Origin: Paramecium tetraurelia
Taxonomy: Eukaryota
Direction: 5' to 3'
Length of the DNA stretch: 64,000 bases
NCBI GenBank assembly: GCA_000165425.1
Contig: CT868119.1
Location: 434,001 to 498,000, forward strand
Below, piece by piece: positions 1 through 64,000 of the stretch (its first letter is position 1; each line of letters starts with the position of its first letter). The translations under genes were made by a program, and so were the position numbers. A model generated the notes under the pieces. It was not told where the DNA came from. It was given only the letters and a program-made list of their open reading frames with translations, and did no database searches.

Positions 1-541
1 TCTTAGATTATATCAAAAAATATTAAAACTTTGATGGAAATTTGCAAGAAAATCTACTATATATACATTTCTCTACTTTTTTAACTATTAATTTCCTATA
101 ACTATAAATTTAACTATAGAGAAAACCTTATACGAGAAGGGCATAATGATATAATTCTCTTGAGCAAATTACTATAAAATTTACCAATCTAACAGCGATG
201 ACAAAAGTATCTCAAGGATGAATAATAATTCATATTGAGATTCTCAAATTGTAAATACCTCCCATAATTACTAATCCCAAAATGATATTAATTAATTAAA
301 TCTTAGCATTATTTTCAACTCTGCCACATGATCAAGATTACGATAAATTCCTGAATTATTAGAAGATGTATTAATTACCATTCATTCTCTTTGGACAATT
401 GTGTTTACAATTAGAGTCTTAATTTAATCCTTAGTATCAAGTCAAACTAAATGAATGTAATTTCTTTGATCTTCTTTGGCTCATCTTAATATTCACTCCT
501 TAGTTATTCAAAATTTTATTAATAAATTAATTTAATATACA

Positions 542-1302
542 ATGGCTGATGAAAATCCAGATGACAATAATTTTGAATTTATCAAATTCCTTCCTGAAGG
601 TGATCAGAAGACCAAGTCTTCTAGAGATTATACTGGTAGAGGATAAGCCAAATATGCCAATAATGAAATCTATGAAGGTGAATATGTTGATGGAGTAACT
701 GTTTCAAATCTAATCCTTAGAAAAGAAATGGTAAAGGCAAATATAATTATGCTAATGGTGACCTCTACTTTGGAGATTTCATAAACAATGTCAAACATGG
801 AATTGGTAAATTAACATACAAAGAAAAGGGAGAATATTTCGGTTTCACTCCCCTTTATTATTTTAGGCTAATGGGAAAATGGTAAGAGACATGGAGAAGG
901 CATTTTTACATTTCCAAACAAGGACTAATATAGTGGATGGTGGGCATTTGGTAAAAAAGAGGGCAATGGCACATATATTTATAATGATACTGGGATGAGA
1001 GTATTTTCTAATTGTCTATTTTACATTAGTTAGTAGGGTAATGGAAAGACAACAAGTTTGTATCTGGAAGATGGGTTCTACCAAATGGTACATACTATGA
1101 AGGGGAATTCGATAATAATAAGCCAAATAAGGTTGGAATCTGGTACTTCAAGAATGGCAATAAAGTAGAAGGAACATATAATCAAAAAATAATTCCAAAT
1201 GAAGATTCTGAGGATAAGAAACTTAATATAGAAATGAAATGGGCATCTAATGGATATTTATATTAAAATGCAGATTTAGTAAATGCACATGAAAAATTCT
1301 GA
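542..1302 (+). CDS. MORN-repeat protein (radial spoke head 1-like)
   Basis: Ciliate-code translation MADENPDD...YEGEYVDG/KRNGKGKYNYANGDLYFGDFINNVKHGIG...HEKF-TGA. Repeated YxGxWxxGxxxGxG motifs. Introns at 695-720, ~842-866 and ~1001-1029. Confidence 0.88.
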
Positions 1303-1333
1303 ATTATCATATTAATATAGGAGATTCTTATAA

Positions 1334-2871
1334 TCATTCATTATATAATTTTAATTATTCCTAAATTATATGAAAGGAATTACATTTTTTCTATTAATTC
1401 TAATATTATCAGTATCTAGAACATGCTTTTCTATGTTTTCATCTTTTTCAAATCCAAAGTTCAATACAAAATTGTTTGATTTTGACGGACTCTCCCTACC
1501 TTTTAGTGTAGGTGATGCTATGGTTTCAGGCAATCTTCTATCAAATAAACATAATTGTAATATCTCTAATAACATGGCAGCAAATGTCAACACTAATTCA
1601 GGTATGCAGAGGGGCATTAATTATTCATCAATGATATCCCTCATATAAACAAGATTCAGTATATTTGACCAATCAGTGCATTTCTAAAGAATAACCATAA
1701 GACATTATTACATTTTCAATATAAGAATGCATGGTATTTCTAAAATGAGCCAGAAATCCCAATTTAGTACCAACGATAGATAAATGTGCCATATGAAGGA
1801 GAATGAGGAATGTTGTAGGACAATAGAATTTCCAAGTAACCTTATAAATTTTGTGTTTAAATATGCCCTTTCTAGTTAAATTTTGTATGATTGCAGAATG
1901 AAATATTGCTCCAAAACCCATTAAAAAGCCTAGATCAATTTAATTAAGAATTACCTGCCATAATGAGAGCAATCAAAAATACAAGTTGAATGTAATTGTC
2001 TCTGAAATTGGAGACATCAATCTATTTAATGGTACAATTATATTCTGTAAACTTTTAACCAAAAAGACCAAACTTAGGTGTTTCAGGGAAATACTCTAAT
2101 CCAGGCAAATTCTCATATGGGTATTCATTTTCTTCAAATAATAAATACTAATCAAATTCATCTATGAACGCATATTCTGATGATTAAATCACACATTTAT
2201 AGGCTGATTCTAATAATGGATATTGATTAATTGAGTCTCCATCCTCGTAGCAAACATCGATTCCATAGCTTAATGTGAAATTGAAATATGATTGGGTAAG
2301 ATTTTCTTTGGAGATTAAGTCTGCATAGTTTCCACAAGCATTTTATTCATTTTTAGTTTAGCAAACTCCTTTACAAATAGACGTGCAGTTTTTTTCATAA
2401 AATAATTCTCTGTATGTATATTCAGATCTTCTTCCACAAATAGAATATCCCTTCCAGATTCCAAAATCTTATGAGTTGATAGATGCTATTTCATCACATC
2501 CCTCATCAATATCGGAAGACTAACAATGTTCACTTTTCAATTTATCATAATCAATTTCACCATTCTCATCTTCTTCTCCAAAGCCACAGTCACATCCTTA
2601 TTATTTGCTTAGTATAAATACCACTTGAGGTTTCAGGATAACTGTATTCAAAGAATGTTTCAAGATTGGATGGACATTTTGAATCGTTTATTTTTTGAAT
2701 TTCAACAATTGGTTTAAATTCCCAGTTATCATATAGATTTCTATCCATTTAGTAGTGATTTATGTATAGAATCAAGGCCAATGGGAAGATCACACACTCT
2801 ATAAGGAAATTGAGATATTGAACAGATGCAGCAAAGTGAGTGGATTTCCAATAACTAGGTTTTTGCTTCAT
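1334..2871 (-). CDS. Multi-pass membrane protein with Cys-rich extracellular region
   Basis: MKQKPSYW..., an N-terminal TM, a Cys-rich loop (CDCG..., CGRRS, CKGVC) and C-terminal TMs. About 4 tiny introns join track ORFs 1673-1921 and 1366-1617. Confidence 0.7.
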
Positions 2872-2895
2872 TAAATAAAATATTATAATTATATA

Positions 2896-3421
2896 TCATG
2901 TACTTACATTTACTAATTTTTCCATTGCGAATAATATTTTCTTGGAGGACTTGTAATGTTTTTAGGGATCAATTAACAATTCGCATATTCGTTGCAATGT
3001 AAAAGGTGGCCTGGTATATTAAATGGAGAATAATATACTTTTATTCAAAAACACAGAGGAATTGGAGCACTATATCTAATTCATCCTCGAAGCCTTCATT
3101 CTGAGCAGTCTTTTCATAAGGGAACAGCTTTTGCATATTTAATAACATATCTCTGGTTGTGATGACAATAAGTGATCTCAAATAGAGCCAGTTATATTTT
3201 TGAATTTCGCCGTTCTGAGAGATAGATTCTAATATTGGTTTCAGCTGGCTCATTAAATTATTGATTTGAATGGGTATATCCTTGAAGTATTAAATGAGGT
3301 CTTTTACTTTCTTGATCCGAATTCCTTATTGGATTTAACTGACAATCTCTTGGGTTTGCTCATAGAAATCTTTGAGTTGGTTCTAATAGTCATGTTGAAT
3401 CATTTCTTTATTTTCATTCAT
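2896..3421 (-). CDS. PPP4R2: Protein phosphatase 4 regulatory subunit 2-like (PPP4R2 domain)
   Basis: After one intron the C-terminus reads PPFTLQRICELLIDPQKHYKSSKKILFAMEKLVNVST-TGA, matching the PPP4R2 signature PFTxQRxCELL. Confidence 0.85.
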
Positions 3422-3445
3422 TTTATTTAATTAATTAATATATAA

Positions 3446-3548
3446 GGCATAGTTGAAGTATAAACTAGGGGTGTTGATTCTAGGGAGAATGAATGCAATT
3501 CTTATAGACTCAATCCCCTAAAATCAATATGCTCAGAAAAATCTAACA
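3446..3548 (+). ncRNA. Candidate structured ncRNA (H/ACA-like single hairpin)
   Basis: ~31-bp imperfect stem-loop with an internal loop, followed by AGAAAA (ANANNA) and then ACA. G-U pairs favour the + strand. Confidence 0.4.
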
Positions 3549-3567
3549 ATATTAATTAAAAATAAAG

Positions 3568-4271
3568 ATGAATCCAATTTAATAAGCATGGTTAAAAATC
3601 CTGAACCCAGTATCTGTAGTGATCAACGAGAAGCTGGCCAAAAGATCAGGATTATTGGGTAAGATTGGAAGATTCTTCCTCATTGGCCCAAGAGAATTTG
3701 GATTTCATCCTACAAACTAAATGTTCATTTATTTCAACAGAAGAGTGCTCTTTGCAACAGCCTTCATGGGTCACAAATACTCAGTCTTAAAGTAACTAAC
3801 ACCAATATGTTTACAATAGAGGACTCACTCATTAAGGATATCATATGTTGAGACCAATGAGAGCAGCTGTATTCTTGGGACCAATTGCAGTTTTGGCAGG
3901 TCTATTTAGATTGGTCTACTATTCCTCTGAAAACAGATCCTACTAGTATGCAATATTATTTGGATAGTTAGTCCTGATAATTTGGATTACGTGATGAAGA
4001 AAGCCACTAATGCATTACATTTTCCATTGAACACTTTGAATCAAAGATTATCAGCACATTACACAGAGATAAGTTCTATTTATACAGCTGAAATGATGAA
4101 GAGAGTAATAATCTATTATTATTCAAATCTTAGTATCATAAATAACATGCCAAAATAATCAAGGAGAGATCAATACAATCAGAACATGTTAAGAAAACTA
4201 AATATGCGGATCCATCATATAAATATGTCCCAATGACTCCAGTCCACATTGAAGATTTAAAACTCGCTTGA
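3568..4271 (+). CDS. Ciliate mitochondrial ATP synthase Fo subunit (i/j-like)
   Basis: MNPIQQAWLKILNPVSVVINEKLAKRSGLLGKIGRFFLIGPREFGFHP...LNQRLSAHYTEISSIYTAEMMKR/YHK...KTKYADPSYKY. It closely resembles the Tetrahymena ATP synthase subunit I recall as i/j (from memory). Three tiny introns. Confidence 0.72.
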
Positions 4272-4290
4272 GATAAATAATAAAAATATA

Positions 4291-5640
4291 ATGTTAACAA
4301 TCTTTGATGAGTTTTATAATAATAAAAATATCCCTGACTTCCTTGATGATGATGGCATACTCATGAATAAGGAGAATAACATCCAATTGAAAGAATTGTA
4401 AGCACATTTATAAATTACTTCCAAATTAGTTTAGTCAATAATGAAGACTTAGTAACACAGATGCTCTCCTTTTTCGAGTATGATGAATTAGAAACTGATC
4501 ACAAACGTGTAATCAAATATCCTTTTGTCGTAAGCGAATTGTTAGGATCACTTTATGCTCTAAATGCAAATCATCTGAATTTCCTGATCCAATTGTTGAA
4601 TTCACATAATAGTCTGCCTTCCATCACAATTGGATACATAAGTAAAGTCATTATGAATGTTCTTAAACACAATCCATGTTTTGTAATCATATATCTTAAC
4701 AATTTAGTTTTGGTAAAATGTCTAATTGCCATAATTGGGTATTTTACTGCAAGATATCAATAATTATGCTATAGCTGAATTAATCTATTCTATGATTATA
4801 TATTAAACATAGGACAATCAATTGGACTATTTGAAATAAAGAATGGAATTGGTCAATTGCTTATTGAATGATATCAATACTGACAGAAGTGAGGGCATTT
4901 CCAATGTCATCTGCATGTTATTACAACAAATTACTGAAACCCTCCAAGAATAGAAATCCCTCATTATTAAACATCTATTTACTAAATTAGACATCTTTTT
5001 ATCTGCTTTGCCTTATAGACCATAACCAATTTTAAGTATCCTCATTAATCTTATTAAACATCAATAATATTATGAATCTGAAGTCAATTAAATTTACAAT
5101 CATTTTCTTGAAAGATCCAAAGAATTATTTGATGATTTGCTTAAAAACAGTGGTTCTTTTGGTCAAAATAATCTCTCATACATTCAATTTTATGATGTCT
5201 TGACCAATTAAACTTATATTTTACAGAATATCAATGCCTAACATTTAGAGATTGCATTGTTTGTATAATATTATTATATATATAGCAACTAATTCAAAAG
5301 TATCAATTTCATAATCAATTACACAAATACGCAACAAGTATCATCCTTAAATTAATTCCATAAACTGACTCTCAATAATTACTTTAAATTGCCCTTTCTG
5401 AGTTTAAGTATTTAAAATTTATAATATAGGATTAAACCAATAAAGGAAAATAGAGGATATGTGGTTTAGATAATTAACAAAATAATTGAAGTGAATTTTA
5501 ATCTACAAATTTAAGAAGAAGAGTTACAAAATATAAATTCAATTCAAAATAATTATTTTTTTGGATAGATTCCTGATTAGAAACCTACATTCAATTTACA
5601 AGAAGAGTTTGAAGCAGCAATGAATAAATTATAAATATGA
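4291..5640 (+). CDS. SIT4/PP6 phosphatase-associated (SAPS-like) protein
   Basis: MLTIFDEF...FLDDDGIL...KRVIKYPFVVSELL resembles the SAPS N-terminal motif. Helical-repeat body with tiny introns; ends INI-TGA. Confidence 0.62.
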
Positions 5641-5642
5641 AA

Positions 5643-6410
5643 TCATTAAATTTGGTCTTCATCTTCATCAGAACTACTTGGCATATCATAATTCTTTTAT
5701 CCAGTATTCTCCTTCTTTTAAGCCATTTCCAAATACTTTAATTCAGCTACTTTCAATTCCTTATCATTCTGACATTCAGCATAGAGATCAAAAGCCTCTT
5801 TGTTTATCTTGAAGAAGTTCTCTCCCCAAGTGAATTTACTAAGAATGTAATCTGCTTATTCTCTGCGACCACATAGGGCTAATGTAGCTGCAATAGCTTC
5901 AACACAAGACAATTTGAATTGTTTCCCAAAATTAACTGGATTCACTGCTACCATATGAGGTAATAATCTTTCATTGGGAGACACATAAGTAATTTCTTCT
6001 ACCTTTGCCCATGAGCAATCAATCACACAAATCCCTTTTTATAATAATTCCTCATCTTCTTTTGATACGTACTTCTTCCCATTTGCACTTACTATGATTC
6101 CTTAGAATTTCACTTTTGGCTTAATTGCTGTCAATAATTTAAATCTTTCCATTTTTCTACCTGTGCATTTCTTGACATCGCATTAACCATAATCAATCAT
6201 AAACAATTTAATATCATTCAATCTTTCTTCTTTCTTAGTTATTTATTATTAATCTTCATCTTCACTTTCATCTTGACTGTTACTCTATTAATTATCTATT
6301 TATTGCAATTGATGCAATGTTATTTGCTATTGATGACCCTATTATTGTTTCTAGTCTCTTTTGTCTGATCTTGCTTTTTTCCAATTTTAGTACCTCTATT
6401 TATTGTTCAT
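5643..6410 (-). CDS. TSR3: 18S rRNA aminocarboxypropyltransferase Tsr3
   Basis: Intronless. Motifs MIDYGQCDVKKCTGRKM, VIDCSWAKV, RLLPHMVAVNPVNFGKQFKLSCVEAIAA and FTWGENFFKIN. Confidence 0.95.
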
Positions 6411-6445
6411 TAATTATTTTTAATAAAAAAAAGTCTAAAATATAC

Positions 6446-6981
6446 ATGAAGGCAAATCGATTTATTATCCATAATCCTACCATTGAATCTTACCAATTGG
6501 AAGAGTATTACAATCATTTCAAAAGGATGGAGGAGATCGATAAAGAAAAAATGAATATTTATAAAAGTATAGAGTCCAATAAGTCGGCATCTAATTACAG
6601 ATTTCTTATGTTACAACAAACATCCAAATTTAATAAACAACAATAATAGAATGCTCAAGATCGTCTTCAAAAAGTACTGTTCACAATATTTTACATAAGT
6701 TACTTGATAATAAAATCGAAAGGATAAAAGTGAGAGATAATCCATATGTCAATTAAACTAGATTAAGAGGTATATCTTAAGTTGATCTAAAAAGTCCAAA
6801 CATTAGTTTCAATAGTTCTTTAGAGAATCTCAACTTAATTAAAAAGCTCTAAACTCTTAAACCCAACATCTCTAAAAAAGATCTGGATTGCCATTATGAG
6901 AAATAAAAGGAATATGGGAGTAGACTAAGAAAACTACCCAAACTTCCAGATTTAGACAAAAAGAATCACTATTTTTTTTGA
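6446..6981 (+). CDS. Small basic protein, CFAP97/Hemingway-like
   Basis: MKANRFII...YYNHFKRMEEI...ENLNLIKKLQTLKPNISKKDLDCHYEKQKEY; one intron. The family call is tentative. Confidence 0.45.
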
Positions 6982-6996
6982 TTTGTATAATTTAAA

Positions 6997-8107
6997 TCAG
7001 TCAAACTAATTCTAAAACTCTTCCAAGGAATCCTACTCTGAGTTATTGTCATCCTATTATAATGATTTAATCTGGATATTGAATTTTTCATTCAATCCCA
7101 AAATCCTGTTGTATAATTCCCCATTTTCTTATTACACATTAGTTTAAAACTATTAACTTAATGTTGGATTTTCCTTATTAAAAGCAATCCAAAATTTCTC
7201 CAAGTTTTAATCACTCACATAATTCTGAGTTACAGCAATACTATCTTCAACATTCAATACAGCATGCCACCATCCATTTGGAACATAAACAGTTTCATGT
7301 TCACTCTAAATGAAATCATAATATTTAATATTTTATTAATCGCAGTGCTTCTTCACCAAAGGAACTATGATACTAAAATAATCAATTGGATTATTAATAT
7401 TCTCTAAGATATCCTTGCTAATTAATGATTTTCCTATGATTTTAATTTCAATCAAACATACCTTTAATAATATTCTTATCAATAGAAGGTGGAAACATAA
7501 CCCATCTTTTCTTCCCTAAAACAACGCAATTCCAAGCAGAGGTTTCATAGGGATCTATATGAATCATTGATCCTGATTGCTTAGGACTAATATATCAATT
7601 GATTTACCCACATAAAATCCATCTATATTATGGTCTTCTCTACTTCAAGTAGGCTAGGTAGTCTTATGGAAATAAGTATGGTATCTTGTATTAATTTAAC
7701 ATTTTTTGGGGAATGTCTCCATCAAATATATATAAGGGGTTGTAATCAGTATTGTTCTAAAAATATTGAATGTATTGATCAAATCTCAATTTCAAATAGT
7801 TGCCATCATCATCTATGGCACACCTGAAATAACATTCCTTATAATTTTAAATTAGATAATCCCAATCCCAATTTTCCCAATCCTTGTCCAACCCTGTGAT
7901 AATTACTGGAACCTTAGAGTCGTAATGGGTTTAAAAATCTACAAGAGACAAATCAGAATCGAGTTTGATTGGGGATTCCTCAACCTTTTCTAGCAATAAA
8001 TCATTGAATCTTAATTGATATTGATTTGATGATCTCTGTTAATATTTAAGGAAGGTCTTCAATTCATCAATATTCTTGAATTCAAATTATTTTTATGATT
8101 GGTTCAT
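6997..8107 (-). CDS. JmjC-domain dioxygenase, JMJD6-like
   Basis: Motifs [21 protein letters not shown]...[10 protein letters not shown] and [27 protein letters not shown] give the HxD...H iron triad. Confidence 0.9.
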
Positions 8108-8190
8108 AAATAAAAAAATAATGAATGTACCTTTATTGGATCTGATGATTATATTTATATTTATTAAAAACTACAATTAAGTTCCGTTAA

Positions 8191-9296
8191 ATGAATTAAG
8201 CCTCAAGTTCTCACTCCAGAAACCTTTATAATTATAATGGAAGTGCCTATTCAACAGACAGCATGAGAGTGTATAGTAAATCTCCTAAAAATGCGTAATA
8301 ATACAATAATCGATATTAACCCTGTATTTATTCCACAATGAGCAATATTTAAAACTTACAATCTCTCAAAAACCAAATATCTTAATTATAATCTGTTTTA
8401 ACTCAATAACATCGAAAAAGTAGTTTCACAAGATCTAAAGCAGACTCCTCAGCAAATATTTCAAATGATAGATCCTTCTACACCATGATTAAGGAATAGC
8501 TGAAATAGGTGAACAATTTATAAACCCTTGAAAAAGATCAGAACAATTAAAATATCAATCAAACTACTCAATAACCAAAAAAGGATTAAGTAATAAACAA
8601 TAAGAAGTTCGAACAAGATACAGAAAAACAGTCTAAAAACATTACTCCTTAAGGTAGTGCTGTGAAGAATGCAAGCATCCTAAAAGATACCACAAATAAT
8701 GTGATTAAGAGTGAAAAATAATAAGCATTAAGGCAATTGCTATATCCAGTGAGTGAAACTAAAGGAGAAAGAAATACAAGGACAAATAATACATTAGAAG
8801 AGTAGCTTCGAGTGAGACTTCAAGAAAAGTTGACTTATTTGGAATAGAATAAATAAGATAAAATGACTAAATTGGTTTAAGGTACAATCTATTAATCAAT
8901 TTGATAGAATTTAAGAATTCAAAGAAATTATTAGAGGAAGACTATTAGAATTAGGTTTAGAATGAGATTTAAATTTTTGAAAGGAAACTCAGAAAATTGA
9001 TGATGTCATAAAATAAGGATAAGAAGCTAAAAAGACTTAAAAAAAGTAGTTTGTTATTGAATTCTAAATTAAATCAAGAGTCACCTTGTATGGTATTGTT
9101 TGCAATAATTTGAATAGCTTAGAGCTCATCATAATCATCAGAAAATGAAATTAGAAGTTCCTACAATTTAATGAACACTTTCAAAAGATCAGATAGAACC
9201 CAATTAGTCAGTAGTTTTAAAAAAGATTGTAAAATTTTGAATTACTCTAATGATAGCTTCCTTAAATAAGGATAAAAAGCAGAAGGTTCGATTTGA
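8191..9296 (+). CDS. Hypothetical coiled-coil/low-complexity protein
   Basis: MNQASSSHSRNLYNY... stays open in the ciliate code across two tiny introns (~8882-8908, ~9088-9117). Confidence 0.6.
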
Positions 9297-9395
9297 AAAT
9301 GAATAGGGCACACGCTTTAAAACAGAAACGGAAAATAATTGATTTGAAGTTAGAAACATAAATATATTTTTTTTATAATTTATTTAAAAAACCAA

Positions 9396-10446
9396 ATGGG
9401 ATAGTTATACAGCTTTGTTCAAGATAATAAAAAAATTGTTGGCATAACTGCAGTTGCAGCTTTAGGGTAAGAATTGATTCATTATAAGGGCAACAGCGAC
9501 AGTGGTTTATAATAAGAGAAAACAATATTTAAGTTAGAGTGATATTTTTAAAACACCAAAACAACTTGATGATGAATATTTTCCTGCTAAAAGACCAGCA
9601 TATTATTATGAAGACAGAGAAGATACTTTAAATACAAGAATAACGAGACCAGGAAAAATAGATCAAATTATTGATTCTATTAATGTTAACTATATCCCAA
9701 ATTCTGAATGCTTAGAACCCTAAACAATTGTTGACATACTCTAAAATACCATAGAACTAGCAGGAGATGAGTTTATTCGAATGACACAAAAAAATAGGAC
9801 TTAAAGAAGATAATTTAAAGAAAATTAAAAATTAAATTAATACCGATACTAAATTATTAAATATAATGAAGACTTAGAAGAACTATTAGAAAAGGCATAA
9901 GCAGAGTTATTAACTAGATTAGATATTAATAAAAATATTTTTGAAGAAAGCATGCTAGTTCTAATGGAAAGAGGGTTTTTTCAATAATTATATATGTTAT
10001 AAGCAAGTGTCAAATAAAAAATAAAAGAAAAAATACCCTCGAAAAAAGATTTATCTCTAAAATAAATTAAAGAAATCATAAAGTTCAATATTAGAATATT
10101 GAAAGAGCAGCCAGATCCTTTTAAAAGTATTATTTCTTTTATGATTGTAATCAATATATAATACTTCATAGAATAAGCAAGATTAAAAAGATTATATTCC
10201 TAATGTAATAAGTTTGTTGGTTCAGGATTTTATCTATTAAAAATATAAGATTGAGGAAGAAGATCAAATAAGAAATATTTCTAAACCAGGTATAAGTCAT
10301 GAATTTAAATATATTTAGAATGTATGGGTGATCCTGAAATTCTGCACCTATTGGGTGAGATAGAAAATACCATGTAAGAATTGATGCAAGATTTGGGATT
10401 AGGAGGATTAGATTCTATTCCAGATAATTTTGAAAATTTTGCGTGA
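9396..10446 (+). CDS. N-terminally anchored protein with an unnamed helical domain (shared with 58302-62838)
   Basis: MGQLYSFVQDNKKIVGITAVAALG/ATATVVYNKRK (TM followed by a basic stretch), then LEPQTIVDILQNTIELAGDEF...QDFIYQKYKIEEEDQI. Confidence 0.7.
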
Positions 10447-10697
10447 ATATTTATATTTATTTATTTAGAGGAAACAAGAAATAAATATTATTATAAATTG
10501 TAACAGTTCAAATAAAAAGATGTTCTTTTAAATTCACTTGCTTTTTGAAAGTTCTTCAAGTTTATATCTACATTATTATGAGTAAACGATAGCATTATAT
10601 AATTAAACTCTTTCATATATTATTCGTTAAAGAATGAAAAATAAAGAAACTAACTAAATCTCAGATCAATTTAACTTAATTGGACTCGCTCATAATA

Positions 10698-11066
10698 TCA
10701 AAACATTGTGCAAAAAGGGCAACAGTTTTCTTTCTCTTCCTCTTAGATATCATTTGAATTATATTCTTTCCAACTTTCTACATAATATATTTGGCATAAT
10801 TCATTGCTAAATGTAATTTTATGTGCTTTGGACTTTTTAAGTATTGGTTAACCTGTAGAATCAAGACGAACTTTCTTTTATGAATTGGATTTTTGATCAG
10901 AAGAGAGCTATCCTTTAGATTTAAATTAGGATGATAATTAATCTTTTTAGGTTGTTTCAATGCTCTCTGATTAGTATTTATTTAATTGAGTTTGCTCCTT
11001 AATATTGAAAGGGATTTCTATCAATTTTCGATCCGTTTCATCCTAAGGTTGTGGATAAATTTACAT
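10698..11066 (-). CDS. Small protein with ILKK/KITF motifs and a Cys-rich CaaX-like C-terminus
   Basis: 122 aa, intronless: ...RLDSTGQPILKKSKAHKITFSNELCQIYYVESWKEYN...ENCCPFCTMF-TGA. Confidence 0.75.
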
Positions 11067-11670
11067 AACAAATGTGATGATTATTAATAAAATATCTATA
11101 TATTATACTATAAATAAAACATTATTAATCATCATAAAGAATAATAATAATGATAATTTCCAGTTCCTAATGTCATGAAAATTGAAATAATAATTGATAA
11201 AGAGAGTGTAGGATTGTATATAAAGATGGGGAAGAGAACTAAAATGGTTTATTTTAAAATTCTTTATTTTTGAATATAAATCCAAATCTTTAGTTGATTC
11301 AATATTATTTAAATGTTAAATAATTGTAAATAAAATTTATAAAACCATATTAAATAACTTAAACGAGTTGATTAGCATATGATTCTAAACATTCACCATA
11401 TTTTGGAAATAGTAAATTAAGGAGGATTTGCAAAATAATACTGAATCAGGGATAGTGATTAAATGAAATTGGCATTAAGACATAATTTCTGATATTGTTA
11501 TAGTTATAAAAAAGAGGTCGGAAAAATTAAAGTAAATTAAAAAATAATATCAATATTGCGAAGAATAATTACGTTTAAATGGATGATAATGAAGTATTGT
11601 TAAATACATCAACATTCGACATTGAGTTGAAGCTATATTTATTCAATTCGATATTTTTTTAATAATAAAT

Positions 11671-13418
11671 ATGATATTTAGCAAAGGTCTAGTGCAAAAT
11701 TAAGAGTTTTGGAATAAATCTGACATTCCAATATTTGATAAGGAGGACTTTCAAAGTGTTTAAGTGTTAATGGGGAATTTTACAAAAGTTGGGAGGACCT
11801 TCAAATAGAGATGCCTCAGAACTTACTTTTTGGTGAAATAATTTTTATTATACTCGGATGTGGGAAGTGGAAACAATATTAAAGGATTTGTATAATTGGA
11901 TACTGTATATTGTTAATTTAATTAATTGGAAACAGGATTTTAAATAGCATTAATAAATAATGGTTACTAAATTCACCTGAATACAGAGGACAAGCAACAA
12001 TTCAAAATCTGGGTAGATGCTTTGTCTAATTGTTGTATCTTAAGTGATTTCGATAAAGTATACAAACTGGGAATACAAATAGGTTAAGGAAGTTTTTCAA
12101 CAGTAAACCAAAATATTTATTTTAAGGTTCATTAATGTTCGAATGGGGATGGTGAGATATTTGCTGTAAAAATAATAAAAAAACAAACAATAAAATAATT
12201 TAATAAAAATAAGAGTTATGAGGAATAATTATTAAATGAAATCTAAACTCTTAGAATGTTTAATCATGCTAATATTTTAAAATTATACAGAGTTTATGAG
12301 AATCAACAAAAAATATGTTTATTGACTGAATACATCGATGGTCCAGAGTTGGTTTCGTAACAGTCTTCAAAAAAGATCTATTCCTCGGATGATTTAAGAA
12401 TAATGATAATTCACCTATTCAGTGCAGTTGAATAGATTCATTAATAGAAAGTGATGCATAGAGATATTAAACCATAAAACATCATATTAAATAATAATAA
12501 TATACAGAACCCAGTTCTAATTGATTTTGGATTGGCAGCATTTACATGTTAGAACAATGTGCCTTTTCCATAATGTGGAAGTCCTGGGTATCAAATTAGA
12601 CTATATTTAATTTTAGCTATTCAGCCCCTGAAGTATTGAAATATGATGAATCTAAAAAGATATACAATCAATAATGTGATATCTTTAGTTTGGGAATAAC
12701 TTTATTTGTTGTTCTTTATGGTTATAATCCATTTAAGCAAAATGATTTAAAATAAACCATTAAAAAAAATACTGATGGATATTTCGAAATACCTTCATCC
12801 AAATATCCAAAATCATGTAAATACATCTTTATTAATCTAGTGGAGAATCTAATCTGCCAAATGACAAAAAAGTACCCTAAGGATAGAATTACCATTAGAG
12901 ACGCATTAGACCATTCCTTTTTCAAGACTCCTTTTTTTTGTTAAATTCAGTTGCCAAAATAAATTGTATCTAAATAATATCGTGACATCATTGCCAAAGG
13001 AGAAAATAACACTCATATTCATGCCAGCATGGAAATGGATTAGAATATCAATTATGTAAGCCAAGCTAATACTTAAACTACTCCTCAAAACAATGGATAT
13101 AAAAATAGAACCATTTCAATAATGAGTGTGCCTATTAGCAGAAAGAGCTAAGACTATTAAAAATAACAAGAGATTAGTTCATATTCTAGAACTTCCAATG
13201 ATAAGGATTGTAATCCACAGGATAAAATTCGTATACCGTCTAAGACATTATCTTATCAAAAAAACATTTAATTAGATTTTGAGGACGAATATCAACTGAA
13301 TTGTTTGGAACATGATAATAATTTTGTAGATCAAGAACATTTATATAAACTTAACTTCTCTATTAACTAAAAGTTATTTTAAACCTCTAGGCTTAGTGTA
13401 AATAAACACGATAATTGA
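11671..13418 (+). CDS. PH-domain + CAMK-type Ser/Thr protein kinase
   Basis: Kinase motifs IGQGSFSTV, FAVK, HRDIKPQN, IDFGLA and CGSPGYSAPE. The N-terminal PH-like region ends FKIWVDALS. Confidence 0.9.
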
Positions 13419-13472
13419 CTATTTTGTATTTTATATTTATTATTTCCTATATATACTTTATTTGTTTATTTA

Positions 13473-15289
13473 TCATTTATATTTTTGAAGAATTCCACCA
13501 GATGAAGCAACCAAACAACCTGCTTCGTGAATCCAAAGTAGTGGTTCAGGGAAATTCTTCTTAGGTCCATTGATCACTTTGATTTCCCCATCAATAACAG
13601 AAATAAATTTGTGAGTACCATCCCAAGAAGATGTAACAAATAATCTAAAAGATATTAAATGATCTCTTTACTTTTAGTCTATTCTAATAAGAAATCTAAC
13701 TATAGATTCATGAGCCTTGATAACTTACTATATTTCGATTGATTAAACAAAGGTGTAAATTCTTACTTCTCCAGAACTATTTCCAGTAACAAATCTAACT
13801 CCATCCAAAGCAATCACTGACTTAATTTCACTTTCCTAAGAAACAATTCCAACCAGATCTCCAGTTAAAAATTTGTAAGCCGCAAGCATACCATCATCAG
13901 AAACTGAGGCTATAATTTCTGGAGTTATCAAAGCTATATCATTAACACTTGCTTAATGGACAGCTATCTTCTACACTTACTATTAGTTTTAAGTATTAAA
14001 GATTTTAATAGTCTTAAATAACAATAGATAATTACTCCATCTTCTGAACATGATGCTATTAGATTTTTAGGTAAATTGATGACCTACCAAATGTATTTGT
14101 CATGAGCATTGATGACTTTCCATTTGTCAAAGGTTTCCCAATCCCAAAATTACAACTAAAAAGATTCCTCATTCTCTTCAACACTTATTATTATTCCTTA
14201 TTATACCTTGCAATTATGTATGTTTTTTTATCTAATGTCACTGAACACAAAGCCGAGATATCATTTTCACAATCTACTTATGATATAAATGAAAAGTTTT
14301 TGGTTTTGTCAAATATCATAATTCTAGTCCCAGAACTATAGGCAAGTAATTTTTAATCAATCGAAATGATCGATTTCACTTAAGGATTCTCTTACCTCTC
14401 CATTTGGTTTGGCTCAATTACCAGGTCTTTCACTCCTTAAATCTTTTTATTTAACTAACATTTATTACAGATTTAATTTATTCAACCAAATACTCTTGTT
14501 CTTGTTTATTCTTCTCAATTAAAAACTAAAATGTAGGCTCCTACAAATCTACCTTTGGAGCCTCAGCTACACTCTAGAATCAATTAGATTTATTATCATA
14601 CCTATTTACTTATCTATTCAATCTTCTTAGAAATTTCGTTTTTGTATTGAGTAAACTCATTTAGAATCATTTCCAATTTTTTTTTGACTCCCTGAGCATC
14701 TTTTAAAGCATCTATAAATTTTCTTGCTTCCTGCTCATGAAATAGTACTTTAGTCAATAGACTTGCGCTTAAATCATCTCCTTTTTAAAAAGGAATCTGC
14801 TAATCAATGATAGAACTAAATTGATCAATAGTATTTGGAGTGACTAACTAGATTAGGATTATCAAATTTATTTACATCGAATATGTCGTCAACGGTGAAA
14901 AGATTATTGGGTAATTTCTTAAATATGCAATTTACAAATAACTAATGGATGCCATTTAATAAGATTTCATGAATAGAATCAGCTGTTTGCACTAATTTGA
15001 TTCTCAATTATTCGGTCTCATTAAATAATGGAGTCATTTTTAATTTGTATTCCCCAACTAAATCATTAGATGTTTAAGTTTAGAGTTTATTTTACATTTC
15101 TTTAAAAGTTACAAACTATTCCTTCATTCTAGACTGTTTGCACAAAGCGCATGCTTTAAATGTTTGACTTCTGTCTGTATAATTTAAACTTACACAGTCA
15201 TAAGCATTATTGTGAATTTTACATTTATCCTCCAAGGAGATACCCCCTTTTTCATTAGCCTTTTTGTTTTTGCCACTACAAGCAAACAT
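13473..15289 (-). CDS. WD40-repeat protein with N-terminal Cys/His cluster and coiled coil
   Basis: N-terminal CKIH...CALC. C-terminal WD repeats include AHDKYIWQV...IASCSEDG, VHQASVNDI, AHESIVRFL and FVTSSWDG. Confidence 0.8.
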
Positions 15290-15770
15290 AGTTATTTGAA
15301 ATTTAATTAATCTAATTAATTACAGTATTATTATCAATTATATGAATATATAAATTTAATATTTTACATTATATAAAATATTGATCAAAATAAAGGAGAA
15401 GGAACTGTTTTTTAAGAATGTATTAAATATTCTAAAATGTTTTTATTGGTTAATTACTGGTTGAGGGTATTTTAAATGGAATTAGTTCCTTAATATGTTA
15501 CAATTTAGCTATACTGCTATCGATAACAATAATAAGAGATTGCCAATTTACAAGTAGATCAATAAGAAATTTATAGTAAAGGCAGAATTATTGTTATTTA
15601 ATCAAAAAGTTGGGATTACTGTTTCACCAATATTTCATAGTTATAATATAAAATATTGTAGTTTCCCCATGGAATAGCATTGTTTAACTGAAGTTATTTT
15701 ATTGAAATTATAGCAATCATTTATATAATTGGAATATTACTAATTTCATCATTGATATATGACAACAAAT

Positions 15771-16107
15771 TCATGTATTGGGAGATGGTAAAGTTGATGT
15801 ATTTTCATGAGCTAAATAAAATAATTATTATACATAAAATTAGTATTTATTTCAAGGCAGCCGATGAAAGCTCAAAAATATGATCTATTCTAGCTTTCGT
15901 TTGTTTTCGTTTCCTAAAATAGAGAAATATATATCCAACGGTTGTCATTAACCAAATGCCCAACCAAATCCACAATACTCTCAAGCAATAACTTATATCT
16001 GCACAAGTGTAATTTTATTAAACTTTAACACAACATTAACAATTAGACGAACAATTTCCTTTTATCATTTGAACACACGAAATGAACAATAAAATTTGTA
16101 AGTACAT
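15771..16107 (-). CDS. Small Cys-rich type I membrane protein (~100 aa)
   Basis: MYLQILLFISCVQMIKG-NCSSNCQCCVKVQQNYTCADISYC-LRVLWIWLGIWLMTTVGYIFLYF-RKRKQ...; a probable 22-nt intron near the 3' end. Confidence 0.68.
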
Positions 16108-16346
16108 ATTTTATTGTAAAGTATTGTTTTATCAAAATGTGGGCAATATATATATTATAATGATTTGATATTGAATTAGATCATAATTTTATTATGGAAT
16201 CAATATTTCAACTAAACTAAGATTGTCATTTCAATATAGAATTTTAAACATAACAAAAATATATTCCTCAAATACTAAATATATAATATTTGGTTGAATA
16301 TTACTATTAATCTTCTAGATAACTTAAATAATTTTAATATATGTTA

Positions 16347-17258
16347 TCAATTTGTAAAAAAACTAATGAATTCCTATTCTTCTATTGAACCACTATTGTT
16401 TTGATCCATAATTCTATAGACTCTATTGATTGCTGCCTTATTCCAATCTAATTCAAGCTAAGAAATTCAATTATTAAATTTACCTTTTTGAGTAAAAAGA
16501 TGAATTCACTAATTGATAGATCTTTAGATTTATTAGTGTCAAACTCTTGAAAAACATTCACTATAAACTTTTTACCACCTGCCCTTGCTATTAGTCTTTC
16601 TTTAATCTATTATAAACTATTCTATAAATATTCTTGGAATGCAGTGTCTTCTTGTTTTTCATCAATATTCCAAGCCTTAGATAAAATAGATGTAAAGGTT
16701 TCGTCTGATGCAATATTTAATGATAGTTCTTCATGAAATTCCATAAATTATTCATAGGTTAATTCATCACCTACACGAATATTATCGATAAATGTCTTCA
16801 TTCCATCTGTTAAATTGTCAATCTTATAAATTTATCCTAGATTTATCGGGTTTATCTTACTTAAAAAATCTGATGTTATTTTAGTATTATGTTAACTCTC
16901 ATATACTTTGAGTACCATTGCATTTCTTCTTTCATTCATCTCTTCTCTAATAAATGTTAAAAATTCTCGAAAACTCAAAAATCCATCTCCGTCTTTATCA
17001 AAATATTTAATCAGTGCTTGTAATTCAACAACTTTTAAGAACATTCCAACACTCTTCAATAAGTTATCTAATTCTTCTAGATTTAGTTTTCCGTTACCAT
17101 TTTTGTCATATTATTAGAATATTGCTCTAATTTTAATGACTTTCTTTATACTTTAATCTTGATAATGTACAATAGGGATTAGCTTTACAAACATGGTTTC
17201 TGAATCTAAAAACCAATTCTTACACAGCAGTTGGCAATCCCACTCCATAATATGCCAT
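16347..17258 (-). CDS. Calcyphosin-like EF-hand protein
   Basis: EF hands FQQYDKNGNGKLNLEEL and YFDKDGDGFLSFREFL, then EMNERR and SLNIASDETF...AWNI, as in calcyphosin. Confidence 0.82.
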
Positions 17259-17341
17259 AGTTTTTATTTATATTATTTAATAAATTTAACAATAAATAGA
17301 AATTGGTATACTTATTAATTAATCTTTATGAATTTAATTAA

Positions 17342-18452
17342 TCACAACTTTTTTCAGCAAACAAGAGTTTTATAAATAAGTAAAATTCATTTCATTGAAT
17401 GAATTGAGAAGAGACTGAATAAGAATTATATTATGGAAATTCAAACTTAGGTTTATTTTGAGATTTTTCACAAGTTTTCTCTAATTCTAGGTAACCCTCT
17501 AGATTCTGTACTTATAATTTAAGTTATTCATTTTGGACTTATGTGCCACATTAAGTTTTTAATAGTTTATGAGTTCGATTTTTGATTTATAAATCCTAAA
17601 ATTAAACAAGTGTTTTTACAGATCTCCCAGGAAACTATCGAGCGATCTAAGACCATTTAGATCCTAGTTAATTATACAACTACAATAATTTTTGATCTTC
17701 CTACTTAGACCATGGCTATTACTTTACATCGATAATATCTGACCTTAACTTGTTTATATATCTCTCCCTTATTTGTTTCCCCGTTTTATTTTTTAAAACT
17801 TTAATATATGATATATTATCTACTTGCTGCTATTGTTGCCCAATTATTTTCTTCCGTATTAACATTATCCCTGATTATTTAATCTTCCTCAGGAGTCCAT
17901 TTGCTTTTCTATGATTATTCAGGTTTATGTTTTCTCTACCAATACTATTTACATTATGTCAAAGTTCTTCCTGGCATTCTTTCAACAATCCTCTGCCAAT
18001 CGCCATTAAATTATTAATACAAATTTGCTAGTATATCATTTTCTTCTTGAGTCCATTTTTTCATTTTTCCAGTCTAAATTCTATTCTAACTAATAGATTA
18101 CATTTCTTTCAATCTCCCTACTTCTACTTCTGGATTCAAAGGTGCAATCCTCCACTTTAGATTAATTATTGAAACACTAAATTTTGCTCAACAATCTAGA
18201 GTCGTTTTCTATTACAAAATTATGTGTAGACGACAATTTCTATAATGCATCCAAATTTTCAGAAACATGGTTAATTTCTTCCTAGCAACTAAAATTTATT
18301 TCCTCCAATTACTTTATATCTCCAAGTAAGTCACATTCAAACTATAATTAATTGTTTTAATCTATTATGTCATTCTGAAACTAATCTTCCTAAACAAAGC
18401 AAAACTAATCATCATTCAAAGGATCAAAGTTGAAGTCTTCATCATAGCTCAT
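17342..18452 (-). CDS. Three-repeat Myb-domain protein
   Basis: KWTQEEND...GRTLTQCKQYW; KWTPEEDQII...KTGKQIRERYINKL; PWSKQEDQKLL...GSKWSQIARQFPGRSEN. Confidence 0.9.
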
Positions 18453-18890
18453 TTTAAATAAATATAAGTAATTATCGAAAAAAAACAGATCAAAAATCAT
18501 ATTCCATCATGTTTCTATCATCAATAACATATAATTCTTAGTTTTAGACTAAACCAATTAATGAATTGTTAAAAATATACATTTTAATTTACAATTGCTA
18601 ATCTATCTGGTTAGAATATTATATAAATAATTATATAAATTGCGTTTTTCAACATAATTAATATTAAATTTCTTGACAATTCTTGCCATAACTTGTAGTG
18701 CATCATTATAATTTGATATTAAATATTACAAAATAAATCAGTCTAAATGAAAGTCAAGAATGAGGTTTCGAATAATGTTACTTCTCATGCAATTTAATAA
18801 AGAAAATAACAACTAACATTTTTAATTAAGTTTTATATAATCAAAATTTTTAAGGCTCAATTGTTTTAAAATTTTTTTTGTTTCCAAAGA

Positions 18891-19946
18891 TCAATGAGTT
18901 ATTTAATATTTCTATTTTACATATTTTATGCAATTTCTTATTCTTAATTTAAATTATCTTGACAAACCATGACAAACATACCCATGTGAATTGATGTTAA
19001 AGTATTGTGAAGAGTTTCTCCATTGCTATCTGATTATTTGAAAATTGGGTCCAGAATACCATTCAAAAGGATTTCAAATATGCATTTAGATATCAGAAAC
19101 AAGATTGCTATAACCTTATCTTTGTCATTTTTTGTTAGAGACAATAAATCATCCTTAAATAACGTTATGCAAGATAACATATAAATCAATTAAAAGACTG
19201 TTGTTTATTTAGCTTCAATTTCCTGAGACTTTTTCTTAGTTAACTTCTCTAATTAATACATTTAATAGAGGATTGAGTATAGAAGATTGCAATGATTGAT
19301 GTCATTTTCATCATAAGGCTTCTTTCCTTCATTTATGATAATTTGTTTTTAAATTTAATAGAATGATTGTTTTGTTGTTATTGTAAAACAACAGCATTTT
19401 GCCAATGTTTTTCTTTTTAAATATGGTTGATTTAACTCTTATATATGATATTTAACTAAAATTTCACTTAGAGCCTACATCTAACTAAAACTCAAATATA
19501 TTGTACCAATTGACATAAAGATGTTCTCCTTTGCCTTTTTTTTATATTGGAATAGGGGATTCTAAATTTTCGTTATCAAACACACTGTTCTATTCCTCTT
19601 ACCTATATTCAATTGAATATTAAGATTGATTTTATTGTTTTATTTATATTTATTTTTGTCTTGATAAAAAATTCTGTTGTTAAACTATGTTTTATTATTC
19701 GTTATGCTACATTTAATCTAAATTATCACACTAATCTTTAGATTCATTTGCAGGTTCTTGCCGAGAGTATCGAGTATTCTACTTTTGATTTAAATCATTT
19801 TTAATATTTTTGGAAAAAAGATTTACTTAAATGAAATCCACTCGTTTTTAGTATTATTATTAGAATTGAGATTATTAAAATGTTTAATCCATTGTACTGG
19901 CTGTGCCGAGTCTTTCCATCAATTTCTTATCCTCATTATTAATCAT
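18891..19946 (-). CDS. Hypothetical protein
   Basis: MINNEDKKLMERLGTASTMDQ... forms a long open frame in the ciliate code; no recognised motif. Confidence 0.5.
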
Positions 19947-20963
19947 TTAAGAAAAAGTATTTATTAATATTTATAAACATTAATGAAAATTATCATCAAA
20001 ATTTTTGACCATGCTTATTAATTTAAATCACCTGACCATTCCAAATACTCCTTCTGATTACTTTTTATTGAAATAACAGAAAAATATTTTGTTAATAAAA
20101 TTTCAGTTATTTTATTAATCATTATATAATTCCTCTCAGATTTAATATATATGATTGATAAAATAGAAATTCTTTTCACTTTTAATATTTTGAATTAATT
20201 ACTCATCTATAAACAATTTCTAAATTAATTCCTTAAATGTTCTTTTTTCAATATAAATCATATATAATTTTTCAATATCTCTATTTTTTATTATATTATG
20301 AAAATGCTCTTTCATATGCACTTTTGAGAATGATGTTTTCTTTCTTTATTATTAGCAATTAATTGAACTTTATCAATTCATTGTGTTGTTAATCCTTATT
20401 CTCTAGATTATTTTTAGATCAAACAAATAGTTTATTCGAACAGTATTTTTCAAGACTTATATACTCCTATCTAAATTATTAAATTACAATTCATTGTTTA
20501 TTTTTTGTGGATTGGTTTAAAATTTTATATAGTTTGATATTTAAAATGTTTTCTAATTGTATGACTTTGGAGCTATACGCTACATTTATTAGGATATATT
20601 TGTTATTATTCAACTTGAATTATTAATTGTATAAATAGTATAATTGGTCCAATTAGCCTAAACATTTATCTAGATATAGTTATTTTAGGACTAGAGATTG
20701 CATCAAATATTCTTATAATAGTTTTCCTAATTAAATTTAAATCACTATGAAATAGATTTATAAAGTAAGACAACTACATTAATTACATAACCTAATCTAT
20801 AAATTGAACAGATTAGAAATGATAATCTTAATGGAATAAAAGAAATATATATATTATGAAAATTGTTTCAATTAATGTAATTTGTAATAATTAAATTGCC
20901 CTAATGATATAGAGCCTTTTAGATAATACATAATTATAAAATGTCATTAATTCTTATATACTC

Positions 20964-22683
20964 ATGCTATTCCAAAAAGGGATTTTACAAATTACATAAA
21001 ACAGCAATCTCTTGATTTTCTTCTCCTTTATTGCATTATTAATATTATTATAAAAAATATATATGTTAAATTCCAAGAAGCTAATTAAATAAAATCAGTT
21101 AACTGAATTAAATAATTTTCTTCTCTAAGTAAAGCAAGCATTTATTACAGATGTACATCATAAATAGTTTAAATAAAGGATTTTGAATTTGCAAATGAAC
21201 CTGAAAAAATAATTGATAATAAATTTCCATTATAAGAAATTATTGAAAATACTATTCCTTAGATTAAGTAGGATTAAATAAAGCAAGCTACATTGTAACC
21301 TTAGGATGATATATAGAATTTGTTATCGGGTTTGACTACTCTGTTGGAAAAAAATTTACAAGAATCTCATAATTTATATCAAATATTTCAATCTAATAAG
21401 TAGTTTAATAGTAAGTGTTAAGATTCTAATTCCTCCTTTTAATATTAAAAAGAAGAAAATATTGAAGCATTGCAAGAAGATATTAAATTAAATGAAATAA
21501 AATTATTGTAAATGCAGAATTCTCGATTACTGAATAAAATTGAGTCACTTAACGAATAGATTGCTCAATTCGAATCGGATCTACATGAAAACTCGAAAGA
21601 TTATCGATAATTGGTCAGTCTCATTAATTCTACATACTGTATTTAAAGAATTCAATATATGGTGTAACAAAATACAATTACTATTCTAGGGAAAGGAAAC
21701 GATGAAGAAATAGAGTAAGGAGTTTTTGTTATTGTTGATGATTAAATAATTTTATCTCCTAGTTATTTAGATGAAAATAAAATGATTTTAGATATTTCTC
21801 AAATTTTAGATGTCACTTATAAAAATGATTTCTAGATTATCATTCATTATAATGAAGGTAAATTAATTTTAATAATGGAAAATCAATAAGATTTTGCTAA
21901 AATTGATTTATCTCTATGGTCAACAATGCGAAGGAATGCTTGTTTGAATTCAGAGTAAATAATATATTTTATTACATAAGTAAATTATTTGAGAATAGTT
22001 TATTTGAAAGACCCTTCAGATAAGAAATTAATATAGACTTTAAAAAACTAAAAGAGCAACTATTTAATATTATTCCATAAATGGAATAGGAATCTAAACA
22101 ATAATAATAATAATAACAATACTAATAACAATAACAATAACAATTCACTTTAAATATAAAAGGCTCTGATCATTTTACAGAAGTTCACTAGAGTAGTAAT
22201 ATATAAGTTTAATCTCAATAATCACCTGAATTAAAAGGAACATAACCTAAATAACTAATTTAAGTAAATTAATAAACTAAATTATAACATGCTCTGCTTT
22301 AACTAAAATAAGGATTTTGTATGATTAAGTATTCAGAGGGATAAAGAAAGCCAAACATCAAAATTATTTATTTAACTGAAAATGAACAATACATAAAATG
22401 GAAAGATGAATTATAACCATTTGACTAAAAGAATACATCTGAATAAAAATCAATTTAAATTTCATAAATAAAAGAAGTCAAGGATAAAGCTCAAGGATCC
22501 GGTTTTGAGAAGTTTAAGAAATATCGATAGGGAAAAGAATCATTAGGCATCACAATTATTGCTAAGAGAAATTTAGAGTTAGATGCACCTAAACAAGAAA
22601 TTAAAGATTTATTTTTAGATTGTTTAAAGATATTGTTAGACAATAAACAAAATAATAAATTCGAATTGAAAAGCAAAAAGTGA
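20964..22683 (+). CDS. Coiled-coil, poly-Q and C-terminal PH-like domain protein
   Basis: C-terminus ALLQLKQGFCMIKYS...IIYLTENEQYIKW...IQISQIKEV...LELDAP...FLDCLKILL looks like a PLC-type PH fold. TAA/CAA poly-Gln at ~22099-22143. The start is uncertain. Confidence 0.6.
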
Positions 22684-23240
22684 AATCATATTTAATGAAT
22701 ACCTTCATTTAATAATTTATATTATTCTGTTAGGTTGTGAGTTCTCATTTTCTCATTATAATTAATCCTCATATTTACCAATATGTGAAATAAATATTAA
22801 AAATAAGGCTACTGTTAGTACGCCAGACTGTTATAATCCATAATATATCTATTTTTTTTATTACTAAATACATGTCTTTTTGCTTTCTATTGGAGCAAAT
22901 ATTCTTATTGCATCATCTAAATTCTCATTATTCAAAGAGTAAACTTTTAAATCATATTTTCAACAACAACAACCGGTAATTCATTTCTAATACATTTAAA
23001 GAAATTAAGAGAATTTTCTATTAATCAATCCTTTAAACAATGTATTTTAGATTAGATTTAACAGCAGAAAGTGATTCTTATTAGTATGTTTACAATTGTT
23101 ACTAGCCAGGTTTGATGAAATTTCTATTGATAACGATTGGGTGTTGTTTTACAATATTTTTAAGAAAGAGAAATAATTGTTTTATAATTTGTTTGGTGTT
23201 TTGGAATATATTAAAATCTTTAATTTTCATTTTTCAAATT

Positions 23241-23732
23241 ATGGCAGAATAAACATAAGACAAACAATTCAAGGGAGTTAAGAAGTTCACTTACAGAGGT
23301 CTCTAACTTGAAGAGTTGGTTAAACTACCTATGGATAAATTAGTGGAATAATTCAGAGCAAGATAAAGAAGAAGAATCTCAAATCAAGGGGAAAAAGTAC
23401 ATGCTTTCTAAAATTTAATGAAAAAGGTAGAAATGTGATTGTAAAATTAGATTAGAAAAAGCAAGAAGGAAACATTGCCTGGTGAAAAACCAAAACCAGT
23501 CAAGACTCATTAAAGAAACACAATTGTTGTTCCAGAAATGGTTGGTTCAATTGTTGGAGTTTATAATGGAAGATAATTTAGCAATGTTGAAATAAAGTTT
23601 GATATGATTGGCAGGTATGAGTGGTTTAATATATATTTTAGATATTTGGGTGAATTTTCATTAACCTATAAACCAACTAGACACGGAAAGCCAGGTGTAG
23701 GTGCAACTAAAGGATCTTAACACACAGATTGA
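23241..23732 (+). CDS. RPS15: 40S ribosomal protein S15 (uS19)
   Basis: [13 protein letters not shown]...[28 protein letters not shown]...[27 protein letters not shown]; two introns. Confidence 0.97.
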
Positions 23733-23789
23733 TATTATGGATTTAAAAGTACATTAAATTAATTTATATATATTTTTATTTTTTTCTTA

Positions 23790-25489
23790 TCATGCTTGAA
23801 GTTTACTTTCGCTTTGTTTTGATGTAGTGTCTTAAGACAAAGTCAAAGGTTTATGCTTTTCCAAGAATCGTTTATATCGTAACTATTCAATTATCTAATT
23901 TCTTTATTTTAAGAGACTCATATTTTATTTAAATTTCTTTTATTCTCTATCCATTTGCTTATCACATTTATTGTTATATTCTTATTTGATATGTATGAAT
24001 CTTCCCTAATTTTCAGCACTCAATTCTCTAATTTTATCAAATTTCTCATCCAATTCTTCTTATTTTTTTAATTTATGCTCAGCTAAATATTGATTCTTTT
24101 TTGCAAATTTTTCTTCTACTTTCTATCTTTTCTCCCTTATTAATAATTATAATATAATACTCGAACAATTTGAGTTTATCTGAATATCGTTTTTAAAATT
24201 ATTCTTCTTTTTATTTAACTTCTTCAATGTGTTCTTTTTCTAATTCTTAAGATTTATGATATTTAAGTTTCTTTTTCTCTTTATTATGAAATTTTTCAAT
24301 AACTGAAGCTAAATTTGAGTTATATACATTCTAAAATTAAGCTTCGCTTCTACTAATTAATAAAGGTAATTTTGCAGACCATTCATCAGGTTTCCTTATT
24401 TTTTTGATTGATTTTCGAGTTCTTTCAGTTTATATTTCTTTTAATCTGCTTTACATCAATTATTAGTCCTATTCATCTTTTTTTCTCAAGACTTAGTGTA
24501 ATTTCTCTTCATATATCCTTTGCTTTTCTTCTAATACATCTACATATGATTATTTAATTTGGTCAACTCTCTTTTATCTAATAATTATTTTAATTTATTA
24601 ATTACGCTTTTTCTATATTCTATTCTGTCTGTAGTTTCTTGACCTAAGCATTTTTATATTTCTCTTCTTGGACAACTGTTTTCATTTTAGTGGAAACTTC
24701 TAAGCTTTTAGATACATCTTTTCTTGCGATTTCGGACTTCTAATTTAAATTTTTTAATCTATTCTTTTTCTTCTTTTCCAATATTACTTCAAGTTTCTCT
24801 TTGTACTTTTCTTATTCCTCTTAGTTTTATTCTTCTTATTCTTTTCTTTTCTATTTACTTATAACCAAGATATTTACTTATTATAGTTTGTTGAATTTTA
24901 ATAATTGACGATCACTCGATTATACTTGAGTATCTATCCAACTTTCAATCATTTCAGTCGGACTTTTATAAGGAGCATATTCACTTATATTGATACTGCT
25001 ATTCATGCTCTGATCTAGAGCTTGGATCGATTTGGGACGTTACTATTTCTCAATCCATTCTTCTCTTTTGTATTTATTCCGTTATAAAATCACAGACTTT
25101 TTAATTTGGGCAACTTAGAAGTAGTGCAGCCAATATCTCTTCTCAGTTAACTCTTCTGATTCTCCGTTTTTCTTAAATTCTGATTTATCCCTAAGTGTTA
25201 AAAGGATTAATTATACAGCAATTCTAATTAATAGGAATAGATGTTTAAATCCTGTAAAGCTTTGTTAGTTTTGGGGGATTAGGGGTCGAATTTAGTGTTA
25301 TTCAAATTTACAAGTGTCTCGTTGGTTTTGATTTTGAAGTCTTTAAGGTATTTCTTATCTAAAGTCCTGTCATAGATGTCTTAAACTCTCTTACTTGGGA
25401 TTGCATGTTTTCATCAATTTAGTGGTCAGTTTATATACAGGTTCTTCGATTCTTATTGATTAAGCCTATTCATTTTATTATTATTCCAT
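23790..25489 (-). CDS. Long coiled-coil protein (E/K/Q-rich)
   Basis: Open in the ciliate code with tiny introns; charged heptad composition throughout. Confidence 0.6.
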
Positions 25490-25503
25490 AGTTTAAATAA
25501 TTA

Positions 25504-26570
25504 ATGGATAAAATAGAAAAAATATATGACTACATCAGAGAAAAAGGAAGCAAATAGTTATTCATCCTAATCTCGATACAAATGTCATTCCTAATAATAT
25601 CATGCGTCACCTTTATTATACTTGAAAACAATTAAACTGATGCAGAATACAGAAGAGAAAATTTATACAAATGGTTGATTTTATTATTGTTTAGTTTATC
25701 CTAATACTATTATGCCTGGCATTCAGTAATTATTGATGATATTAAATAAGATTATCAAGAAAAACATGTTAGAATTGCTTGCTTATCTAATAATATCTAT
25801 ATGCACAACCACAGCTAGTACATTACGCTATTTCTACATCAGTATGAATGAAGAATTAGACCACAAAATAGTAAGTAATTTTCATAGACTTAGTTGGTTT
25901 AAAGTGTTTGTTACATATATATTGTTTTTTCAATATTTGTGCAAATTGTGGGATTGATTTCTTATAAATACTTCTTAGAAGCCTTCAGAGATGAAATATT
26001 TAAAAAAATAGGAGCCTCTGTGAATGAGTAGAATAAGTTTAAATGGTTTACTTCATTTGAATGCCTTCTAGAAGTTTATGCTTAATTAACACTTTTGATC
26101 TTTGTCACTTTCTTTTTTTTCTTTGATACTTCAATAGATGACTAGAAATAGGTTCACCTTATTGCAGATATCTGTGCAATAGTAATAATTATAATTGGAT
26201 TTGCCATTGGTTATATAGGAGTAAATTATAATATTATTAAAAAGGTGAAAAAAAGACAACTCAAATTAGTCTATTTATATTTTGGAGTTGCCTTCCTAAT
26301 TTGCATTGCTGAGAATGTCAAACTGTTTTTATTTTTATAGTATTATGATTATTAATTCGAAAAAATACATTTAGATTGGGCAACATTTTCAATAATCACA
26401 ATAGTTTTCTCTAGCAGCATAATTGTGTTGGTAAATATATCTAATACAATTTAAAGGGATATAATTTCTATTATGGATATAAATGTGTCTAGTTGAAATT
26501 GATGGATATCAAGACTTTTGATGCGGATAAAAATTCGAACGATCATTTTTTATCATAATATGACTACTGA
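25504..26570 (+). CDS. Multi-pass membrane protein (UPF0658-like, tentative)
   Basis: About 8 hydrophobic segments, with YYAWHS/IIKKNMLELLAY and AFRDEIFKKIGAS; several tiny introns. Confidence 0.6.
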
Positions 26571-26890
26571 AATTAACATAATTGTCATTTTAATAAATAT
26601 TCTTAATCAACTAAGGTTGTGTATCTATTTCTCAACTTCCTGCCAGTTTAGCTTATAAAAAATTTATAAATTTCATGATGTCAAACCTTAATTACCAAAT
26701 TCTTTTTGTCCTTAGTCTAAATTATTTAATTTATTATAAACAAAATCTAAACAATATATATGATTGTATATTAACTACATATATTAAAATGAAATGATTA
26801 TTCCACAGTAATATAAAAAGAGAAAGAATAAAATTTGGACAATCAATTAATTATTTACAATTTCTTGTATAAAGCAATATTCAAACTAGT

Positions 26891-28342
26891 TCAAATGGCT
26901 TAAATGTTTCTCAAAGATTCCATTTGAGAGGCTTAAGGTTGTTGTTGTAGTGTCTCATTTATAAGTGGTCCCAGATGGATTCTTATCTCGTCAGTCCTAC
27001 TGCTCCATTAAAGCATGTCAGAATCTTTCTTAATGCAGCCTTAATATTTAAGCATGGATTCTTAATCGAACAAACTTCTGCAATTAGGACAGCTCTGGTG
27101 ATAAGTGGTATCACATTACTTTATGTACGTTCATCCATTTATCAAAACAAGTTGTATGGAAGATATGATTGCAAAAGGTGACTCTTACAAGTGAATCATC
27201 ATAAAAAGGATCAAGACAAATCAGGCACTGATTATATGTTGCAAATCTATCGCATCTAACTCTAAGTATTCCATATTCTTGAGATGGAAAGAGTATCTCT
27301 GTTAATGATGGCAATTGCTTTAGATCATATTTTATTTCCACTTTCTTTTTTGCTTTTTATTTGGGATAACATTTCGATTTCATAAGACAAAATATAAAAC
27401 ATAAAGCAAATGAGGACAGAGTAGTAGATAGAATAATAGTTAGAAGGTAATCATCAGAAACTGAATTAGAACTCTCCAGATAAATAAGATAATTTGAATC
27501 AAAGTACACTAGATAATAAAAGTTGATCGTGGAATTTGATTATTCCTTTAAATCTATTACATCGTTATAGCACTCCTTGACTTGATCTAATGATATATGT
27601 AATGTGGTTGTAGTTTATTTTGAGATTTAATTAAGATTGAAATTTTAAGTGATGCAAAATCCATAGAATGAAGTCGAATTTTAAAATTGTAATTAAACTT
27701 CTTCTTTCTCGTAAAAAAACTACTCAATATCAATGTAATAAATCTTTCCACCTTAAAAAATCTACTATTATGTGAGATCATCAATGATTAGATTACAATC
27801 TTAACCAATTTATGCAATATTACAATTACAATAACGAGATTAACATTCAGTGTCATGTTGACAATCCCTTTTATATCGTTAATAAATACAATATGCATTG
27901 ATTGGAATTTATTTATTATATTCTTACTAAAATATCGGCTTCATAATCTGATTGAAACCCAATGTAGGAAGATTCATCATATTAATAGATTTGATAGTAA
28001 TTTGATATTAATAAGTTGATTGATTATTTCTGCAGGATTAAATACTACGTTTATTTCATTTGATAGGAAAACCAATTCACAATGCATCTAATTAAATAGT
28101 AATACTCACTTTTCTTCAGAGAGTAGTTGCATAAAGTTGGATTAGGTCGGCTTTATGATGCAAATAAATAGAAAAGGTCCTACTTTTTTTGGATCTGTAA
28201 ATTGGGATTCCAACGTTATTTTTATTTAATTATTGTTTAAATTGAAGGGCATTGTGATAAAGTTAATTCCTTTGAATTCATTTTGTTAGATAATGGGCCA
28301 TGTACTGACATATTCTAATAAAAGGTATAAACATAATATCAT
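26891..28342 (-). CDS. Signal peptide-TM-RING-H2 E3 ubiquitin ligase
   Basis: Hydrophobic N-terminus and a TM at ~27390-27450. RING CLICLDPF...VTFCNHIFHTTCFDKWMNVHK/SCPNCR is split by a 25-nt intron. Confidence 0.85.
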
Positions 28343-28468
28343 AATTATAAATTATAAAAAACAGTTTGGCAATTCAAAATTTAGAAAAAGAGTTAGTTTA
28401 GAATAAGCATAGAATTCGAATAAAGAAATTGGTTAATCCAAATATATATATATAAATATTTAATTAAT

Positions 28469-29124
28469 ATGAATACATCCTCCAAACCATTCATTATTAG
28501 ACACATACAAGAGAACTATTTGGTGTCATCTGATTCATCTTCTTTCGATGCGATTGTGGAGAAAAGAATATAATTTGTGCAAGGAGCAAACACCTTCATA
28601 GCAGTAATTATTAATTTGAAAATAATAGGTGATGTTGAGTTATGATAGTTTGTAACATGGATTCCAATTTTTCTAATATTATGATAAGTGTCTGTCATAT
28701 GCGTATATGATTGGAGCTTTGTTGATAGGGAATATATTTTGGATTTTGTGTTCAATTTTTGGGTTTTATTCAATCGATGCCAAGAATTCCCAGAAAATTC
28801 ATAGGTATCAAGTATATACGACTAGGGGTATTATTTTGCATTATTGTGGGTTTTGTTTACAAGGATTCTTGTCTATGGATATATGGCATATCAAATGAAT
28901 TAGTTTAATATATACCCCCAATCAGAACAAGCTATAAGTGACATCGTCTGTGAGTCACTCAATCAAACAGGATTGATTATAATGCAAATCACAATCGAAT
29001 CAGTAGTTTTGTTGATTATGATCTACTTCTCTCGTTCAATCAGATATTACATAAAATGTAAACTTCGAATATAACATTAGAATGGGAAGTCAATGAATAC
29101 TCAAAGAATTGGCCAGGAATATGA
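28469..29124 (+). CDS. Small multi-pass membrane protein
   Basis: MNTSSKPFIIRH... with about 4 hydrophobic segments; ends KNWPGI-TGA. Confidence 0.55.
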
Positions 29125-29605
29125 ATTAATATCAATCATAAGATCTTCTATAAATCATTATTTTTATTTCTCCTATTTAAAAGTCTTAATTACACCCATC
29201 AAAAGTATATCATTATAGTTGAATAATAAATTATTCCTATTAATAGCTTATAAGTTAATACTAATTTTTAGATCTTCAAATTCATAGATTCTTAGTAGTT
29301 AAATAAATTTATTCTAAATCCGATATCTTTCTAATTGTTTTAATAATTAATGAATCAATTGCAATTAAAAAAATGGATAATTAGTTACTCAATGATTTGA
29401 CTACTCATATTGAGTCCACTTTTATATCAATCCTAAATTATGATAAATTTAAAAAATGAATCAATAGTTCAATTTCAGATTTGGCTAAGGAAGAGAGACT
29501 AGATTGGGATAAATAGCAATATATTTTATGAAAAGAGTTTAATGAATTTGTCTAGTGTTTGAATTCAATTTAATCTATAAAATAATTAATATATAACTGT
29601 TCTAG

Positions 29606-32207
29606 ATGATAGTCAGAAGAGATCGCATTCATCATCAAGGCAAAACTAATCGAGACTTCAAGTACACTGTTTCATTTCATTCAAGGATGTAGGATTCATT
29701 GAAAAATACTTCACATAATCAAAATAGTTCTTTGGATGGAGATAGAATCGCTACATTATCTATTCCGAAAAATAAGAAGTTCTCTGAAATCTTAGACCAA
29801 AAATCTAAAAGAATTGTACAATGCAAAGATCCAGTTGATGAAACTAAAACATCTGCCAAAAAATTTTACTAACATCATTTGATCGGCTACCCAAGGTATT
29901 CTTCGTTGTGCAAATTAGATCCTCCAATTTAGAAGAGAAGGAATTGATGAAACGAGTGTTTTGTGGTGATTCTAATACACTCTTCTTTGATGAGGAACAC
30001 AGACAAAGTTAAGAAGGTCCAATTCATACTAAATGTATAATCTACAATACTAATTTATTAGAGGAGTAAAAGGAGAAATTGGCTTAACAGAAAAGAGAGG
30101 AGAACACCACAGGAATTCAAGAAACCTAATTAGTGGGTTTGGAAAATAAGAATACACTTGAAGGCAAAGTAGATCTAGAAAAAGTTAGAGATATCAGAAG
30201 AGCTATAAGAAGAAGATATGCCAATAGAAAAAACTTCTAAAAGATCTTCAATTTGTGGGATGAAGATTCTAATGGTGCTGTTAGTGTTAAGAATCTATAC
30301 AACATGATATAAAGATTAGGCATAAATATTAACATCGATGAGGCAAGAGTCCTATTGGCTAGTGCTGATATGGATGGTTCAAGTGATTTAGGATTAGATG
30401 AGTTTCTGGATCTCATTTTCAATGATAAGGATGCTCTTAATGTAAATTTAAAGGCATTGCCAGCATTAACTGAGGATGAAAAGGATTCCTTAGTCAAAAA
30501 CTAGGAGACCATTGATTATCTCAGAAAGGATGCTATGCAGGCTAGAGATAGAAGACATTAAAATCAAGTCAATCTCATTCTTAAAAACAGAGTATTTTAT
30601 CTCACTATAATTTAAGTTATAATAATTGGGACAATAACTAACTATGTAGGATGAGTTGTAGAAAGGATACATAAGTTATGGAAGATTTGAAAGAGTCATT
30701 AAGAAATTAGAAATAGATCCCAGTATATTATCTGAATAGGATCTCAAAATCCTGTATGAGAATTTTAAAAACCAAGATGACACCTTTGATTATAAAAAGT
30801 TCTTAAATCATTTGAAATCATTCTAATTGAAGGAAGAAGTTTACGACGATCCGTATCTAAACAAAAACCAAGAACCAGTAGATAAAAAGTAGTTGTTACT
30901 AAAAAGTATGAAATATTAAGAGGATCAACTCATTACACTATTTGACATCACAAGATTAGATGCCTACTCTTTGGAGAAGATGAAGAAGAAGACTAAGACC
31001 CTTGTGAATAAGATTTAGAGATATATCCCATCGCAAACTAAATTTGAAGAATTTCTAAAAGGTAAAATCTAAGGGAATAATGTGAATGTGAAGGAGTTCT
31101 CTCATGTGATCGTGCAATTCTTGGAAAGTGTTAATGAAAGATACTAAAAGTTCGATCTTGAAAGCATGCTCAGTGTATTGCAATTTGGCCAATATGAAAC
31201 ATAAAAAGCTGACGAAATTGTTAGGATATTGTTTAAGTATTTGATAGATCCATTTAATTTAGTGAAACTGACTAGGAATTTTATGATAGAGCTTAATTGA
31301 GATAAAAGGGACCAGCTCCTCCTGAAAAGGTATCCAAAGTTGACTAACCACTTCAAGCTATCGAAAATAAGGAATAAGATATTGAAAAATAAATCTGTAT
31401 GAATCTATTAATACTCCAATAGAGTTTTATAATTAGGAAGCAGGAATGACGTGGTACCTACCTAACCAAACTAAAGAATTATCAGATGTATTGATGAAAG
31501 TTGAGAACTCTCTGTTTAACAAATCCGAAAGAGCCTATAAACTATTTAAAGATTTTGACAAAGATAAGGATGGATACATCTCGCAGTAGGATATGAAATA
31601 GAAATTCGAGGAGATGAATATACTCAATGGACAGGAAATCGGAATATTAATTAATTATGTTGATCCGACTAACAAAGGATATGCAACCTTCAATGAATTT
31701 CATGAGAAACTCAGAGCTGGAATGACCATCTTCGATACTGCAGGGAATCAGTTGATTTCAATTAATAGTTAACCTGGAAAGACTTTTTAAAGTGCAGCCA
31801 AAGCCTTCTTACCTGAATTGTCAAGATTAACTGAAGAATTCAAAAAACCTTTTAGACCCCAAACAAATCATACCGATATCAGGCCTTCCACTAGGTTTGG
31901 AGCCACTCCTGCTTTCAAAAACACGTTTTAAAACTTTGTTCCTCCGAAGACTTCTCCTATGTTCATGACTCAGGGGGAGAGATTCTCAAAAAACAGGGAA
32001 TAATTCATTTAGGATGAGAAAAGTCAGAACAACCAAAAATACGAAAGCAAACTTAATAGAATACGACAATATCATCAATCTATAGAATAAAGAATTTAAT
32101 CTGCATAAGAGTAAAGGGATTAGAAGGATGCAAGCAATTTAAAATCAAAATAAATGGCACAATGGACATATGAACATAAAGCCCATCTTAAAAATGATTA
32201 TTTATGA
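29606..32207 (+). CDS. Large multi-EF-hand protein
   Basis: EF hands FNLWDEDSNGAVSVKNL, ADMDGSSDLGLDEFL, FKDFDKDKDGYISQQDM and VDPTNKGYATFNEF; several tiny introns. Confidence 0.85.
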
Positions 32208-32225
32208 TTAAATATATATTTATAA

Positions 32226-32822
32226 ATGGGATCATCTTGTGCTAAATTTGTGTGTTAAGACCATGTGGATTCTGATCTAATGAGTTTAGAATCCAAAATG
32301 AAAACATTGAATGAAATGAGTAGAAGTACTAAATTTTCTTCTCTGAAATTGAGTATTACCTACACCGTCCCTGTAAATTAGAAGGCTTCGGAAACGGAAA
32401 TACAGGATCAAGATCGCCCTATTCACAAAATCAATAAAAGCAAGGGGAGAATGAAAAACTTCAATTTTCAGGAAGATCATCAACAATAATTTTGGCTTTC
32501 TCAAGTTTCTAGGATTACTGAAAGTCCAGTGAGTGTGAAAAGTGAAACCAGAAGAATCAAAAAGAAAAATAACCCTAAGCGAGATCTTATTTAGATTTAA
32601 AATTTAGATTTATCATTTTATATTCAGAGAATAAGTTACTAATTAGAGAATAGAGAAGTGCAATCTCAGAGAAGTATCCTTAGGTCCCCCTTGAATAAAA
32701 GTTTAAACTCTCTCTCAGAACACAAGAAAGTACATTTTGCTTAGGGCACAAAGTTTAGGTCCAATAAATCTTCGCCCTCTAAAAGAACTTAACTTAAGCA
32801 ACATAGAGGAAGTTTAATTTGA
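32226..32822 (+). CDS. Putative myristoylated protein with SILK/RVxF-like motifs
   Basis: 198 aa, intronless: MGSSCAKFVC...RSILRSP...KKVHFAQGTKFR. Confidence 0.75.
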
Positions 32823-32880
32823 TTGTCTTCTGAGTTTGTATTAGCAATATTTTTATATTATATTTTTACCATATTCTTAA

Positions 32881-33597
32881 ATGGGATCATGTCAAATCTA
32901 AAGAGTAGAATCCGAATCTAATTCCTGTAAAGAGTCTTCTTCAAAGTGCCAATATTCCAAATCATCAGTTATCATGAATCAAATTGTCTAACCTACTAAT
33001 GCTGAAAATAAGCTTGAATTAGACCAAATAATTGAAGACGAAGAAAACTTGCTTACTGTACAAACCAGAATCAAAAAGAACAAGAGATTCTACAATTTTC
33101 AAGAAGAAGAATCCCTCAGAAAAATATCCAATAGAGATGAAGTTGAATCCCTCAAAATAGGAGCAAAACAAAAACGACGCCTATTTAGGACCAGTGTAAC
33201 ACACAGTCATTTTGATGAAATTAAACAACATTCACCACCTCTCAATCAATCTTTATAAACAGAAAAGGAAGATGATGCGAAATCTGTGAAAAGCATATTA
33301 AAAAAAAATAGCAAATTAAAAGATAGTCTAAGTGGCTCACCAGAAACTAGATCTGTTCGCTTTGCAAGAGGCACCATCTTTAGAACCAAAAGCCAACGTT
33401 CCATTCGCCAATCCAAAAATAAAAAGCCTAATCGGCCTGACTCTAGACAAAATGAATCTATCAACTCTTTTGAAAATAAAAGTCCGAATTGGAAAAGACA
33501 CAGGGAACAATAAAGAGTTTAAATTACCAATGTTCCGGTTCTTTTTTCAATGAATCAAAATATAGGAGTTAAAACTAAACTTTTCTCCTACTATTGA
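32881..33597 (+). CDS. Tandem paralog of the upstream gene; myristoylated with SILK/RVxF-like motifs
   Basis: 238 aa: MGSCQIQ...KSILKK...RSVRFARGTIFR. Confidence 0.75.
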
Positions 33598-34552
33598 GAA
33601 ATCTTCATCTTATCTCAATGTTGATAACAATTAATGAGTATTAGATTGTATTATATCATTAAATATGTTCTTTAATTAATATAGACCATGTTTAATAGGG
33701 TTGAATTTCGTAACTAAATTCTTCACAAATTATTTTCGTAAATTTGATGATATATTGTGTAGACATGCCTAACATTTACTCCTTTTTTACCAGAGTAACA
33801 GTACCCAAAGAATGACGATTAAATTTGTCAAATAACTTAAAAAATATTACTTTTAATTAAATATAATAATTTTTTATTTTCATTTCTTTGAAAATTCATT
33901 CCGAGTATTTAATACTTAATTTTTAATTATATAATTAAATAATATCATAGAGAATTTGATAAATTCTCGTTTGATTCGTTAAACAGAAAATCTGAATGTT
34001 ACTTATCTATGATATCTTAGGCAAATTCTATAGAAATAAAAAAGTAAGGAACAATATTTTAAGATATCCATAATTAGATACATATTTTTTAATATAATTA
34101 TTTCTATTGATTAGTTTTAGAATTTATTTAATCCAAATAGAATTGTTGAAATCCACTTCACTTTAGAAGGGATTTGGGGCTATTGAGAATTCATAAAATG
34201 AATTATGACTAATATTTCTGAATTCATACTATTTTCATATTGATGAAGAACAGAAAGTCTTCAATATGTGATCTCAAAAAAATCCAACTAAGTAAGATAA
34301 AGGCTAATTACAAAAACAATCTAATCATGCTATTAAGATACAATAATAAATTTTATAGTATATATATAATTAAAAATCAGTTTATCTTTTGATATTTACA
34401 ATGTCGATTTAGAATTTGTCTTTATTAAAATAATACTGATATGAATGCTACAAATAATATCTAATATCTAAATGAGTATTATAATAAGTATATTTATACT
34501 AGTTTAGATATATAATATTTTAATAGTCTATAATGATTCTTCATTAATAAAA

Positions 34553-36651
34553 ATGATAGTAATTATATTCGCTATTATCTCAATAATATTGTGCAATTTT
34601 GATGAAAGCATGAGATGGGGAACCTATAAACCTCAATTAATTCATGCAGTAACACAACGAAATATGAAAACATTTAATCCGATAACAGGAGCTCTTATGT
34701 ATGCAGATCATATTGGGACAGATGATCGATCATTAGTTTATAAGATCCCAGATTTAAACACTGAGCAAGTGAAAATTAATCCAGTTCATCATAATGGTAA
34801 GGACTTTAATGTTTAAGTGATAAGTGATCCAAACACAAAGTCTATAATTTAAACAACTCTTATAAAATTTCCAATAGAATCTAAAGTGAACTTTGTTGAT
34901 GAAATCAAAACCTTAAATATTGAAAAGCCATTGTCCTTGTTCTATGTTTTAACCATTGAGCAATTCAATCAATTTAATTTGGAAACAAGAACTTTTGAAG
35001 TAAATGTGACTAACCATGGTATCAGAGTTAGCACTTACAATGAGGATGAAACAAGAATAGAACACTTCTTTATCACGATAACTGTAAATGATAGAAATTA
35101 TTAATACAATTGCACCGATGAGAAATTGTCAAATCTAACCATAAGGACTTTGTTTAACGATTACATTTTTAATTATGATCCTAGACCAACCTTGATGTAG
35201 GCAATCTTCTCCAATAGTACAAATACCAATAATTCGAACTTGGTTGCCATTGAATTCAGAGCCTAACCTGGAGATAATGTAATTATTCAAGTAACACAAA
35301 CTGATAAATATATACCTGATTATGGATTTGATAATCTGGAATAGTTGAGTGATAGTTTGGCAGCAGTCAACAGGTTCAATTTTAAAAAAGTATTTGGAAC
35401 TGATAATAAATGTGCCTATTCTAGTTTTAGTAATTTGATGGCAGGCTTATTATTCACTTATGGAAATCTCAGTTGTGTGATAAATAAGGATACGTGCACA
35501 GCCTTTAAGCCAATGTTAAGTCATACACCTTCAAGATTTGGATTCCCTAGACCTTTTCTATGGGATGAGGGTTTTCATAATATGATTGCTTGTAAAATCA
35601 ACCCAGATATTTGTCTATAAAGTTTAGAAGATTGGATCAATACTATGTCGATTGACGGTTGGATACCTAGAGAGTAACCAAGAAGTGAAGAATTGAGATC
35701 ATACATTCCTTGGTTAAAGGAGGATCCTAGAGAATCAAATCCACCAACATTCTTCTTTAATTTTGAATATCTGATTGATAACCATCCAGAATATAAGGAA
35801 CGCATAGGAAAAATCTATCTAAAGCTCTTCTCTTGGTACAATAACTGGTTCAGAACCTAAGCGATTTTCAATGATTAAGGTAAATTTTCAGGATTTTTAA
35901 AATGGTGGGGTCCTGATGAGGATAGTAATTTAGGCTCAGGTCTTGATGATTGGCCAAGAACAGATGGGAGCAAGGTATCGAAATATAATATAGATGCTTA
36001 AAGTTGGGGATACTTTTTCACTTTTCATATGGCTAAATTAGCAAAACTCTATGATGTTGGGATAGTTAGTAGTCTTGAACAGAGATTGGAACTAATTTTG
36101 AATAAGATGAATGTAATTCTCATAATCACTATTTATAGTCTGATATGCTGGACCCAAATGACTTAATTTATAAGGATATACTCTATTATCCTAACACAGA
36201 TGATTAAGTATTTTACTCTCCTCATAGAGGGTATGTGAATCTATTCCCTCTAGGATTAGGGTTGATTGACAAATCAAGAGTTGACATTATCCAATAACAA
36301 ATAAACTTTATGAGAAGTAGCACTATGTGGACACAGTTTGGTATTAGATCTTTAGAAAGTAACAGCACAGAATTTAGAAAGAAATCTAATTATTGGACTG
36401 GACCTATTTGGGTGAATATTTAATTTTTGGTGTTGAGAGCATTAAAATTATACTATTGGGAAATTGATGGAGTATAATAATTCTATCGCGATTTAAGATC
36501 TAATATGATTGAGACTATATGCTCACAATATGAAACTAGAGGATACTTCTACGAGCACTATAATCAAAATTTAGATGGTTTAGGATAAGGCAATAGACCA
36601 TTTAATGGATGGACTAGTTTAATAACTTTAATAATAGCAGAAAAGTATTGA
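34553..36651 (+). CDS. MOGS: Mannosyl-oligosaccharide glucosidase I (GH63)
   Basis: Motifs WGTYKP, TPSRFGFPRPFLWDEGFH, GWIPREQ (Q=TAA), SNPPT, LGSGLDDWPR, YWTGPIWVN and FYEHY...PFNGWTSL; one intron at ~36112. Confidence 0.95.
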
Positions 36652-37056
36652 AATATAATCAAAATTCCTTAATTTATTTGATTTTTAGAAACTAAATAGA
36701 TTAATAATGCAAAGTATTTTAAGATTCTAGTTAATCACATAAAAGGATTTTTTAATTTTTTATGTAATACATTTATAACATCTATTCGAATCAAGATTGT
36801 GGAATTTATCATTAACTTTAAATATAAGTGTAAAGAGAGAGGATTTAATTTAAATCTTATACTATTTAGTAATGGAAATAAAGATCTCTTCTTGTTAAAT
36901 GAGAGTTTCTGATATCATTCACATTTCTTCCCTGCCACTAGATTGTGTGTAATTCCACATTCAATCCATTATTTATTCATCAATTTCTATTCCTTCATCT
37001 TAAATCATAGTCCCTATTTTGCATTAAGTACTATTATTAAATATATTTAATGTTAT

Positions 37057-39184
37057 ATGAAAATTTATAAGAGTAATTACAAGAATGCCTTCCTGAATAT
37101 TAACGATAGTTTGTTATACAAAACTACTAAAATTTCTTAGATGCTTCAAAAGACAAAGACCCAGTATATTAATAGTTTGTATAATTGATTGATAAATTCC
37201 AATCAGCATCAAGTTAAATAGAAGTAAGAATTTGATTTAATGGAAGGTAATTTCTAAGGACATCGAGAACCTAAAAAATGCTAAGGCTAGATGCAAATAG
37301 TTGCTTGAGGAGTAAGTCATAAAAGTGGAGGATGTTGTTGAAGATGTATAGGCTGAAGATCAATTGACGGAGATGCTAGATAATTTATCTATGTTTACAT
37401 TTGAGAAAAATTACGAATAGGCTATAGAAAGTTATAGATTGTTAATTGAAACTCATTAATCTAAGAAGTTTATGAAATTGATTAAGAAACCAGAAATCAA
37501 GAGATAATTGGATGAAGCATTCAAAAGTCTTTGTTAATCGATATTCAATGATTACATAAGTCAGAATGCTTAATTTGATTCATCTTAATTAATGCAATAT
37601 TTGATGGTGTTAAATTAGGTTGAAATGCTTATCAAAGGATATCTGCAAATACAATAAGATAAATTTGTTAATTGGATTGAATAATAAAATTAATTCAATG
37701 AAAAACAAGTTTAATAGTTTGTAGGGAATATACTAAAAGTGAATCAATAATACGAATCAATATTCGGAGAGTATCTGAGGAAAAACCAGTTATTGTTTTC
37801 TTTTATTTCCATATGGAATTAATAGATTATCCAGAGTTACTTCGATAAAATTCAAGAGAACTTTTTCTAGGATGTTGTGTCTTTTGATGATATATTTTCT
37901 AAATCTAAAACCTTGTTGAATACATTTTCTCAATATCAATCCAAAGGAATATCAATAGATTTTGAGATTCAAAAGGAGCTAGCCATTTATATAGAGAATA
38001 AGGTGAATGAGTTGTTTGGAGTGTATGGTTAGAAGATTAATTAGTATATGCATTTCAATGAAAATAAGTTGGTAAAGATTGAGTTTCTGCCTAATCTACT
38101 TGAAAGTGATAAATTATTAGAATCAAAGGAGATGGAGATGTCTAACAAACCTTAGGAGGTTAAATTAAAGGCTTCGGCTACGATAAAGAGTACATTCGAT
38201 TCACTCAGCCAAGGAGTATCTATTAGTTCTTGTTTCTTTTGGAATATAGTCTTTAAATTAGGAGATTCTGCTTTGAATTTTTTTAATCCAGAACAATACT
38301 CTTTATTATCGACAATGTTGAGTGAATCAATATCTAAATTATTGATTCTATTCATAAAAGATTATTTAAGTGCAATAAGAACTAATAGGAAGGAAGGTTA
38401 ACTATTATTTGAAATAGGAAATTTATTTGGAAATTATAATTTAAATAGTACTTTAATTAATTATTTATCAACAAGAGCATCTAATCTACCTATCCAAAGC
38501 AATAGCGAATGGAAAAGGGCGATTCAAGATTGGGTGGATGAATTAAAATAATTAATACAATAACAATATAAAAATACGTATTTGTAGATGTTACCATTTT
38601 GGATTTGTGAGCATGGAAAGATTTACATATAGAAGTAACTTGTAGTTCAAAAGCCATCACCATTGTTTTTGATGATTGGATTTTCAATAATGGAAATGAA
38701 CAATCAATTTAAATCACGGATACCTCAAGCACCAACACTTTATTATTTAGGGTTGCTATGGGATTATACAAAATATTTGTTGGAATATTCATTATATTGG
38801 TCATACCACAATTAAGGGAAAAACAATGAGGTGTTTTTGTTGGATGCTAAATCTAGAAATGAACTCAAATTAGACATGAACCAAATAAACCTGCAATTCC
38901 AATAGAGTTCTATAAAAATACAACAGATATCACAAGACGGATTGAAGTAGCTGATATTGGACACTCAATTTGTTTTTGATCTTTTCAATCGATTCATAGG
39001 GCAATTGCAACAAAATGATTAATTCTTACCGAAGTTGGTGTCATTTTACTGTAAGGATAAGAAATGTTAATAACCGCAGATGAATAGTTAATCTTTCGAA
39101 TAGTATTTCACCTAAAGTTTTCAATAAGATATGATACAAGCAAAAAATTACATCGAACAACAAAGAAAGAGTATAGTGACATGA
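37057..39184 (+). CDS. Exocyst Exo84-like tethering subunit
   Basis: N-terminal RQFVIQNYQNFLDASK resembles the Vps51/Exo84 motif, and C-terminal DGLKQLILDTQFV resembles plant Exo84 GLQQxxLD. Helical throughout. Confidence 0.6.
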
Positions 39185-39215
39185 TATTATTTGATTTAAA
39201 TTTATAATTAATTTA

Positions 39216-40855
<1,640 letters not shown>

Positions 40856-41541
40856 ATATAATATAGTTAAATTTTAGTTTTCTAATACCATAAATTATTA
40901 GAAAATAATATTATTTGAATGAAGAATTCCCCTTTATCTTGATACAAATTATTATTTGTAGATAGATATCAATACTAATAATAATTGGAAATTCTCAAGA
41001 GAGAATTAATGATTACAATTATGAATTAATGATTTATAATACCTATTCTTTAAATTAATAAAATAACAATTGAATCTAAAAGATAGGATTCTTAAGATCA
41101 TGATATCAATTTACAAACCATTATAGCTTTAGATATATTACTCATTAAATAAAATATAAAAATAAACTTTTGCGAATTGATATTTGATTTTCAAAGGAGA
41201 CTGAATTTTTGAATGTGGTATTCACTCAATCAGCTTAAAATTATAGTGGAGAGTTTATAAAAATATTCTTACAAGCGTTTTTTAATAAAATAGACTCGAT
41301 TATTATTTAGTTGCAACCACTTCATAATAAATGATATAAATAAATTAACAACAATCAATAAAGCATATCTTAATAACATTGGGTTAATTAAAATTAATGG
41401 AAATGCTGAAATGTAATTAAATAATATAGGAACATGTAATATTTTATTACCTTACATATTAAAACTATCAGTATTTATATAAAGAATAATAAAAAGACTA
41501 ATAAAAGATTAGATAATTATATCATGAGTTTGTATAAGAAT

Positions 41542-43225
41542 TCAACCTGAATAATTATAATTTATTGATAATTGTTAATTACAAAATCTAATATCATTTT
41601 CAAATAGGAGATATTCCTTCTAGTTTTTAGATGTTTTTCAAAATAATATCGCTAATGTTAAATAAAAGTAATACTTTTTTAATTGTTAATTCTTCTAAAT
41701 TGCTCTTATTGTTTTACTAAAACCGTCTGTGTATTATTTTTCCAATAGCTTTTCCTATAATTTCTTACTTTATTAATAAAGGTTGTCAACATTGAATTCA
41801 TACATAGAATTTAATGATTCATCATCGGTTCGAGAATCCTATGATGCATTCAATTCTACGTGTCTCAAATTCTATTATTTAAAAGACTAAGCTGGTTTTC
41901 TTAATGGAAGTTTAATATTTCTATTTGATGATAATCCTCCTGCAATAAGAATATCTTCTTAAATTTATTACTAGACATCTTTATCTTTATATGGATCATA
42001 TTTAGGATAGTTTGTAATATATTAAATTAATTCTAGATCATTATTAATCAATTAATTCTTAACAAATTGACTACCTTTAACACCCTTCTATAAAAATGGA
42101 TAAATGTGTTTAATATTATTCTATTAGCTCTGATCGAATGTTTATGGTGTACTCAATTTCTGCTCAATGTTTTTCTTGAATTAATAGTTTACATAAATCT
42201 ACTTTTTGGCTTTCTAGCTTTCAATATAATCTTTGATTAGTAATTCTTCCATGTATTATTTGGCCTTCTTATTAACGAGATGACGAATAACGTGTTTTTG
42301 TTAAGGTGCTTCATATTTGACTTTATTGGGATTTTAGTGATTTCTTGAACTCAATAATTAATATGGATTTTAATGTTTAATGATATTTACTGAACTTCCT
42401 TTAAAAATTAATCTATTGTTTGTACTGATATCTTTTTCCTCTGACTTCTTCTATAAGTTTTGAATATATTGATCACTAATATCATACATTTATTTGATCA
42501 TTCCTACATTCTTCAATTCTCTACTTCTCTTAACAAGATCTTCCTTCTCTCTCTTCTCAATCTTTTCTTCTATAAGGTCCCTGATCATATCGAATCTGTC
42601 TAATGCTTGTTATTTTTTGAGCATTTCTTCATTTTTTTAATCCAATAATTTCAAAAAAGCAACGTCATGATTACCTTCATCTGTTACTGCTGATCTCCGA
42701 TAAGTTCTAATAATTTTACTATCTAATAATACACATTGATTTTTGGTCTCTTCTATTTCTTAATAACTGCTGGAATTAATTTATCGAGTTTTTGAGATTA
42801 GTTTTTTCTAATCACAAATTCTTCAGCAGATATTTCTCCCATAATATACTTAGTGAAATTGCTTCGTATGGATGGACTTATAGACATAGCATTATGAATT
42901 TGCAATGGAACTTCGTGTAAATATGCTCGATCAATTGCTGTTTCTGTATTTCTTTTCAATTAAGTCTGTTTTCTCCTCAACAAGGCTTCAGATAAAAAAT
43001 CACCAAAGACATCATTCCAATTCTTCAATCTGGCATCCTTGGGAATCGAAACACCTTCACTCTCCTCTGTTTTAATAAGAATTCTAGGCACATCGTGATT
43101 GGTTGACTGAGCATTGAAGAAATATTATTTACAGCAACTGATCGAGTTGTCTATAATTATGATTCAACTGTCGTCTCATGACACTACAGAAACTTTCTTC
43201 TTTTTGGCAAAAATACTTTATTCAT
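41542..43225 (-). CDS. Hypothetical protein
   Basis: MNKVFLPKRRKFLQ.../STNHDVPRILIKTEE... gives a long open frame. The 3' end is approximate. Confidence 0.55.
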
Positions 43226-43292
43226 TAATTATTATAAATCAATTAACCAAATTACATTAATCATGACTACCTTATTATTTGATCCTATTTAC

Positions 43293-44408
43293 ATGACCTA
43301 AAGTCGATAACTCATATTATAAAATACTACATCCTACTTTAGCAATTATTAATTCAGTTAAGCAGGCATAATTACACAGGAAACAGCTTGTAAAAACAAA
43401 ATCAGGATAAGAAATACACAGTCTTGCAGTGTTTCTTAGATTGCTATTTATAGGGTTGGAATAAAAAATTATAGAAAGAAAGCGTTGGATCTCAAATTTG
43501 AATAGGATTTTAAGGCTAATAATTAAAAAATAATTGAATATTTCATCAGTAAAGTCGACTATACGAACTGTATTAATGCAGACAAGAAGGCATACTTATA
43601 CAATAAAAAAACTATCCAAAAAGATGAGGATATCAAATTTGCAAACTAAAAAATGTTAAACCTGATGAAGATAAGGAAGTTATCTGTTTATTTAGGTATG
43701 TTTGATTAGATATTGAGATTTGAAAAACCAATCACCACTAGAAATAGATTATTTCAAGAACAGACAGAATTTTTGATGGTATCTTGAAAACAGCCTAGAA
43801 AGCTTCTATATTTAGCTTAGAGGATAAAGATCTTTCAAGGTAAATATGTAGGAGTGAGAGGAGATGAAGAAGAACTCCAATAAATAATAGGAACTAGAAT
43901 TCAAGATGTTAATAAAGCTAGATAATTATCAAGTGCCAAACTATCATATTCAGTATTGAAGGAATTCATTAAATCGAATGAAAAACATTTTATTATAGGC
44001 CCATAAATAGATGAATAGGGAAATGTTTGTTTGAAGAATGTGTAATAATTCTTAGAATGGGGGCTTGGTTCGCGAATGAATCCAGATCTGTCTAGATTAA
44101 AGTAAATTGAGATTGACCGATATGTAAGGATTAAAGTGTTATTTTAGTGAATAATAATATATTGTATTGGATGCTCCAATTACAATTAACAATTGGAAAA
44201 GAATGGTTGCAGTATTTTTGAGAAGATCTGCTAATTAGTTGAAACAATTACTGAACAAAATCCTAGTCAATTATTAAACAGTAACTATATTTGCTATTTC
44301 TACTCTAGCATAAGAGGATAATATATGGAATCTGAAGAGGACAAAATAAAGGACTTATTCATGTAATGGAATGCTAAGGTTTTGGAATTACAGAGAAGCA
44401 AAAGGTGA
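43293..44408 (+). CDS. Hypothetical protein, possibly pseudogenised
   Basis: Coding-like frame (…QGKYVGVRGDEEELQ…FLEWGLGSRMNPDL…) with an in-frame TGA at ~44148 that I cannot remove with a canonical intron. Confidence 0.45.
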
Positions 44409-44510
44409 ATGCATTTTGGGAAGATCTAGAAGCTTTTCTCTTGAAACCTGCTAAGTTATCATAATAATGAGTATTTTGGATATTTAATATTTCTGTGTAT
44501 TTGTATATTT

Positions 44511-44826
44511 TCAATGCTTTTATTAAAACACCTCTGTTGCATTTTAATATTTCGATACAAACCTATCATTTTCGACATCATAAGTAGGCAATACCAATAT
44601 TCTATTCTTATGCAATTCCTATTGGATTTTGTAATTGAGTGCATACTAATATAATTCAATTTCGCTTTACTTATTTTCTACGATTGACACATTCTAAGAA
44701 GTCTAGTCCTTCGATTGCACACATTTTATTTGGTAAATTTTCTTTATTGATACAAGCTTGCATTCTCTCATAAAAAGTGATACAAGGGTTGATCCCACCA
44801 GATGTATTGATTCCAATGTATGACAT
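44511..44826 (-). CDS. NDUFS5: Complex I 15-kDa subunit NDUFS5-like (twin CX9C)
   Basis: MSYIGINTSGGINPCITFYERMQACINKENLPNKMCAIEGLDFLECVNRRKQ/YALNYKIQ...: two exact CX9C motifs plus DFLEC, and one 25-nt intron. Confidence 0.78.
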
Positions 44827-45676
44827 TAAAATTAATTAATATTATTATTATTATTATTTTGATATCTGAACAGATGATAAAAATTACATCTTTAGATAAA
44901 CCCTACCTTCATTCATAAATGCTATTTCTCATGTTGAAAACATTAATTCACTCCGAAACAAGATTTTTCATATTTTCTTTATAACATAATGAAAAAGATA
45001 GATCTATTGCTTAAGCGATTTAATTTTGGAATTAGAATATGCTATTAGTAATTATTATTGATGCTATACTTTCTGATTGAAATGACAATTTTAATCACTT
45101 CCAATGATAGTGGTTATTTAATAATCTAAACAATGATGTAAATCTGTATTTTTATGCATAGAATGAGGCAGTGTTATCAAACAATATTGATCAAAACAAG
45201 AAAGAAAAATAGATTACCTGATGGAATTTTATCAAACTATCTATTAGAAAATAAAAATAAGGAATTTCTCTTTTAATCTTTATCAATCATTTTTTATGTT
45301 TAGAACTGGCTCTTTCTTCTAAACTCCTTTAATTAATGACCTATCGCTCTCCTCATTTTATATAGCACTTTGAATATTGAAGTATAATAAATTATTATAA
45401 AATAATAGTGCTTCGATTATTTTCTTATCAATCTAATTGATATCAATAGCTTTTGTACAATGATAAAATAAATGATATATAGATGAAATAAAATCTCAGT
45501 TGTTATTAGAAATATTAAATTTCTTATTCCATCACCTTATTTGAACAACTCCATTAAATTCTATTTATTTTAATTTGAAAAAAATAACAAATGTAAATTA
45601 TATATAAACATATTATTGATCATAAATAAATAAATTGATAATTCATAATTTTTTCCAATATTTCAAATATTAATTA

Positions 45677-48600
45677 ATGAATACATATAGCTCTGTTAAG
45701 TAAAATTTGATATATATTGAAGATCTATTGAGTCTCAAATTTTAGGAAGAAGAATACAAGAACCAAATGTAGCTGTTATGTTTTGCAAACATTAACCAAA
45801 TCAAAAGCATCATTCTCCAGAATCCTTTTTAGATTAATTTGTCAATTTGAAATTAGTTGAACCCTAAAAAATATTATAAAAGCAGAAACCTCCCTAGGTG
45901 TAATAGGGCAAAGCAATAGCTAACACTGTTTAACTTTTAAAACCCGCCTAAAGTTCAATCTCAGTAAAAAAATAAACAAAGCGAACAATATCCCCAAAAA
46001 AAAAGAAAGCATAAACAGTTGATTGTGTTCAAATGAACAAGCCTAAATCATAATAACAGAGAAGGGAATAAATGGGATTGGGAGAATTAAACGAAAAATA
46101 AATTAAGCAACGAACGAGTAATTTCAAATTTAATTTTAGAAAAAATAAAATAAAAAGAGAAGTCAACAGAACAACCTCTCAAGAAGAAGCCTTATGAACC
46201 TAATACTAAGCTATAATCTTACATAATATAAAAGAAAACCGTAATTTACAATAATTACATGTAATAGTAATTGATGGTTGAAATGGAAAAATAAAGAAAG
46301 TAACGAAATGCAATTAACAAGATTGGAGAACTTAGCCTAGTTAAATTAATCCGTCAAAGATATATTTAAAAAGTGCAAGACTTAAGAGAACTCTAATTTG
46401 CAACCATCTAAAGCGATTGTAAAGAGAAGGAAGATCGAAGCCTAAAAAGAGAATGCCTAGTAGAATATTAGACAAATCAAAAATTAAAATAAAACTAAGT
46501 AGTTGCAATAAAAGTTTGATGACATTTCTCATAGATATCAATAAATCCAAGATGTTAGATATAATGACATAAATAATGTAGAGCAATGCATTTTCGAGAT
46601 GGATGAAGAAGATGATTAATATTCTGCTGTCAGTGATAATTAATTGGTTCAATTAGCACTTCAAGAACTTTAAAAAATAAAACCTACAGAGTATCTGATT
46701 AATAAGGTTAAATACATAATCGAGAATCAGAACAACATTGATTTAGATTTTATTACAGAATAAGATTATTAAGTAATTCAGTATCATCTTATGAATCAAG
46801 CTGCCACTAAATTATAAAGTGTATGGAGAGGAGTATACGTTCGAAAATAAATACTTAATGAATTATAAAATATGATGGAAGAAGAGTATGACAATTTATC
46901 ACAAGAAGATCTTTCAAAGACATATTAAAGGAAGCAGTTTTAATAAGAATTTATTGGAAACATATCCAATTCTAACTCAAAGGGAGTATGTGAATCAAAT
47001 GTCTCAGCCTCAAATAAAATTGAAAATCGTTCTTTATAAGATTTGAACTTTAATCAAGATTAACAGCCTAATAAGTATGAATAAGCAAAATAACACTTTT
47101 ATTCTGAAGAGGATCAAGCATTGGATATTAAATTATCTGATTAATTGTCTGAATTAATAATGATCTAACAACCTAATAGTCCTATTGAATAGACTGAAGA
47201 CTTTTCAATATAGTTTGGGTAGATTGAGAAGAGAAATTGTTTGGAATAGATCGATTCCTTTGCTAGAAATGAAGATGAAAAAACAAATTCATTATCTTAA
47301 TCTGTAGTTTAATAAATTTAATAAGAATTGGATTCATGGAATTGTTAAATAGATACTCTGTTTTAATAAAGTAATGATGGTGATACAATATCAAAAGTCA
47401 AATAATAGATCTCTTAAACAGTTATCAAGATTGTTAATTCACATTTGAAAAAGTCAAGGGAAGTTAAATAATTAAATGAAAGTGCACATGATGAGAAAAT
47501 TAGAAATCAATATGAAGCCAATAATGAAAAGCATTTTAATGATACAATTAAGAGGTTAAAAAAATCTAAAGAATTTGGTGCTGAACAATTACTATACTCG
47601 TCAAGGGAAATTGAGTAAAATAATGATAATTTGAATTTGGAATCCCAATTAAAATTGAAGGAAAATGAACTTTTAAATATGAGAGAACAAGCCAGAAACT
47701 TAAGATATTTTAGTGAATTAAAGAAAGTTAAGTAAGATAGCAATAAAAAATAAGAATTAGATTTGTGGCNNNNNNNNNNNNNNNNNNNNNNNNNNNNNNN
47801 NNNNNNNNNNNNNNNNNNNNNNNNNNNNNNNNNNNNNNNNNNNNNNNNNNNNNNNNNNNNNNNNNNNNNNNNNNNNNNNNNNNNNNNNNNNNNNNNNNNN
47901 NNNNNNNNNNNNNNNNNNNAAGCCAATAAAAAAATAAAAATTTAGGTTTGGGGCGTTGAAAAAAGAAAAAAAAAGAATTAAAAAAGTACTAAATAAGCAA
48001 TTGAAATAAGCAGAATTAGAGAAGCCTAAACAATCTAGAAAATCTAAAGAGATCTACAGATAGCATCTAAAATTGATGAAAACAATCCAAAAATCTAAAA
48101 CTTTAAAAAATTTGTTGATGAACAACTTTTAGAAACTAGTTCTTTAGTAAATGAATCTAAAATTATTGAAAATTAGACTATAAAATAAGAGAATGAGTAT
48201 TAGGAACAAAGTGATATGAATCTTATAAATGAAAATGCAAACAATGACAATTCAAATGAAACCTTTCACCACATTAACTATATTACCAATAGTATTTTAG
48301 ATTAAGTAGTTAATACTTTAAGTTAAGGTAATTTTAAATATAAATTATTTAGAACTTTTCAGTAACAAAAGTGAATTCAAATTGGTTATGTCACTTATGA
48401 TAAACGAATTCTCTAATGTTGAATCTAAAACTTCAACATAATATATTCAAGAATATATCAAAAGTCTTTTTGATTTTATTTTGTTAAATTATAGTGAAGA
48501 TCTTATTAGGAATCTTAATATTCCTTATGGATTCAGGCCATTAAGAAGAATACAATTAATGCATGGATATGATGTTGAAGATGACATACAAAATTCAGAT

Positions 48601-49294
48601 TAAAGAAGTAGTCAAATAGCTTTTCCTATTGATCAATCTGTGTTTGTCTAGTTTGAATAATAGAGAATTGAAATGAATTCTAATAGGAGTGGTTATCAAA
48701 AGGACAATGAATATTACTTTGAGAATGTTCATAACAAAGCCATATTCGATGCTTGTAATGAAGCATTAAATTACTAGAGATAATATTATTTAAGTAAATA
48801 AATAAAAGATTTATTAATAGACCAAGGACAGCCATATCCTTGGGAATAATTAGAATATCAAGCCATTATTCAAAAAGACAAATTATCTACTATATTGAGA
48901 AATATGGAGGATAAAGTTCTCACTTGGTCCAAAACCTTAGGAGGATTTCTACCAATCGAAAACAATTATCAAATACCTATAGAGAAGTAAGAAGTGTTGG
49001 AGGAGAAGAACTCATAGCTAACAATTAGTTCATTGCATCGATTTGAAAAGAAGCCATTCTTAGATTCTTAATTACAGGAATAGATGCAAGAAAATTTAAC
49101 AAGCATCAGGGATGAAAGAATCTATAAGTTATTAATTTAAGATGTAACTTATAGTATTAATTTGATAGATAAAAGAAAATGAATTTAGATGGTATCTTGC
49201 GGAAGATGATAGAGCAGAGTTTCTAATGGAATTTAGTGATGTAATTTTCGAGTAATTAGTAGAGGAAATAGTCTCGGAATAACTCTTATAATGA
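45677..49294 (+). CDS. Large IQ-motif/coiled-coil protein with C-terminal DUF4378 (CEP350-like C-terminus)
   Basis: IQ motif AATKLQSVWRGVYVRK. C-terminal HNKAIFDACNEALN...PYPW...RWYLAEDDRAEFLMEFSDVIFEQLVEE. Spans the N gap. Confidence 0.75.
47770..47919. other. Assembly gap (150 N)
   Basis: N run; the flanks are degraded copies of each other. Confidence 0.98.
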
Positions 49295-49335
49295 ATATAT
49301 ATTATTATAAATAATTAAAATAATTGAAAGAAGAA

Positions 49336-49656
49336 ATGATAAGCGATACTGTATTGCTTGTGTCAATTATAAGTGCGGCATCTATATTAGTAGTGATTGG
49401 GATATTTTGTATATGGAAAAAACTAAAGATTAGAACCATTAATAATTTGAATAATAAGCCAATGCCTAAAGCATATGTTGAAATTCCTGACAAAACTGAT
49501 AGGCAAGCCAGACCCCCCACAAATCCATAATAATGTTCTCCAAAAGGGGATGAAGATAGTATAGCAATAAAACGAAAAGTAAAGAATTTTTCATCTGCAG
49601 TGGTAAACAAAAAGAAAAATCTCACAATAAAAATTCCAACAAAAGAAGAAAGTTGA
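49336..49656 (+). CDS. Small single-pass membrane protein
   Basis: MISDTVLLVSIISAASILVVIGIFCIWKKLK...KKNLTIKIPTKEES-TGA. Confidence 0.65.
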
Positions 49657-49744
49657 ATGAGCTCTAATTTATATCTATTAATTTTTTTGGTTTTTAGTAA
49701 TTTGTAATTTTAATAATCACCGAAAAAAATAAAATTAACCCTAA

Positions 49745-50332
49745 ATGATCTTGCTGCTATTATTTGATTTTGTTTAGTGTATGTAATTTGGTTATGAAGT
49801 GGATAAAGGATAACAAATTTGTTTCTAAGATTACTTTTCATAAAATGATGTATTCGATTTGAAAATAAGAGCAAATACTTCTAATTATGCTGTAAAATTA
49901 GAGGAAGCAGTAGCAAAGAGATATGCCATCTTATATGAAAAAAGCGGATCTTGGGAGCACAATTATCAACATTAATCAAGTCACAAAACTTCTCATTTGA
50001 AGTATTGCTTCATAAATTTGGAAGATGAAATTGTATTATTTAATGTTACATACAAAACAGGATCTGAATTAGCAGACATGCAAAAGGTAGCAAAAATATC
50101 AGATTTAAATCAAATGGGGGATAATATGAAGAAATTAAATGGTTTACTAGATGATATCAAAAGAGAAAGATCATTTCTTATATCAAAATATGATTATATG
50201 GATAAAATGCAAGGATCGATTTCAAAGAAACAGGTCGTGTTTGGCCTTTTGTGTTTAGGGTTGTCATTTATAATAACTGCTATTACTCTGAATTTGATAA
50301 AGAGAATTTTATAACAAAAAAAAACATAATGA
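49745..50332 (+). CDS. p24/emp24 GOLD-domain cargo receptor
   Basis: Signal peptide, QICFQD...YCF GOLD cysteines, coiled coil, TM and a C-terminal KKTQ dilysine signal. Confidence 0.85.
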
Positions 50333-50391
50333 ATGTTGATTAGTATAGTTTATCAATTAAATATATATGAATTATTTGGGATTATCAAGAA

Positions 50392-51756
50392 TCATTCTAT
50401 CTCTGACTACTGTTACTCTTATTCCTCTTATTATTCATCCTATAGATCTTAATCCTCTTGCTAATTCAATTACTCCTCACTCTCATTTATTTAGATTTCG
50501 ATTTCTGTTTTACATAATGGACATTGCTTATTATTCTACAGCCAATTTTTTATACAACTAGAATGATATATATGTTTGCAAGGCAATTCTCTCACCTTCT
50601 CTTCTTCCTTAAATTCGAATAAGCATACTGAACATCTATAAATAATCACACAATTCTTACTTGTCTTCTGGTATATTGGCTTAATTCAATGTTCTTTTTG
50701 GCAATTGCTTAATTTGTTATTTAGTCAATCCCTTAGGCACATTACTAATTTAATCAGTAACTTTACCCAATTTATTCTTCTAATTCTAAGAGTTGTTCAT
50801 AAGTCATAGCATCTGGATCGATTTCTTGATCTTAGTATTCGTGAAGGTGTTCTAACTATTGTTAATCTCCTTGGTATAGATATTGCATTAACTAATATAA
50901 TTGTTGTCTTGTAAGAGGAATATGATTCTATTACTATTGTTATTGATCATCCTTGACTAAAATAATTGCATACCTCTTAGTTCATATCTTGATTGGAGTT
51001 GTTTTGATACTTTTCTTGCATCTCATCCAATTCCTATTAGAGTTGATCAATCTATTCTTTTAATTACTTCTTTTTTGATTTCTATTTTTTTATTTTCTCT
51101 TCCAATTGATGAACTTATAATTCATAAGCCTGATTCGTTTCCTGCAGTTTATTTATTTATTCCACAAAGGATTCATTTATCTTTTTTCAATAATTTAAAT
51201 ACTTTATATTATTATTGAAGTCTATTGTTTAGAATTTTATTCTTCTTTATTAATTGCATATTCAATTAATTTAATTGATGCTCATTACTTAATTTCAATT
51301 AGAATATGTTATCCTACAAATGCATATATATAATATTACTTGTTATTTTAGATCAAATTAGTTTTGCTTTTGTATTCTTCTCTCGAATTGATTATGCATA
51401 CCTCTAATCAAATAAATTTTAATCATTACAGTTCCTGTTCTTCTTGTTGCTTTATTTTTAGGTGCTGAGGTTAATCACTTAATAGGCTTTAATTACGAAT
51501 GTTTGCTATGCCATTCAGGAACACTTTACCTGCTATCTAAACTTAGTTTCCTTTTAACAGAGGAGAGCCCTTCGTTATTTAAGGTCTTCTAACTTAAAAC
51601 TATTTCACTTATTGCAAATTCAGGATACTAGGATTTTACATTAAATTAATTAATAAAAAAAAAACTAAAAGTCCTTATTTTATAATTCTAATAACGCCAT
51701 AATGTTGATTTTGGGAACAGAACAAAGTTTTACTAAGATTTATTTGATGTCATCAT
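50392..51756 (-). CDS. Coiled-coil + C-terminal RING-H2 E3 ligase
   Basis: [19 protein letters not shown] followed by [42 protein letters not shown]. Confidence 0.88.
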
Positions 51757-52288
51757 TTTAAAGATAATCAAAGAAATTAATTAAAATCAATAAATATTTT
51801 TTTATCAATTTTTCTATAAATTCTAGACTAAAGTGATTTTATTCATTCTGAAAGAAAATCTTGAATCTAATCCTATTCATAAATCAATTTTTTCCAGCAA
51901 CTAAATCATTTATAATCCTTTATTCCTTCTTCATACATATATTCAATCATATTCTAAACTAATTGAAAGAAAAGAATCAAAAAAATTACTAAAGATTAAC
52001 TATACCATCATAATATTTTTCCATCTGATTATGAATTTCAGCGTTAATGTATATTTATAAAATATTGTTGACCTTATAATTGCAAAGTTGTGGCTATATT
52101 CTTTTCAAATATAGATTAGATTAGAATTTGAGTAAAATATGAAAACCTCCTACTTTGAAGGTGGATAAAGACTTTGAATTTATCTTTAAATGTAGTTAAT
52201 ATTTCTTGAATTATTTTATATCAAATTAATTGAAAAATTATTGAGTTAATTTTATATTCCGCTCTAGCCTTCTCAGCACGTATTAGTT

Positions 52289-52438
52289 NNNNNNNNNNNN
52301 NNNNNNNNNNNNNNNNNNNNNNNNNNNNNNNNNNNNNNNNNNNNNNNNNNNNNNNNNNNNNNNNNNNNNNNNNNNNNNNNNNNNNNNNNNNNNNNNNNNN
52401 NNNNNNNNNNNNNNNNNNNNNNNNNNNNNNNNNNNNNN
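52289..52438. other. Assembly gap (150 N)
   Basis: N run; the flanks share TCAA(A)TTAATTGAAAA(A)TTATTGAGT. Confidence 0.98.
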
Positions 52439-52862
52439 TATCAATTAATTGAAAATTATTGAGTCAACCTCATATTGGCCCCCCACTCATATATCGCCAT
52501 TATAAAAAAAAAGATATAGGGTACAACCCTATTATTTATTCATTTATGAACTACTTCATATAAAAAATGAGATGATTAAACAATCAATAAGTACAGAAGA
52601 AATCAAGTAATATACTCAAATATTTACAATTAATTTCTAAACTGAATTCTCAATTTATTAATCAAATTAAATATAATTGCCTTAACTTTTAAGTTCCTTA
52701 AGATTAGATTATTTGGTTATGAAATCAAATAGGTTTTAATTAATATCTTTTCAGCTTTATCATTTTTTAAAGCTTGAAGGATATTTTAATGGTAATAATT
52801 GCTTTTTAAAACTCATTTAATTTTAAATTATAAAATAACGCACAATTTAATAGAGTATTTAT

Positions 52863-54262
52863 TCATGCATCACATAATGCAATGTCATTTATTGCAAATT
52901 TTCCAGAAGCCTCCTTAGAAACTCGAAGCAATTTTTGAATTTTCTTAATAATGATTAGTTAGATACCTTTCTACATAGATAGCAATTTGGAGATTTCTTT
53001 AAACATTTTTCAAGGCAATCATCACAGATTCCGCCATGTTAACAAGGAAGCATCACAATTTGAGGCTCATTTTCAAAACAAATCTGACACTTTTCTTCAC
53101 CTTTGACAAGTCCAGATTCTCTCTCAACTGGAGAATTAATTTATTCAGTCTTAGCCATGAATTCAAAAGCCTTGAGTCTAGCCTTTTGATTTATAACACT
53201 GAAATTGCTATTGGATATGTGCTATAATTATTTCTACTATTTGTTAGACTCTTAGGCAAAATCGAAATATGTTGAAGATATTTGAATTAGTTTTTACGGT
53301 AAGGAAATTTTAAGAAAGTGATAAGGTAATTTTTCTTCTTGCCCAACTGGTTCTTATTGTATCTCAATATCAAATCCCATATCCTTAATGAATTATCTAA
53401 AAATATAATGAATTTTCTTACATAAGTTACACTTTACAAATAGCAGTAACTACATAAAGTGAAAGATTATAAGAAACTATTAAGATGCATAATAATGTAG
53501 CTTAATCAGTTGTTTGGAAATGCTTTACTTCCTAATTTTGGCATACAATATAACAAAACCACATTGGAATTCCACTAAATCCGCATAAATAAAATGTTAG
53601 CCAAATTCCTCCTACTAATTATGTTTTGGTTGTCTTCTTTTTGTAGTAATCAATTAAGGTTTCACCTATAGAGAGAAGAAAAACAAAGTGCACAATAAAG
53701 CATATAACTAACAAACCCCAAGCAATACTAAATGTTGTATACCAACTCCAATAAATTGTGCACTTCCATCTCATTGTTATTAGCATTAACTAAAGTACAA
53801 GCAGTATTTTTACACCTTAAATAAGCTATATTTTAATGTATATGATACGAAGGAGTATTAAGTGATGGACTAATTTGTTGCAATTTTTCTAATATTAATA
53901 ATGACAGATCTAATGAAGTAATATGCCATGATGACATAGCTAAAATATTGGATGTCCAGTTCAGAGTAGGTGAAGTTGATTAGGATTGTAGTCTTGAAAA
54001 TAGCTGCTAAAAAAGTATCAATCAATAGATTCCCCACTGTAATTTTATACCTAAAACATTACATCAATAATAACTTGATTTTCAAAATTGACAGAGTCAG
54101 AATGACAATTATATCGATAATCCAATAGAACACTATCAATATTATTAGCTCATAATCCAACATCAAATAAGTAGTGTAAATTAAAATATATGCATTTGTA
54201 AACGTTAAAAGTATTAAAAGTTAGGATAATCTAGTGGCTGGATCAATCGATATTGTTGCCAT
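52863..54262 (-). CDS. Multi-pass membrane protein with C-terminal C3HC4 RING
   Basis: Hydrophobic N-terminal half (MATISIDPATRLSQLLILL...), then CQICFENEPQIVMLPCQHGGICDDC...CYLCRK. The internal exon structure is uncertain. Confidence 0.75.
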
Positions 54263-54469
54263 TTCATTCTAAATTTATATATTAGGTTAAGGTCTAAATA
54301 GTTTATTAAATATAATATTATAAACCTCATTTAATTGCTGAAAACAAAATTATTCATTAATTATTTTAATCATCTGAATTTAGTTTATATAGATCTTAAT
54401 AAGTATATTAAATATCTTTCAGTTAAAATATTCTATAATAAATAATTTATATTAGTTAAAAACTATTAC

Positions 54470-55849
54470 ATGATTGAAATATCAATTTCATAAATCAGTT
54501 TAAAACAAGCATTGGGCAATTGCTAAATCAATATTGGGATTAAATGCGGTACAATTCTTAACTATTATTAGGTGAAAGGAAGGAAATATTGTATTAATAG
54601 TTTTCATCAACTCAAAAAATAATCAAATATTCTTAGCCTCATTAATATGGATTTGACACCCAAAACACGAAATTTGTAAAATTAAAGCATAATTCATTGT
54701 TAGCTGTAATTTTATATTGAAACTCCTGATGAATAAGGGTATATTAAACTTTTGGGCAGTTCAAAATTGCTTATCAATGATGTTTAAGGAAGAGAAGTTT
54801 CTCATAAAATAGAGCTTGAACATGGCAACATAATGAATTTGGTATTACGATGCACTGCTGAAGTACGCAATTCTTCAAAATAAATACCAACAATGAATAA
54901 TAGGATCGATAATTATCATATGATGTCGGTAAATAAGTCAGAACCTATAATTAACAAGAAACGCTATGGAAGCCCTTAACCTAACAAAAATTAACCTTCT
55001 CGTTCTCCTTAGCACAAGAAATTGCCTCCTCAACCTTAACCTTAACCAGTTGTGCTTCAACAACAACAATTCCAATAACAATAACAATAATAATAACAAC
55101 AACAATAACAACAACCTTAATAATAGATATTATAACCTACTAGTAGCAATCTAAGCAAAAGTAGTGCTTCAAGCATAAAGCATTAAAAAATATTAGAGGA
55201 TTATAAATAAGTGATGCAGAACAGCATTCTAGATGAAAGCGAAGAATTTCAAAATAGTCCAGATCATAGAATGGATCCTCCTTAACCGATTATGGAATTT
55301 TAAAAAAATAGCATTACTCCAAGGTAAAGTTCTAAATAAATTGAAGAAATTTAATTTGCATAATATAAATAAATGGTTAAAGAATTATCATTACTACTTG
55401 ATGTCTAGCAAGACTGTGATTCAATTGTTTATGCTGTGTAATAATTATTGCAAAAATATCGAGGTTAAAATGAATAAATAATGAAAATTTAATGTGAGAA
55501 TCAAATTTTGTTCAGTCAATATAACAGCTTACAGCAGCAAAAAAGTTTAATTGAATCCAAGACAGATGAATTTAAAAATCAAATTAAATCGAAATTGAAA
55601 ACATACAAAAGCTTATTTGACGAAAATGTTTAGCTTAAAAATTAACTAAAAGAAGACCTTTAAAAAATAGTTGATCTAAATATTTAGATTAGAGAGTTAA
55701 AGGGGGATCAATTAGAAAAATAACAAATAGATTAAGAAATTCAACACTTAAAGCAGTAAATAGATAAAGTAACAATGAATGTCGATCAAAAATCGTATGA
55801 TTATGCAATACTAACTGAAGAAATAAACTTAATTCAATATAATGTATGA
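54470..55849 (+). CDS. Poly-Q/coiled-coil protein with beta-rich N-terminus
   Basis: CAA/TAA/TAG poly-Gln at ~55058-55126 and a C-terminal coiled coil ending QYNV-TGA. The 5' exon structure is uncertain. Confidence 0.6.
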
Positions 55850-55901
55850 TTTATAATATTAATTGTATATCTTATAGTATTAATTCGTAGTTATTCTTAT
55901 T

Positions 55902-57093
55902 TCAATGATAGCTCTAGTTTTAGGAATATATTGTTATCTGATGATGAAAATTTATACTCAGAAATATTTAAATTACTGTTTAAGCAATTGTAATTTGGTC
56001 TTAAGATACAATTTAGCTAATAATATTTTGTATTTGAGATTAATTTTTCACATAAAGATAAACGCACAATCATTAAATTTTGGAGCTTATTCTTCTAGGA
56101 TTTTAAAATATTTTTTTCCTAATATTATGCTTTTCCTTAATAATGTCGCTTTGTGTCAAATTTTGTATTTTTACTTAATGGAATTATCCAATAGTAGGTT
56201 TTAATTTATTTTCTTCGATAACTGACTTTAGATATTCACACATTTTAGATTATTTATGCAATTTTGTTTTAGATTTGTAATTATACATCCATTCTATGTT
56301 TGTAGGTTCGGCTAAACGCCGTTTGTTAAGTAAAACTTATTGCATTTTGATGCCTGAACTTGTCTTAATTCTATATTCCGAAGGTTTGTCAATTATTAAA
56401 TCATCTAGTCGTAATTAAGAATAATTTGAGTTATTGCCCTACTTCTTATTTCTTTATTCTTCTGAATGATCAGATTTCAAAATGCTTGTTTTTAAAGGCA
56501 TAGACAGGGTGTGAAACTTTGCTCGCATTATAATTATTAGGTCAATTAATTATATAATACTCAATTAAGATCCAAATATTTATTGATATATGAATCACTG
56601 TAGATGCTGTCTTCTTAATCATATTCTTCCATTATATTACGAATGAGAGGTCTGTGTTGAAATATTTTCATTCCTGATCCGTGATTTTCTAACTATTGTT
56701 AATACTTAATATAACTATCCTGAGTATCAGACAATGTATCAGTGTATTACTCTTGCTATTGTTTGTATTCAGCTTTTATATTTATTATTTAATACCATAT
56801 TTAAGGGTCAGTTGATCATACTAAATTTTTTTTAATTCATTATGCAATTTAGGATTAACTTAATGTATTTCATGCATTAAATTCAATTTCTTAACTTTAT
56901 GAATATTCTAGTATATTTTCTATTCCTAATCCAAACGTAGTTTATGAATTGATTTTACTATTGGAATCTTTTAAGTGATTGAATCTAAACAATGTCTAAA
57001 TGATTTTTTATTGCTGTAGTTCACGTGTTGCAAAGGTGGACAATTTTCCTTTATTTCAAGCAAACACTGTGATATTGCTCCTCCTGGGATCAT
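55902..57093 (-). CDS. Hypothetical protein
   Basis: MIPGGAISQCLLEIKENCPP... is open in the ciliate code with probable tiny introns. Confidence 0.5.
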
Positions 57094-58301
57094 TAATTTT
57101 AATTAATATTCGTTAAAAATACTTTAATTAATATACATCAATATTTTCTTTTTTTCTAATAGATTTCTATTGCGCCAAATTTATTCTTTATTAATATGCC
57201 AACTTAAAGAAAATCACAAATGAATGACATAAAATTTCAACAATCTATTCACTTTTTTTATACTAGCTCCAATCAAATAACGATAGCTATTACTTAAACT
57301 TTCTGTATGTTATATCTTTAAGAATATATTTTACATTTCTAGCAAAGTCAGAGCATCCTTAGTATAAAGGATTTTGATTTTAAATGCAAATATAATGAAA
57401 AAATAATATTAAATAGCTTTTTTCTTTGCTGCTTTCAATTCTAAAAGAAAATAAGAACGAACATAATTCTAAAATTAATTTTCTTCAAAGTTTCCTAACT
57501 GATTTATGGAAAGAATATTAAACTTTTGTAATTTTGAACTTTCAAACTCAGAAGTTAGATTAATGAATTATTTAAATTAGAAGTTTAATAAATTTTGAAT
57601 TGAAAATATGTGAAAATATAAAAAAAATTTTGAATTTTGATCAAAAATTAATTGCAAATTTTACACATTTTTTACAGGGTTATTTACACACAAAAATTGA
57701 AATTCATAACAATTATCAGAGGTTTAAAGTTACATATGAAATATTCATATCATTATACTAGTATTTATAGTAGCTGAATTATTATTTACTTCAGAGATTA
57801 ACTTTGTATAATTAACATTGATTTCTAAATCTTAATTATTTTCTTATATTGTAAATAAAAAATACTGGAAAATTTTATCCTATAGAAATATGCAATATGA
57901 TTAATCCTTTAAAATTTCATTATTTTCTATCATGCTTTTAAGTTTTTAATAAAAAGTTATATTTTTTACATCATCATTTATTTTAATTTAAACTTGTTTA
58001 TTATTATTGAAATCATGCTAAGATTAGAATAAAAACTAGAAATGATTGAGGATACACAGAATTTATTTTTAATATTAGAAATTTTATTACATTGAAAATT
58101 TAAAGCAAATAACATAAATATTCTTGAAATGGCAGTGGATTTTTTGGTCTAAAATTTAGAATGATGAAATAAATTTAATTATTTGATAGCAACTAAATTG
58201 GCTTGAATTTTCTTTAATAATAACATCGTAGGATATTCTTAAGGGTATAAGACTAAAACAGTAAAATGAAAATGCTCATTTATTGTATATGTAAAAATAA
58301 G

Positions 58302-61300
58302 TCATTCCAATTAAATATTGAATAAATTTTCAACTAAATTCTCTTATTTAGCTTGCAGACTCTTAACTTCTTTATCGTTATGAAATTTTTCTACATAATA
58401 ATTATAATTTTTACTCATAAAATTAATTTTATCCTCTTCCTCATATCCATATTTTTCAAAAATTACATCATCAATCAATGTATTTAATAGAATTGGTTTA
58501 GCATCTTAAACATCTTCCATATCCTAATGATTAATTATAAAAAATTACATTGAAAAGATCTAAAATTTAACCAAAGTATTCATGCTTTGTATAAGATTCT
58601 ATGACATCTATTTAATATTTCATAAGTTCGATTCCTTATTGTTTTCTTAAAGAGACTTTAATTTAAGGGATGTCTTTCATATTTTATTGAACAAAAGTTA
58701 ATTATTCTACGAATTCTTTTCCAAATTCTTCATGTTGTGAGTAAAATACAAAAGAATTTTAAAATGCTTCTTCATTAATATTCAAACTCTATGCAATACA
58801 ATTAAAACCTTCTTAGATTATCCTAAATTATTCCTCAGCCATTTGAATAACATATTTAATGTAATCAGAGAATCTTTTTTAGTTTAATGCACTTCTTCTA
58901 ATTCTTCTTACATTTTCTAAATAATTTACGTATTCATCAGCAATTATTTCTTTGCATCCATCCAAAATTAAACTCATAGTTTCTAATTCTAAAATGTTTT
59001 CGTATCCTGGTTCTGTTCTATAAGTAACAGGTATATTCTTATTTATTAATTTCTTTCTGCTATTAAAGGTTAAGTCTAAATATCCAGGTAAAACTCTTTA
59101 TTTTTAATCCATTTCAGCAAGAAAAGAAGAATCTTCTCTTATATCTTAAGAAAATTCATTTTGCATAATATTTGACATGGATGTTATTTTTTATTCTCTA
59201 TCGATTGGACTAGGAGCATCTAATTTTGAAAGAATTTTCTAATTAAAATCTTGTTTTTATTGTTGAGACGATAACTATTAGGCAGGTATGAATTCTGTAC
59301 TATCATTTTGAACTTAAAGCAATTCTCCTTTCTATATAATTTCAACTTCATTATCGATTTCTTATTATTATACCCCTTATTAAAGTTGAACAGATTTTTT
59401 AGATTCAGTATTAGTTTAGATATTTTCTATTGGTTTATCTTTACTTACAAATACTTCTTCTTCCTCTACAAACTATGGTTAATTTGATCCGGTTTAAACA
59501 ACTTATTCAACAATATTTTCTGATTATTATTAAGTATTTTCTTTATTTTCAACTGGTTTATCCTTACTGACAAATACTTCTTCTTCCTCTACAAACTATG
59601 GTTAATTTGATCCGGTTTAAACAACTTATTCAACGAAATTCTCTGATTATTATTAAGAATTTTGTCGATTTTCAACTGGCTTATCCTTACTGACAAATAC
59701 TTCTTCTTCTTCGACAAACTATGGTTAATTTGAGCCAGTTTAAATAACCTATTCAACGATATTAACTGATTATTATTAAGTATTTTGTTGATTTTCAACT
59801 GGCTTATCCTTACTTACAAATACTTCTTCTTCTTCTACGAATTAAGGTTAATTTGAACCAGTTTAAACGATCTATTCAACAATACTTCCTGATTATTATT
59901 AAGTATTTTGTTGATTTTCAACAGGCTTATCCTTACTTACAAATACTTCTTCTTCTTCTACGAATTAAGGTTAATTTGAACCAGTTTAAACAATCTATTC
60001 AACTTCATTTAGAATATTTTATTCTAAATTTCCTTATTATAGTTCAATTTATATTTCTTGGTTTCCACTCTAAAGGTTCAACTCGCTCTCAATATCTATT
60101 TCTTTTAGAATATTTATTTCTTATTATTCTTATATTTTTAATGGTTCTTATTCAATATGTTTGATTTAATTATTTTAATTCAAATTATCGTCTTGTTTTA
60201 TTTCATTATTTTAATTTTTTATTATTATCTCATCTGTTTCTTTCGCTTTTGGTACATAAAGCTCATTTGAAGATTACTTAGCTGGTTTTTTCTAAACCAC
60301 TTTTTAAACCTGTTGAGGTTGCTTAACTTCATATAAATCCCTTTGTTATGGTTATTAATTTTTTTAAGGTTACTTTTATTTTTAATTTGACTTTTACTTT
60401 TAATCTTGGGTATTTTGATTTTAAGTGGTAGTTTAGAGATCCTATGGATCTTATTCTTTTGGCTTTTGGACTTTTGGTTCAAATATAGGTTTTTCTTCAA
60501 ACCTCACTTATGGTTTTTTTGTATTTGCACTTTCGTGCTTTTAATCTTAAGCTTCAGATTTATTTAACAATATGGAAGTTGTAGGCTCCTTTTCACTATC
60601 TCATTCTTAATTTGACCCTGTTTATTAATTTTCATCTTGGTCTTTTGGTTTTTAATTCAATTCATTTGCCTTTACTTGATAAATTTCCTTTTATTTTTGC
60701 TCAGGTTGTTTTTTTTCTTATATAGGCCTTCTAAATTTCTTGACCCTTCCAAAAACATCTTTTCCAGTTGTATTAACAGTTAGAACTACCTAAGTTGTGA
60801 AGAATGATTTTGAAGTGTCTTTATTTGTTTCAAAAGTAATAGGAGGGTCAGTAAATAGTTTCTACTCGTTCTTCTCTTGTTAGATTGGTTTAAGGAAATT
60901 AATTTTGGATTTGAATTAAATTTTTTTAGTTTCTGATGATTTAACAACTTATTGTGGGAGTGGTTCTGACTTTTCTACAAAAACCTCATTAGAACCAGTT
61001 ACTCTAGTTTTTGGCATTTTGGCTTAGATTAATTGATCTATTTCTTCTCTAGTCATAAACTTTGGCTAAACTTCAGGCATTTTATATTCAATTTTTGGGG
61101 GAGCAGCAACATACTATGTTTTGAACAATTAATCAGCATTTTTGACTTCATATTAAGTATGTTTAGAAATGACCTTTGCTCTATGGATATCTTCTATTTA
61201 TTGAATTCTCAATTTATATGCTTCCTCAATCTTTTTAGCATCTTCTTTTAACTATTAGTATTCTTCTTTCGTGAATAATCCTTTTTTTTTTGTCTATTTA

Positions 61301-62838
61301 ACTTCTTCTGCTTCTTATTTGGATGAATCTTATTCTTTGTTTCTGCAATATAAAATATAATAATTACATATTCTTAATTGATTTTGGTTCGACAGATATC
61401 CACCCCTCCTCTTCATCAATTTAGTCATCAACAATTTTTTTTAATTGCTTTTTTTATTATTTAGTTTAATTTTTATCATTCTCATTCTGTTTTTATTTTG
61501 ACTAATCTTAGACTTAGTTATTTGGTTTTTACTGTGTTTAGACAATTGGTTATGTTTGTTATTATTATTTTGGTTACTAAACCTTTTAGGAAGAGTTTAC
61601 TATGGGTTATTATGGTTATTGTGGTTATTATGGTTTTTAAGGGATGTTTTATTACTATTATTGCTATTTCTAAGGTTGAATTTGTGGTTAACCTTTGATC
61701 ACTTGCTACTTTGTATCCTCTTATTTTAATTCTAAGATTACAAAAACAACTACCTTATGTTTATTTAATTCCTTGTTACTAGTTTCTTTCTTATTATTAT
61801 TATTATGTTTTTTGTGATTATTATGGGGGAAGCTTTTTTTTGTTACCAACTTCTACCCATTCTTCATCATTTTCATCTTCTTCAATCTCTACTCTAAATT
61901 TTTATTTTTCCTATTTTTATTTCTATTTTTTCTCTTATTGGGTTTAAGGATTCTAAATATAAAATAATATTTACAATCTTTTCTTTTTAAGTTGGAGCCT
62001 TTTGTTGTATAGGTTATTATTGTTGTTTTTAGATTTATGAATCTTCTTTTTAAGTTGATGATTTTTATTTATCGACTTCTGGTTTTTTTTGCTTTGTTTA
62101 TTTTGCACTTTATTCAGCTTGTAGTAATTTTTGCTTGTCTAATTCTGCTTATTTTTGTAATTCAATTTATTTTTACTCATCTTCTTAGGCTTCCTCTTCT
62201 GATGATTCAGGTGAATCTTGTTCGATTTATTAATTTTATTCAGATTATCTAAGTTATTGCTTTTATTGTTGTTGAGATTTCTATTATTAATCACTTTTGT
62301 ATTATGATTTTTTTTTTTATTATTACTTTTGGTTCAGCTTCTTGGGCTACTGGAGTTAGATGTTAACTTCATCTTGAATAAATTTTTGATACTATTTGGA
62401 TTATGAAACAATATACCATTGATAACAAAATTGCTTTTGAGCTATACATGAATATACTAAAACAAATAAATTTGAATAATTACCCTATTCCTATTAAAAT
62501 GGCCGCATAACCTAGGAATTTTTGTAATGCATCCGACTTTCTTCTAGTCATAAGGGTTACAATTCCTATAAGTCTAGAAATAATCAAAAGAGAGCATACA
62601 TGGCAAATGAAGGCAAAAGGATTTATATTCTTTTCATATTTAAATAAAATATTAATTTTTGGATAAACTCATCAAAGATTTAAATAAATGACTCATACTA
62701 TTCAAATAAGAATAATCTAGAATAAAATTTAATATCAACACAAAGCAGTACACATGAATAGGTATTGAGCAGCTGATTTCTCAAAGAAACTCTTTACAAT
62801 AATGAAGGTAAATTCTGATTAATGTATTCAATCGACAT
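58302..62838 (-). CDS. Giant N-terminally membrane-anchored Q/E/K-rich protein with 41-aa repeats and a C-terminal helical domain
   Basis: Hydrophobic N-terminal segments (LIGIVTLM..., FLGYAAILIGIG/IFMYSSKAILLSM), about 1000 aa of low complexity, 5 repeats and a C-terminal domain. The 5' exons are approximate. Confidence 0.7.
59426..60004 (-). repeat. Coding tandem repeat, 123-bp unit, about 4.7 copies
   Basis: The anchor aaactatgg/gaattaagg recurs at 59470, 59593, 59716, 59839 and 59962. The unit encodes VEQIVQTGSNQPQFVEEEEVFVSKDKPVENQQNTQQQSGSI. Confidence 0.95.
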
Positions 62839-63833
62839 GGAATAAGTATCAAAAAAATAGCAACTATTCAATTAGATTCAATATAATATAAATTATTTAT
62901 GATCGAAAGAATATGGATTTATGCATATATACCTAAATTATATTAATATTATTAATTAATAAAATTCTACTTCTCACTTATAATTAAATTATAAATAGTA
63001 TTGTTAAACCTTATTGAGTCTTTTAGATAAATATTTAAGAAGTTAAAATCAAATGTCTTTTGATCCACATTTAGACCAGAATCATTAAAATATCCATATA
63101 ATATAGTAAAACACACATTTAAATTGTAATTAATATCCTATTTTATTAAAATAAAATATTATTTCTTCAAATTTTAAGAATTTTTATTTTTTATTATTCT
63201 AAATCCAAACTTGATTGTATTTTTAAGATTAAATTAACAGTTAATCATAGACTTATAAATGCAAGATTTTTTCAAATTATTAATATTCTACTTATTTTCT
63301 AATGTATTAACCTTTATTATTGTTTACATATTATGATATTAATTAAATTTATAAATGTATGCGCATTTTTCTTTTGAAATAAAAAGAATGAATGTGAAAA
63401 CTCCAAATAGTTTAAAATTATCTTTTGAACAACTATTTTTTTCCCTTTGAAAATGAGTTTAATTTAAATTTACAAGAATAGAATTCACTTCAACATTATA
63501 TATTAAGTTATTATCAATTAAACTTATATTGATTATTGCATAATTTCTTGAAGGAGAATTATAAAAATAAAAAAAATTGTATTAATTTAATTTAAATCAA
63601 AACATACATTGTTAAAAGATTTAATTTAGTGAAATGTTTGAGGCATCAAAAATTACTTGAATTGAATTTCGGATAATAAAATTATTTATCCAGAAAACAA
63701 ATACCAATCAAATTTTTCCATCTTAACAAATACACCTTTTACCTAATGTTCAAAAGGCTCTATATTGCAATTAATAATAAATGCACCTTATTTATAAGTT
63801 TTGTGCTCAAAATTTATAAATTAATTAATTATA

Positions 63834-64000
63834 ATGCATTAATAATTGCCGCCAGAATAACTAGATAGACTTATTTGTCTAGAAGCTAGAATTCATAGGA
63901 AATCAAAAGAGGAAATCATATAAGAGCAATTCTTATAGATGGAGAGCGAAAGGCAAACAGATGAAAATGATCGTAATAAACAGAATGTAGATTCTAATAA
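63834..64000 (+). CDS. 5' end of a hypothetical protein (runs off the window)
   Basis: MHQQLPPEQLDRLICLEARIHRKSKEEIIQEQFLQMESER... Confidence 0.55.

Follow-up and report, generated by a model that had tools for sequence, protein, structure and literature searches.

The closest described counterparts of the structure analyzed here are the single-hairpin AGA-box guide RNAs of trypanosomatids and Euglena, for which the available part of the source gives a stem I of 5–8 bp preceded by an A, an AGA box 1–3 nt beyond it, a spacing of 13–16 nt to the box, a 5′ pocket strand of 5–11 nt (with one recorded exception of 15 nt) and a total length of 57–91 nt (PMC2613932). The box H/ACA snoRNAs of the ciliate Tetrahymena have two stems and typically 124–136 nt, and 22 of 27 intergenic monocistronic snoRNAs in that organism lie downstream of a USE (PMC3273799, sections available). 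Arisong and PM01 are small, structured, intergenic ciliate RNAs known in P. tetraurelia that form dumbbells and carry a 3′ GUUC tail and an upstream PSE (PMC3177221, in the part available). Divergent promoters in Paramecium are compact, with A/T leaders next to the ATG and a common intergenic space, and the available portions of the papers that treat them describe neither a palindromic core nor a well-supported core motif (PMC5485702; bioRxiv 10.64898/2026.09.19.752804). Quasi-palindromes attributed to template switching, finally, consist of reverse-complement arms around a short spacer (bioRxiv 10.1101/2021.04.15.439925, sections available).

The locus examined here, a gap between two divergent genes in a 64,000-nt stretch of Paramecium tetraurelia DNA (herein the window), shares with the trypanosomatid and Euglena RNAs a single hairpin, an A before a 6-bp stem I, an AGA 1 nt after that stem and 14 nt from upper stem to box; unlike them, it has a closed 14-nt 5′ pocket, a length above 91 nt and no target found, and it is known from sequence alone and stands solitary between divergent genes rather than in a snoRNA cluster. 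Its GCA/UGC lower stem followed by ANANNA resembles Tetrahymena H/ACA 5′ hairpins, but here one 88-nt stem stands without a second, no USE precedes it, and none of the pockets listed in the available part of the Tetrahymena source matches by eye (PMC3273799). The dumbbells, GUUC tail and PSE of Arisong and PM01 are all absent. Compared with described template-switch quasi-palindromes, the arms are long (~70 bp), contain several indels and extend into both 5′ leaders, the ancestral sequence lying outside the comparison; compared with described Paramecium promoters, this gap stands apart by its G+C-rich mirrored center. We hypothesize, with slightly less than even confidence, that the gap is a quasi-palindromic bidirectional promoter; that it encodes a small structured RNA of any kind, an H/ACA guide included, seems to us rather unlikely.

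A Probably Old Divergent Gene Pair

The window is A/T-rich ciliate DNA (26.7% G+C). As the first-pass annotation had it, divergent PPP4R2 and ATP synthase genes face away from a 146-bp gap (3422–3567), with the minus-strand ATG at 3421 and the plus-strand ATG at 3568, so that the two start codons lie on either side of a short common space:

2896..3421, minus strand: PPP4R2 gene GSPATT00008840001, with a 27-nt intron at 3281–3307
3568..4271, plus strand: gene GSPATT00008841001 for mitochondrial ATP synthase subunit i/j, whose exons agree with that model

The identity of the left gene follows from PF09184, present in its relatives, and that of the right gene from chain i of 6ynx (E 3e-72). Both genes appear to share one contig in P. 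octaurelia (two contigs), P. pentaurelia and P. sonneborni (two contigs), and because they are co-located in these sister species, the pairing is probably old, apparently older than the last genome duplication. Skipped protein accessions in other species raised the idea of a hidden gene between the two; interleaved submissions would explain the skips instead, and we dropped it.

The PPP4R2 intron (GT..AG, minus strand) is spliced out in sequencing runs X17 and X19, and is retained as nine extra residues in both P. tetraurelia v1 models, which at 165 aa exceed the 156 aa of the sister species; the retention is an annotation error. A gene judged by eye to be MORN-repeat-like lies at 542–1240 (plus strand) of the window.

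A Stable Hairpin at the Center of the Gap

The predicted minimum free energy (MFE) structure contains every helix that had been described from the sequence, with 31 pairs (three of them G-U), a 9 × 3 internal loop and a 7-nt apical loop:

3446..3533, plus strand: hairpin core of the palindrome, 31 bp with three G-U pairs, G+C-rich
3466..3520, plus strand: upper 21-bp stem-loop, bearing CCCCTA once on each strand
3493..3495, plus strand: loop ATG of the hairpin, within the ATP synthase reading frame and the start of a P. octaurelia protein model (P0014)

The plus strand of the core folds to −27.5 kcal/mol (z −4.0), a value reached by one of 1,000 dinucleotide shuffles, so that folding energy does lie beyond shuffled controls. 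The proposal that the structure forms on the plus strand specifically fares less well: the three G-U pairs favor that strand, but the minus strand also folds (−23.1 kcal/mol, z −3.5, 0/1,000 shuffles), over 3440–3555 it outscores the plus strand (−3.25 versus −2.92), and folded as DNA the two are equal (−13.4 and −13.2 kcal/mol), as a promoter read on both strands would lead one to expect. Wobble-type mismatches nevertheless stand at three G-U to no A-C on the plus strand (3:0, p = 0.125), the kind of asymmetry that selection at the RNA level would leave and hence a point for an RNA, guide or other, and against a promoter.

The energy of the hairpin is the tied lowest among 8,458 windows of 90 nt; z scores near −4 occur at three other places among the 40 best-energy windows. 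Two of these places (13471–13560 and 43786–43875) appear to overlap coding sequence, and the third (52696–52785) is A/T-rich.

The gap as a whole is not unusually G/C-rich, as had been supposed (25.3% against 26.7% for the window); the description holds for the 88-nt core, in which 32 of 88 positions (36%) are G or C, against 0/24 and 5/34 in its flanks. Pooled over seven other candidate divergent gaps (a 399-nt candidate that probably spans coding DNA being omitted), the count is 58/433. A G+C island in an A/T genome is a classic sign of an RNA gene, and this contrast too counts for an RNA and against the promoter interpretation. Rfam covariance models, which had been proposed as a check, gave no gathering-score match in the window and none over the hairpin at E values up to 10.

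Mirror Symmetry Extends from Start Codon to Start Codon

Self-complementarity had been noted at 3446–3533, where it is indeed found; its extent had been underestimated, as it covers the entire gap:

3422..3567, no strand assigned: whole divergent gap, an imperfect palindrome from start codon to start codon that folds end to end
3422..3441, minus strand: A/T-rich 5′ leader of PPP4R2, which mirrors the one on the right
3548..3567, plus strand: A/T-rich 5′ leader of ATP synthase i/j, mirror image of the left leader

On either strand, the fold of the full gap surpasses that of the core by itself (plus, −35.1 kcal/mol, z −4.96; minus, −32.4 kcal/mol, z −4.12; 0/200 shuffles for each). The loop is centered on 3494 and the midpoint of the two ATGs is 3494.5, and the left half, once reverse-complemented, can be aligned with the right half across both leaders and into the first codons. 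Mirror alignment yields a z of 3.7 here and at most 0.9 in the eight other candidate divergent gaps; of the nine gaps found heuristically in the window, this is the one with a mirror or folding signal. Five of the other eight are just 30–37 nt of A/T, which argues that mirrored elements are unnecessary for divergent transcription and so tells against a promoter function of the symmetry.

When the −24..+18 regions of 59 heuristic starts are compared pairwise, those of PPP4R2 and ATP synthase i/j pick each other as best match, with a score reached by two of 1,711 pairs (the second being a self-overlap). The figure for the leaders alone, 9/1,711, is the safer one, given that the shared ATGAAT is common (8/59 starts) and the ATP synthase N-terminus ancient; the low complexity of the leaders and the heuristic start set limit both figures, and count against the promoter reading to that degree. 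Symmetry that runs over both leaders is nonetheless what a palindromic promoter would display, and the coincidence of loop center and ATG midpoint, together with the mutual best match of the leaders, favors one.

Chance would offer a simpler account, in which a G+C-richer intergenic patch happens to fold and generic A/T leaders, which any divergent pair might have available for pairing, pair outside it. Scores near −4 do recur at the three places named above, and upstream of 26 ciliate orthologues the best window, unrelated to the hairpin, has a z of −4 or lower in two cases; against this, the hairpin ties the best window energy while being noncoding and centered, the whole gap reaches a z of −5, and the eight other candidate gaps are without mirror or folding signal. 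We regard coincidence as decidedly improbable. The gap might instead preserve the remains of a small mobile element, or of a retained IES whose ends are inverted; that would account for a G+C-richer insert of ~90 bp with inverted arms between two leaders, yet no second copy occurs in the window and none emerged from a DNA run (a leaky test), the ends as judged by eye do not follow the TA-bounded IES consensus, and the spacer between the arms is just 7 nt. Such an origin appears most unlikely.

Resemblance to a Single-Hairpin Guide RNA

The sequence had been likened above all to an H/ACA or AGA-box guide, a resemblance that turns on the following features:

3535..3540, plus strand: AGAAAA, box-H-like or AGA-like, 14 nt past the upper stem, in a segment without a left mirror partner
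3546..3548, plus strand: ACA trinucleotide, out of register with the pocket
3452..3465, plus strand: 5′ strand of a hypothetical pocket, 14 nt, partly paired in the MFE fold

Read in this way, an H/ACA-like (AGA-box) RNA of ~96 nt (3445–3540, plus strand) would be transcribed from the back of the PPP4R2 start and, by analogy, would bind Cbf5, Nop10, Gar1 and Nhp2 and direct pseudouridylation through a 14 × 7 pocket. Several of its dimensions are right. AGAAAA does begin 14 nt after the upper stem, within the 14–16 nt from the pocket apex at which a box H (ANANNA) is sought and in line with trypanosome single-hairpin spacing, and the A before stem I, the 6-bp stem I and the 1 nt to the AGA all agree with the trypanosomatid consensus. 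Of the 525 candidates that a stem-plus-box filter returned over the window, 19 are single hairpins with an energy of −15 kcal/mol or lower, and the 3446–3533 hairpin is the most stable of the 19. On inspection by eye, 7 of the 28 5′ hairpins in the available Tetrahymena tables have a GCA/UGC lower stem as well (PMC3273799). A box at one of three permitted positions is, on the other hand, expected by chance at a rate of 15% for ANANNA and 19% for either box (1,160 windows upstream of other heuristic starts), and AGAAAA falls in a right-hand insertion that is unmatched on the left of the palindrome.

Other dimensions are wrong. An ACA does follow AGAAAA, as the first-pass annotation pointed out, but it lies 25 nt from the upper stem, has no preceding hairpin of its own as a two-hairpin RNA would provide, and is in register with no pocket. 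The internal loop described from the sequence exists, with AAA alone as its 3′ side; a usable pocket requires that the UUGA/UCAA helix open, at a cost of 2.3 kcal/mol and against pair probabilities of 0.82–0.94, and the pocket is thus normally closed in the ensemble. Both the 14-nt 5′ pocket strand and the total of ~96 nt exceed the consensus ranges given above. No second hairpin is found downstream (best −3.1 kcal/mol) or adjacent upstream, and the hairpin-hinge-hairpin-tail arrangement is therefore lacking; a minus-strand two-hairpin H/ACA model was rejected as 5 kcal/mol worse, its second stem reaching −2.5. The USE/PSE (AAACCCATAA) has no plus-strand match with up to two mismatches from 1924 to 3511, and a host intron was likewise dropped, flanking GT..AG being found on neither strand. 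In the available sections of the Tetrahymena cDNA survey, no single-stem guides were seen (PMC3273799). Elsewhere in the window, a USE-like decamer with one mismatch (39214–39223, minus strand) sits at the edge of a 33-nt divergent gap, probably by chance.

For the target search, eukaryotic rDNA contigs from prokaryote bins and viral collections, none from Paramecium, served as rRNA proxies: ciliate-like SSU, 5.8S and 5′ LSU sequences (so labeled by eye), complemented at the 3′ LSU by other eukaryotes, without ~150–200 nt of central LSU that include helix 69, and with snRNAs outside the search. Against these proxies the best score with one defect per side (−10.8) is equaled by 136 of 300 shuffled pockets and the best strict pairing (9 bp, two of them G-U) by 227 of 300, so that no target stands above chance. 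An SSU rRNA site at GAUUUG-U-CUGG was dropped as being at chance level, and a 9-nt match by eye between the 3′ arm and the SSU rRNA of contig L005 is about the longest that chance would give at these lengths. We take the GAUUUG-U-CUGG site to correspond approximately to yeast U1305, counting from ac4C1280 in yeast; it is absent from the table rows examined.

Taken with the lack of a USE, of a host intron and of an Rfam family, this leaves the proposed guide function without support, and a guide appears improbable. The locus is least guide-like wherever it can be tested and should not be filed as an H/ACA RNA; were it a promoter, the AGA/ANANNA spacing would be incidental. The two ideas can be joined, in that a promoterless single-hairpin AGA-box guide, of the form known in trypanosomes, Euglena and archaea, might have been carved, in a ciliate, from a palindromic bidirectional promoter and born by template switching, the same 7 nt serving as pocket strand and promoter motif, a scenario that we consider doubtful indeed. 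If an RNA reading were true, single-hairpin guides would extend to ciliates, and many may have been missed by two-stem searches; if the promoter reading holds, the locus cautions that a hairpin followed by a box can pass for a snoRNA when it lies in an A/T-rich divergent gap.

Comparison with P. octaurelia

The P. octaurelia protein model P0014 starts at the ATG of the hairpin loop and hence reads through the orthologous 3′ arm. Its 25-residue N-terminal extension (window 3493–3567) agrees with the window at 20 of 25 codons, the in-frame ATGs at 3493 and 3529 both being kept, as against 205/206 and 156/156 residues for the two proteins. Of the five differing codons, four lie among the first 14, which cover the loop and 3′ arm, and one among the next 11. 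The extension is probably a mis-called start.

The simplest nucleotide changes compatible with the model are A3506T and C3532A, each of which breaks a pair; C3518T, which keeps a G-U; A3508T or C3509G, which breaks or adds a pair; and A3539T, which keeps ANANNA. Inferred from a protein model, from one orthologue and for the 3′ arm alone, two to three of the four simplest 3′-arm changes break pairs unless the unseen 5′ arm of P. octaurelia co-varied, a point that we count for the promoter. The changes amount to ~8–10% substitution; a tetraurelia–octaurelia synonymous divergence that could serve as neutral yardstick was not found in the parts of the literature available. That ANANNA is kept, the 3′ pocket is spared at the amino-acid level and one change gives a G-U speaks for a guide, while the faster change of the 3′ arm than of the adjacent leader speaks against a small RNA of another type.

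Evidence on Transcription at the Core

Paramecium 5′ UTRs have a median length of 19 nt, with very few alternative starts (PMC5485702, with a similar account in bioRxiv 10.64898/2026.09.19.752804, as far as their available sections go); with leaders so short, the core should lie upstream of both mRNAs. The alternative suggestion of the first-pass annotation, a structured 5′ leader for the ATP synthase mRNA, is unlikely on this ground. In such a leader, transcription would begin near 3444, and the protein might be extended at its N-terminus from ATG 3493, as the two conserved in-frame ATGs, the P. octaurelia model that begins at the first of them and a continuous contig (below) might suggest. 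The extension is however far less conserved than the mature protein, the Tetrahymena subunit chain begins MNPIQ, and a −27 kcal/mol hairpin would be expected to impede a highly expressed mRNA. We hold a long leader to be very unlikely.

Among 24 sequencing runs, 18 contain half or more of the words, two of the runs being on record as RNA; four were compared as contigs, which show no ends, strand or level. In run X17, which is RNA-like, both genes are represented by spliced contigs, and a single 566-nt contig joins spliced PPP4R2, the core and the ATP synthase 5′ end without differences. This contig shows that the sequence was in the library but not that a discrete RNA exists, and it could stem from DNA or from read-through; it still counts for a small RNA or a long leader, and against the promoter reading. 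Neither X19 nor X20 has a contig over the core, which is no evidence of absence. In run X9 the contig of the locus itself is alone over 3453–3537, among contigs that miss the PPP4R2 ohnologue (P0023) as well. Judging from depth arithmetic, one paralogue upstream end seems to come from an older paralogue.

A small structured RNA other than a guide could be an orphan, a gene-adjacent structured motif or, after duplication of a two-hairpin snoRNA, its decaying 5′ half. A 2009 Paramecium survey reportedly predicted conserved structured motifs next to genes. The G+C island, the G-U asymmetry, the bulge-interrupted helices and the X17 contig are all compatible with such an RNA, but it leaves the mirror symmetry of the leaders unexplained, cDNA run X19 has no contig over 3446–3640 (a weak point, contigs only), and according to the available text neither canonical miRNAs nor miRNA-type hairpin loci are found in Paramecium (PMC6735861). 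We judge it quite improbable. The locus may already be annotated, since the v2 annotation comprises 142 snoRNAs and 689 other RNA loci (PMC6735861, in the part available). The literature matches listed contain no description of it, and its gene identifiers are absent from the supplement searched, Chen et al. 2009 and ParameciumDB lying outside that search.

Upstream Elements and Their Recurrence in Ciliate Orthologues

The stem-loop holds two of the five CCCCTA copies in the window, at nearly mirrored distances upstream of the start codons: 53 nt from that of ATP synthase i/j and 50 nt from that of PPP4R2. None of the other three precedes a heuristic start, which counts against a promoter role. 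A second candidate adjoins it:

3521..3527, plus strand: AAATCAA at −47, a candidate promoter motif that would also form the 3′ strand of the hypothetical pocket

A metagenome scan yielded 31 ciliate ATP synthase i/j loci, the best segment being at most 71% identical and none near P. aurelia. Searches by nhmmer and blastn of the 26 that match at the N-terminus recovered no homologue of the hairpin. AAATCAA, which was first spotted by eye and then counted, turned up in 7 of the 23 distinct 70-mers upstream, where 1.3 would be expected. With one locus without an ATG dropped, leaving 22, and relatives merged into 18 clusters, it is present in 7/22 loci and 5/18 clusters (1.1 expected, raw p 0.005). 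All matches are on the sense strand at −39 to −52, with none antisense and none at −140..−71. Among 64 7-mers upstream of the window's gene it ranks first, although its count alone fails correction for multiple testing (FWER 0.14), and before the window's own starts it is not enriched (4/59 versus 2.2 expected), both of which weigh against a promoter role. The counts are suggestive of a shared upstream motif of ATP synthase i/j in distant ciliates and do not establish one; the fixed distance of this top-ranking 7-mer, and the paired CCCCTA, are what a promoter would predict. Among the literature matches listed, nothing relevant treats AATCAA as a ciliate promoter element.

The loci that bear AAATCAA are L018, L023, L029, L036, L037, L038 and L041, at 39–52 nt before the ATG, and a longer A/T leader motif is common to L018, L023, L036 and L038. 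In the ciliate locus L022, ATP synthase i/j (upstream of 254) is divergent from a helicase that by eye resembles the eIF4A family, ~20 nt apart, an arrangement not syntenic with the window.

A Possible Quasi-Palindromic Bidirectional Promoter

The earlier wording that placed the hairpin inside a bidirectional promoter was well chosen, and we extend it from the observed symmetry, its span and centering, the likeness of the leaders and the recurring AAATCAA. The gap would comprise two head-to-head copies of one promoter-plus-leader module facing PPP4R2 and ATP synthase i/j, each with TCAA/CCCCTA elements ~40–60 nt before the ATG and then an A/T leader. These candidate elements would drive transcription, which may start ~20 nt before each ATG, the core being untranscribed or merely read through, and the hairpin would be the mirror symmetry of the promoter as seen on folding. 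The better fold of the whole gap than of the core, on both strands, fits such an arrangement. Its symmetry may have been born or refreshed by local inverted duplication or by a replication template switch, and, in the portion of the source available, template switching can create hairpins in one step (bioRxiv 10.1101/2021.04.15.439925). The gene pair is apparently older than the last genome duplication, and neutral persistence of the symmetry would thus need a recent origin, a point against this reading.

If this promoter interpretation is true, the locus offers a test case for the poorly known Paramecium core promoter in the form of two mirrored modules, the output of both genes would be readable from one 146-bp construct, and AAATCAA at about −45 would be a candidate motif in common with distant ciliates.

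Eukaryotic rDNA in Prokaryote Genome Bins

Several contigs met in the course of the target search are eukaryotic, mostly ciliate-like rDNA inside prokaryote genome bins (L001, L003, L004, L005, L006 and L009). That of L006 (320 nt) sits in an isolate genome, and L003 has a group I intron near the SSU 3′ end. In a Rubritalea bin (L002:4637-9700), a gapped partial eukaryotic SSU rDNA is followed by a stretch that by eye resembles a degenerate non-LTR retroelement.
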